Below, one piece after another: positions 1 through 47,946 of a DNA stretch of 47,946 bases. Under the pieces are notes generated by a model, which worked only from the letters and a program-made list of their open reading frames with translations, did not search any database and had not been told where the DNA came from. The translations under genes were made by a program, and so were the position numbers. The stretch lies in IMG/VR virus record IMGVR_UViG_2681813146_000002. One strand, written 5' to 3'. The stretch is from a virus. Its lineage: Duplodnaviria > Heunggongvirae > Uroviricota > Caudoviricetes. Position 1 is the stretch's first letter, and the number at the start of each line of letters is the position of its first letter.

Positions 1-869
1 CCAATACAGGGCTTGAGTTACTGTCTGATGTGTATCCCCGCTTCAAGTTGGTTCCTGGACAAGTGATTGCGCCTGGATTTAGTTCTGATAGTGAAGTTGG
101 TCAGCTAATGGCGGCTAAAGCCGCGTTGATTAGTGAATTGTTCAAAGCAGAAGCCATAACTGATGCACCGACCGATAAATCTACTATCAGTGATTACTCG
201 GCTGTTCCTGAATGGAAACAGAACAATAATCACATGGCCGCTAACCAGACAGTGTGCTGGCCGATGGTGAAACTTGGTGACAATATTTACCATCACTCAA
301 CCCATTTAGCGGCCGCAACATGCTTGCTGGATAGTCAGTATGGTGATATTCCATCACGTTCTCCGTCAAATATAAAACTACAGATGGACGGTGCTGTACG
401 TAAAGATGGCAGTGAAGTATGGCTTAACATTAGCCAGGCAAACTACTTAAATGGTCAGGGGATTGTAACAAGCCTTAATTTTGATGGTTGGAAATCATGG
501 GGAAACCGTAATGCTATTTATCCAACATCTACAGACCCCAAAGACGCATTTCGTGTTTGCCGACGTATGTTTAACTGGGTGGGTAATACGTTAATTCTTT
601 CGCATTGGTCAAAAATAGACAATCCTGCAAACCGTCGATTAATTGAATCGATTGTTACAAGTGCGAATATTTGGCTTAACGGCCTCACAGGTAATCAGGA
701 TATTGCAGGTGGTGTTGTTACCTTTGATCAGTCTGAAAACACGATTACGTCATTGATGGACGGGATTGTTAAATTCCATGTAAAAATGACACCATTCTCA
801 CCTGCCAGAGATATAGAGTTCGTCATGGAATATAATCCTGATTATCTGCTGAACTTGTTTTCTGAATAA
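1..869 (+). CDS. Contractile tail sheath protein, C-terminal part; the gene crosses the window junction and its N-terminal part is 47257..47946
   Basis: ORF 30..869 is in frame with the ORF starting ATG 47257 once the 95-bp terminal duplication is collapsed. Sits directly upstream of the tube gene. P2 FI / Mu L-like by recollection. Confidence 0.7.
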   Translation, partial: NTGLELLSDVYPRFKLVPGQVIAPGFSSDSEVGQLMAAKAALISELFKAEAITDAPTDKSTISDYSAVPEWKQNNNHMAANQTVCWPMVKLGDNIYHHSTHLAAATCLLDSQYGDIPSRSPSNIKLQMDGAVRKDGSEVWLNISQANYLNGQGIVTSLNFDGWKSWGNRNAIYPTSTDPKDAFRVCRRMFNWVGNTLILSHWSKIDNPANRRLIESIVTSANIWLNGLTGNQDIAGGVVTFDQSENTITSLMDGIVKFHVKMTPFSPARDIEFVMEYNPDYLLNLFSE

Positions 870-885
870 ATAATAGGAGGTTGCT

Positions 886-1407
886 TTGAGCAATCAAATT
901 CCTGAGAGACTTATTAACTTTACAGTATACGGTGAGGGAAACCGTATTATCGGTGTTGCTGACGCAAAGCTGCCATCAATTGAGATGATGACAGAAACTG
1001 TTAGTGGTGCAGGTATCGCTGGAGAGCTTGAGAGCGGAACGCTGGGGCATTTCAAACCAATGACTGTCTCTCTTAAATGGCGAACTCTGACCTCTGCTGG
1101 TACAAAATTATTTCTATCCTCATCGCATCAGGTAGATTTTCGCGGTAGCCAGCAGGTTTATGATGCAGGAACAGGAAAATATAAAACGGTTCCTATTCGG
1201 GCTTCAATGAAGCTAAACCCTAAAAAACTGGATTTAGGTTCGCTACAGGTGGCAAAGGCTACTGATTCAGAGAATGAATTTGAAGTTCTCTATATCAAAT
1301 TATTTATTGATGGAAAAGAAGTCTTGGAAATTGATAAGTTGAACTTTATTTGTATCTTTGATGGTGAAGATATATTAAAAAGCGTTCGTGATGATTTAGG
1401 TTTATAA
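886..1407 (+). CDS. Tail tube protein (P2 FII-like)
   Basis: 173 aa directly after the sheath gene. TTG start 5 nt after AGGAGG. Confidence 0.65.
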   Translation: MSNQIPERLINFTVYGEGNRIIGVADAKLPSIEMMTETVSGAGIAGELESGTLGHFKPMTVSLKWRTLTSAGTKLFLSSSHQVDFRGSQQVYDAGTGKYKTVPIRASMKLNPKKLDLGSLQVAKATDSENEFEVLYIKLFIDGKEVLEIDKLNFICIFDGEDILKSVRDDLGL

Positions 1408-1416
1408 GGTGACAAA

Positions 1417-1698
1417 ATGGAAACCGTTAAATTAAGTAAAGAATATCGTTTTGAAGACTTTGAGCCGGTGACTGAACTCAACCTTGATTTAGACAACTTA
1501 AAAGGCAGTGATATTTTAGAGGTATCGGACTTACTGCAATCTCAAGGGCATGTTTCAGTTCAAACATCACTTGATAATAAAGTCCATGCAGCCTTGGCTG
1601 CTCGCTGTATTGGTCGTCCAATAGAGTATCTGAATGGATTACCAGCGAAAGACTTTGTTAAAGTTTGTCAAAAGGTGCAGAATTTTTTGCTCTCGTAG
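1417..1698 (+). CDS. Tail assembly chaperone (gpE/gpG-like)
   Basis: 93-aa acidic protein between tube and tape measure. Ends at a slippery heptamer. Confidence 0.6.
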   Translation: METVKLSKEYRFEDFEPVTELNLDLDNLKGSDILEVSDLLQSQGHVSVQTSLDNKVHAALAARCIGRPIEYLNGLPAKDFVKVCQKVQNFLLS

Positions 1699-1847
1699 GT
1701 TTTGATGAGCAAAAACCTATTGATAAGCAAATAATGAGGGCCGCGAGTTCTCTATCTCAATCATCTCAATCAACACCTATATCCTACTGGCTTTCGCTTC
1801 GGTTGAGGCGAATCGTCGCATGGATTGATGTGTTTAATGAGGATTAA
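1665..1847 (+). CDS. -1 frameshift extension of the tail assembly chaperone (GT / E+E'-like product)
   Basis: Overlapping ORF in the -1 frame relative to 1417..1698. The frame junction is at the T_TTT_TTG heptamer. Confidence 0.55.
   Translation: MSKGAEFFALVGFDEQKPIDKQIMRAASSLSQSSQSTPISYWLSLRLRRIVAWIDVFNED
1683..1689 (+). other. Candidate -1 programmed ribosomal frameshift slippery site T_TTT_TTG
   Basis: In the zero frame the codons are AAT TTT TTG. After a -1 slip the reading frame continues as F F A L V G F D E Q, matching the downstream ORF. Confidence 0.55.
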
Positions 1848-1852
1848 TACTA

Positions 1853-4645
1853 ATGGCCAGCAATAAGAACTTTAAGCTGGCTTTTGAAATTGGCGGCAAA
1901 GTTGCCGCCTCTCTCCCCAAAAGTTTTACTACAGCTAATCAGGCTGTTGCTAAATTAAATGCCGAGCTTGCTGGATTAACGAAAGAACATGGGGAAATTC
2001 AAAAGCTACAATCTGTAAAAGTAAAGGTTGGACAGACTGCCCTCGAATATCATAAAGCTGCCGCTCGCGTTGAAGAGTTACAGAAGCAAATAAAAAACAC
2101 GGCTAATCCAACCAGAGCGATGCTTCGTGACTTTGAGAAGGCAAAAACACATTCCTCGAATTTACGAGCATCACTACGTTCTCAGCGTGAAGAACTGGCC
2201 GCTTTAAAGTCTGCCTATCAGGGAGCTGATACATCTGCCAGAGCTTTGGCCTCAAGAGAGAAAGAGCTTAAAGCCAGCATTGATCGTAATCGTGAGGCTC
2301 AGGCCCGTAGCGTTGAGCAGGTTAACCGCTACAGAACGGCTTTGGCTTTAGCCAGAGCAAATGTTCAGCAAGTGAAAAAACAGCAGGAGGAACTTAACCG
2401 GGCATTAGAAAAACAACGTATTGATAAAATTAACAGCTATAAAAATGCGTTGGCTGAAGCACGGAAAAATGTTCTTGCAGTAAAACGTGCTCAGGAGGAG
2501 TTAAACCGCGCGTTGGAAAGGCAGCGTGAATTGAAGCGAGAGCATCTTGGTGAGGCAAAGAGTCAACTTGTAAGGTCAGGATTACAAACTGGTGCTGTAG
2601 CTGCTGGTGCATTTGCTGCTGCTAACAATGCAGCAAATTTCAATCGTGAAAACAAAATGATTGGTCTTACGGCAGATATGAAGCCGGAGGAAGTTCAGGC
2701 AATGGGGCAAGCGATGCTTGTTACCGGGGCGGCTACCAACCAGTTTGCATCTGATATTCAGGCCGCTCAGGGGTTTTTGGTTGCTGCGGGGCAGGATTAT
2801 AAAGAGGCTCAGGCGAATCTGCTGACTATTGGGCGAACGGCTACAGCTACTGGCTCTGATATCCTCGATGTCTCGAAAGCATCATTTACATTAAGTGACT
2901 CATTGAAGATTGATCCATCCCAAATGAAGTCTGCAATGGGGATTCTTGTTCAGGCAGGGAAAGAGGGGAACTTTGAATTTAAAGATATGGCCAAAAATCT
3001 TCCTGTGCTTGGTGCTCAGTTCCAGGCATTAAAAATGGGAGGTAAAGAAGCCGCCGCGACGATGGGGGCAGCTCTGCAGATTGCTCGCAAGGGTTCCGCA
3101 ACTTCGGATGAAGCTGCTAATAATATGAACAACTTTTTGGCGAAAATACTTTCCCCTGAAACCCTGAAAAAAGCAAAGAAGAATTTCGGTGTAGATTTAT
3201 ATAAAATTGTCACAACAGCGCAGAAAAAAGGGCAGAATCCTTTCGAAGCTGCAATGCAGTCTGTCATGAAAATGACTAAGAACGGAGATCAGAAGTTACT
3301 TGGTGAACTATTTGGCGATATGCAGGTTCAGAACTTTGTTCGTCCGATGATTCAAAACTGGAAGGAATACCAGAGAATCAAAGCAACATCTCTTGGTGCT
3401 GGAAGTGCTGTTATTGACCGCGATTTTGCCAATATAATGAAAGATAATGCGGAGCGATTGAAACAATTACGTATTCAGGCTAGCAATGCATCATTAAGTT
3501 TTGGTCAGGCCTTGCAACCTGCTTTAAATGCCGCGCTTAGTGTTTTGGTTCCACTGATTACAAAAATTAGTGAATTTGTAGCTAATAACCCCAATTTTGT
3601 TTCTCAGATTGTGATGACGGCAGGCGCGTTTCTAACCATGAAAAGTGTGGTTATAGCGTGTAGGGTAGCTATGCTGGCTTTATCTGTAGCGACAAAGCTA
3701 ACACCCTTCGGATGGATTCAGATGGCCATATCAGCCATTGTGGCGTTGGGTATATTGTTGTATCAGAACTGGGATAAAATAAAAGAATGTGCATCAAAAG
3801 TTTGGCCTGCTATTAAGGAGTACACAGTTAAGTCTTTTGAGGCTATAAAAAACTTTATCTTAAACTTTGATCTCAATGGATGGATTATATCCATGTTTGG
3901 TAAAGCATGGGGTTATCTTTCCAATATAAACTGGAGTTCGGCAGGAGTAAAAATTTACAGTACATTAATTAGTGCTTTTAAATGGATGTCTCCGCTTCCA
4001 TTATTAATTAAAGCGTTTAAATATATAACAAATTATCTTTCAGGCGTTAACTGGAGCGAAACAGGAAAGAAAATCATAGATACACTGGTATCTGTTTTTA
4101 TGCGTTTTTCACCTGTTGGACTCTTTATAAGAGCATTTCAATCTGTAACGACTTATTTATCTGGAATAAACTGGAGTGAGTCAGGTGCGAAAATAATTGA
4201 GACGTTAATCACAGGGATAAAATCAAAAGCAAATGCTTTGATTAATGAAGTGAAAGGTGTTTTTTCTTCTGTTCGTGAGTATTTGCCGTTTTCTGATGCG
4301 AAAAAAGGTCCATTCTCACAGCTAACAAAGTCAGGTGGTGCAATAATGACTACTCTGGCATCTGGTGTTAGCAGAAATAACAGCTTACAGAATGCAATCG
4401 CAACCAAGTTCGGGCAATCAAATTTATCACCTCGCGGGATCTCTGCTGCCGGGAGTTCTGGACCTCGCCAGAACGTTAACGCAGTGACTGGTGGGATAAC
4501 CTATTCACCTGTAATCAATCTTCCGGCTGGTTCACCAAAGGAAACTGAGGCGGCAGCTAAAAGAGCATTAGATGCGGGATATTCTGATTTTGAGAAGAAA
4601 TTGAGTGCTCATATGTTCCAACAACGGAGATTAAGTTTTGGATGA
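1853..4645 (+). CDS. Tail tape measure protein
   Basis: 930 aa with a coiled-coil-rich N-terminus and hydrophobic repeated C-terminal segments. Follows the frameshifted chaperone. Confidence 0.8.
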   Translation: MASNKNFKLAFEIGGKVAASLPKSFTTANQAVAKLNAELAGLTKEHGEIQKLQSVKVKVGQTALEYHKAAARVEELQKQIKNTANPTRAMLRDFEKAKTHSSNLRASLRSQREELAALKSAYQGADTSARALASREKELKASIDRNREAQARSVEQVNRYRTALALARANVQQVKKQQEELNRALEKQRIDKINSYKNALAEARKNVLAVKRAQEELNRALERQRELKREHLGEAKSQLVRSGLQTGAVAAGAFAAANNAANFNRENKMIGLTADMKPEEVQAMGQAMLVTGAATNQFASDIQAAQGFLVAAGQDYKEAQANLLTIGRTATATGSDILDVSKASFTLSDSLKIDPSQMKSAMGILVQAGKEGNFEFKDMAKNLPVLGAQFQALKMGGKEAAATMGAALQIARKGSATSDEAANNMNNFLAKILSPETLKKAKKNFGVDLYKIVTTAQKKGQNPFEAAMQSVMKMTKNGDQKLLGELFGDMQVQNFVRPMIQNWKEYQRIKATSLGAGSAVIDRDFANIMKDNAERLKQLRIQASNASLSFGQALQPALNAALSVLVPLITKISEFVANNPNFVSQIVMTAGAFLTMKSVVIACRVAMLALSVATKLTPFGWIQMAISAIVALGILLYQNWDKIKECASKVWPAIKEYTVKSFEAIKNFILNFDLNGWIISMFGKAWGYLSNINWSSAGVKIYSTLISAFKWMSPLPLLIKAFKYITNYLSGVNWSETGKKIIDTLVSVFMRFSPVGLFIRAFQSVTTYLSGINWSESGAKIIETLITGIKSKANALINEVKGVFSSVREYLPFSDAKKGPFSQLTKSGGAIMTTLASGVSRNNSLQNAIATKFGQSNLSPRGISAAGSSGPRQNVNAVTGGITYSPVINLPAGSPKETEAAAKRALDAGYSDFEKKLSAHMFQQRRLSFG

Positions 4646-4856
4646 TTACAGAACGGTTCAGGGGGATTCGTGGGATAGTATCGCGTTAAAGCTGTATGGT
4701 AATGAGTACCTGTCTTACCTTCTGATTGATGCTAATACAGAGCACCGTTTTACGGTGCTTTTTTCTGCGGGAATTATTCTTAAAGTTCCTGATGCTCCAG
4801 ATATGCCAACAGCAGTAAACAATTTGCCTCCGTGGAGACGCAATAGTGTTACGTAA
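4638..4856 (+). CDS. LysM-like tail protein (P2 gpX-like)
   Basis: 72 aa with a DSWDSIALKLYG LysM-like motif. Position is immediately after the tape measure gene. Confidence 0.5.
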   Translation: MDDYRTVQGDSWDSIALKLYGNEYLSYLLIDANTEHRFTVLFSAGIILKVPDAPDMPTAVNNLPPWRRNSVT

Positions 4857-5850
4857 AACGCTTTTTGATGTTATATATCAGAATGTAAATATTACCGCTC
4901 ATATGTCGCCTGATATTTTATCAATATCTTATACGGATAATGAAGATGGTCAGGTCGATGATATATCAATTACATTAAAAAATGATGATGGAAAATGGTC
5001 TGGAGACTGGACACCTAAAAAGGGTGATTTTATTGATTTGAGCTTTAAGCCTATAAATCAAATTGTCCTTGAGTGCGGGAAATTCCAGGTAGATGGCATA
5101 ACTTGCTCTGGGCCACCTTCTGTTGTTGAGGTGACTGCTGTTTCTGTTCCTGTTTCATCAGGAATCAGACGTAATTTAAAAAGTAATGCATGGGAAAAGA
5201 CAACACTCAAAGATATTGCTGCATCTATAGCTAAATTAGCTAATATTGAATTGTTGTTCCTTATTGATAAGGATAGTAATCCATATTATGCGCGTGAAGA
5301 TCAGACTGAGGAAAGCGACTTAAAATTTCTCCATCGGCTTTGCCAGGATGAAGGATTATCGTTAAAGGTTACTGATACCCAATTAGTGATATTTGCTCAA
5401 GAGATGTTTGAGCAAAGAGAGCCTATCGCCACGCTTACATTAGGCGTTGATGAGATAATAAGATATAGCTTTAGCACACAATCTACGGATTTGTATAAAA
5501 GTTGTACATGTAAATATCGTATTCCGAAGAAAAGAAAATCGCTTTCATATACTTGGGTAGATCCATCTGTAGAAGAAGGGTCGAATCTTAAAATAAGAAA
5601 AGTGGTAGCTAATTTAGATGAAGCAAAACGTAAGGCAAAAGCCGCTTTGCGGCTTAAAAATAGATATCAAAATACCGGGTCTTTAGTATTGGTTGGAGAC
5701 ACTAGGCTGGTAGCTGGTGTAACTATAAGCCTAGAAGGGTTTGGTTCATTTTCTGGAAAATATCTTATATCGAAAGCTGTACATTCAATTGGGGCCAGTA
5801 GTGGTTATACCACCTCGATTGATGTCCGAAGAGTAATTAGCGGGTATTAA
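4846..5850 (+). CDS. Tail/baseplate hub protein (P2 gpD / Mu gpP-like)
   Basis: 334 aa, in the tail module between the LysM protein and the spike gene. Confidence 0.5.
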   Translation: MLRKTLFDVIYQNVNITAHMSPDILSISYTDNEDGQVDDISITLKNDDGKWSGDWTPKKGDFIDLSFKPINQIVLECGKFQVDGITCSGPPSVVEVTAVSVPVSSGIRRNLKSNAWEKTTLKDIAASIAKLANIELLFLIDKDSNPYYAREDQTEESDLKFLHRLCQDEGLSLKVTDTQLVIFAQEMFEQREPIATLTLGVDEIIRYSFSTQSTDLYKSCTCKYRIPKKRKSLSYTWVDPSVEEGSNLKIRKVVANLDEAKRKAKAALRLKNRYQNTGSLVLVGDTRLVAGVTISLEGFGSFSGKYLISKAVHSIGASSGYTTSIDVRRVISGY

Positions 5851-5851
5851 T

Positions 5852-6472
5852 ATGAATGATTTAGAAACATTATTACGTCAGACTATAAGAGTTGGCGTTG
5901 TTTCTGATATTGATGATGGTGATGTTACAGCAAGAGTTACTTTCGATGATCAGGATAACGTCACTTCGGCAAAGTTATCAGTTATTGTGAAAAACACAGA
6001 TAAGAATGCTGATTACTGGATGCCAGATATTGGCGAGCAGGTTTTGTGTATCTTTCATCCCGCGGGGCCGCAACAAGGTTTTATTCTTGGTAGTTTTTAT
6101 GATGAAACACAGAAGCCGCCATCTAATACTGTTAATAAACGCGTCATTAGATTTAATAACGGAACTCGTATTGAGGTAGACAGAGAATCTAATTTACTCC
6201 TTGTTGATGCTGTCGGAGATGTAACCGTTAAGGCTACAGGAACCGTAACTATTGATGCTCCAGAAACCATCATTACCGGAAATGCTACAGTTGAAGGATT
6301 ACTAACCTTCAAAGGTGGAATGAAAGGATCTTCTGCTGGAGGTGTTGCAGCTACAATTTCTGGGGATGTTAAGGTTGTTGGTGGTGATATAGATGTTGAT
6401 GGGATTAAATCTAAAGGCCACCATCACACAGCTCAGGGGGAATACGCTCCGACAACGGAGGCTCAGGCATGA
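5852..6472 (+). CDS. Baseplate spike protein (gpV-like)
   Basis: 206 aa. N-terminal pattern resembles the Phage_base_V family; glycine-rich C-terminus. Confidence 0.6.
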   Translation: MNDLETLLRQTIRVGVVSDIDDGDVTARVTFDDQDNVTSAKLSVIVKNTDKNADYWMPDIGEQVLCIFHPAGPQQGFILGSFYDETQKPPSNTVNKRVIRFNNGTRIEVDRESNLLLVDAVGDVTVKATGTVTIDAPETIITGNATVEGLLTFKGGMKGSSAGGVAATISGDVKVVGGDIDVDGIKSKGHHHTAQGEYAPTTEAQA

Positions 6473-6936
6473 TTGTGGGTATGCTTGGTACAATGCCTTT
6501 TGTTGCCTCATCAATAGTGGTGAATACGTTCAACAATTTTAAAAGGACGTCAAAGCGTCGTGTAGCGCGCCATGATGTTATTGGGCTTAAACCTGTTCTG
6601 GAGGATATAGGTCCAGATCTGGATGAAGTTGGTTTTAATATGCGGCTGGATACAACACTTGGCATTGTTCCATTGGCTGCGCTTTCATTACTTAGGACAA
6701 TGCAATCAATTCAGGAAGTAAATCCTGTTGTAATTGGTATTCAGTATTTTGGTAATTTTATAATTACAGATATAGAGGAATCATGGACTTATTTCGGTCC
6801 AACTGGGAATCCACGAGTGATTATCGTCGGCATTAAATTACAGGAGGTCGGACAGACCTCTCTGAAAGAAGCATTAGTTGATATTGCTGGCAATATAGAG
6901 TCAAAAACTAGAAGTGCGTTAGGTAAATTATTATGA
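6469..6936 (+). CDS. Tail/baseplate protein, family uncertain
   Basis: 155 aa, translationally coupled between the gpV-like and gpW-like genes. Confidence 0.4.
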   Translation: MIVGMLGTMPFVASSIVVNTFNNFKRTSKRRVARHDVIGLKPVLEDIGPDLDEVGFNMRLDTTLGIVPLAALSLLRTMQSIQEVNPVVIGIQYFGNFIITDIEESWTYFGPTGNPRVIIVGIKLQEVGQTSLKEALVDIAGNIESKTRSALGKLL

Positions 6937-7253
6937 ATAATACGTTTACCATATCATCACCTTCTTACTCGATTGATTGGTCGCCCAAAACAGTTGTAGA
7001 AGAAGTTTTGCAAAATGTCTCTACTATTATTAACACTCAGATTGGCACTGTGCCATATGCCAGAAAATTAGGAATTAATTCAAGTCTTGTTGATATCCCC
7101 AGCCCAATTTTTATTGCTACAGCAACACGAGAAATAATTCAAAAAATTAGTGAGTTTGAGCCTAGAGCGATTATCCATTCTGTTACTTTTGAAAGAACGG
7201 ACGTTTCTGATGGTTTTATTAGGCCAAAACTTGTGATAGGAGTTAGAGAATGA
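6933..7253 (+). CDS. Baseplate wedge protein (gpW / gp25-like)
   Basis: 106 aa, size and position typical of GPW_gp25. Confidence 0.6.
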   Translation: MNNTFTISSPSYSIDWSPKTVVEEVLQNVSTIINTQIGTVPYARKLGINSSLVDIPSPIFIATATREIIQKISEFEPRAIIHSVTFERTDVSDGFIRPKLVIGVRE

Positions 7254-8374
7254 CGTTGCCGCGCGGTGGTTTGCCAGATATTACTTTCGCAGATTCTAAC
7301 CCGACTGATATAACAACTCGTTCAATCAGGGCTTTTGAGAGTATAACAGGTGAAACATTAGCACCTGCTGATCCACGTAGATTATTCATCTTGTCATTGT
7401 GTGAGATTATTATACAGCAAAGAAAAGCTATCGATTTTTCTGCAAAACAAAACCTTCTTACATATAGTGGAGGTGAATATCTCGACCATATAGGATATAT
7501 GACGGATACGCCCAGGCTGGAAGCTCAATCTGCCTTGACTACATTTGAGTTTAATCTGTCAACAAAATTATCGGGGATGTATACAATACCTGCTGGCACT
7601 CAAGTTTCAACTGGAAATGGTGTTATTTTCCAAACAGATGTTTTGTTGGAAATACCTGCTGGGAAAACAGTTGGTACAGTCTCAGGATATGCTGTTATAC
7701 CTGGTTTATCGGGGAATGGCTTTTTACCAGGGCAAATAAACGAATTGGTGACTCCGTTGCCGTATGTTTCCAGTGTAAGGAATCTAACAACATCTAATTC
7801 TGGTGCTGATACAGAGTCAGATGATAATTATGCTGAAAGAATAAAACTGTCTCCTGAAAAACTGTCTACAGCAGGGCCGGAGGATTCTTATAAATATTGG
7901 ACAAGAACAGCCAATCAGAATATAAAAGATGTGAATGTATATACACCATTGCCAGGAACGGTAGAAATCCGTTCTTTGCTAGAGAATGGAGATATACCAT
8001 CTGATGAATTATTAGAGCAGATAAATAGCGTCCTCTCTGCAACTAATATTCGACCATTCACAGATAAAGTTCTTGTTAAGAAACCAGATATCATTGAATA
8101 CGACATAATAATTAAATACTGGATTAACTCATCGGATAAAAACCGAACAGCATTAATTCAAAGTGAGGTTGAGAAAGCTATTGATGAGTATAAACAATGG
8201 CAACGTTCGGTTATGGGAAGAGATATAAATCCAGATGAAATTATTCAACGTTTGAAAAATGCCGGGGCTAAAAGATTAGAAATATCAAGTCCTGTATTTA
8301 CTGTAGTTGGAGAGACGCAGGTCGCCAGAGAGAGAAATATAAATTGCCAGTATGCGGGGTTAGAGGATGGCTGA
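7250..8374 (+). CDS. Baseplate protein (gpJ-like)
   Basis: 374 aa, follows the gpW-like gene in the canonical order. Confidence 0.65.
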   Translation: MTLPRGGLPDITFADSNPTDITTRSIRAFESITGETLAPADPRRLFILSLCEIIIQQRKAIDFSAKQNLLTYSGGEYLDHIGYMTDTPRLEAQSALTTFEFNLSTKLSGMYTIPAGTQVSTGNGVIFQTDVLLEIPAGKTVGTVSGYAVIPGLSGNGFLPGQINELVTPLPYVSSVRNLTTSNSGADTESDDNYAERIKLSPEKLSTAGPEDSYKYWTRTANQNIKDVNVYTPLPGTVEIRSLLENGDIPSDELLEQINSVLSATNIRPFTDKVLVKKPDIIEYDIIIKYWINSSDKNRTALIQSEVEKAIDEYKQWQRSVMGRDINPDEIIQRLKNAGAKRLEISSPVFTVVGETQVARERNINCQYAGLEDG

Positions 8375-8948
8375 TATCTTTAATGTTAGCTTGTTGGATG
8401 TTTTACCTCCTAACTTAGCTAGAGATCCCAACGTGATAGCTATGTCGAAAGCTATTGATGATGAACTACAAGCAATTAACAATTTAATATATAAGACAGA
8501 AATATATAGCGTTGTTGATAACCTGGACTCAGTTGTTCTCGATCATTTAGCTTGGCAATGGAATGCTGATACATGGAGGGATAGTTGGCCTGTATCGTTA
8601 AAGCGTTCTGTTTTTAAATCAATAATACGAACAAAGCGAATAAAGGGTACAAGGGCAGCGGTTGAAGATGTAGTAAATAGCTTGGGTGGAGAGGTAAGCA
8701 TAACAGAATGGTTTGAAACATCACCACCCGGAGAACCATATACAGCTTCAATTGTTGCTTCGATTAACTCTTTTGATGGCGCTGTCCCTTCGAAAGAGAT
8801 GTTGGAGGATACGTTAAGAAGTATCAAGAGTGCAAAGTCGGCAAGAACACTATTTACATTTTCGCAAGCAACCTATGTTTCAGGTGGTGTTGGTATTGTC
8901 GGTGCTTTCCAGCCTGTGTCTTATGTACGATTAATTGGTGAGTGCTAA
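8367..8948 (+). CDS. Baseplate/tail protein (gpI-like)
   Basis: 193 aa, follows the gpJ-like gene and precedes the tail fibre. Confidence 0.6.
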   Translation: MADIFNVSLLDVLPPNLARDPNVIAMSKAIDDELQAINNLIYKTEIYSVVDNLDSVVLDHLAWQWNADTWRDSWPVSLKRSVFKSIIRTKRIKGTRAAVEDVVNSLGGEVSITEWFETSPPGEPYTASIVASINSFDGAVPSKEMLEDTLRSIKSAKSARTLFTFSQATYVSGGVGIVGAFQPVSYVRLIGEC

Positions 8949-8978
8949 TTTGCGATTTGTTAATTCAAGGAATTAAGC

Positions 8979-11357
8979 GTGAGTAAATTATTATTTACGA
9001 TGACTGACGCCGGTCGTCAGGAACTGGTTAATGCCAACAAGACTGGAACAAATAAAGTTGAGATCGTTTCTGTTGGTTTAGGTAGTAGATATTATGTCAC
9101 ATCAACCACACAAACAAAAATAACAGATGAAATAAAGCGACTTACCACAATAGGAGGCAAAGTCGTTTCTCCTGATACCATTCATGTAACTGCGAAGGAT
9201 GATAGTAAAGATGAGTATGTTGTCCATACAATAGGTTTGTATACAAATAAAGGAACATTGTTTGCTGTATACTCGCAAGAACAAGTAATAATAAATAAAG
9301 CATCTTCTACTATTGCTTTAATATCAAGTGATATAGCAATTAAAAATCTTGATACTAAAAACATTACATTTGGTGATGTTGAGTTTATTAACCCTCCCGC
9401 AACCGAAACTGTTGTTGGAGTAGCAAGATTTGCTAATGAACAAGAAATTGATGCAGGTACAGATGATTCCCTGGCTGTTTCAGCAAAGCGACTTAAGCAA
9501 GCCATTGTAAAACATGAGCAATCACGTAATCATCCTGATGCAACTTTAACCTCAAAAGGCATTGTTCAACTCAGTAGTGACACTAACAGTACCTCTGAAA
9601 CGCGCGCTGCAACGCCAAAAGCCGTCAAAGAAGTGTTTGACCTAACGAAGCAAAAACAACCAGCAGATGATACGCTCACCGCTCTGGCAGGACTTGCGAC
9701 GGCTGCAAATAAATTGCCGTACTTTACCGGTAAAGACACAGTAGCCCTGGCTGATTTAACGTCAGTCGGCCGTAATATTCTGGCTAAAACAAGTGTCCTT
9801 GCTGTTATCCAGTACCTTGGTTTAAGAGAACTCGGCACAAGCGGTGAAAAGATCCCCCTGTTGAGCACGGCTAACACATGGAGTGAACGCCAGACTTTCA
9901 ACGGCGGACTCAACGGCGCACTGACGGGGAACGCCGACACCGCAACGAAATTAAAAACCGCACGGAAGATTAACAACGTTTCATTTGACGGTTCGTCAGA
10001 TATTACTTTAACAGCCTCGGATATCGAAGCATTGCCACTGGAGGATGCCCGGAAGATTATTCAACCGCTACCTGATGTGTGGATACCGTTTAACGATTCG
10101 CTGGATATGATTACGGGCTTTTCGCCATCATATAAAAAGATTGTTATTGGCGACGACGAAATAACAATGCCTGGCGACAAGGTTGTTAAGTTTAAACGCG
10201 CATCGAAAGCAACCTATATTAATAAATCTGGTGTGCTTACAGAGGCTGCCATTGACGAGCCACGATTTGAACGTGATGGCCTGCTTATTGAGGGACAAAG
10301 AACAAACTACATGCTCAATTCGGAAAACCCTGCCAGTTGGGAGCGATCGTCAAATATGGATGTTCCCGAAACCGGGACGGATAGTTTTGGTTTTACCTAT
10401 GGAAAGTTTGTCTGTAACGATTCTCTGATTGGGCAAACCTCAGCCATTAATATGGCATCAATTGCTGCAACAAAGTCAGTTGATGTCTCAGGCGATAATA
10501 AATACGTGACAACCTCATGTCGTTTTAAAACAGAACTGCAGGTAAGGTTGCGTATCCGGTTTGATAAATATGACGGTAGCGCAACAACTTTTCTTGGTGA
10601 TGCGTATATTGATACACAAACGCTTGAAATTAATATGACAGGTGGTGCTTCCGGTAGAATTACGGCACGAGTCAGGAAGGATGAAACTACAGGATGGATT
10701 TTTGCTGAGGCAACAATTCAGGCAATTGATGGGGAGTTAAAAATAGGTTCTCAGATACAGTATTCTCCTAAGCAGGGCGGGGCAACCGTATCTGGTGACT
10801 ATATTTATCTGGCCACCCCACAAGTAGAAAATGGGCCTTGTGTATCATCTTTTATTATATCAGGAACGACGGCGGCGACCCGCGCAAGCGATATAGTTAC
10901 AGTTCCCATTAAGAATAATCTTTATAATCTTCCTTTTACGGTTCTTTGTGAGGTACATAAGAACTGGTATAAAACGCCAAATGCAGCGCCGCGTGTTTTT
11001 GATACAGGCGGTCATCAAACCGGAGCGGCTATTATTCTTGGCTTCGGTTCTTCAGCAGATTACGACGGATTTCCTTATTGCGATATTGGAGGAGCTAACA
11101 GACGGGTAAACGAAAACGCATCGCTTGAAAAAATGGTTATGGGGATGCGTGTAAAATCAGATCAGTCTACGTGCTCAGTAAGTAACGGGCGCATATCCAG
11201 CGAAACAAAGACTACGTGGTCCTATATTCAGAACTCTGCAACCATCCGTATTGGAGGCCAGACTACAGCAGGGTTACGTCATTTATTTGGTCATATCAGG
11301 AATTTCAGAATATGGCATAAAGCATTAACAGACCAACAAATGGCTGAGGTTATTTAA
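8979..11357 (+). CDS. Tail fibre protein 1
   Basis: 792 aa. GTG start after an AAGG ribosome-binding site. Contains the conserved segment [22 protein letters not shown] shared with the second fibre. Confidence 0.7.
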   Translation: MSKLLFTMTDAGRQELVNANKTGTNKVEIVSVGLGSRYYVTSTTQTKITDEIKRLTTIGGKVVSPDTIHVTAKDDSKDEYVVHTIGLYTNKGTLFAVYSQEQVIINKASSTIALISSDIAIKNLDTKNITFGDVEFINPPATETVVGVARFANEQEIDAGTDDSLAVSAKRLKQAIVKHEQSRNHPDATLTSKGIVQLSSDTNSTSETRAATPKAVKEVFDLTKQKQPADDTLTALAGLATAANKLPYFTGKDTVALADLTSVGRNILAKTSVLAVIQYLGLRELGTSGEKIPLLSTANTWSERQTFNGGLNGALTGNADTATKLKTARKINNVSFDGSSDITLTASDIEALPLEDARKIIQPLPDVWIPFNDSLDMITGFSPSYKKIVIGDDEITMPGDKVVKFKRASKATYINKSGVLTEAAIDEPRFERDGLLIEGQRTNYMLNSENPASWERSSNMDVPETGTDSFGFTYGKFVCNDSLIGQTSAINMASIAATKSVDVSGDNKYVTTSCRFKTELQVRLRIRFDKYDGSATTFLGDAYIDTQTLEINMTGGASGRITARVRKDETTGWIFAEATIQAIDGELKIGSQIQYSPKQGGATVSGDYIYLATPQVENGPCVSSFIISGTTAATRASDIVTVPIKNNLYNLPFTVLCEVHKNWYKTPNAAPRVFDTGGHQTGAAIILGFGSSADYDGFPYCDIGGANRRVNENASLEKMVMGMRVKSDQSTCSVSNGRISSETKTTWSYIQNSATIRIGGQTTAGLRHLFGHIRNFRIWHKALTDQQMAEVI

Positions 11358-11635
11358 TGAAAGATATTACGTTGAAATTCAGAGACAGAGCAGAATACGA
11401 CTCTTTTTTAGAGAGTATATCCTGGCACGATAATGAAGAACTGCAAAACAACATCCTTCTTGATGTTGTAGGTATTACATATACCGAAATACCAAACGGC
11501 GAGAACGAAGAACCAACAGTGATTAAAAATGATGGCTTCTTTGTTAATGTTCGTATTTTAAACGACAGTTTGAAACAACAAATGTTTGATGGTTTTGAAG
11601 TTCAATTAGAACAACCGCTGCGGGAATGGGCGTAA
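11357..11635 (+). CDS. Hypothetical protein between the tail fibre genes
   Basis: 92-aa ORF, acidic. No recognisable motif. Confidence 0.35.
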   Translation: MKDITLKFRDRAEYDSFLESISWHDNEELQNNILLDVVGITYTEIPNGENEEPTVIKNDGFFVNVRILNDSLKQQMFDGFEVQLEQPLREWA

Positions 11636-11644
11636 GGAATTAAT

Positions 11645-12577
11645 ATGGCAACAGTGACAACGATACCAGCAGATATAACTAATCTGAAAAAAGAAATCGA
11701 CTCTATTAAGAGTGATGTTGCTAAAAAACTGGAAATTTCAGGCGGCACAATAACTGGTGATCTAACAGTTGTTGGTGGCATTTCTGGTGAGCTGTCCGGA
11801 AATGCCTCAACAGCCACAAAACTAAAAACCGCGCGAAAGATTAATTCCGTTTCGTTTGATGGTTCAAAAGACATTAACCTCACGCCTGAAAATGTTGGTG
11901 CATTGCCAATAACCGGAGGAGCTCTTACCGGCGGTTTAACGGCTGCTGGCGAGATTGTTTCCAAATCAGGAAACGGCTTCCGCATCGTACAGGGTAACTA
12001 TGGATTCTTTATCCGAAACGATGGTTCAAACACATACTTCATGTTGACCAATTCGGGCGACAGCCTGGGAACATGGAATAGTTTAAGGCCGCTTACCATT
12101 AACGATGCCAGTGGTGGAGTAACTATTGGGAACGGTTTAACGGTTAATGGTTCTCTTGGTCTGGGTACTAAAAATGCTCTTGGCGGTAACTCTATCGTTC
12201 TTGGCGATAATGATACTGGTTTTAAACAGAACGGTGACGGCCTGCTTGATGTTTATGCAAATAGCCATCATGTATTCCGCTTTCAGAATGGTACTTTGCA
12301 GAGTAACAACCCAGTTAATGTCGCAGGTCAGGTGACTCCATCAGATTACGGTAATTTTGATTCCAGATATGTGAAAGATGTTCGACTTGGTTCACAACAA
12401 TATTATGGAGTGAACAACTGGCAAACATGGAATTTCCAGTGCCCGTCAGGTCATGTATTGTCTGGTATTAATGTTCAGGATACAGGGTCCAACTCTGCCG
12501 ATAATATAGCGGGCGTTTATTACAGACCCGTTCAAAAGTATATAAATGGCACTTGGTATAATGTAGCGAGCGTTTAA
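11645..12577 (+). CDS. Tail fibre protein 2
   Basis: 310 aa. Shares the [23 protein letters not shown] module with fibre 1; glycine-rich repeats. Confidence 0.65.
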
Positions 12578-12578
12578 T

Positions 12579-13106
12579 ATGATGCACTTAAAGAACATAA
12601 AAGCGGGCAACGCTAAAACACTGGAACAGTATGAGTTAACAAAGAAACACGGAGTTATCTGGCTTTACTCTGAGGACGGAAAAAACTGGTATGAGGAAGT
12701 GAAAAACTTTCAGCCAGACACAATAAAGATTGTTTACGATGCAAATAATATTATTGTCGCCATCACTAAAGATGCCTCTACGCTTAACCCTGAAGGTTTT
12801 AGCGTTGTTGAGGTTCCTGATATTACCTCCAACCGACGTGCTGATGACTCAGGTAAATGGATGTTTAAGGATGGTGCCGTGATTAAGCGGATTTATACGG
12901 CAGGCGAACAGCAACAACAGGCCGAATCACAAAAGGCCACGTTACTTTCCGAAGCTGAATCAGTTATCCGGCCGCTGGAACGCGCTGTCAGGCTGAGCAT
13001 GGCAACAGATGAGGAGCGTAGCCGACTGGAAGCCTGGGAACGTTACAGTGTTCTTGTCAGTCGCGTGGACACAGCAAACCCCGAATGGCCAGACAAACCA
13101 GAATAA
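12579..13106 (+). CDS. Tail fibre assembly chaperone (Tfa-like)
   Basis: 175 aa immediately after the fibre gene. N-terminal pattern typical of Tfa proteins. Confidence 0.6.
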
Positions 13107-13261
13107 AGGAGTGTTGTTATGTTCATCATTGACTGGAGTTAGCCCAGTAGTATGATGCTCGCAAAACGAGATCCAATTTAGATCCTTTTACTGGTGGATT
13201 ATCGTTCGATCAGCGAGAGACTTCGTGCATGACCGAAAGTGTTGTGGTAGAGTTCTCTTAA

Positions 13262-13278
13262 AACCACGTAACGTGGTT
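13262..13278. promoter_or_regulatory. Operator-like palindrome AACCACGT-A-ACGTGGTT upstream of the repA control region
   Basis: Perfect 8-bp arms. Same AACCAC-N5-GTGGTT architecture as the palindromes flanking the CI-like gene. Confidence 0.5.
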
Positions 13279-13325
13279 ATGATTGTGGGTGTCTGGTTGG
13301 AAAATGACCAGATATGGAAACAAAA

Positions 13326-13349
13326 AGCCCGCAGATAAATCTGCGGGCT
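13326..13349. ncRNA. CopA-like stem-loop in the repA leader (candidate antisense RNA or target hairpin)
   Basis: Hairpin AGCCCGCAGATAAATCTGCGGGCT followed by a second long stem (arms 13360..13375 and 13416..13431) spanning the repA start region. Transcript strand not determined. Confidence 0.4.
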
Positions 13350-13446
13350 TCTTGCGACATCCACGGAAAACCAACAACCAATTAACCATGGGCGCCTCGA
13401 CAACTCCCATTATACGTTGGTTTTCCGTGGACGCAAGAGCGAACAT

Positions 13447-14295
13447 ATGGATAGACCAATGCCGTCTCTACGTTCCGCTTACGTTTGTAATTTGTCGCCG
13501 GAGTTCCAGCCTCCAAAGCACCATACGCACAAGCTGCCGCTGGTGTTATCTGATGCTTTACAGCGCATTAATGGGCGTGATCTTACGTGTGAGGTTGCGT
13601 TCTACGTTAATCAACCGTCAGAGCGGAAGCGTCGGATAAACGAGCATCGTCGTCGGGCGATTAATGCTGTGATTGCTGCGATTTTGCACCATGTAAACAT
13701 CATTTCTAAGCGGGTTCTGGCCAGTGCTGAGGCGTTGGCTGATTTTTGCGGCCTGTCTACCGTATCCGAAGCTGGGAACAAGTCTATAACACGCTGTACA
13801 AGGGCGTTGTCGCAACTGAAAGCGTTAGGTTTTATTGATTATGAACGTCGCTGGGATCGGGTGAATAAACAGTATTGGCCAGCGAAAATAGAGATTCGTG
13901 ATCAACTGCTGGAAACCGTTGGTATTACTGAACAAGCATGGAGACGTGCGGTTAGCCAGAAACTTAATTACTTCAATGCGAAGAATAGCGAACGGCTTAA
14001 AAAAGCGATAACGGAGGCTGATTATAAGCGTATTGTTATTCAGGAGCAGATGGAGAATGTATGGCGTCAGAGGAAGACGGCCAGAGAGATAAAGGCAAAA
14101 CAGAAAGCAGCGGAGAGAGCTGCGCGTCTTGTTCGGGAAAAGGGAGAGGCCGAACTTCGTCATCAAATCACTAGAGAGGTTAGCCAGGAATTTGCTGATG
14201 GCATGTATCCTGGAGCTGACCTTGCATATTTACGATCCCTCGTTGAGCAGCGTTATAACAGGTTAAGAAAGACCTGGAAATCACTCCAACATTAA
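13447..14295 (+). CDS. repA: Plasmid replication initiator, IncFII RepA1-like
   Basis: The segment SITRCTRALSQLKALGFIDYERRWD and the basic C-terminus resemble IncFII RepA1 as I recall it. Start is uncertain: TTG 13417, ATG 13447 or ATG 13459. Confidence 0.6.
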   Translation: MDRPMPSLRSAYVCNLSPEFQPPKHHTHKLPLVLSDALQRINGRDLTCEVAFYVNQPSERKRRINEHRRRAINAVIAAILHHVNIISKRVLASAEALADFCGLSTVSEAGNKSITRCTRALSQLKALGFIDYERRWDRVNKQYWPAKIEIRDQLLETVGITEQAWRRAVSQKLNYFNAKNSERLKKAITEADYKRIVIQEQMENVWRQRKTAREIKAKQKAAERAARLVREKGEAELRHQITREVSQEFADGMYPGADLAYLRSLVEQRYNRLRKTWKSLQH

Positions 14296-14436
14296 CCCAC
14301 CTGAATGATGAATCCGGTTTTACCGGAGGATTATCTACGTCGCAATAAAATATCTGTTCAAAAAACAATCTAAATTAGTTTTCTCTAAACCTGAACACAG
14401 CAAAAATATCGCCTTTACAGGCATCGGCTAATAAAG

Positions 14437-14445
14437 TTATCCACA
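14437..14445 (+). promoter_or_regulatory. DnaA box TTATCCACA in the candidate origin downstream of repA
   Basis: Exact consensus 9-mer about 140 bp after the repA stop, in an AT-rich noncoding stretch. Confidence 0.5.
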
Positions 14446-14545
14446 GTTTTGATATGTATATGCAAATGGTTTTTTATAATAGATGCACTAAACAAATAAA
14501 TGCAAAATCACTTTCTTTTATTAAAACTTTCTTTATTTAACTTAC

Positions 14546-14730
14546 GCAGGCTTTGCCTGTGAATATGTTCGCCCTTGCAGCGAGCTAAAGCTCGCGCCGG
14601 TTCGAGTCGCTACGCTCAAATATACCTCCTCCGGCACTTGCCGGAGGCATGGAGCAGCCTGATCATCCTTTTCGAAACGGCGCGTTTCGAACTATACAAA
14701 ATCAATTTATATAAGGCCGAAATAAGGCCT
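14546..14730. other. Cluster of at least five short GC-rich hairpins in the origin-proximal noncoding region
   Basis: Inverted repeats CAGGCTTTGCCTG, GCGAGCTAAAGCTCGC, CCTCCGGCACTTGCCGGAGG, TTCGAAACGGCGCGTTTCGAA and AGGCCGAAATAAGGCCT. Confidence 0.4.
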
Positions 14731-14938
14731 ACGGCCGGGCTTTGCAGGAGGAAGGGGCGAGCCTTATCAATAAACGTCGATAAATACGCACACAGTAGCC
14801 ATCAGAACGCGATAAAACGTAAGAAACATCATTTCCTATTAGACATAGAAAACTTGTCTTATACGCAATGTAGTAAATTTCTATTGCCACATAGGAAAAG
14901 ATTTCCTACCATCGTAGATATAATAAATGGAGATGGTT

Positions 14939-15226
14939 ATGGATAAAGATACTGTTTTAAAAATGTTGAATCCGGCTTGTTTAAAAAAAGCGGATGAATG
15001 GGAATCTCCTACATGTGGAGAAGTTCGGGCAGTCATTGGCCTGACCGGAATGAGTGGCTCGCAGTTGGCCAAAAAACTAGGCTTAAAAGATAGCCGCAAT
15101 GTTCGCAACTGGCAGATGTTAAAGGAGTCCACATCCAGATCCAGCATTCCGTATGCAGCCTGGGCGCTGCTGTGTTACTTCGCTGGGTTAGGGTTAATCT
15201 TCATTGATAACAAAACAGATGTTTGA
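14939..15226 (+). CDS. Putative DNA-binding protein with a C-terminal hydrophobic segment
   Basis: HTH-like segment MSGSQLAKKLGL and C-terminal AAWALLCYFAGLGLIFI. Start taken after GGAG; ATG 14927 is an alternative. Confidence 0.35.
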   Translation: MDKDTVLKMLNPACLKKADEWESPTCGEVRAVIGLTGMSGSQLAKKLGLKDSRNVRNWQMLKESTSRSSIPYAAWALLCYFAGLGLIFIDNKTDV

Positions 15227-15249
15227 AACATGCAAATATGAGGTTTGTT

Positions 15250-15513
15250 ATGGAACTTGTACGCAAAACACGCAAAGAGTTCTTGGACCTGTATCGCATG
15301 GGAGCTTTCACTTGTGTTGTGGCTACCCAGGACGAAGTGACAAAAAGCTGGCGGCTTTTTGCTCTCAATAAAAAAGGGATTGCCGTTTTTATTGAAAAAG
15401 CCCGTGGTGGTATCCGCGAATGGGCGGGATTGAATTATGTGGCTGATTTTTGCGCAGCTATGGGGATTCGTCGCTGGGAAGTCCATATGCCAGGAGTAAA
15501 GTCACAAAAATAG
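15250..15513 (+). CDS. Hypothetical protein
   Basis: ORF downstream of the preceding gene. Start chosen at MELVRK after a GAGG-like ribosome-binding site. Confidence 0.35.
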   Translation: MELVRKTRKEFLDLYRMGAFTCVVATQDEVTKSWRLFALNKKGIAVFIEKARGGIREWAGLNYVADFCAAMGIRRWEVHMPGVKSQK

Positions 15514-15757
15514 GGCTTTCGCGTCGAAAATGAGGCGAAACTGAAAACGAGATTTCATTAACAAATAAGCAACATAAAAAACGGTGGAAAACGCCCAGGA
15601 AAACATGATCTTTTGAGCGGATTTTTTAGATCCGACAATGAACGGTGATCCGGTGGTGCCGATAACGTCCATTATGTTAAATAGCCCCGTTTTTCTTGAA
15701 ATTATAACCTACGGGTTATATAGTCAGTGGTATAAACTACAGGTTATAGGATTGAGC

Positions 15758-16105
15758 ATGTGGACGGTACTTTTTAGCCAGCGATTTGACGACTGGCTAA
15801 ATGAGCAAGAAGACGCTCTTCAGGAAAAGGTTTTGGCTGATTTGAAAAATCTACAGGTTTACGGACCTGAGTTACCCAGGCCATATGCCGATACCGTAAA
15901 AGGTTCTCGGTACAAAAATATGAAAGAGCTTCGCGTTCAGTTTTCTGGCCGTCCGATAAGAGCCTTTTATGCGTTCGATCCGATTCGCCGGGCTATCGTT
16001 CTTTGTGCAGGAGACAAAAGTAACGATAAGCGGTTTTATAAAAAACTGGTGCGTATAGCTGAGGATGAGTTTGCAGCACATCTGAACACACTGGAGAGCA
16101 AGTAA
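15758..16105 (+). CDS. higB: Toxin of a type II toxin-antitoxin pair (RelE/ParE superfamily, HigB / Gp49-like)
   Basis: Motifs RAFYAFDPIRRAIVLCAGDKSNDKRFY typical of Gp49/HigB-like toxins. Start ATG 15758 after AGGA. Followed by an HTH partner with overlapping stop/start. Confidence 0.6.
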   Translation: MWTVLFSQRFDDWLNEQEDALQEKVLADLKNLQVYGPELPRPYADTVKGSRYKNMKELRVQFSGRPIRAFYAFDPIRRAIVLCAGDKSNDKRFYKKLVRIAEDEFAAHLNTLESK

Positions 16106-16404
16106 TGAGAACATTAGATGAGGTGATTGCCAGCCGTTCACCTGAAAGCCAGGCGCGAATTAAAGAAATGGCAGATGAGATGATTCTTGAGGTCGGCTTG
16201 CAGATGATGCGTGAAGAACTCCAGTTATCACAAAAACAGGTTGCTGAGGCGATGGGTATTAGTCAGCCAGCAGTAACAAAGCTGGAGCAGCGCGGAAATG
16301 ATTTAAAGCTGGCGACATTAAAGCGTTACGTTGAAGCTATGGGAGGCAAATTAAGCCTGGATGTTGAGCTTCCCACAGGAAAACGAATAGCGTTTAACAT
16401 CTGA
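16105..16404 (+). CDS. higA: Antitoxin, XRE-family HTH (HigA-like)
   Basis: 99 aa with HTH LSQKQVAEAMGISQPAVTKLE. Translationally coupled to the toxin gene. Confidence 0.6.
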   Translation: MRTLDEVIASRSPESQARIKEMADEMILEVGLQMMREELQLSQKQVAEAMGISQPAVTKLEQRGNDLKLATLKRYVEAMGGKLSLDVELPTGKRIAFNI

Positions 16405-16418
16405 TCAGAACGAATGAT

Positions 16419-16447
16419 AAGCCCCTGTTGCAAAGGGGCTTTTTTGT
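16419..16447 (+). terminator. Rho-independent terminator after the toxin-antitoxin pair
   Basis: GCCCCTGTTGCAAAGGGGC hairpin followed by a T-run. Confidence 0.6.
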
Positions 16448-16450
16448 GCT

Positions 16451-16568
16451 CATAGAATTATATAATTATAGATTTATATAAAAAAGCGCTTTACGGGTGG
16501 GAAAAAATTTCCTAAGGTTATACCCGAAACCGAGCGATACCCGCCCTGGTTAAACCGGAGATAACCCG
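16451..16568 (+). promoter_or_regulatory. Conserved promoter/operator/leader cassette, copy A
   Basis: AT-rich palindrome, then TTTACG-N17-TAAGGT, then leader CCGAAACCGAGCGATACCCGCCCTGGTTAAACCGGAGATAACCCG before the ATG. Near-identical to copies at 25843 and 33034. Confidence 0.55.
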
Positions 16569-16949
16569 ATGAGCATGATTAAAATCCGCAAAGACGCTTT
16601 CCTTAAAATTCAAACTATCCTGGCTGGTTCTGTTGGCGTGATTTGCCGTTCTTCTTCAAGCCGCATCGATGACGGCTACGATGATGAGTATCGTGTGTCC
16701 TCGTGCGACGAGGCTTTAACCTGGCTGAAGGAGAATCAGGAACGTGCCCAGGTATATCTGGAAACAGAGAACGGCAATCAGATGTTGCGTATTAGCGGTC
16801 GTTATGGATTTGAAACTACATTCATGGCCTATTTTAATCAGGCTTACTTTGACAAGGAGTTGGCCTGGTACACTGATCGCATGAGCAAAAGCGAGCCAGC
16901 CCCGATTACACCGCCGAACAATAAACCATTTTTATTCCTCGTTAAGTAA
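16569..16949 (+). CDS. Hypothetical protein, cassette-driven accessory gene
   Basis: 126-aa ORF immediately after cassette copy A. Confidence 0.45.
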   Translation: MSMIKIRKDAFLKIQTILAGSVGVICRSSSSRIDDGYDDEYRVSSCDEALTWLKENQERAQVYLETENGNQMLRISGRYGFETTFMAYFNQAYFDKELAWYTDRMSKSEPAPITPPNNKPFLFLVK

Positions 16950-17012
16950 ACACAATGCGCAAAGTGTCATTTTGACACTTTGCGAGTGTTAATATTGTGC
17001 GAGGAGGGTGCT

Positions 17013-17285
17013 ATGACGGGTTATGAATTGAAATTATGGCGTCGTGGGATGAACTGGACGCAGGAGCGAGCCGCCGAAGAATTTGGGATATCGTTGGCTA
17101 CATATAAGCGATATGAGAAGGGGGAGCCGCCGAGGGTCATTGAGATGGCCATTCGCGTTCTGTCGTTTGACGATATGGTTAAGGATCTTTCACACCTTGA
17201 TAAAGATGCGATTCTGTTAAGGCTGCAAACCCTTGTATGGGAAAAGGTTAAAGTGTCGTCAGAATTGGAACAAGGGATCAAATGA
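17013..17285 (+). CDS. XRE-family HTH protein
   Basis: HTH WTQERAAEEFGISLATYKRYE. Start ATG 17013 after GAGGAGG. Confidence 0.5.
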   Translation: MTGYELKLWRRGMNWTQERAAEEFGISLATYKRYEKGEPPRVIEMAIRVLSFDDMVKDLSHLDKDAILLRLQTLVWEKVKVSSELEQGIK

Positions 17286-17336
17286 TCCTTTACGGATCGT
17301 TTTATGGTGGTGTAATGTAAGCGCCAGAAAGACAAA

Positions 17337-17360
17337 AACCGCCTTGCCGGGCGGTTTTCA
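17337..17360 (+). terminator. Rho-independent terminator
   Basis: AACCGCCTTGCCGGGCGGTTTT hairpin with a T-run. Confidence 0.55.
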
Positions 17361-17920
17361 GTCTGAAATTTAAATCTTGCTTGGTAGGCTGGATTTAAAA
17401 AGACACCTCTTGATTGGGGCGGCTTTCTTGCGTCTAAAGATAATCAAATCTTTTTGCGCCTGCAACCCCTTTTTTACTGGTGCCTGTTTCAGACTCACGC
17501 TCGCGTCGTTGTCTTTGCCACTTCGTTGGGTTCGGTGTTTTTGGGCGAAGTGGCGCGCGGGTATGCGTACAAGGGGAAAGTGTGCTGACGCAAGCCAGGA
17601 ACAGCGATCTAAACTAAGTCGAGTCTGAGAAAGGCAGGAGTGCGACAACTCGCCTGTGCTCTATGAGCAGAAGAAGGTATATCAGACGACCAATGGCATG
17701 ATTGTGGGCCACAGGGCGCACACGGCGGCGAAGCATTGGAAACGATGTGGAGCTATCTGGTGGCATGAGTTCCGGTACTCGATCTCGAGCTTTTTTTGAT
17801 GCTTTTGAGAAGGGGCCGGAACTCCGGTAAAGGGCACCCTGTATGGGGGGAGGGGGGGTTGTGTCTTAAGGAAGATCTAATACGATATTGCTTTACCCTT
17901 ATATCTAAAAGGAGATTTCT

Positions 17921-18556
17921 ATGGGGATGCTGGTGGCGTTTATTATTAGCCTGATTTTGTGTTTCTTCGTAGTTCGTGGCGCATATCGGAAACAATGTGC
18001 CTCGTCTTCTGGTGGTAAGTTCAAAGCTGTTTTAGTGAGTGGCTTTCTCGGGATTGCAACTTTTGTAGTTGTTAATACTCTTGCGGCTGTGACCTTGATC
18101 CCAGAAGACTCCAACACTGCGGCTACTACCGGAGCTGCTTTTGATGGTGTGACCGTAGATAAGTTTAAGAGGTTATATAATGATGACCTTGAAGGCATCG
18201 CTACATCAGGAAAAGCCACCTCCCCTATAAGAATTAAGTCAGTTAAACAAGGTAACAACACCGTTGAATTTGCCATCAATTCATCTGTTAACGGTCGAGC
18301 TAGAGTTGATAAGGATGGGAAGATTTCAGAGTTATTATGGCGAGTATCTAAGCCTAGCTCTGATTCCTTGCTTTCTATGGCCGTAGCTGTTGAAGTCTTG
18401 GATGCATCAAGTGATAGAGACACAGTGATCGCGCAGTTAGAGCAGATTGTTAAATCTGATACGCAGAAAGCTGAGTTTAAGACTAAGAGAGGCGAGTATT
18501 ACGTTTCTCGTGACAAATCAGGGCACGTGTCGCTACTGATTACACCGAAATATTAA
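17921..18556 (+). CDS. Membrane-anchored protein, candidate superinfection-exclusion or moron product
   Basis: 211 aa with two N-terminal hydrophobic helices and a Ser/Thr-rich soluble domain. Flanked by terminators. Confidence 0.4.
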   Translation: MGMLVAFIISLILCFFVVRGAYRKQCASSSGGKFKAVLVSGFLGIATFVVVNTLAAVTLIPEDSNTAATTGAAFDGVTVDKFKRLYNDDLEGIATSGKATSPIRIKSVKQGNNTVEFAINSSVNGRARVDKDGKISELLWRVSKPSSDSLLSMAVAVEVLDASSDRDTVIAQLEQIVKSDTQKAEFKTKRGEYYVSRDKSGHVSLLITPKY

Positions 18557-18566
18557 GAATTGAAGA

Positions 18567-18594
18567 AGCGCCCAAATCGGGCGCTTTGTTTTAT
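18567..18594. terminator. Bidirectional terminator between convergent genes
   Basis: AGCGCCCAAATCGGGCGCT hairpin with flanking T/A runs. Confidence 0.55.
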
Positions 18595-19733
18595 GGTTTT
18601 GCACCTGCGGCCAGTTTATCCGCAGATATCTTTATCAGTTCCTGTAGTGTCCTGGCTGGTAGGTTTGCATCCAGTACGCTGAGTATGCTGTTGTGATCTG
18701 CCTGGTCGACTACTTTGCCTGTCGGTGGTAGTAGCTTGAGCTGAGGATTCAGGTTTTCGTCAAAGCTGATCAGTGCTCTGGCGTTTCTGAGCAGATCAAG
18801 AAGTAAGGCTGATATCACATTTTCCTGAGTCATTGCTGGCAGATTTAGCGCCGCTTTGGTTTTCCCTGTTGCCTTGTCAAACTCCTTGATTAGTTTCTTC
18901 CTGTAGTTCGGTTCCGTTAATAGCCGATTATGCTCTGTTGCCGCGCGGATAATCGTTTTTTCCTGGTACAGTCGTTTAGCCAGATCACGCTCGTACTGTG
19001 TTTTTAACACGCTGCTGATAGCGTTAAAGGCTTCAATGTAGGCCAGCTTGATATCTTTCACGCCTGGACCGTCGATACTCTCCATGAGCAAGGTAAATCC
19101 GTCTTTTGTCATGCGATAGATTGTTATTTCGCGGTCGCTTCCTTCCAACGGTCGTTGCTCTTTAAAGAAATGACGCGCCGCAGCTGTGCGAGGAATGCGT
19201 AACGCATCGATGGCCATAACGATGGAATTGTTTGTGGTGCTGAATGCTTGGGCAACATCGGCTGAGGTTGTGAGTGGCTCGTTATTGCACACCTTAATGT
19301 AAAACATCGGTTTGGCGTTGAGCGTATCGACAACCTCACGAGCATTGTTTGGCGAGACGGTTACGGTCGCGGCCGTTTGCGCGTTCTGGTTGAAGTAGCA
19401 GTCTTCCAGCCGTTCGAATACATCCCACGCCTGATCGGTTTCGAGCATTTTAGCGTGACGTGCAGCCCCGCGTTCGGTCCAGAGAATTAGGGAGCGGGCA
19501 TTTTTACCAACTAACCCGATTGTTTCGGGTCTGTTCTTGAACTCGCGTAATTCGTTTTTTTCAATTTTAAAGTAATGCTTTCCGGCTACGAATCGCGTCG
19601 TGTTGTTCAGAAAGTTATCAGAAATGTTTTTGATTTTTGTTCCGTATAACTGCGCCAGAAGTTCACTAGTGATAACGGGGATCTGGTTATGCAGGATAGG
19701 CTGTAGGGTGTTAACGGTCGGAAGCGTTTTCAT
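18591..19733 (-). CDS. Antirepressor, Rha-family N-terminal domain with KilAC-like C-terminal region
   Basis: 380 aa. N-terminal region resembles phage regulatory protein Rha by recollection. Confidence 0.55.
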   Translation of the reverse strand: MKTLPTVNTLQPILHNQIPVITSELLAQLYGTKIKNISDNFLNNTTRFVAGKHYFKIEKNELREFKNRPETIGLVGKNARSLILWTERGAARHAKMLETDQAWDVFERLEDCYFNQNAQTAATVTVSPNNAREVVDTLNAKPMFYIKVCNNEPLTTSADVAQAFSTTNNSIVMAIDALRIPRTAAARHFFKEQRPLEGSDREITIYRMTKDGFTLLMESIDGPGVKDIKLAYIEAFNAISSVLKTQYERDLAKRLYQEKTIIRAATEHNRLLTEPNYRKKLIKEFDKATGKTKAALNLPAMTQENVISALLLDLLRNARALISFDENLNPQLKLLPPTGKVVDQADHNSILSVLDANLPARTLQELIKISADKLAAGAKP

Positions 19734-19921
19734 TTTGCACCTCCCATAACTACTTTGGTTACGAGGGAGATTTTTGCGTCAGAAACAGCGTTATCGTTGC
19801 TGGCGATGCGCATAGCTTCGCGCTCGATGATTTCAGCCAGGCGGAATTTATCGGCGTATGAGGCTTTCTTGAGAAGGATCTTTACGAGGTTGACGTAATA
19901 GTCATGGGGTAGGTTTGTCAT
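19730..19921 (-). CDS. Small protein upstream of and coupled to the antirepressor
   Basis: Start taken at the internal ATG after GGAG; the longer ORF extends to 19957. Stop overlaps the antirepressor start. Confidence 0.35.
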   Translation of the reverse strand: MTNLPHDYYVNLVKILLKKASYADKFRLAEIIEREAMRIASNDNAVSDAKISLVTKVVMGGAK

Positions 19922-20215
19922 TGTGATATCTCCAGTATATGGAACTATCACCGCCATTCGAGGCTAATCAAATGGTGGTGAGCCGTACAGGGTTAGCCTT
20001 ACCGGACACAATGACGAACCGGCGCGGATTTCTCCGCCCCTGTACGACCCACCATAATTTGGGCGTAACAGTGCTCTACGCATAAAAAAACCGCTAACGC
20101 GGTATGCGCCATCGTGTTATTCAGGAGGCTAATCCCGGCCGTAGATTTTGCTACGGCTCGGAAAGTGTCCACCAATGGCGCATTTATGTCAATACGGCGG
20201 GATTTTAACAGAGAC

Positions 20216-20232
20216 AACCACATAGTGTGGGT
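20216..20232. promoter_or_regulatory. Operator-like site AACCAC-ATAGT-GTGGGT upstream of the antirepressor operon
   Basis: Matches the AACCAC-N5-GTGGTT family with one mismatch. Confidence 0.4.
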
Positions 20233-20674
20233 TTATTGGTAGGCAGAAACAAAAAAACCGCCCTATTGAGGACGGTTCTTTCGTGCTGATCGGATTCGCG
20301 GTCCTTTCAGCATTACGTTGTTGTATAAACAACCACGCAAGCACAAGCAGCAAGTTAATTTTACCCAAAAGGTAATAATAGTCCACTATTATGCTTCATA
20401 AAATTGTGGTTCTTGTTGTGCCTGCAAACTCACAGATTGTGGGTAGGTTACTGATTTTGTGAAAATAAACGAGTTTTTTCGTTTAATTTCTTTCCTATAA
20501 CTAATCTTAAAATAATCGTAAAATACCTGTGGACCTTCCCGCCGATTCGCACCCGGGCACCGACTTTAGGGGAGGATTCTCCGTTGCCGTACATGCAAGC
20601 ACAAGCAGCCGTGCTTGCTCTCGCGTTGTTTTCGTCGGTGGGGATGCCGTGAAACGGCCTGTAAGGGCCATACA

Positions 20675-20797
20675 ATGAAAAAATACTGTATGTGTATTTT
20701 TATCGTTGTTACTGGAGCTTTGTTTACGCCACATGGGGAGGGTTGGAAGATTACTGATAACGCTCTGAATGTGACGATAAACATTAGCAGCAAGTAG
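20675..20797 (+). CDS. Small hydrophobic peptide (40 aa), candidate membrane toxin or moron peptide
   Basis: MKKYCMCIFIVVTGALFTPHGEGWKITDNALNVTINISSK after an AAGGG ribosome-binding site, followed at once by a strong terminator. No Hok motif. Confidence 0.3.
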   Translation: MKKYCMCIFIVVTGALFTPHGEGWKITDNALNVTINISSK

Positions 20798-20802
20798 CGA
20801 TT

Positions 20803-20826
20803 AGGCCCCTTCGGGGGCCTTTTTTA
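20803..20826 (+). terminator. Rho-independent terminator
   Basis: AGGCCCCTTCGGGGGCCT hairpin followed by TTTTTT. Confidence 0.65.
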
Positions 20827-21047
20827 TGGTTGAATTTAAACGCTGGAGCGCATTAAACCTTTCAGAACTGCTTCACGTACCCATTCTGGCCTGGTAGATA
20901 GCAGGGCAAATAAGCAACCAGCTTGCAGCCGTTTGAGGTCGGTTAGACGAGTTTTCAGTAACCGTGTATATTGTTGCTCGGACATAACAAATTCCCCTTG
21001 TTGTGTCGCGACGGCCAACAGTTGGCGCTGGAGGCCGTCACCTTCTC

Positions 21048-21296
21048 TTACTTCTGGTTGTATTGAGCCTTGAGTAACTCAAAAGATTTTGTCAGCACTT
21101 CTTTCAATGACATATCCATTGAGCTGGCGAACGTTTTGTACTCGCGTTTAAATTCAGGGTCGACGTTAAACGCCATTTGTGCCCCACCTGATTTGGTTCT
21201 GGTCGGCGTTTCAGTCGGGTCGAAAACCTGCGGTTGTTCGATTGATGGCGGTACGCCTTTGCTGTTCTTTTTCGGTGGTTTTGATGGTGCGGCCAT
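21048..21296 (-). CDS. Centromere-binding partition protein, ParG-like (ribbon-helix-helix)
   Basis: 82 aa with a disordered basic N-terminus and a C-terminal RHH-like segment. Immediately downstream of the ParA-like gene. Confidence 0.5.
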   Translation of the reverse strand: MAAPSKPPKKNSKGVPPSIEQPQVFDPTETPTRTKSGGAQMAFNVDPEFKREYKTFASSMDMSLKEVLTKSFELLKAQYNQK

Positions 21297-21339
21297 GTGT
21301 ATCCCCTTTTATATAAATCTATAAAACTATAATTATATA

Positions 21340-21993
21340 TTACGCGGCAGTAGTCAGAGCCTCAAGCTGATTGATAATCCCCTGGATAACATCGTCTGCC
21401 TTTTTGCGTGGCGCAACGTATGAGCACTCAATAAGGCTTAAGCCCTTATCCTGAGCTTTGCTCAGAGCTGGCTTGTGGGGAATGTACTTATCGACAACAA
21501 AGTATGGCGTATTAGCCAGGTACTCTTGGGCTTCAATATAGTCAGCTTCGTTTTCAGCCGCGCCGGAAAACACCATGCAAATTTTCTTGATTGGTACACC
21601 CTTTTTAACGATGCCGTGAGCTGTGTTAACGGTGGTTTCCAGGTCATCGGTAGAGAATCTGGTTGGCAAAATAACCATATCCAGAAATTCAGAGAGCTTC
21701 GGTACTGATTCAGATGCGTAGGCACCGCCATCGACGATAACCAGGTCGTATACTTCTGATTCGATGATTTTCTGGACTTGTGATGGTGTGCCGCACGGCT
21801 GCGCCGCGATTGCTGGTTCGATATTGTTGGCCATTCTGCGTTGTACCCAACGCGTTACCGTTCCGTTAAGCACATCCATATCGATCAGGCATACATTCCA
21901 GCCAGCCTTTGCATAAGCAACTGCTAAAGCACGGGCAATTGTTGATTTGGTTACGCCGCCTTTTCCGTTGAAAATACCTACAGAGATAGTCAT
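21340..21993 (-). CDS. parA: Partition ATPase, ParA/ParF-like
   Basis: Deviant Walker A GKGGVTKST near the N-terminus. Start taken at MTISV; the longer ORF extends to 22008. Confidence 0.7.
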   Translation of the reverse strand: MTISVGIFNGKGGVTKSTIARALAVAYAKAGWNVCLIDMDVLNGTVTRWVQRRMANNIEPAIAAQPCGTPSQVQKIIESEVYDLVIVDGGAYASESVPKLSEFLDMVILPTRFSTDDLETTVNTAHGIVKKGVPIKKICMVFSGAAENEADYIEAQEYLANTPYFVVDKYIPHKPALSKAQDKGLSLIECSYVAPRKKADDVIQGIINQLEALTTAA

Positions 21994-22020
21994 TTGTCGA
22001 GACTCCATGTGTTTGGTTAT

Positions 22021-22118
22021 ATAATTCTATAAATCTATATTTATAGAACGAGGTAAGCATAACCAACTTTTTGGCGGATGAAAAGCGTTTTATATAATTA
22101 TATAAATCTATAATCATA
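22021..22118. repeat. AT-rich palindromic repeat units upstream of the ParA-like gene (candidate centromere/operator)
   Basis: Repeated TATAATTCTATAAATCTATATTTATAGA and TATATAATTATATAAATCTATAATCATATA units. A related unit lies at about 21303..21332 upstream of the ParG-like gene. Confidence 0.5.
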
Positions 22119-22143
22119 TAAGCGGGCGTTAGCCCGCTTGCAG

Positions 22144-22518
22144 TCAGAGGTCAGCTATCGTTGATATCAGTTGATTTGCTAGCTGTCGCTGTTTACGTGA
22201 GAGGGTTAGAGCTGCTTCTGAGCGGTCGCTAAGAGGGGTATTCTCATCGAGAATCATGAGGCATACAGAAATGATAGCTCTGTTATATGCCATCAATGAC
22301 TGGCACAGCTTTGATACAGAAGGCACATCGTATTGTAAGGCTGTTTTGAGGCAGGCTTTTTGCTCGTAAGCAAGATGAAGGGTAGATGATATCCAGTCGA
22401 TATCTTTCTCATTATCAATGATTTGGCATAACATACACTCAATCGCTATGTTCAACGCTTGGATTTCGATTCCAGCAGTGATCAGAGTTTCGTTTTTATT
22501 GGCTGTATGTAATTCCAT
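22144..22518 (-). CDS. Hypothetical protein between the repressor gene and the partition genes
   Basis: 124-aa ORF. No recognisable motif. Confidence 0.35.
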   Translation of the reverse strand: MELHTANKNETLITAGIEIQALNIAIECMLCQIIDNEKDIDWISSTLHLAYEQKACLKTALQYDVPSVSKLCQSLMAYNRAIISVCLMILDENTPLSDRSEAALTLSRKQRQLANQLISTIADL

Positions 22519-22610
22519 GCGTAGCCTCTTTTATACTTTCACATGTTGTCAAAACCACAAAATGTGGTTTTTTTGAGCGTAGAAATGCACGGCTTTCGCC
22601 GTGCTGTGTA

Positions 22611-23267
22611 TCATAACCAGTTGACAACACTAACTACGCGGCCCAGAACTTTATAACGCTTAAATTCCTCGTTATTCAGATGCTTAGTGTTCATTTCAGC
22701 ATCCCTTTCGGTTGACAGCATAACAGCATTGTCACCCGGTATGACTCTACAGTGCCTCAAAACAACCAGGCCATTTCTGTCTTCAAGGGCATAGATCCCC
22801 TCATGAATCTCTGTATCGTCTGTATCAATCAGGACTTGGGAGCCAGGGGATATTGTTGGTGACATTAACTCATCGTTGCTCTGGAGAACTGACAGAGACG
22901 ATGGGTTGATGTTCTTGCTTCGTAGAATCTCCTGTTCTATCGCCAGCACTGGCTTTTCTCCGGCGTGCGATGCTATGTCATTTTTTATAGCTACAAGCCC
23001 AGGAATAACAGGAGCGTTAGTATTCTGGGGTGGGAACGGGTTATCTGTTAAGCACGCGATATAAGGCGCTGATGCTTTCAGGGCGTGCGCGATTTTCTTG
23101 ATGGCAGGTATAGATGGTTGTCTTAATCCGGCCTCATAGTTCTGCAAGGTGCTTAAGCCTATTCCAGTGACTTGCTGGAGATCTCCGGCAGTCATGCCGG
23201 ATTGTTTCCGTAGAGTCTGAATGCGCAGACCTATTTCTTTCTTGATGTTCTCGTCGTTGCTTTTCAT
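22611..23267 (-). CDS. Prophage repressor, CI-like (XRE HTH plus S24 LexA-type C-terminal domain)
   Basis: N-terminal HTH IGLRIQTLRKQSGMTAGDLQQVTGIGLSTLQNYE. C-terminal S24-like region. Divergent from a Cro-like gene with palindromes in between. Confidence 0.65.
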   Translation of the reverse strand: MKSNDENIKKEIGLRIQTLRKQSGMTAGDLQQVTGIGLSTLQNYEAGLRQPSIPAIKKIAHALKASAPYIACLTDNPFPPQNTNAPVIPGLVAIKNDIASHAGEKPVLAIEQEILRSKNINPSSLSVLQSNDELMSPTISPGSQVLIDTDDTEIHEGIYALEDRNGLVVLRHCRVIPGDNAVMLSTERDAEMNTKHLNNEEFKRYKVLGRVVSVVNWL

Positions 23268-23299
23268 GTCTCATCAATCGTGAATGGTGGGTTATTTAT

Positions 23300-23425
23300 A
23301 CATTACCACATTTAGTGGTTTTCACATGGTAAGACGAGAGGTGGACCACAAATAGAAGGTTATTTTTTGTTTTGCCCATTGAAAAACTCACGATATGTGG
23401 TTTTAATACCACATATCGTGGTTTT
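23300..23425. promoter_or_regulatory. Divergent immunity promoter/operator region
   Basis: Operator-like sites 23304..23320 and 23407..23423, plus a perfect 12-bp inverted repeat CACGATATGTGG/CCACATATCGTG at 23389..23420. A further site lies at 22553..22569. Confidence 0.55.
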
Positions 23426-23441
23426 AACTGGAGTTCGTTAA

Positions 23442-23936
23442 ATGACCTTTCAGGAGTGGGTTGACGAAAATGGAGGCCAAATTGGTGTTGCCAGAAAGTT
23501 TGGCTTTACGTCATCACTGATTGGTGCCTGGTATCGCTTCGAGAGATTCCCTCGTGCGGATAACCTGACGCTGCTGGTGGCGTATTCGGAAGGCCGGATT
23601 AACGTCCAGCAATGGGCGGCAGATTTTGCCGAACGTCAGCGCCAGCGTAGCGATGGCACATCGGTTCGGCAGAACAAGATCAAAGGGAATCTCCCTGTTA
23701 ACTGCTTATCAAGGCTGAAAGCGGTTTTCTCTGAGTTGGGGATGCCTGCGGAGCGTTGCAATCTACGCGGTCCGCGATTCATTGCTCGCTGGAAACACTC
23801 ACACGTAACCGTTTCAGAGGTTCGTGATGCGATTACCGTGCTGGAGCTTAAGAATAAAGATTCCAGCGATATCGAGCTGATTCATAAGGAGATTAGCAAC
23901 GCCCGGCGTTCAGCACTTGGGAGGCTTGAGGAATGA
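23442..23936 (+). CDS. Cro-like regulator (YdaS / DUF1019-like HTH)
   Basis: N-terminus FQEWVDENGGQIGVARKFGFTSSLIGAWY resembles YdaS-type Cro proteins. Divergent from the repressor gene. Confidence 0.5.
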   Translation: MTFQEWVDENGGQIGVARKFGFTSSLIGAWYRFERFPRADNLTLLVAYSEGRINVQQWAADFAERQRQRSDGTSVRQNKIKGNLPVNCLSRLKAVFSELGMPAERCNLRGPRFIARWKHSHVTVSEVRDAITVLELKNKDSSDIELIHKEISNARRSALGRLEE

Positions 23937-24448
23937 TGATTCTGGCCTTCTTTGGTGATAATCACCAGATTCAATCGAAGGTGGTGCACTACCTTGATCA
24001 AACGATTAAAGGATTTGCTATCGATCATATTGATAACGATAGCAAACATCTATCTGTAGATCAGAAAATTGGACGTGTGCAGCGACTGGTTGCCAGCCGT
24101 AACAGACGTGACACCGTAACAGTAGTCACGGGGATAACGGAGGTCATGGAGTACCAGATGTTGCTGCATCGTGGAGCTGTTTTCTGCGTTCTTCCTGGCA
24201 TTCTGCCAGCAATTCTTGCTCGTGGTTTTGTCCCTATTGATGAGTCGTTTTTATATGTAACCCCAAGCCGTTCCCTTCTGGATACGGAGGCGAAGCGTCG
24301 CATTTATATGATGCCGGACGAGGCATTTTCTGAATGTTACCGCCGTGAAATGAGGTTGGGTAAACGAGAAGTGTCTGTTGTTCGTGATGGCAGGTTTTTA
24401 AGAAGCCGCACGGTGAAAAGCACCAGAAATGACGGGGGCCATCAATGA
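23933..24448 (+). CDS. Hypothetical protein
   Basis: 171-aa ORF coupled to the Cro-like gene. Confidence 0.35.
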   Translation: MMILAFFGDNHQIQSKVVHYLDQTIKGFAIDHIDNDSKHLSVDQKIGRVQRLVASRNRRDTVTVVTGITEVMEYQMLLHRGAVFCVLPGILPAILARGFVPIDESFLYVTPSRSLLDTEAKRRIYMMPDEAFSECYRREMRLGKREVSVVRDGRFLRSRTVKSTRNDGGHQ

Positions 24449-24678
24449 GTAGTTATGTTCGCGGTGCTGCGATGCATTGCCAGAATCCCCAATTCTGGCG
24501 CTTTCTGACCAGTAAAACAGGGAAGAACGTTTCAAACAGTTCTGAGGCCTCTGTGATTCTGCGTGAGTTTTGCGGGATCTCATCCCGTAAAGAGCTGGCA
24601 AAGAACTACGCGGCCAGAAGCATGTATGTCCAGTTAATCAACGAGTTCAACCTCTTTATCAATGGTAAGGGGCGCTGA
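24445..24678 (+). CDS. Hypothetical protein
   Basis: 77-aa coupled ORF. Confidence 0.3.
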   Translation: MSSYVRGAAMHCQNPQFWRFLTSKTGKNVSNSSEASVILREFCGISSRKELAKNYAARSMYVQLINEFNLFINGKGR

Positions 24679-25082
24679 TGAACGGACGTACACCAACGAA
24701 GAAAGAGAAACTTTATATACAAGCGGTGCTCACTCACGTGGGTTGCATAGCTTGCATTATTGATGGCCGTGAAATTGAGAATCCAGAGCTGTGGACGGAG
24801 CTACATCACGATCCTGATTACGGCAGCGTTGATGAGAATTGCCACTTCCATAGCTTTGGGTTGTGCGCACCACATCATCGCGGTGTTGTGCCTGGTGGTG
24901 GGCGCGTGCCTCCGCATATTGCCGTTCGTCACCCTCCCCTGAGTAATTGTGCTCGCTTTGTTGAGCGTTATGGCACCGATGAATTTTTGTGTGCGCAGAC
25001 GTGGGAGCTGTTGCCGCAGTCAGTTAAAGACGAAATTGGGTTTGATCTTAGTCTTGGTGAAGTACCAGGGGATACCAAATGA
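24678..25082 (+). CDS. Cys/His-rich protein, possible HNH/Ref-like nuclease
   Basis: Cys and His clusters (CIACIIDG, HH, CHFHSFGLCAPHH). Family assignment is tentative. Confidence 0.35.
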   Translation: MNGRTPTKKEKLYIQAVLTHVGCIACIIDGREIENPELWTELHHDPDYGSVDENCHFHSFGLCAPHHRGVVPGGGRVPPHIAVRHPPLSNCARFVERYGTDEFLCAQTWELLPQSVKDEIGFDLSLGEVPGDTK

Positions 25083-25411
25083 GATATACCGGCTTTCGCA
25101 AACCAGCGACCAGGAAAAGCAAATACGGCAATAAAAAAACTGTTGTCGATGATATCTCTTTTGATAGCAAAAAAGAGGCTGATTACTACTGCGAACTGAA
25201 GCTACTGAGAAAAGCTGGCCGCGTTGTGACGTTTCTTATGCAGGTGCCTTTTCATCTGCCAGGTGGTGTCGTTTATAAACTTGATTTCATGGTGTTTTAT
25301 GACGATGGGACGATTGATTGTGTCGACACTAAAGGTGTGCGAACAGACGTCTACATCATGAAGAAAAAGCAGGTAGAGGCGCTTTATCCCGTCACGATAC
25401 GGGAGATCTGA
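25079..25411 (+). CDS. DUF1064-like phage protein
   Basis: N-terminal KYGNKKT motif and length of about 110 aa match my recollection of DUF1064. Confidence 0.45.
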   Translation: MRYTGFRKPATRKSKYGNKKTVVDDISFDSKKEADYYCELKLLRKAGRVVTFLMQVPFHLPGGVVYKLDFMVFYDDGTIDCVDTKGVRTDVYIMKKKQVEALYPVTIREI

Positions 25412-25414
25412 ACA

Positions 25415-25792
25415 GTGAGACGCGATCTGGATAGCTTGTTTGAGCTATGGGCGCTGTGGGTGCGCAATGGCTGCAACGCCCGTAGCGGTTTCGCGTCGAT
25501 GTTAGAAATGATGATGGTTACGCGCTGCCAGTTTACCGGAGGGGGCGGCGCACCAAATGACTCACTGGAAACCAGTATCGAGGGAGCGGTGACGGCCCTC
25601 ACGGTAGTTGATGAGACTGCGGCGCTGGTTGTCCGAATTGAATACGGGGCGTGGGAGATTCGGGGCCTCGACATAAATGCACCGCATATTGATAAAGCCC
25701 ACGCCCTTTCTCTTAGTCTCAGACAGTATCGCCGGAAGCTGGCAAAAGCCAGGGCGTATGTTGTCGACTATTTGAAAAAGCGAAGAGAGTAA
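25415..25792 (+). CDS. Hypothetical protein, possibly an antiterminator-like regulator
   Basis: 125-aa ORF. Weak recollection-based resemblance only. Confidence 0.3.
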   Translation: MRRDLDSLFELWALWVRNGCNARSGFASMLEMMMVTRCQFTGGGGAPNDSLETSIEGAVTALTVVDETAALVVRIEYGAWEIRGLDINAPHIDKAHALSLSLRQYRRKLAKARAYVVDYLKKRRE

Positions 25793-25842
25793 AAGTGTCA
25801 TTTTGAGCTTTTTGATGGTGTGTAGACATCGGGAACATCGAA

Positions 25843-25960
25843 AATCTATAAATATATAATTATATATTTATATAAAAAGTGCTTTACAGGTGGGAAAAAA
25901 TTTCCTAAGGTTATACCCGAAACCGAGCGATACCCGCCCTGGTTAAACCGGAGAAATCTG
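25843..25960 (+). promoter_or_regulatory. Conserved promoter/operator/leader cassette, copy B
   Basis: Same AT-rich palindrome, TTTACA-N17-TAAGGT and leader as copy A, ending at the ATG of the next gene. Confidence 0.55.
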
Positions 25961-27028
25961 ATGAATAAACAAGTAATTATTTCTGACTGGATCAACAACC
26001 CTAACAGCCTGTTAAGCACTGATACTGGCTACCTATTACGCCATGTTAATGGTCGTATGGTCAAAAGCGATGAGCACGAAACCTTTTTCTTTGTTGAAGA
26101 CGATGGGCGCATCTATGAGGATGGTTACTCTTATGAAGCCCAAACTGGTTGTATCCCTGCGGAGCTGGTGGACGTAACAGAAGATCTGCGCAAAGCATGG
26201 CTTGAACAGCAGCAGCGCGGAGATGATTACGTAAACACCTATCAGGAACGCCAGAACGCGCGTCTTGCCCGATATATTGCTCGTGCAGAAAAAGCCAGAA
26301 AAGAAGGTGCGGTAGCGCATAAGCGAGCGCATGACCTGTTGGATGTGATCCCGTTAGGCCAGCCGATTTTAGTTGACCATTATAGCGCGAAAGGCCATCG
26401 CCGCCGTTTGTCTAAAGCTGATGCGTTATTCAGAAAAGCGTTTGTTGAATGCGAAAGTAAAGCATCACACTACGAGAGCAAAGCCGCAGGTGTTGGTCGT
26501 AATGGAATTTCGTCTGATGATCCTGATGCGCTATTTAAGTTGCTTCGTAAGCTGCAAGGCTGCATGAAGTCACACGTCAAAATGAAGGCCGCAAATAAGG
26601 CCATTCGCAAATACAAAAAAGACCATTTACAGCAGCTTTCTGCATTAATCGATCTCAGGTTTACAGAAAGCGAAGCCAAAGAGTTACTGGCCGGAGATTT
26701 CTGTGGGCGCATCGGATTCCCTTCATACGCACTGAGCAACAATAACGCCGAAATCAAACGACTACAGAGCCGTATTAAGGAGCTTGAATCGGTCAAGTCT
26801 GTAACAGGAGCACAGCGCGAAGAATACGACGGCTTTTCTATGGAGATAGATCCAGAGGATAACCGCATCCTGTTTTATTTCCCTGGCAAACCAGAGGCAA
26901 ACATTCGTTCGCTGCTTAAATCACGCGCCTTTAAGTGGAGTCCAACCCGTAATGCATGGGTTCGCAAGATTACTCCAAACGCTCTGGCTGATGCCCGATA
27001 TCTGAAAGAATCGCTATTGAAAGCCTGA
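25961..27028 (+). CDS. Hypothetical protein, possibly DUF3560-containing
   Basis: 355 aa with motif GQPILVDHYSAKGHRRR. Cassette-driven. Confidence 0.4.
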   Translation: MNKQVIISDWINNPNSLLSTDTGYLLRHVNGRMVKSDEHETFFFVEDDGRIYEDGYSYEAQTGCIPAELVDVTEDLRKAWLEQQQRGDDYVNTYQERQNARLARYIARAEKARKEGAVAHKRAHDLLDVIPLGQPILVDHYSAKGHRRRLSKADALFRKAFVECESKASHYESKAAGVGRNGISSDDPDALFKLLRKLQGCMKSHVKMKAANKAIRKYKKDHLQQLSALIDLRFTESEAKELLAGDFCGRIGFPSYALSNNNAEIKRLQSRIKELESVKSVTGAQREEYDGFSMEIDPEDNRILFYFPGKPEANIRSLLKSRAFKWSPTRNAWVRKITPNALADARYLKESLLKA

Positions 27029-27105
27029 CAGTAAGCCTACGGCGGGATGTCTCCTGCCGTATATAGAATTATATATTTATATAAATGTATAAGGACGCCT
27101 CGACA

Positions 27106-27387
27106 ATGAAACGCAAAATTATTAACCCCCAAGATGTGATTAATTTCCTGACCGATCACCCATGTTCAAAAGTGGACGTAATCGCGGAGCACATTGGTGT
27201 GTCGCAGAACTCTATGCGTTGCAGACTGAGAAGCATGGTTGCCGAAGGACAGATAACAACCAGGAAAATAAATGGTTGCCTGTACTACTCCGCTAAACCG
27301 GAATTGCCATTTGGCATGAATCCTAACTCCATGTTGTTTAACACCTTATTAGCCAAAGTTAAGCCGTTGAGAGGGGCTGTGGCATGA
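27106..27387 (+). CDS. Small winged-helix-like DNA-binding protein
   Basis: Start taken at MKRKIINPQ after AAGGA; the longer ORF starts 27085. Preceded by an AT-rich palindrome at about 27061..27090. Confidence 0.4.
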   Translation: MKRKIINPQDVINFLTDHPCSKVDVIAEHIGVSQNSMRCRLRSMVAEGQITTRKINGCLYYSAKPELPFGMNPNSMLFNTLLAKVKPLRGAVA

Positions 27388-27749
27388 GCATCAAAACCCA
27401 TACCGGAATAATCATCACCATTGATGGTGAGAAAAGAGTGAAGTTGCGCGAAACGCCGACAACCTGGTGTGTTGGTCCGAAAGAAACATATCGCAAGGAA
27501 GATGGCCGTCGTTGTGGGGCACCACTTTCCCGCCGTCGCCTCCTTTTGAGCACGATAAAACCTATCGGGCAGGTTGAGCAACCAACGACTCCGGTAACGA
27601 AGATTTCAGACAAGAGTCTGGCAAACCTGATCGCCGATGCGGACAAGGTGCTGGAGCGGAACACCCCCGTTGCAGATGAGGAATGGTGGCAGGATTTCCG
27701 AGCCGCAATGCTAGAGCTTCAGGAACGTCGTCGGGAGGAGTTGAAGTGA
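27384..27749 (+). CDS. Hypothetical protein
   Basis: 121-aa ORF. Confidence 0.35.
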   Translation: MSIKTHTGIIITIDGEKRVKLRETPTTWCVGPKETYRKEDGRRCGAPLSRRRLLLSTIKPIGQVEQPTTPVTKISDKSLANLIADADKVLERNTPVADEEWWQDFRAAMLELQERRREELK

Positions 27750-27937
27750 GCAAGAAAAATGCCGGATGGGTCAGGCCAATGAAGGCGAATAAACATCATT
27801 ATTTTAATGAAGGTGAAGTAACCAGCATTTGCGGCCGTTGGATGTATTTTGGTGATTACCGTGAGCCAGACACTTTTGAGAGTCCTGATGATTGCGTGTC
27901 TTGTCGCCGGAAATTGAACAAGGTGGCTTCTAAATGA
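27746..27937 (+). CDS. Small Cys-containing protein
   Basis: GTG start overlapping the upstream stop, after GGAGG. Cys pairs CGRW and CVSC. Confidence 0.3.
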   Translation: MSKKNAGWVRPMKANKHHYFNEGEVTSICGRWMYFGDYREPDTFESPDDCVSCRRKLNKVASK

Positions 27938-28551
27938 AAGAACGTGGTGTTGTTTTTAATGACGATATGGTTAGGGCCATCCTCGAAGGAAGGAAGACGC
28001 AGACTCGCCGACCTGTAAAAAATGTCAGGGCCGATAACTGCCTGGTTATCCGTAAACCGACAAAGAAACGCAATGGTGTCTATACCCACGTTATGGATGC
28101 ACCGGAACATGGTTTATGCCCGTTCGGTAACGTTGGTGATCGCATATGGGTCCGTGAAACATTCAACGCTTTTTGGCTGGATAACGATGTCATTCAGGAA
28201 ATCAAAGATGGTGTCTCTCTGGCTTCTGAACTGTGTGATTACAAGGCTGATTACTCAGATAGTAGCAAGCCAGCTGAGGGCTGGACCCCGTCGATTCACA
28301 TGCCACGTTGGGCCAGCCGCATTCTGTTGGAAATAACCGACGTGCGTGTGGAACGGCTGCATGACATGAGCGAGGCAGATGCTAAAGCTGAAGGCGCATC
28401 TCCGGCGACGTACAAAATTACACCGCCGGAAGCTGTTTATCGTGTTGGCTTTGGTGATATCTGGCGCGGTATTTACGGGCAAGAGAACTGGCTATCTAAC
28501 CCGTGGGTATGGGTAATTGAGTTTAAGCGTATTCAGGAGGGCAACCAGTGA
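27934..28551 (+). CDS. ASCH-domain-like protein
   Basis: N-terminal MVRAILEGRKTQTRR resembles the ASCH signature as I recall it from YqfB. Confidence 0.4.
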   Translation: MKERGVVFNDDMVRAILEGRKTQTRRPVKNVRADNCLVIRKPTKKRNGVYTHVMDAPEHGLCPFGNVGDRIWVRETFNAFWLDNDVIQEIKDGVSLASELCDYKADYSDSSKPAEGWTPSIHMPRWASRILLEITDVRVERLHDMSEADAKAEGASPATYKITPPEAVYRVGFGDIWRGIYGQENWLSNPWVWVIEFKRIQEGNQ

Positions 28552-29111
28552 GTAACCAATGGCGACCAGATATTTGCCCTATAACTGGACGTGCATTTTT
28601 CATGTGGATTGAGCATCCGGAATTGGGAAATGTACCGACGTACGGTGGCCCATTAGACAGTTACACCATTCCAACAAAGGACGGTGACGGTGAGTTTTCA
28701 TGTGAGCGTTACGATCATGATTTCGGCGGTTGGGTAGAAAGCGAATGTCTTGGGTTATATCTGATTGATGATAAAGAGCAATGCAGAGTCTACGAACTGG
28801 AGGAACGCGTTAAGGAGCTGGAAGCGCGGGAAATAAAACCAGCCAAAGGTGAAGTTCTTGTCGTTGTATCTGGTTTTACTGGTTGCGGAAAAAGCGCCAT
28901 TGCCGGGGAAATAGAAATTGCGATGAAGGCTATTGGTGTACCGGTTCAGTGGACTAATGGCGATGCAGAAAAGCGCATGACTGGTGCTGACTGGCTGACA
29001 GCAATTGAGATGTACAAACCAACTGTGCGCATCGTGGAAGTTAATGTGCCACGCGTCGCTGGCATTCGCATCAAAGGAGACGCAGGAGAGCAAAACGATG
29101 AAAAACCGTAA
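28548..29111 (+). CDS. Hypothetical protein
   Basis: 187-aa ORF. Confidence 0.35.
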   Translation: MSNQWRPDICPITGRAFFMWIEHPELGNVPTYGGPLDSYTIPTKDGDGEFSCERYDHDFGGWVESECLGLYLIDDKEQCRVYELEERVKELEAREIKPAKGEVLVVVSGFTGCGKSAIAGEIEIAMKAIGVPVQWTNGDAEKRMTGADWLTAIEMYKPTVRIVEVNVPRVAGIRIKGDAGEQNDEKP

Positions 29112-29286
29112 AGCAAAGATTCTGTTAGTTCGTAGAAACGCTCCTGGCGTCTGGCAGTGGGTGAGACTCAGCAACCGACGGATGGGGTTGATGAAATATT
29201 ACGGGATGATGGATTGTGGTTTTTGCAAAAAGCCCAGCGCGGCGCAAAACCGCTGGAAAAACCACTTGCGCACTAAAGGAGAGTGA
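29098..29286 (+). CDS. Small basic protein
   Basis: Start ATG 29098 after GGAGAG. Overlaps the upstream stop. Confidence 0.25.
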   Translation: MKNRKAKILLVRRNAPGVWQWVRLSNRRMGLMKYYGMMDCGFCKKPSAAQNRWKNHLRTKGE

Positions 29287-29497
29287 TATGTCTATTGCCG
29301 CAAGTTACACCATGCATCTCTATTGTGACTGCCGCCAGTGTACGGAAGGTGTATATCCAGTGCCAGACTTCGGTGAGTATATCGGTACGTCATGGTCTGG
29401 TTGTGCAAAAGAGGCCCGTAAAGACGGGTGGCGAATAAGCAAAGACAAAACACGTGCTTTTGCGCCCGGGCATAAAATTTTGAGGATTAACAAATGA
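29287..29497 (+). CDS. Small Cys-rich protein
   Basis: ATG 29287 after AAGGAGAG. Cys cluster CDCRQC. Confidence 0.3.
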
Positions 29498-29907
29498 CAA
29501 CTTTTACCGACGACGACAAAGGACTTATTAAAGAAATCAGAGAGCGAATCGGCAGCCTGGACGTGCGAGACAATATTGAGCGCCGGGCTTATGAAATAGC
29601 GTTAGCCTCGCTGGAAGCAGAACCGATAGCGTGGGAATGCGGCGAAAACATAATCCTGTTTAATCCTGACACAGTTGAAGCATACGCAAAACGTGCGGAG
29701 ATAACACCTAAACCTCTATTCGCCGCCCCGCCAGTGCCGGTAGTGCCGGATGATGGTCGCGAAAAGTTCGAAGCACTTGTCAGGTTTCATGCGGGTGATA
29801 AAAACCATGAAACATTATTGCTTCGTGCCAACGAAGGTATGAATTACCAGGACCCGAATGTTGATCTGGCGTGGATATTCTGGAAGTCCAGTCGTGAGCA
29901 TATATAA
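29494..29907 (+). CDS. Hypothetical protein
   Basis: 137-aa ORF. Confidence 0.35.
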   Translation: MTTFTDDDKGLIKEIRERIGSLDVRDNIERRAYEIALASLEAEPIAWECGENIILFNPDTVEAYAKRAEITPKPLFAAPPVPVVPDDGREKFEALVRFHAGDKNHETLLLRANEGMNYQDPNVDLAWIFWKSSREHI

Positions 29908-30291
29908 GCTGTAGTGAGAAGCCATGCGATTACGAGCAGTATTCAGATATTCAGAGCGGGTAATGAGGCACATACAACCGAAAACATGGCAGAAATTGGA
30001 TTCTGTGGGAGTTAAGTTGGAGAAGATTACTCAACTTAAGCAGTGGCATATCGGCGAATATTATGGAAGTCCTGGCCGGGATGTTCGTTTGGTAAAAAGT
30101 TGAGTATTGTTTTTTTATTGATCAATTAACCACGATTTGAAGGTTTTTTATGGGAAAACCTTGTTTTAGGTGGTAACTGGGTGTAGTGTTTCATTTAACG
30201 TAGTAAAACTGCGTTAAGCGATTACCGCGTAATTTGTTGCTTTATGAAGCCCTGCCTTTTTCGGCGGGGCTTTTTTTTAACGAGGATTTCA

Positions 30292-30687
30292 ATGTCAGCA
30301 GAACCAATTTCCGGTACGGCCGTTGCTGCTGGTGGCCTGATGGGTGCCAGCGTTTTTGGTATTGCAACTGGTATTGATTACGGCGTTGTATTCGGGGCAT
30401 TTGCTGGCGCTGTTTTCTATGTTGCTACAGCGGTGAATATTAGCCGTCTCAAGCTGATTGGCTATTTCTTTACATCGTTCATTGTTGGAGTGATTGGAGC
30501 GCCGTTAGTTGGCTCATTTCTTGCCAAATGGACCAGCTACAACGATCGTCCTCTGGATGCGCTTGGTGCGGTTATTGTGGCTGCATTGACAATTAAAATC
30601 CTCACGTTCGTAAACAGCCAGGATCTCGGTAGCATCTTTGGAATGCTTTCCCGCTTACGTGGAGGGGGTTCAAATGGTAAGCAGTGA
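30292..30687 (+). CDS. Holin-like membrane protein
   Basis: 132 aa with several hydrophobic helices. Start ATG 30292 after GAGGA. First gene of the lysis cassette, after a terminator-like hairpin. Confidence 0.5.
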   Translation: MSAEPISGTAVAAGGLMGASVFGIATGIDYGVVFGAFAGAVFYVATAVNISRLKLIGYFFTSFIVGVIGAPLVGSFLAKWTSYNDRPLDALGAVIVAALTIKILTFVNSQDLGSIFGMLSRLRGGGSNGKQ

Positions 30688-30970
30688 CCCGTCAGCACTG
30701 ATTAATGCGGTGCTTTGCACAGTAATAGTAATGGCGCTGATGTTTTATCGACGGAAAGACTCAAGGCATCGTCCATTTGTTTCCTTTCTGGCTTATATCT
30801 ACGTCATTGTATACGCCAATGTTCCCTTCCGTTATGTGTTTGGTCTTTATCAAGAATCCCATTGGCTGGTGGTTATTGGAAATCTGATTATCTGCATCGT
30901 TGTTCTGTATTTCAGGGGCAATCTGGCGCGGATAGTTGACGCATTAGGATTTAATCATGACCAAAGATGA
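30674..30970 (+). CDS. Second lysis-cassette membrane protein (holin/antiholin-like)
   Basis: 98 aa, hydrophobic. Start ATG 30674 after GGAGGGGG. Confidence 0.45.
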   Translation: MVSSDPSALINAVLCTVIVMALMFYRRKDSRHRPFVSFLAYIYVIVYANVPFRYVFGLYQESHWLVVIGNLIICIVVLYFRGNLARIVDALGFNHDQR

Positions 30971-31499
30971 GATTTTTAACAGCATTCTTGGAAAAGAGGG
31001 CGGCTATGTGGATCACCCTGACGACAAGGGAGGCCCAACAAAGTGGGGCATTACTCAGAACACTGCCCGTGCTCATGGATACCGTGGCGATATGCGAGAT
31101 TTAACCCGCGAACAGGCACTGGAAATCCTTGAGGCTGATTACTGGTACGGACCACGCTTTGATCAGGTGGCCGCATTATCCTCTGATATTGCCGCAGAGC
31201 TGTGTGACACGGGGGTGAACATGGGGCCAACAGTGGCGTCAAAAATGCTTCAACGCTGGCTGAATGTGTTCAACCTGCGCGGGAAGCTGTATCCCGATTT
31301 GGATGCAGACGGACGAATCGGTCCACGTACCATTAATGCGCTGCGTGCTTATCTTGGGAATCGGGGAAAAGACGGCGAACGTGTGATGCTGACGTCGCTG
31401 AACTGTACGCAGGGCGAACGCTATCTGGAGTTGGCGGAGAAGCGCGAGGCTAATGAGTCGTTTGTCTACGGCTGGATGAAAGAGCGAGTGGTGGTATGA
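30957..31499 (+). CDS. Endolysin, glycoside hydrolase family 108-like with C-terminal peptidoglycan-binding region
   Basis: N-terminal EGGYVDHPDDKGGPTKWGIT is GH108-like by recollection. Confidence 0.65.
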   Translation: MTKDEIFNSILGKEGGYVDHPDDKGGPTKWGITQNTARAHGYRGDMRDLTREQALEILEADYWYGPRFDQVAALSSDIAAELCDTGVNMGPTVASKMLQRWLNVFNLRGKLYPDLDADGRIGPRTINALRAYLGNRGKDGERVMLTSLNCTQGERYLELAEKREANESFVYGWMKERVVV

Positions 31500-31774
31500 C
31501 TGGTTTGAAGGCCGTTTTGTCATTTATTGGCACAATTGTATTGGTTGCATTTGGCGCGTTTGGTTTTGGTCGTATGAAGGGGCGAGAAAAGGCCGAAGAT
31601 GAAGCTGAAAAGCAGCGCATTAATGAGAATGCAGCCGCCGTAAAAGCCACTGCGGAGCGGCGTATAGAAGTGACAAAAGAGGTGGGGAATGTACAGCAGA
31701 GTGTTAACCATATGGCTGATGACGATGTTGATCGCGAGCTGCGGGAGTCGTGGAAGCGTCCCGGTGGTGGTTGA
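31496..31774 (+). CDS. Inner-membrane spanin (Rz-like)
   Basis: N-terminal transmembrane helix then a charged coiled-coil region. Follows the endolysin. Confidence 0.55.
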   Translation: MTGLKAVLSFIGTIVLVAFGAFGFGRMKGREKAEDEAEKQRINENAAAVKATAERRIEVTKEVGNVQQSVNHMADDDVDRELRESWKRPGGG

Positions 31775-31898
31775 TACCGCCTGTGATTGGGTAAAGCCCA
31801 TCTACCTGACTGATCACGACATCGATGTTATGGACCGCCAGACAAAGAAAGATATTCTGGCTCATAACATGGCATGGGAAATCAACTGCCGAAAGTAA
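31719..31898 (+). CDS. Outer-membrane lipoprotein spanin (Rz1-like)
   Basis: Lipobox LIASC in MTMLIASCGS. Overlaps the Rz-like gene out of frame. Confidence 0.5.
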   Translation: MTMLIASCGSRGSVPVVVDTACDWVKPIYLTDHDIDVMDRQTKKDILAHNMAWEINCRK

Positions 31899-32067
31899 TA
31901 TATATTTCTATAATTATATAAATATATAGTTACAACATTCTATGCGCTTTTCTCATGGGCGCACGCATCAACCATGTTTGTCTGATATGCCGCCGCGCCC
32001 AAAAATCCTGAATTTATTGGCTGGGATTTTCGTGCGCGGCGCCACACCAGACAAACAAATCAAATAT

Positions 32068-32143
32068 GGCCCCTTAGCTCAGTGGTTAGAGCAGGCGACT
32101 CATAATCGCACGGTCATCGGTTCAAATCCGGTAGGGGCCACCA
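32068..32143 (+). tRNA. tRNA with anticodon CAT (Met, or Ile2 if lysidine-modified), CCA encoded
   Basis: Manual cloverleaf: acceptor GGCCCCT/AGGGGCC, D-arm GCTC..GAGC, anticodon loop CTCATAA, T-arm with TTCAAAT loop, discriminator A plus CCA. Confidence 0.8.
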
Positions 32144-32450
32144 ATTCACTCTCACACATAAAGATAAGCGCGGTGGAGTTACTTCTTCGTGCTCATCTTT
32201 ATGCGTGCCTGGTGCGCATTTCGGGCGAACGTGGGGCTAAGTTACAGGCAGGGCCTGTTATCCGCAAAGGGGTAAAAGCTGGAGCGGCACGGAACTGTAG
32301 CCGTGTTACCAAAACAGCGTTGTCGGGCGATATCCGGCACACAACAGGCAAGGGCATTAATCAGTCTGGTTAGTGCCCTTTTCGTTGTGTTTGCTGTAGA
32401 GCTGGCCAGCGTTATGACTGCCGGAGATAAGCGCCGGAGACACAACTAAC

Positions 32451-33038
32451 ATGGAGGCAATTGCATTGTTTAATCTGATTTATGCAGATCCCCCCTGGGA
32501 ATACAAAGACAAGTGTAAGGATGGGAATCGTGGCGCTGGTTTTAAGTATCCAACGATGAAAGCTGAGGATATTGCTCGTATTCCTGTCTGGCAGCTTGCT
32601 AATCCTGAATCGTGTTTGTTGGCCATGTGGTGGGTTCCGACTCAGCCAGAAGAAGCGTTGCTGGTGGTGAAAGCATGGGGATTCAGGCTGATGACCATGA
32701 AGGGCTTCACATGGAACAAATGTGGTAGCCGACAACCAGATAAGCTGGTGATGGGGATGGGGCATATGACTCGTGCAAACAGTGAAGATTGCTTGTTTGC
32801 GGTAAAAGGCAAACTGCCGACCCGCCTTGATGCGGGGATCATTCAGTCGTTTACATCGCCTCGTCTGGAGCATTCTCGGAAGCCTGATGTGGTTCGTGAC
32901 AAGCTGGTAAGGCTGTTAGGTGATGTTCCCCGTATTGAGCTGTTTGCTCGCGGTGATTTACCTGATGGCTGGCATGGCTGGGGCAACCAGTGCAATGGAG
33001 GTATCCAGTTGCATGATGCTCTCTGGCAAGTGGCATAG
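32451..33038 (+). CDS. MT-A70-family N6-adenine DNA methyltransferase
   Basis: DPPW catalytic motif in LIYADPPWEY. Size 195 aa. Confidence 0.65.
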   Translation: MEAIALFNLIYADPPWEYKDKCKDGNRGAGFKYPTMKAEDIARIPVWQLANPESCLLAMWWVPTQPEEALLVVKAWGFRLMTMKGFTWNKCGSRQPDKLVMGMGHMTRANSEDCLFAVKGKLPTRLDAGIIQSFTSPRLEHSRKPDVVRDKLVRLLGDVPRIELFARGDLPDGWHGWGNQCNGGIQLHDALWQVA

Positions 33039-33150
33039 AATTATATAATTATATATTTATATAAAAAGCGCTTTACAGGTGGGAAAAAATTTCCTATGGT
33101 TATACCCGAAACCGAGCGATACCCGCCCTGGTTAAACCGGAGATAACCCG
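33034..33150 (+). promoter_or_regulatory. Conserved promoter/operator/leader cassette, copy C
   Basis: Near-identical to copies A and B (TATGGT in place of TAAGGT). Begins at the methyltransferase stop codon. Confidence 0.55.
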
Positions 33151-33420
33151 ATGAAAGTACAAGACCGTGAAGTAGTAAAAAACCTCCTGCAATACCTGAC
33201 CTCAAAAAACCTGACGGGCAGCGTTGAGTTCCGTGAAGCGTTAAAACATTTCAACGTCACTACGGTTTATCGTTGGGAAAACCAACATTCTGAAAGACCG
33301 TATGTGGTGGATGTTTTTGCGCCTGATATTGAGTGCGGTTTTGAGCGCCATTCATTCAAAAAGAAACATTCCGCTGATGTTTTTTGTGAGGTTGTATGTG
33401 CGGCAGGAGATGATGAGTGA
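33151..33420 (+). CDS. Hypothetical protein, cassette-driven
   Basis: 89-aa ORF immediately after cassette copy C. Confidence 0.4.
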   Translation: MKVQDREVVKNLLQYLTSKNLTGSVEFREALKHFNVTTVYRWENQHSERPYVVDVFAPDIECGFERHSFKKKHSADVFCEVVCAAGDDE

Positions 33421-33617
33421 TGCGTATTTCCTTCAAACGTGCGACTGAGCAGCAACGCAAAGAGTTCCTGGCTGATGATGTAGCGGCCGTTTATGACCTC
33501 ATGAAAGAGGTTGTGGAATCAGGGAACTACACGGCGGCAAAGATGCTTAAACTGCAATTCTTGCTGGGCGACCTGAAATACAAATCCGAAGTTGTCGCCG
33601 GACGACGCGAGCATTAA
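33417..33617 (+). CDS. Hypothetical protein
   Basis: 66-aa coupled ORF, followed by terminator 33641..33667. Confidence 0.3.
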   Translation: MMRISFKRATEQQRKEFLADDVAAVYDLMKEVVESGNYTAAKMLKLQFLLGDLKYKSEVVAGRREH

Positions 33618-33691
33618 ACCGTAACGATAACGAACAACGAGCCTCGGCAATTGCCGGGGCTTTTTTACATCCAGACAAAGGAGAACATGGG

Positions 33692-34147
33692 ATGCCTTCG
33701 ACAAGCACCAAAAAAGAAATGGCGGTTAGTGATGTGCTTTATGCGCTTTCGACTATATGTGACGGAGCAATGATGAGGATGAAAGTCCTCCATGAAGCAT
33801 ACGGAAAAAGTCACGATGAGGCAGCTAAAGAGTGCCTGAATGAGATTGTGGACTTCATTGATAGCCATCGGTCGCTGATCGCTCTCGATAACCAGCCGCA
33901 AGCCGAAGAATGCCAGAAGCGCGAGTATAAAACGATATATGGGAATAAGTTCTTCTGTCTAAGCGAGTTGGCTGCAAAGGTGGCCGACATTCTGGAGAAC
34001 AACGGCGGTCGAATGCGTCAGGTTAGCTATCAGTCTGAATATGAATCTCTAATCATGTTAGTTGATCATTTAGTTGATACAGGAGCTTTACAGCTCAACT
34101 GCCTAAGGCTATCTGGTCACCCGATAAAAATGAATGGAAGGATATAA
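33692..34147 (+). CDS. Hypothetical protein
   Basis: 151-aa ORF. Confidence 0.35.
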   Translation: MPSTSTKKEMAVSDVLYALSTICDGAMMRMKVLHEAYGKSHDEAAKECLNEIVDFIDSHRSLIALDNQPQAEECQKREYKTIYGNKFFCLSELAAKVADILENNGGRMRQVSYQSEYESLIMLVDHLVDTGALQLNCLRLSGHPIKMNGRI

Positions 34148-34149
34148 CC

Positions 34150-34356
34150 GTGGACTTGCCGAGTGATTTGTTCTGGTTTCCGCTTCCAATAAGAGATTTG
34201 TTGGTATTTCTGGCTGGCGCTTACGTCTGGAGAAAAGCGAAAGACACCTCGTTATCTTTGAGGTTTGTTTTAGCTATATCGGTAGGAACCGCGCTGGGTA
34301 CGGCGTATCTCTTGACATTACTGGAGATATTCATTGAAGAATGGATAGTTTCATGA
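34150..34356 (+). CDS. Small two-helix membrane protein
   Basis: 68 aa with two hydrophobic segments. GTG start. Confidence 0.3.
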   Translation: MDLPSDLFWFPLPIRDLLVFLAGAYVWRKAKDTSLSLRFVLAISVGTALGTAYLLTLLEIFIEEWIVS

Positions 34357-34505
34357 ATGGTCTTGGCATTTTTCTGGTGATTATGGCCGTGTGGTTTTGT
34401 TTCTCGCTGGTGGTTATTGCTGGTGTCCTGTGGCGCATCTTAGTGGCGCAGAGAGCTTTTCGGCGTAAGCGAGAGCAAATGCACCTTGATTTATATCGAA
34501 AGTAA
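34353..34505 (+). CDS. Small single-pass membrane peptide with basic C-terminus (50 aa); not in the ORF track
   Basis: Manual translation MNGLGIFLVIMAVWFCFSLVVIAGVLWRILVAQRAFRRKREQMHLDLYRK. ATG overlaps the upstream stop (ATGA). Terminator hairpin at 34504..34530. Confidence 0.3.
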   Translation: MNGLGIFLVIMAVWFCFSLVVIAGVLWRILVAQRAFRRKREQMHLDLYRK

Positions 34506-34554
34506 CTCTTACAGCCTCGCGGTGTCGCGGGGCTTTTTATTTTCAGGTGATGTT

Positions 34555-34872
34555 ATGGAAAAGAAAGAAGATAAACCGATTGCCATTGGTGCAGAGTCTG
34601 TTCCGTTTAAGTTTGAATTATCCCAACTGGTAACAATGCGTATCAGTGAAGAGTGGGGAGAAGTTCAAGCCCGTGCTCAGTATGCAAATGGCGAAAACCA
34701 GTATCTGATTCACTATCAGGCGGCTGATGGTCGTGCTACCACAGAGTGGTTCGGTGAGTCGATGCTGATTGCGATGGAAGATGATCGTTATCCAGGCTGC
34801 CCTGTTTTTGCCTGTGTTGATTTGCCAGAAGGCGCGGTACTTGAAGACGACGAAACGGCCGCCTCCGTTTGA
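34555..34872 (+). CDS. Hypothetical protein
   Basis: Start taken at MEKKEDK after the terminator; the track ORF starts 34486. Confidence 0.35.
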   Translation: MEKKEDKPIAIGAESVPFKFELSQLVTMRISEEWGEVQARAQYANGENQYLIHYQAADGRATTEWFGESMLIAMEDDRYPGCPVFACVDLPEGAVLEDDETAASV

Positions 34873-35117
34873 TCCCTGCGTAACGCATTACAGCAGCTCT
34901 TGTGCTTATCAGGGGCTGCAATAATGCGCAAACCAAAGTCACCTCATTAACTCCAGCTCGCTGTGGAGTTAATGCTGGTGGCTTTTTTATTACTGGAAGG
35001 TGGGCGACCGCCGTCAGTTGCGACCTGACGACAGTCATTCATACCCACACGGTGCCGTGGATACAAACCGAGGCCCACTTGCTTGCACAAGCGAGGGGAT
35101 TTTAGCGGATAAACGGC

Positions 35118-35741
35118 ATGACAAAACATCTTAATGTGGTTTCTTTACCACTTTCTGTGTTGATTGGTTATGAAAAGAACGCTCGCACACACTCCGTGGA
35201 GCAGGTAGATCAGATTGTTGCCAGCATACAGGAGTACGGATGGACTAATCCGATCCTGATAGACGAGAACAACGTTGTAATTGCTGGTCATGGTCGAATT
35301 GCTGCGGCCACTCAGTTGGGGATGGATGATGTTCCCTGCATTGTTCTGGAAGGGCTAACGGAGAATCAGAAGAAGGCATATCGTCTGGCCGACAACCGTA
35401 TTCCGCTGAATGCTGGTTGGGATGAAGAGTTGTTAAGCGCGGAGCTTGCAGATCTTGCGGCCGATGATTTTGCTCTGGACTCAATTGGTTTTACTCAGCG
35501 CGAGCTGGATAACTTATTGAGTGCGGCGGTCTACGATGACACAGAGGGTATGGATATCCCATTTGAGAAGGATGAGGCCAAATCAGGCGTAAAAGTTCAG
35601 TACCTGTCATTTGGAGGTCATAAAATCCCGGCAACGGATGAGGAAGCAGATCGTTTTGACTGCGCGGTATCTCGTTATGTTGATGATAATGGCAGCTATA
35701 TCGGATTTGTATCCGCATTGCTGGCTGGGGAGGTGTGCTGA
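35118..35741 (+). CDS. ParB-N-domain (ParB/Srx-fold) protein, copy 1
   Basis: Motif VVIAGHGRIAAATQLG. Paralogous to 38408..38998. Confidence 0.55.
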   Translation: MTKHLNVVSLPLSVLIGYEKNARTHSVEQVDQIVASIQEYGWTNPILIDENNVVIAGHGRIAAATQLGMDDVPCIVLEGLTENQKKAYRLADNRIPLNAGWDEELLSAELADLAADDFALDSIGFTQRELDNLLSAAVYDDTEGMDIPFEKDEAKSGVKVQYLSFGGHKIPATDEEADRFDCAVSRYVDDNGSYIGFVSALLAGEVC

Positions 35742-37114
35742 TGCTTCATCTCAATTACGACATAACGCACCTACGCGGCGCGGAATATAACCCGCGTTTT
35801 ATTGGTGAGGATGATCTTGCGAGGCTGGCGGAAAGCGTCAGGGAGCTGGGGCTTGTGAAGCCATTGATAGTGCGCGGCGATTTGCTGGTGGCGGGACACC
35901 AAAGGACGAAGGCGCTACGTAAGTTGGGAATAACGCGTGCTGCGGTGTATGTGTTGCCCTGTGAAACGACGGTATACGACGAAGTACGGTTTAACCAACT
36001 GCATAACGGAACGGATTTTGATAGCGGAGATGAGCGTTGCAGGGTGTCCGGTCTGGAAGATAAGCATGGTTTTGTTCAGGTATCGGCAAGCCAGATCTCA
36101 GGCAATATGCGCGCGAAAATGGCATATGTTCGAAAGAACATAGCGGAACTGGTTATCAAGTATGGTCCGTGGGGTGGTTGTGTTGCTACTCAGTCTGGTG
36201 AGGTTATTCACTGTGCTCAGTATGCATTAGCAGCGAAGATGACGCGCACACCGCTAACGGTGTTTGTGATCCCTGATGTTGAGAAGGAAAAATACCAAAG
36301 TTATCTGAATAAAACTTATGGTGTATTTGAGTATTCTCATCTGGAGAAAACAACATACATCCAGACGTATGCGCAGCTTATGCGGTTGCGTAATGGTGGC
36401 AGCCTGAAATCAAACCTGTATGAGTCGTTGATCCTCCCGATCATTGCCAAGACGCCAAGAGGAATTGATTTTGGTTCGGGTCAGGGAGACTACGCGCGAA
36501 TGCTCAGGGCAAAGGGATATAACCTGCATGATCTCGAGCTTTTCCGCCGTAAGGGCGCTGGAAACACTCTGGATAGGACCGCAACAAACCGGATGATTGA
36601 TACGCTGGTGGACGACTTAAAAACGCGAGGGCGTTACGACTACGTGATTTGCGATAGCGTTTTGAACTCGGTCGATAGTGTCGAGGCTGAATGGTCCGTT
36701 CTGACGGTTCTGAAAGGCTTGTGTAAAGCTGGTGGGTCAATATTCTTTTCTGGCCGTAGCCGTGGAGAGCTGGAAACAGTCCTGAAGCAAACACAAGCTG
36801 CGAGTTCCAAAAGCCGGCTTTATTTTATCGATCATAACGGTTTTACCGCGTTGTACCGGAAGGGGCACTGGTTTTACCAGAAGTTTCACTCTGATGAGGA
36901 AGTGAAGCAGTTGTGTCGTGTACATGGTTTCAGGATTAAGCGGTCAATATTCAACTGTAAGAGCTGGTATTTGCACGTCATTAACGATGATTCCCTTAGT
37001 TGGGCGAGTCTGGAGAAAGCTGTTCGTTTTGAGTTTGAGTTGCCGTTGCCTGGTGGTTCAACAATCGGACGATCTGATGATGTGCTGGCGGCTTTCCGGC
37101 CGTTGATTAAGTAG
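35735..37114 (+). CDS. Fusion protein: ParB-N-like domain plus class I SAM-dependent methyltransferase domain
   Basis: N-terminal LLVAGHQRTKALRKLG. C-terminal glycine-rich motif I IDFGSGQGDYA. No DPPY-type motif seen, so the substrate is unknown. Confidence 0.5.
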   Translation: MLMLHLNYDITHLRGAEYNPRFIGEDDLARLAESVRELGLVKPLIVRGDLLVAGHQRTKALRKLGITRAAVYVLPCETTVYDEVRFNQLHNGTDFDSGDERCRVSGLEDKHGFVQVSASQISGNMRAKMAYVRKNIAELVIKYGPWGGCVATQSGEVIHCAQYALAAKMTRTPLTVFVIPDVEKEKYQSYLNKTYGVFEYSHLEKTTYIQTYAQLMRLRNGGSLKSNLYESLILPIIAKTPRGIDFGSGQGDYARMLRAKGYNLHDLELFRRKGAGNTLDRTATNRMIDTLVDDLKTRGRYDYVICDSVLNSVDSVEAEWSVLTVLKGLCKAGGSIFFSGRSRGELETVLKQTQAASSKSRLYFIDHNGFTALYRKGHWFYQKFHSDEEVKQLCRVHGFRIKRSIFNCKSWYLHVINDDSLSWASLEKAVRFEFELPLPGGSTIGRSDDVLAAFRPLIK

Positions 37115-37130
37115 TGTGTAGGAGGCGCTG

Positions 37131-37850
37131 GTGGCTGACAGAATTGAGATAAAGATGGATTTTTCTTCTCAGGATATTCAACGACAACTCCAGCGCCTTG
37201 AAGAGCGCGAATTGCCGTTCGCAATGGCGCTTGCGGCAACCAGAACGGCAAAGGCTTCTCAGGCTGCGATTAAGAATGAAATTAATCGAGTATTTGACAG
37301 GCCCACGCCGTGGATTCAGAACTCTACTTACGTTTTGGCCGCAAAGAAGAGTGATCCTACAGCCATTGTGTATGCTCGTGAATGGGGTGGAACGCCAGCC
37401 CCTGTAACGTTGACTCCGCAAATCGAAGGCGGTCAACGACAGTACAAGCGCTCAGAAGGGGCACTAAGGGCTGGTGGATATTTGCCTAACGGCTGGCAGC
37501 TTGCTCCTGGTCCCGGCGCAAAGCTGGACAAATACGGGAATATTTCGCGGGGGCAATTACAGCAGGTCTTATCTGGTCTAAGAGTTCAGCGAGATGCGCA
37601 TCAAAATCGCCGTCAGGGCAAGCCTACGGAGTTTTTTGTTGTTCGACCTGGTACAAGTAACCCGCTTCAACCAGGCGTCTGGCAGCGCGTTGGGCGGCGT
37701 CCTACGTTGATCCTTACGTTTATCCAGCAACCTAACTATTCGCAGCGTCTTGATTGGCATGGCGTGGCGCTGCGTGCTGGTGAGGATGCGTTTGCTGATG
37801 AAGTCACAAAGGCTATTGATGACATCCTTTCTAAGACGTTCTCTCGTTAA
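37131..37850 (+). CDS. Hypothetical protein
   Basis: 239-aa ORF. GTG start after GGAGG. Confidence 0.35.
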   Translation: MADRIEIKMDFSSQDIQRQLQRLEERELPFAMALAATRTAKASQAAIKNEINRVFDRPTPWIQNSTYVLAAKKSDPTAIVYAREWGGTPAPVTLTPQIEGGQRQYKRSEGALRAGGYLPNGWQLAPGPGAKLDKYGNISRGQLQQVLSGLRVQRDAHQNRRQGKPTEFFVVRPGTSNPLQPGVWQRVGRRPTLILTFIQQPNYSQRLDWHGVALRAGEDAFADEVTKAIDDILSKTFSR

Positions 37851-38151
37851 TCATCGTGTGGTTGATGGTGTTGTTATGCAGGGTGTATTCACTGTGTTCT
37901 GTAGCGTCGCTCGCAGGCTGTCTGTGGGTGGGCACGAGCATCGTTTCATCGTCCGGCAGAATTGGGTCCTTCTGGCCAAAAGCGTTGGATGCGGGTCATT
38001 CGAACCCCGATGTTCGGCTAGCTAAACGTGAAAAAAGTTAGGTTAAAAGTTGCGGTAAAAGAAATTTACTCATCTCATTGAAAAATATCGGGAAAACGTG
38101 ATTTTTTGCTGTATTTGTGCTGGTAAAAAGAAAGTAGAAAATTTTCTTTTA

Positions 38152-38336
38152 GATCATCAAGATACGCGCAGATCTTTAACCAATGTGATGTTGTTCTGAT
38201 AAAAATCGTTATAAATCATGCAAATACATCCAATCTTTTAACCAAAACACCATCTCAAGATCCTTTTTACTTATAAAAACTTAATAAAATCAGATGATTA
38301 TGCTGGTTTGTGTGATTTTTTATGAGTAAAAAGATC
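38152..38336. promoter_or_regulatory. AT-rich intergenic region with four AGATC (GATC) sites upstream of the packaging genes; candidate pac or regulatory region
   Basis: GATC at 38152, 38171, 38259 and 38333, each preceded by A, within a ~550-bp noncoding stretch (37851..38407). Confidence 0.3.
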
Positions 38337-38407
38337 GTCATTTTTCTCTTTTAGTATCAATAAGTTAAACAGTTTTCTTTAACCTGTTGTGTTATGGCGG
38401 TTAAAAA

Positions 38408-38998
38408 ATGGCTCTAAAAATCGAATATTTACCAGTCGGTAAGCTGCTCAGATACGCCAAAAATTCACGGACTCATTCAGATGAGCAAGTTGAACAGTTG
38501 GTGAACAGTATCCGTGAGTTCGGTTTCACTAATCCTGTGCTGATCGATGAAAAGAATGAACTGATTGCGGGGCATGGGCGGCTTGCAGCAGCCGAAATTC
38601 TGGAAATGGATAAAGTTCCAGCGATTCGGTTGAGTAACCTTTCTGAAAAACAGAAGAAGGCTTACAGGATTGCAGATAACAAGCTGGCCTTAAATGCTGG
38701 CTGGGATATGCAGCTTCTGGCCGAAGAAGTCAAAGCGTTAATGGATGATGATTTTGATATTGATCTGCTTGGGTTTAATGATGCAGAGCTTGACGAAATG
38801 TTAAGCGATGAACAGCCGCAGGAAGAAGACGATAATTCTTCCCCTGTTGTTCAAATTAAGTACCTGGCTATTGATAAAGAACGTATTCCCGCGACGGATA
38901 TGGAAATTGCATTGTTGCTGGATGTTTATCGTCAGTACCACGACGCGCATGAAACGCATGAGGGATTTGTTCAGTATCTTGCTAATGGTTGCAAGTAA
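38408..38998 (+). CDS. ParB-N-domain protein, copy 2
   Basis: Motif ELIAGHGRLAAAEILE. Roughly half identical to 35118..35741 by eye. Directly upstream of the terminase small subunit. Confidence 0.55.
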   Translation: MALKIEYLPVGKLLRYAKNSRTHSDEQVEQLVNSIREFGFTNPVLIDEKNELIAGHGRLAAAEILEMDKVPAIRLSNLSEKQKKAYRIADNKLALNAGWDMQLLAEEVKALMDDDFDIDLLGFNDAELDEMLSDEQPQEEDDNSSPVVQIKYLAIDKERIPATDMEIALLLDVYRQYHDAHETHEGFVQYLANGCK

Positions 38999-39549
38999 TG
39001 GCCATCGTCAGTAAGTCAGAGTTTGCCCGCCGAAAAGGTATTTCTCCGGCAATGGTTACGAAGCTCTGTCGTTCCGGTCGCATTCCAGTGCTGAAAAGCG
39101 GCAAGCTGGATTTTGATAAAGCCAGTGCGGCTTATGAAGCGAGCCGACAGGTTGGTCGTGAGGTATCTGCTGAAAATGGAAAAAGAGGGCATGGGATATC
39201 TTCGGAACAACCAGAGTTACCCGCTGATGATGCCGGATTAGCTGGTGGTACTTCCGGTGTTGCGGTGCAATTCAACAAGGCTAAGACCGCAGAAAAAATT
39301 TATCAGGCAAAGCTGAAACGCCTTGAATTTGAAGAAAAGGAAGGCTCTCTCATCGCTAAAGATGCGGTCAGGGATGATGCATTTCTGGCAGCTAATGAAT
39401 TGCGTAGCCGCTTATTTAGTATTGCTCCAAGAGCAGCTCCCCGTTGTGAAGGCAAAACAGCCAGGGAGATCGAACGCATTATTGAAGACGAGATTAATTT
39501 TGCGCTTCAGGCGCTCCAGGAATCCCGATTTATTAAGCAGGAAGAATAA
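38998..39549 (+). CDS. Terminase small subunit (Nu1-like)
   Basis: N-terminal HTH-like pattern resembling lambda Nu1. Position before the large subunit. Start is ATG 38998 or TTG 38989. Confidence 0.55.
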   Translation: MAIVSKSEFARRKGISPAMVTKLCRSGRIPVLKSGKLDFDKASAAYEASRQVGREVSAENGKRGHGISSEQPELPADDAGLAGGTSGVAVQFNKAKTAEKIYQAKLKRLEFEEKEGSLIAKDAVRDDAFLAANELRSRLFSIAPRAAPRCEGKTAREIERIIEDEINFALQALQESRFIKQEE

Positions 39550-39554
39550 ACCTC

Positions 39555-41411
39555 ATGGGCGAAACAGTATGGAGCACCGCTTTTTTCCGTGCGCTTCGCC
39601 CTAAATCACGGCTAACTGTTTCCGAATGGGCTGATAAGTATCGTCATGTAGCGCCGGGAACGTCTCCAGAGCCAGGGCCGTGGCGTACAAGCCGAGTGCC
39701 ATATTTGCGTGAACCAATGGATGTTATTGGTGACGCTGATACAGAAACAGTAGTGATGCAATGTAGCTCGCAAATTGGTAAATCCGAATTACAGCTAAAT
39801 GTTATGGGTTACTTTGCAGATCAGGAGCCATCTCCTCAGTTGATGATTTATCCAACGGTAGAGGCGGCTGAGGCTTTTTCAAAAGAGCGTATTGATCCGA
39901 CGTTCAAATATTCCCCTGGTTTGAAACACAAGCTGCATGAAGGGAAAGAGGGGCGCGGTGCAGCCAAAAAGTCCAGCACGACTATACGTATGAAGCATTA
40001 CGCTGGTGGATATATAGCACTTGTTGGTGCTAATTCCCCAGCAGGTCTTGCATCCAGGCCAATTCGAATACTGTTAGCTGATGAGATTGATCGTTACGGT
40101 GTGACGCAGGAGGGCGACCCACTAAAACTAGGTATTCAGCGTACTACCAACTTTCATAATCGTAAGAAAGTTTTTGTTTCTACTCCTGTTTTGGAGGAAA
40201 CGAGCAAAATCCACAAGTGGTTTAAGCTCTCCGATCAGCGTTACTACCATGTTCCTTGCCCATGTTGTGGCACCATGCAGGTGATGAAATGGTCGCAAGT
40301 CAGATGGGATAAGAGCGATTCAGGTGAGGCGTTACCGGAAACGGCCAGATATGAGTGCTGTGAGTGCGGCGGGATTATGCGCGGATCTGGTAAACCAGAC
40401 GTTGATTGGTTGGCGAAGGGGGTATGGATAGCTGAACATACTGGAGTTAAAGGTATTGTTGGTTTTCATATTAACAGTCTTTACTCCCCGTGGGTTGCAT
40501 TGTCAGAGCTGGTTGAAGAATTTACGGAAGCAACCAGAAACCGCGATAAAAATGGATTAATGGAGTTTATTAACCTTAAGCTGGGTGAGCCATGGAAAGA
40601 GGATGCTAAAGACGATATCGATCCTGAATACTTGTTGCAACGCAGAATAAGGTTTGAAGAGTTTTTACCAGATGATGTTTTATTGTTAAGTGCTGGTGTT
40701 GACGTACAGGACACGTATTTAGTTTGTGAATTGGTCGGTTGGGGAAAAGGTAAGGAGTCATGGGGGATAGAATATAAAATATTCCCAGGTGATCCCGCAC
40801 AAGATGTTGTCTGGAAACAACTTGATGAATACTTACTCCGTAGCTGGTCATTCCGTGACGGTCGAAAATTACAGATTTCTTCCGTTTGTATTGACTCTGG
40901 TGGGCATTTTACGACAGAGGTATATCGCTTTACTAAGCCGAGAGAATCAAGGCGAATATACTCTATCAGGGGGCGTGGTGGGGTAGGTTTACCATTTATA
41001 GGAAAGCCAAGTAATAATAACCGTGTGGGTGCTATGTTGTTTAATTTGGGGGTTGATGATGGTAAAGGGACCATCATGGCAAGAATTAAACTACATGATC
41101 CTGGTCCTGGTTATATGCATTTCCCATTAGATTCTGACAGAGGATATGATACCGAATACTTTAAAGGATTATTATCAGAGAAGAAAATATTTGAATATAA
41201 AAATGGGCAGACAAAAGAAAAGTGGGTGAAAGTCTACGAGCGTAACGAGCCTCTTGATTGCCGTAACTATGCAACTGCCGCGATGGAAATTCTGAACCCT
41301 AATTTTAACTGGCTTGCCGAACAGGAAATGCGAGGTAATGTGTATGTGCAGAACTCGTCAGGTATACGTAGAAGACGCCGTAGAGTTATAAGTAAAGGCG
41401 TAACCATATAG
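39555..41411 (+). CDS. Terminase large subunit (lambda gpA-like)
   Basis: 618 aa with a Walker A-like segment near QCSSQIGKSE. Sits between TerS and the portal. Confidence 0.75.
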   Translation: MGETVWSTAFFRALRPKSRLTVSEWADKYRHVAPGTSPEPGPWRTSRVPYLREPMDVIGDADTETVVMQCSSQIGKSELQLNVMGYFADQEPSPQLMIYPTVEAAEAFSKERIDPTFKYSPGLKHKLHEGKEGRGAAKKSSTTIRMKHYAGGYIALVGANSPAGLASRPIRILLADEIDRYGVTQEGDPLKLGIQRTTNFHNRKKVFVSTPVLEETSKIHKWFKLSDQRYYHVPCPCCGTMQVMKWSQVRWDKSDSGEALPETARYECCECGGIMRGSGKPDVDWLAKGVWIAEHTGVKGIVGFHINSLYSPWVALSELVEEFTEATRNRDKNGLMEFINLKLGEPWKEDAKDDIDPEYLLQRRIRFEEFLPDDVLLLSAGVDVQDTYLVCELVGWGKGKESWGIEYKIFPGDPAQDVVWKQLDEYLLRSWSFRDGRKLQISSVCIDSGGHFTTEVYRFTKPRESRRIYSIRGRGGVGLPFIGKPSNNNRVGAMLFNLGVDDGKGTIMARIKLHDPGPGYMHFPLDSDRGYDTEYFKGLLSEKKIFEYKNGQTKEKWVKVYERNEPLDCRNYATAAMEILNPNFNWLAEQEMRGNVYVQNSSGIRRRRRRVISKGVTI

Positions 41412-41422
41412 AGGAAATATAA

Positions 41423-41662
41423 ATGAACAATGAAGCATTTTCTCTGACTGAAGCCAGAGAGATGTTATCTGTCTGGCGGGAAGCATATCGCGCTATTGCT
41501 ATTGGCGGTCAGTCATATAAATTTGGTACGCGGCAGTTAACTCGTGCGGATTTATCAGAAGTCAGAAAAGAGATGGATTACTGGCGTAATGAAGTAGAAA
41601 GATTATCAGCAGGTATACGCCGAGGCCCACGAATTAAACGAGTGGTGATAAGAGATTTATGA
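41423..41662 (+). CDS. Head-tail joining protein (gpW-like)
   Basis: 79 aa between the terminase and portal, as in the lambda order. Confidence 0.45.
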   Translation: MNNEAFSLTEAREMLSVWREAYRAIAIGGQSYKFGTRQLTRADLSEVRKEMDYWRNEVERLSAGIRRGPRIKRVVIRDL

Positions 41663-43233
41663 ATATTCTTGATCGAGTTATTGCGCCGTTTTCACCTCAG
41701 AGGGCATTAAATCGAGCTTTGGCAAGAAAACGGTTAGAAGCACTTGAAGGTATTAATAACCTTGGATATTCACGTCATGGTGCAAGCACTCATAAAAAAT
41801 CATTAAGGGGTTGGTTTAGTAAAGCTGGTTCTCCTGATGATGATATTGTTAAAAATATAGATAAATTGCGTGAGCGTTCTCGTGATCTCTTCATGGGAAA
41901 CCCGCTATCGGTTGGCGCAATAAAAACTATCAGGACAAACGTTGTTGGTTCCGGTTTAAAACTAAATGCGAACATTGATGCCGATTTCTTGGGGATGACG
42001 CAGGAAGAAGCGCGAGCATGGGAAAAGCATGTTGAGCGTGAGTTTAGATTATGGGCTGATTCTCCAAATTGTGATGCATCAAGAATGTGTACTTTTGGAC
42101 AATTGCAATCATTGGTCCAAATATCTGCGTTAACATCTGGCGATATATTTGCTGCGCTACCAGTTATTAAGCGTAAGGGTGTTATATATGATTTGTGCGT
42201 CTATTTAATTGAAGGTGATCGTGTTTGCAATCCAGAGGATCGTTTTATACCAAATCTTTACGGTGGCGTAGAGGTTGGTGAATTTAGCGAGCCTGTGGCG
42301 TACTGGGTTGCAAAACATCACCCAGCCGGGACTTCTGGTTTTGTAACCCGCAAGTGGGAACGTATTCCCGCATATGGGAGTAAAACAGGAAGAAGAAATA
42401 TTCTGCATGTCATGCAGGATTTTGAAAGGCCTGGGCAACGCCGTGGCGTTCCTGTACTTGCTCCTGTTATTGAAGCATTGAAGCAGTTAGGACGATACAC
42501 CGATGCTGAATTGGTTGCTGCGGTTGTGTCAGGGATGTTTACTGTCTTTATTAAAACAGACGCTCCTGATGGACCAGTCGGTGAATCGGGTATCCCTCAG
42601 TACGAGCAGATCGATAACCATGATGATAACACCCAAGAAATGGGGAATGGCTCCATAGTAAGTTTGGGTGAAGGTGAGTCGATAGATACAGCAAATCCCG
42701 GGCGACCAAATACGGCATTTGATGGTTTTGTTGTCGCCATATGCCGTCAAATTGGGGCTGCTTTAGAACTCCCTTACGAACTCTTGGTAAAGCATTTTAC
42801 AGCAAGTTATAGCGCTAGCAGGGCCGCATTACTTGAAGCCTGGAAAATGTTCCGTATGCGACGTGACTGGATGGTTCAGTCATTTTGCCAACCGATCTAT
42901 GAGGAATGGTTGGCCGAAGCCGTTGCTAAAGGTCGTGTTATTGCCCCTGGTTTTTTTTATGGGCCTGAATATCGCGCTGCATGGAGTGGCGCTCAATGGT
43001 ATGGCCCATCACAAGGCCAATTAGATCCCCTTAAAGAAGTCAAAGCTGCAAAACTGCGTGTTGAGGAAACATTCTCTACCCGTGAAAAGGAAGCGGCTGA
43101 AATGTCAGGTCTTAACTGGGAAGAAACCGCACAAATTTGTGGCAGAGAAGAGAATGCTCGCCGTGAGTTGGGGCTGATTACGCCTCCTGTTTCTGAGGTA
43201 AATGAACAAAATATGGAGACAGATGATGCCTAA
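41659..43233 (+). CDS. Portal protein (lambda gpB-like)
   Basis: 524 aa, position after TerL and the W-like gene. Confidence 0.7.
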   Translation: MNILDRVIAPFSPQRALNRALARKRLEALEGINNLGYSRHGASTHKKSLRGWFSKAGSPDDDIVKNIDKLRERSRDLFMGNPLSVGAIKTIRTNVVGSGLKLNANIDADFLGMTQEEARAWEKHVEREFRLWADSPNCDASRMCTFGQLQSLVQISALTSGDIFAALPVIKRKGVIYDLCVYLIEGDRVCNPEDRFIPNLYGGVEVGEFSEPVAYWVAKHHPAGTSGFVTRKWERIPAYGSKTGRRNILHVMQDFERPGQRRGVPVLAPVIEALKQLGRYTDAELVAAVVSGMFTVFIKTDAPDGPVGESGIPQYEQIDNHDDNTQEMGNGSIVSLGEGESIDTANPGRPNTAFDGFVVAICRQIGAALELPYELLVKHFTASYSASRAALLEAWKMFRMRRDWMVQSFCQPIYEEWLAEAVAKGRVIAPGFFYGPEYRAAWSGAQWYGPSQGQLDPLKEVKAAKLRVEETFSTREKEAAEMSGLNWEETAQICGREENARRELGLITPPVSEVNEQNMETDDA

Positions 43234-44290
43234 TTGGTGGGAAATAAAAAATAGCACGGGTGAAGATGACTCTCCGGCTGAACTTTTAATCTACGGATAT
43301 ATTGGCGAATTTGATGAGGTTTCTTCTTCTGACATAGTTAATAAATTAAAGGATATATCATCAAATGCTATCAACGTAAAAATTAATAGTTATGGTGGTT
43401 CTGTTTTTACTGCTCAAGCTATTCTTTCTTCATTAAAACGTCATAAGGCTAATATTACTGTTTATATTGATGGTATTGCTGCATCGGCTGCAACCATTAT
43501 TGCAATGGCAGGTGATAAAGTTGTTATCCCATCTAATGCTATGATGATGATCCATAATCCGTGGACATTTGCTGCTGGTGATGCGGATGAACTACGTGAT
43601 ATTGCTGAGATGATGGATAAGATACGAGATAGTATTTTATCTGCATATAAGGAGAAAACAGGGCTTTCTGAGGATAAATTAATTGAACTAATGGATCAGG
43701 AAACATGGCTAAATGCAGAAGAGGCTGTAGAGCTTGGATTTGCTGACGAAGTTGAAAAACCAATGCGCTTATCCGCTTCTATAAAGGAAGGGATGCTTTC
43801 GCTCAATGGAATAACTTTTGAAGCATCAAGGTTTTCAAAATTACCTGATTCGCTCGCAAAGTTGCCACAAAATAAAAATGAATTATCTACTGAATTAAAT
43901 GAACAAAATGAGGACGATGTTGTGACTCTTGATGAATTAAAAAATAAACATCCAGAATTATACAATCAGGTTTTTAATGCTGGTAAAGACGAGGGCGTTA
44001 AATCAGAACGCGAGCGCATTGAAACAATCGAGAATAGCGTAATTCCAGGTCATGACGACCTGGTTAAGAATGCAAAATTCAAAACGGGAATTTCTGCGGC
44101 TGAACTTGCTTTGGAAATTATGAATGCAGAGCGAGCGCGTAACAAAAACTTTCTTAATCAACGGCAAGAAGACGCAAATGAGGTGAATGATTCAGTTGAT
44201 GTTAATCAACCAGAAAACAACGGCGATAAACAAGCTGAAGTAGTAAAAAATGTTATTGGGTCAGTATTCAAAAACCGCGATAAAAATTAA
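43226..44290 (+). CDS. Prohead protease (S49/ClpP-like, gpC-like) with C-terminal scaffold-like region
   Basis: S49-like core plus an acidic, coiled C-terminal region. Start taken at ATG 43226 after GGAGA; the track ORF starts 43202. Confidence 0.65.
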   Translation: MPNWWEIKNSTGEDDSPAELLIYGYIGEFDEVSSSDIVNKLKDISSNAINVKINSYGGSVFTAQAILSSLKRHKANITVYIDGIAASAATIIAMAGDKVVIPSNAMMMIHNPWTFAAGDADELRDIAEMMDKIRDSILSAYKEKTGLSEDKLIELMDQETWLNAEEAVELGFADEVEKPMRLSASIKEGMLSLNGITFEASRFSKLPDSLAKLPQNKNELSTELNEQNEDDVVTLDELKNKHPELYNQVFNAGKDEGVKSERERIETIENSVIPGHDDLVKNAKFKTGISAAELALEIMNAERARNKNFLNQRQEDANEVNDSVDVNQPENNGDKQAEVVKNVIGSVFKNRDKN

Positions 44291-44299
44291 GGTGAGTTT

Positions 44300-44683
44300 A
44301 TGCGAGAGTCTTTTTCATTTGAACCAGATAATCTGATTATTTCTGGTGGTATGCCAGCAATTACAACAAGTATTAAACTTGCCAGCGGTAAAGTAAATCG
44401 AGGTGAGTTGCTTGCTTTTGTCAGTATTGATCAGACAACAAATGTTGTCACTGTGGCACCAATAAATCTCTCTGGTGAGGGGGTGGCAAAAGAACCGTAT
44501 TGTATCGCTCAACATAGTATTGATGCGACTGATTCAGCGCAAGTTGGAACAGCATGGCTGACCGGAATGTTCAATGCACATGCGGTTATCCTTCCTGAAT
44601 CAGCAAAGATTGCCGATGTATATCTGGCTTGCCGGAAGGTTGGGATATTCCTTAATACCGCACAACAAAATCCATCTGCATAA
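44300..44683 (+). CDS. Head decoration protein (gpD-like)
   Basis: 127 aa immediately before the major capsid gene. Confidence 0.45.
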   Translation: MRESFSFEPDNLIISGGMPAITTSIKLASGKVNRGELLAFVSIDQTTNVVTVAPINLSGEGVAKEPYCIAQHSIDATDSAQVGTAWLTGMFNAHAVILPESAKIADVYLACRKVGIFLNTAQQNPSA

Positions 44684-44703
44684 TATAAAGAGGTCGTATT
44701 TTT

Positions 44704-45747
44704 ATGCCGAATATTGATATTTTTGAACGACGTACAATGCTTGAGCCTGTTATTCAGAATTTCAAGGCTCGTCGTTTTCTTCTTCGTACCTTTTTTCCTG
44801 GTGTTCAGACCTTTAATACAAAGAAAGTTGATCTGGATTTTGTTCGCGGTGGCCGTACTATGGCTCCGTTTGTTGGTAAAGGTTTTGGCTCAAAAACCGT
44901 TGAGCGACGCGGCTTTGTAACGAGAACTCTGGAGCCACCACTTGTTGCACCTGATTTGGTAACAACAGCCGAGCTGCTTTTAAACAGGCTTCCGGGTGAG
45001 AATATTTACAACGCAAAATCGCCAGCAGAACGAGCCGCCGCGCAATTAGGTAAAGATTTGCTTGAGCTTGATGAAATGGTTAACCGCCGTGAAGAATGGA
45101 TGTGTGCACAAGTCTTGTTTACGGGGCAGGTTGATATTGTTGGTGAAGGAGTGGATGACACAGTTTATTTTTGGCCTGAAGAGGAAGGAGATAAACCATA
45201 TCTTGAACTGACAGGTGATGATTTATGGAGCGCAGCAAAATCAGATCCGTTGGTCAATGTTCGCAACTGGAAACGTCGGGTATCACTAACTTCAGGTTTT
45301 ACACCTCGTGTTGCCGTAATGGGCGCAAAAGTTGTTGATGCCTTCGTTAAAAATGAAGCAGTAACTAAATATCTTGATAATCGCCGAAAAGAGCTTGGGT
45401 ATATTGAGCCTAAGGAGTTAGAAGAAGGCGTAACTCATTATGGCAATCTTGAAGGTGTCGATTTTTATGGTTACGACGAACTTATTCGCAATGATAAAAC
45501 AGGAAAACCAGAACCATTAGTACCGGAAGATAAGATCCTCTTTGGCTCTCCTGGTCGAGGAACGATGCTGTATGGTGCTGTAGAGCTTGTAGATGACGCC
45601 GAAAAGACTCTGACGATTGTTGAGTCGCCACGAGTTCCAGACACCTGGGTAACTCGTAAGCCGGCTGGCCGTTATGTTGCCATGAAGTCATCTCCACTGC
45701 CTAATCCTGGTGTGGCTGATGCCTATCTGGTGGCTAAGGTGGTTTAA
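44704..45747 (+). CDS. Major capsid protein (lambda gpE-like)
   Basis: 347 aa. N-terminal pattern FLLRTFFPGVQTFNTKKVDLDF resembles lambda E. Confidence 0.7.
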   Translation: MPNIDIFERRTMLEPVIQNFKARRFLLRTFFPGVQTFNTKKVDLDFVRGGRTMAPFVGKGFGSKTVERRGFVTRTLEPPLVAPDLVTTAELLLNRLPGENIYNAKSPAERAAAQLGKDLLELDEMVNRREEWMCAQVLFTGQVDIVGEGVDDTVYFWPEEEGDKPYLELTGDDLWSAAKSDPLVNVRNWKRRVSLTSGFTPRVAVMGAKVVDAFVKNEAVTKYLDNRRKELGYIEPKELEEGVTHYGNLEGVDFYGYDELIRNDKTGKPEPLVPEDKILFGSPGRGTMLYGAVELVDDAEKTLTIVESPRVPDTWVTRKPAGRYVAMKSSPLPNPGVADAYLVAKVV

Positions 45748-46140
45748 ATGGCCAGACTGATTAAAAACATTGATACGATAAGCCACGGCTCGCTAAAAGC
45801 GGGCCGTTTGCTTAATGGGCTAATGGATAACTCCAGAATTGCCGAACTGATTGCGTCAGGACATGCTATTGCCACCGAAGAGGATGGTGATTTGGCATCG
45901 GCTGGGGGCTATGATGCTGCTAAGTTAGCTTTTGAGCATGGATACGCATCTGCTGTTAATGATGCTGTGGACGCGGGGTTGATTACGCGAACGGAGGCGG
46001 GTAGCTGTGTATTCGAGGTTGAGTTTGAGGATGATGACGGCAATGAGGAAATGGTTGCTGATGATTCATCTGAATCTGTAGCTACTTCTGATACCAGTAA
46101 TGCGAAAAAATCAACGCAAAAAAAAGGTAATAAGAAGTAA
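45748..46140 (+). CDS. Hypothetical head-associated protein with acidic C-terminus
   Basis: 130-aa ORF after the capsid gene. Confidence 0.35.
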   Translation: MARLIKNIDTISHGSLKAGRLLNGLMDNSRIAELIASGHAIATEEDGDLASAGGYDAAKLAFEHGYASAVNDAVDAGLITRTEAGSCVFEVEFEDDDGNEEMVADDSSESVATSDTSNAKKSTQKKGNKK

Positions 46141-46484
46141 TGAACTCCTTCAAAGAGGTTATAGCGCAAGATATTTCTGCAATATTCCTCAATGAAAAAG
46201 AGTTTGCCGATACATATAACATAGACGGCAAGGATATCCTTGCCGTTATTGATACAGACCTTATTCATGAGCGTAATAAACGCTCATATGCTGAGTTTGC
46301 AGAGGGAATAAATCAGGGGCAAATAATATTATTTGTTTCAAGAAAAGATTTTCCTGTTCTCCCTGTCAAAGACCAGTCAATGAAAATCAACGGTAAAAAT
46401 TATATTGTTGATGAAGTATCAGATAATGTTGGTGTATTGGAAATAACTCTCACTGTTAATACTAACAGAGGAATGCCGATTTGA
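46140..46484 (+). CDS. Head-tail connector/completion protein, family uncertain
   Basis: 114-aa ORF between head and tail modules. Confidence 0.35.
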   Translation: MNSFKEVIAQDISAIFLNEKEFADTYNIDGKDILAVIDTDLIHERNKRSYAEFAEGINQGQIILFVSRKDFPVLPVKDQSMKINGKNYIVDEVSDNVGVLEITLTVNTNRGMPI

Positions 46485-46966
46485 TTAATCTTTTGATAGA
46501 TGCAATAAAAAATCGGTTGGAACATGAGGTTTTCCATGATTTATTAGTGCAGGGGCCTCCTTATGATGAAACAGACAGCGATATTAAATTGTTTGTTCCA
46601 ACAATATTTAAAGGGTACTTGCCTCCTAAATCACAACCATCTCCAGATAAACCGCCAGAATTTCCTCATGTGATTATCAGACCCACGGAAGGAGGAATGC
46701 AGCCTGAAACGGATGAAGTTAAGGTTAAGTTTCTTCTAGGTGGTTTTTGTGAGGACCATACTGGATATGAATGGGTAATGGCTCTTCTTGAAAGGATGAT
46801 GTTTCATTTTCAGGAGAAGCCTTTACTTGAAGAGAAATTTCTCTTTCAGGGTGATATCAGATGGCGAATGTTTGATGATCAACCATATCCATATTGGATA
46901 ACGGAAGCAACTGGAACGTGGCTAGTATTAAAGCCTCAGAATATTCAGTCTCAGGAGTTTATCTAA
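46481..46966 (+). CDS. Head-tail connector/completion protein, family uncertain
   Basis: 161-aa coupled ORF. Confidence 0.35.
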   Translation: MINLLIDAIKNRLEHEVFHDLLVQGPPYDETDSDIKLFVPTIFKGYLPPKSQPSPDKPPEFPHVIIRPTEGGMQPETDEVKVKFLLGGFCEDHTGYEWVMALLERMMFHFQEKPLLEEKFLFQGDIRWRMFDDQPYPYWITEATGTWLVLKPQNIQSQEFI

Positions 46967-47257
46967 ATGGCTATTAAGAAAAGTAGTAAAGAAGATATAG
47001 AAAAGAAGGAAGATGTTGCTCAAACATTTGTATATATAGGACCAACAATCCCTCAACTCTCAATTTTGAAGCATAAACTATTTAAGAATGGCTTATCTCC
47101 AGAGTGTAAAAAATTAATATCACATATTCCTGGTGCAAAGTGTTTGTTTGTGGCAACCAGTGATTTTGCAGATGCAGAAAAAAGACTTTCTGATAAAACC
47201 AGTGTCGAGTATGTAATGTACTCTAGAGTTTCTTCTTCTATCATGGAGATTAAATAA
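46967..47257 (+). CDS. Hypothetical protein preceding the sheath gene
   Basis: 96-aa ORF; its stop overlaps the sheath start (TAATG). Confidence 0.35.
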   Translation: MAIKKSSKEDIEKKEDVAQTFVYIGPTIPQLSILKHKLFKNGLSPECKKLISHIPGAKCLFVATSDFADAEKRLSDKTSVEYVMYSRVSSSIMEIK

Positions 47258-47946
47258 TGGGATATCGCCACGGTATTTATATATCTGAGCTGGCTACATC
47301 TATAACTCCTCCAGTACAAGTTAGTGCTGGGTTGATTGTCGCATTTGGTACAGCTCCTGTTAATCAGTTAGAAGATCCAGCCTCAGCAGTAAATAAACCT
47401 ATCATTGCTTATACATACGCAGAGGCCGTATCTAAAATAGGATATAGCACAAACTTCGAGAAATATACTTTAAGCGAAGTAATTAAAGTCGCATTTGGAA
47501 TATATGGTGTTGCGCCAGTTGTATTTATCAATGTGCTTGATCCAGCAAAGCATAAGAAAGACGTAACTGATGAGGTAGTAAAACTTTCTGGCGGGAAAGG
47601 TACGCTCTCTAACGATGGTGTCTTATATAAATCTGTTGTTGTGAAAAAAGCAGATGGTGATTCGCCAGGGTTAACGGTTGATACCGATTATGTGCTGGCG
47701 CTGGATGATAATGGCTATACGGTCATTACCGCTATTAGCGGAGGAAAAATTACCGAAAAAGACGCTACTCTTAAGGTTAGTTATACGCATCTTGATCCCG
47801 GTGCCGTAACTAAAAATGACATTATCGGTGGTGTGGATTCCAACACTAAAGCCAATACAGGGCTTGAGTTACTGTCTGATGTGTATCCCCGCTTCAAGTT
47901 GGTTCCTGGACAAGTGATTGCGCCTGGATTTAGTTCTGATAGTGAA
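47257..47946 (+). CDS. Contractile tail sheath protein, N-terminal part; continues into 1..869
   Basis: ATG 47257 overlaps the upstream stop. The frame is open to the window end and matches the frame of ORF 30..869 through the terminal duplication. Confidence 0.7.
   Translation, partial: MGYRHGIYISELATSITPPVQVSAGLIVAFGTAPVNQLEDPASAVNKPIIAYTYAEAVSKIGYSTNFEKYTLSEVIKVAFGIYGVAPVVFINVLDPAKHKKDVTDEVVKLSGGKGTLSNDGVLYKSVVVKKADGDSPGLTVDTDYVLALDDNGYTVITAISGGKITEKDATLKVSYTHLDPGAVTKNDIIGGVDSNTKANTGLELLSDVYPRFKLVPGQVIAPGFSSDSE
47852..47946. repeat. 95-bp terminal duplication of positions 1..95
   Basis: Exact sequence identity between the window's start and end, lying inside the sheath coding sequence. 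Confidence 0.9.

Follow-up and report, generated by a model that had tools for sequence, protein, structure and literature searches.

The stretch of DNA analysed here (47,946 bp, hereafter the window) carries two small, overlapping genes on the plus strand. The upstream gene, ORF1 (34150..34356), starts with GTG and encodes a 68-aa product that is predicted to be a helical-hairpin inner-membrane protein. Its GTG is preceded, across a 7-nt spacer, by the Shine-Dalgarno (SD) sequence GGAAGGA (34136..34142), and lies 2 nt past the stop codon of a 151-aa gene (33692..34147, plus strand; phrog_14707). ATCC 25922, whose upstream module is an alternative one, has a GGAAG-N6-GTG arrangement as well, and in relatives the place of the 151-aa gene is taken by alternative forms of 81, 99, 251 or 260 aa. 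The downstream gene, ORF2, starts either at ATG 34341 (34341..34505, 54 aa) or at ATG 34353 (34353..34505, 50 aa), and the second of these overlaps the TGA stop codon of ORF1 within the tetranucleotide ATGA (34353..34356). The original prediction for this locus had placed a 68-aa gene at 34150..34356 and a 50-aa gene at 34353..34505, joined by an ATGA overlap; the coordinates, the anatomy of both reading frames and the overlap itself were all correct.

The pair is located between two strong terminators on the plus strand. T1 (33639..33672) consists of a 10-bp stem and a T-run and is followed by the SD and ATG of the 151-aa gene at 33692, which is the first gene between the two terminators. T2 (34513..34544) has a 9-bp stem with 7 GC (34513..34534) followed by TTTTTATTTT, and its folding energy is −16.6 kcal/mol (z −2.6 versus shuffles). 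A strong terminator had been expected at the end of the pair, and the T2 hairpin with its T-run is indeed functional-looking. The next gene follows T2 directly, with the SD AGGTGA and an ATG at 34555.

Annotation and family searches

In public records, PGAP and DFAST annotate the 50-aa form of ORF2 as a hypothetical protein (e.g., WP_170939265 and WP_001013684) and leave a gap of ~206 nt where ORF1 sits. In tblastn searches, the annotation under the ORF1 match was accordingly "none" in most plasmid records, and a collection of 15 billion proteins contained ORF1 in six small clusters only, several of which are frameshift or fusion artefacts. The original prediction had also held that one gene of the pair was missing from the track of open reading frames. 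One gene is missing from the public annotation too, but it is the 68-aa ORF1 and not the 50-aa ORF2. The practical gain is a conserved 68-aa gene that is absent from almost every RefSeq record of the family, next to a 50/54-aa neighbour whose start is ambiguous.

Searches of Pfam, PHROGs, PADLOC, PDB sequences and Rfam with the window peptides and their divergent homologues returned nothing at or near threshold. The sub-threshold Pfam similarities were to the transmembrane (TM) and juxtamembrane segments of FtsL, BlaR1 and LapA, and reflect a TM helix followed by basic residues, i.e., composition. When 1.84 billion cluster representatives were scanned exhaustively with an ORF2 HMM built from diverse lineages, seven proteins were recovered, all of which belong to this family. 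Word-indexed protein searches with the pair found no relatives outside this lineage, and the GTDB representative genomes contained no relative of ORF1. Our literature search found nothing relevant on the locus, its proteins or the family of the element.

The element carrying the pair

The window is a complete or nearly complete phage-plasmid, which combines a contractile-tail (myovirus-type) morphogenesis module with RepA/ParA plasmid functions. Near-identical DNA was found as plasmids of ~47–52 kb in 69–72 of 5,426 complete E. coli genomes (the family is present in ~1.3% of them), including ATCC 25922, and also in the plaque-forming Yersinia phages vB_YpM_39, vB_YpM_41 and vB_YpM_44. The terminase is at least 99% identical across all 72 E. 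coli carriers, 69 of which also harbor the ORF1/ORF2 pair. In a RefSeq relative, the replicon and early part comprises RepA, ParA, a RelE/ParE module and an XRE repressor, and then the early operon; these are followed by the lysis cassette, a tRNA and an MT-A70 methyltransferase gene and a row of small genes, and later by several ParB/Srx-domain and methyltransferase genes, the terminase, and the head and contractile-tail genes. The plasmid pSLy3 proved to belong to another phage-plasmid group, that of SSU5 type. Judged by sequence comparison, the pair is conserved in a ~48-kb phage-plasmid family of E. coli and Salmonella.

Conservation of the two reading frames

Short ORFs are common in this DNA (66 of at least 25 aa in 4 kb), and an ORF by itself is no more than chance would give. 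Whether these are real genes must therefore be judged by comparison with relatives. Within the E. coli group, we compared 28 loci comprising 20 distinct sequences. The ORF1 frame was open in all 28 loci, and both frames were open apart from three exceptions: a 1-nt deletion in ORF2 of the Yersinia phage vB_YpM_41, an in-frame 30-nt deletion (10 codons) in ORF1 of one plasmid, and an ORF1 stop codon that comes four codons early in one E. fergusonii plasmid. Pairwise pN/pS within this group was 0.47 for ORF1 and ~1.3 for ORF2; other frames gave similar values, and the measure is not decisive. The ORF2 ratio indicates that the constraint on its exact residues is weak. In the TM segment of ORF2, none of the 13 variable columns fell on the second codon position ((2/3)^13, ~0.005), which is the pattern expected when hydrophobicity is kept.

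Distant relatives carry the genes at the same genome position, and in the Salmonella-type relatives both recur at ~50% DNA identity. Salmonella Weltevreden (NZ_LN890526) has a 67-aa ORF1 homologue, whose ATG overlaps the upstream stop codon as ATGA, and a 50-aa ORF2 homologue that overlaps ORF1 by 13 nt. Among Logan and NCBI contigs, L032 and L035 carry a 70-aa and a 72-aa ORF1 homologue, respectively, each overlapping a 55-aa ORF2 homologue by 28 nt, and divergent homologues are also present in L037. ORF1 of E. coli and that of Weltevreden aligned without gaps at 42% protein identity (BLASTP 3e-20), with the DNA 48% identical, and none of the other frame combinations aligned. In every lineage pair and for both ORFs, pN was lower than pS. 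Between lineages, pN/pS was 0.38–0.66 for ORF1 (pS 0.68–0.98 versus pN 0.30–0.46; Fisher p 7e-3 to 9e-16) and 0.36–0.68 for ORF2, and, with synonymous sites largely saturated, these values exceed the true ratios. The length of ORF1 is kept at 67–72 aa across lineages. ORF2 and the terminator form a constant core that is found in all six lineages, and ORF1 is absent from two of them (S. salamae CP053324 and NGRA01000002). Across the lineages compared, then, what is always kept is ORF2 with its predicted terminator, to which ORF1 is an optional addition.

On the strength of these alignments, ORF2 is almost certainly a translated gene, and ORF1 very probably is one as well. The proposal of two physically coupled genes for small membrane peptides has thus held up, with the conservation, the kept junction and the kept position of the terminator all speaking for genuine genes. 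As hypothetical small genes go, the pair is unremarkable, and the evidence that it is real is good.

The region from 33.7 to 35.0 kb is a local divergence peak (3–5.4% versus 0.1–1% in the flanks) and also shows module swapping, with mosaic breakpoints at both ends of the pair and three alternative downstream modules. The lysis cassette is about equally variable, so the high diversity is not peculiar to the pair. At 0.44–0.455, its GC content equals the window mean; compared with a moron, the pair has a terminator, but neither a promoter of its own nor a deviating GC content. ORF2 has at least three alternative 3′ ends, which arose by recombination near 34478–34482. The tails MHLDLYRK and LFIDKFRQ are equal in length and pattern, and match at ~15 of 27 nt, with the Arg codon being CGA in one and AGG in the other.

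Predicted membrane topology

The hydropathy profile of ORF1 showed a clear hydrophobic helix at residues 39–62 and a weaker, marginally hydrophobic segment at residues 7–27, which is broken by R15-D16. The description of the 68-aa product as a two-helix protein thus stands for the second helix, whereas the first one is weaker. ORF1 has a basic loop (RKAKDTSLSLR) and acidic N- and C-ends, the C-terminus consisting of six residues (EEWIVS) that are predicted to be periplasmic. The AlphaFold model of ORF1 was all-helical, at low confidence (pLDDT 61.6). ORF1 is probably a two-helix hairpin with both ends outside and the basic loop inside.

The ORF2 peptide of the window has one strong TM segment and a 23-aa tail with eight K/R versus two D/E residues, in agreement with the hydrophobic helix and strongly basic tail previously ascribed to the 50-aa product. 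The net charge of the tail is +6 in the window and +4 to +6 across all lineages. Members of the ORF2 family are 50–55 aa long and consist almost wholly of one TM helix, with an acidic stub of 3–8 residues and a basic tail of ~23 residues; when tested as an amphipathic helix, the tail scored no better than shuffles. ORF2 is predicted to be a single-pass membrane peptide with the stub outside and the tail inside. The positive-inside rule gives this N-out/C-in orientation for ORF2 and places both ends of ORF1 outside. Neither peptide has a soluble domain, suggesting that they act within the inner membrane.

The junction and the start of ORF2

In the three other lineages that carry ORF1, the two genes overlap by 13–28 nt, with the ORF2 ATG lying within EW, QW or KW codons. 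The last codons of ORF1 (E/Q/K-W-I/M) contain the start codon of ORF2, indicating that both are translated from one mRNA and that their translation is linked. In the two lineages that lack ORF1, S. salamae CP053324 and NGRA01000002, ORF2 abuts the upstream gene directly, as TGAATG and TAATG, respectively.

The in-frame ATGs at 34341 and 34353 are both present in all E. coli-group loci and in L032. The Met at 34353 of E. coli aligns with the sole Met of the 50-aa forms in two lineages, and ATG 34341 was for this reason dropped as the conserved start. An N-terminal extension of 4–5 residues starting with MD is present in four lineages. The dual start varies within the ORF2 family: two lineages have a single start, and in two the inner Met is replaced by Ile, so that only the longer form is possible there. 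In the Salmonella-type lineages, the extension resembles a 15-nt in-frame tandem repeat (AATGGAT plus 8 nt); a 12-nt duplication at the E. coli junction was also considered, and was dropped because the repeated GAATGG is out of frame. In the window, a good SD is absent at both ATGs, which fits re-initiation after ORF1. The comparative data are compatible with the 50-aa form, the 54-aa form or both as the product of ORF2.

Transcriptional context

The next SD lies within ~10–15 nt of each terminator, which leaves no room for a promoter, and none was seen between T1 and the genes. About 1.05 kb upstream of the pair lies Pc (33034..33153, plus strand), the third of three copies of a promoter-leader cassette. 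The cassette is ~120 nt long overall and consists of an AT-rich upstream part, the promoter, a leader of ~45 nt, the SD GGAG and an ATG. The promoter-like core of Pc (33072..33100) has a −35 element TTTACA, a 17-nt spacer with the dyad GGAAAAAATTTCC, and a −10 element TATGGT; the dyad in the spacer presumably echoes the layout of P1 late promoters. The three cassettes, at ~16.49, 25.88 and 33.07 kb, are all on the plus strand, each before an operon, and are near-identical over ~120 nt. Their 30-nt core occurs three times in the window versus zero expected. The cassette is ~90% conserved in the Salmonella-type relatives, in which the genes are only 50–75% identical. Folding of its leader is only modest, and the sequence is too nearly invariant to show covariation.

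The hairpins are also kept in the relatives. The T1 hairpin and the leader are present in the distant relative L037, and a hairpin follows ORF2 at the same position in every lineage, with stems that differ in sequence (ACCCGC...GCGGGT versus GCCTCGCG...CGCGGGGC).

Pc probably heads the operon containing the pair. Its sister cassette Pb, at 25882, heads an operon that runs into the lysis cassette, suggesting that the pair is probably made during lytic development; the Pb operon also has a strong internal terminator, at 30246. In our proposal, the pair would be transcribed from Pc, and its dose would be set by the read-through of T1. From this architecture we infer that the pair may belong to a lytic-cycle transcription unit that is co-regulated and in which terminator read-through is controlled. 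No expression data for the locus were found in the literature.

Comparison with the lysis cassette

The lysis cassette (30292..31898, on the same strand as the pair) encodes two holins (a Phage_holin_8 and a Phage_holin_3_7 protein), a GH108 endolysin and a spanin pair. The i-spanin (31496..31774, 92 aa) overlaps the o-spanin (31689..31898, 69 aa), which has the lipobox LIASC. The pair lies about 2.25–2.4 kb downstream, past the tRNA, the methyltransferase gene, a new promoter cassette and a terminator. The original statement that the pair sits far from the lysis cassette was therefore too strong, as only ~2.25 kb separate the pair from the end of the cassette (31898), upstream of it on the same strand. 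The reading of the pair as a lysis accessory, in turn, has lost ground: the cassette is complete without the pair, which is in a different operon, and the peptides are unlike the holins of the element, with hhalign probabilities below 1% against both.

We also compared the peptides with the general features of lysis proteins. ORF1 is small and has TM helices like a holin, but it lacks the charged, basic cytoplasmic C-terminal domain. ORF2 has both a TM domain and a highly charged basic C-terminal tail, as in holins and antiholins. Neither ORF matched a curated holin family in Pfam or PHROG, and neither lies within or next to the lysis cassette. As for spanins, both peptides are without a periplasmic domain and a canonical lipobox.

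The pair nevertheless shares several features with holin/antiholin pairs such as lambda S105/S107 and phage 21 S68/S71, namely the very small size, the basic cytoplasmic C-terminal tail, a function that would be dispensable or of the timing type, and an operon promoter of the same type as that of the lysis-gene operon. In some lineages, ORF2 has two in-frame starts a few codons apart, as dual-start holins do, and ORF1 resembles class II holins in its size (68 aa) and two-helix layout. Unlike in holins, there is no sequence or profile similarity, the pair is not beside the endolysin, and the dual start is not conserved; unlike class II holins, ORF1 has no charged C-terminal domain and its predicted topology, with the ends outside, is reversed.

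Possible roles of the pair

Within the inner membrane, the peptides may bind another membrane protein or self-assemble, and we propose that the pair is a dispensable modulator of a membrane event in the lytic cycle. The event would most likely be the timing of holin triggering, with the peptides acting in an antiholin-like or holin-accessory manner; this is our first choice, and a tentative one. ORF2 is truncated in vB_YpM_41 and vB_YpM_44, both of which form plaques, suggesting that the gene is dispensable for lytic growth if the deletion is real. In favor of a role in holin timing are the small size of ORF2, its one TM domain and very basic C-terminal tail, and the starts 4–5 codons apart in E. 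coli and L032. Several points stand against it: the peptides have no homology to a characterised holin or antiholin family or to the holins of the element, the two starts are not kept throughout the family, the lysis cassette needs no further gene and belongs to another operon, the first helix of ORF1 is only marginally hydrophobic and its AlphaFold model is of low confidence, and the timing of Pc activity is deduced from architecture.

Almost as likely is an exclusion of superinfecting phages during the lytic cycle, a role close to the exclusion peptide of the original prediction, or another interaction with the host, in which the peptides would block incoming phage DNA or protect the cell via an inner-membrane component. 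T4 Imm and HK97 gp15 block the DNA entry of incoming phages, and exclusion factors are usually small proteins embedded wholly in the membrane, like the two peptides. Further points in favor of exclusion concern the locus: the pair lies in the divergence peak of an element whose terminase is nearly invariant, it is bounded by mosaic breakpoints with alternative modules downstream, ORF1 is present or absent depending on the lineage, ORF2 seems dispensable for plaque growth, and the family is confined to one lineage. However, the pair lacks its own promoter and is not anomalous in composition, it has no homology to known exclusion proteins in PHROG or Pfam and no PADLOC match, almost none of its residues are exposed to the periplasm, and the variability is shared by the lysis cassette. 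A regulator of some other membrane complex, such as a transporter, an FtsH-like protease or the division or envelope machinery, is a somewhat weaker candidate. A single TM helix with a short charged tail and no soluble domain would suit such a small protein, and Pfam gave sub-threshold similarities solely to segments of FtsL, BlaR1 and LapA, but these fall below the curated cut-offs, reflect composition and indicate no specific target.

The remaining two explanations concern the relationship between the two genes. In one of them, only the ORF2 product is functional, and ORF1 is a coupling leader that delivers ribosomes to an ORF2 start in a poor position, or is untranslated. The omission of ORF1 by PGAP in nearly every record, its GTG start, the weak SD at the E. 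coli ORF2 starts, its absence from two lineages, and the plasmids lacking 10 ORF1 codons or the last four would all be in line with this explanation. We regard it as improbable, because the ORF1 protein is conserved between lineages with saturated synonymous sites and shows similarity in this frame only, its length is kept and its indels are in frame, and the Weltevreden ORF1 has a proper ATG, overlapping the upstream stop codon. The other, which had been raised in the original prediction and which we consider about as improbable, is that ORF2 is a membrane toxin with ORF1 as its protective partner, or a type I toxin for post-segregational killing. ORF2 does have the size and shape of type I toxins (<60 aa, one TM helix), as a plasmid the element has to be stably inherited, and the overlapping upstream frame recalls mok/hok. 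The toxin-with-antidote version is disfavored by the occurrence of ORF2 without ORF1 in S. salamae CP053324 and NGRA01000002, and ORF1 is itself a conserved membrane protein and no mere leader frame. Neither a match to Hok_Gef or another toxin family nor an Rfam antitoxin RNA at threshold was found, and the sole antisense promoter-like site (34646..34617) is at chance level (four found versus 5.1 expected) and has no counterpart in the Salmonella relative. In addition, the predicted N-out/C-in orientation is opposite to that of Hok, a periplasmic domain is lacking, and relatives of the element already have a conventional RelE/ParE addiction module.

One further possibility is that ORF2, for which ORF1 would be an optional cofactor, founds an undescribed, lineage-restricted family of phage-plasmid membrane effectors of the lytic cycle. 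If so, ORF2 would represent either a new single-helix antiholin or holin regulator with a dual start born by duplication, or a new inner-membrane exclusion factor, with a dose set by terminator read-through from a triplicated promoter-leader cassette. If the pair tunes lysis or excludes phages, it would be a compact two-peptide system that is easily tested in a standard strain.

Resemblance to known systems

Among known systems, hok/mok/sok shares with the pair a membrane peptide of ~50 aa, translation linked to an overlapping upstream frame, and a plasmid-like replicon. It differs in that ORF2 has no Hok_Gef match, a reversed topology and no antisense RNA or promoter, and in that the upstream frame here encodes a conserved membrane protein and ORF2 also occurs alone. 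ORF2 also resembles AcrZ, MgtS, CydX and MgrB, single-pass peptides of 30–55 aa with short charged tails that bind larger membrane proteins; unlike ORF2, these are chromosomal and each has a known partner, and they share no sequence similarity with it. The pair joins the many tiny membrane proteins of phages, most of which are still little explored.

No homology links the pair to the small inner-membrane superinfection exclusion (Sie) proteins (T4 Imm and Sp, HK97 gp15, and P22 SieA). Unlike Sp and most Sie proteins, which display a periplasmic domain, ORF1 and ORF2 have only a few exposed residues, and prophage Sie genes usually have their own promoter, whereas none was seen for the pair. The likeness lies in their being short, accessory and fast-evolving and in their location in variable regions, and, as in T4, one two-helix protein is combined with one single-helix protein.

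The arrangement of the two genes is that of translationally coupled phage pairs with ATGA or TGATG junctions, in the overlap of stop and start codons, the weak downstream SD and the fixed stoichiometry to be expected. In contrast to such pairs, an out-of-frame overlap of 4 to 28 nt is kept here, and the ATG of the second gene sits inside a Trp codon context (A-ATG-G) that is conserved in the first.

Repeated promoter-leader cassettes and internal terminators

The plus strand carries three near-identical copies of a promoter-leader cassette about 120 nt long (16430..16580, 25823..25973 and 33012..33162), against none expected by chance in the window, and each copy has an operon directly downstream. 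The cassette consists of an AT-rich upstream stretch, TTTAC[A/G], a 17-nt spacer containing the dyad GGAAAAAATTTCC, and TA[A/T]GGT, after which come a 45-nt leader, the Shine-Dalgarno sequence GGAG and an ATG. In the distant Salmonella-type relatives the cassette is about 90% conserved, more than the genes surrounding it. The cassette found no match in Rfam, its leader folds modestly (−9.6 kcal/mol), and a search for covariation in the leader revealed none because the leader is nearly invariant. The cassette may represent the regulated (late or derepressed) promoter type of this phage-plasmid.

Three strong intrinsic terminators lie within co-directional operons: one directly 5' of a holin gene (30246..30273), T1 (33639..33662), upstream of the gene stretch containing ORF1 and ORF2, and T2 (34513..34534), directly after ORF2. 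Directly 3' of each lies the ribosome-binding site for the downstream gene, and the positions of T1 and T2 are preserved in distant relatives. The genes beyond these terminators, including those for lysis and packaging, would require read-through or antitermination, and the cassette leader possibly acts on the terminators downstream.

Variation of the ORF1/ORF2 pair and its neighbours

Both members of the pair, the overlapping small genes ORF1 (34150..34356) and ORF2 (34353..34505), vary among relatives. In the Yersinia phage vB_YpM_41 (6742..6917 in its own coordinates), a 1-nt deletion cuts ORF2 short just past the transmembrane segment, and vB_YpM_44, like vB_YpM_41 a plaque-forming isolate, carries the same deletion. 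Either lytic growth on Y. pestis does not need ORF2, or the two records share a sequencing error. ORF1 of the plasmid pEC488-4 lacks residues 6-15 through an in-frame 30-nt deletion (at about 1563 of that locus), and in the E. fergusonii plasmid pRHB41-C23_4 (1479..1745 of that locus) ORF1 stops four codons early, and the TGA of the shortened gene forms another ATGA overlap, here with the more upstream ATG of ORF2. In the Salmonella-type lineages, the ORF1/ORF2 junction contains an in-frame tandem repeat of 15 nt (AATGGAT and 8 further nt; L032 1230..1275, L035 1375..1420 and L024 2400..2445, each in the coordinates of that relative), which appears to have created both a 5-residue N-terminal extension of ORF2 (MDxxQ + M/I-DYV...) and a matching C-terminal extension of ORF1 (EWMVF + KWIT).

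The flanking genes are likewise variable in length. The gene upstream of the pair encodes 81, 99, 151, 251 or 260 aa, and the next gene after T2, a phrog_1935 gene (34555..34872), occurs across the window and its relatives in forms of 87, 101, 105 and 136 aa; a further form, of 237 aa, is lengthened by a long extension at its N-terminus. A third downstream module has a DUF2513 gene in place of the phrog_1935 gene.

The terminase gene (39555..41411) is at least 99% identical in 72 of 72 E. coli carriers, whereas the accessory region around the pair (33700..35000) and the lysis cassette are mosaic, with differences of up to 5-10%. The two halves of the phage-plasmid, structural and accessory, therefore differ greatly in their diversity.

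Other features of the lysis and DNA-modification regions

The i-spanin gene (31496..31774, 92 aa) is overlapped at its 3' end by an ORF of 69 aa (31689..31898) whose product contains the lipobox LIASC. This candidate Rz1-type o-spanin is left out of the PGAP annotation in relatives, and its Pfam match, LysC-like, is weak (E 0.11). A tRNA with the anticodon CAT (32068..32143) is tRNA-Met according to ARAGORN and one GenBank record, and tRNA-Ile (lysidine type) according to RefSeq PGAP; the 143-aa ORF overlapping it (31942..32373) is probably spurious. Directly upstream of the terminase genes, four genes have ParB/Srx N-terminal domains (35118..38998), one of them fused to a methyltransferase domain (35735..37114), and together with the MT-A70 methyltransferase gene (32451..33038) they form a dense DNA-modification cluster.
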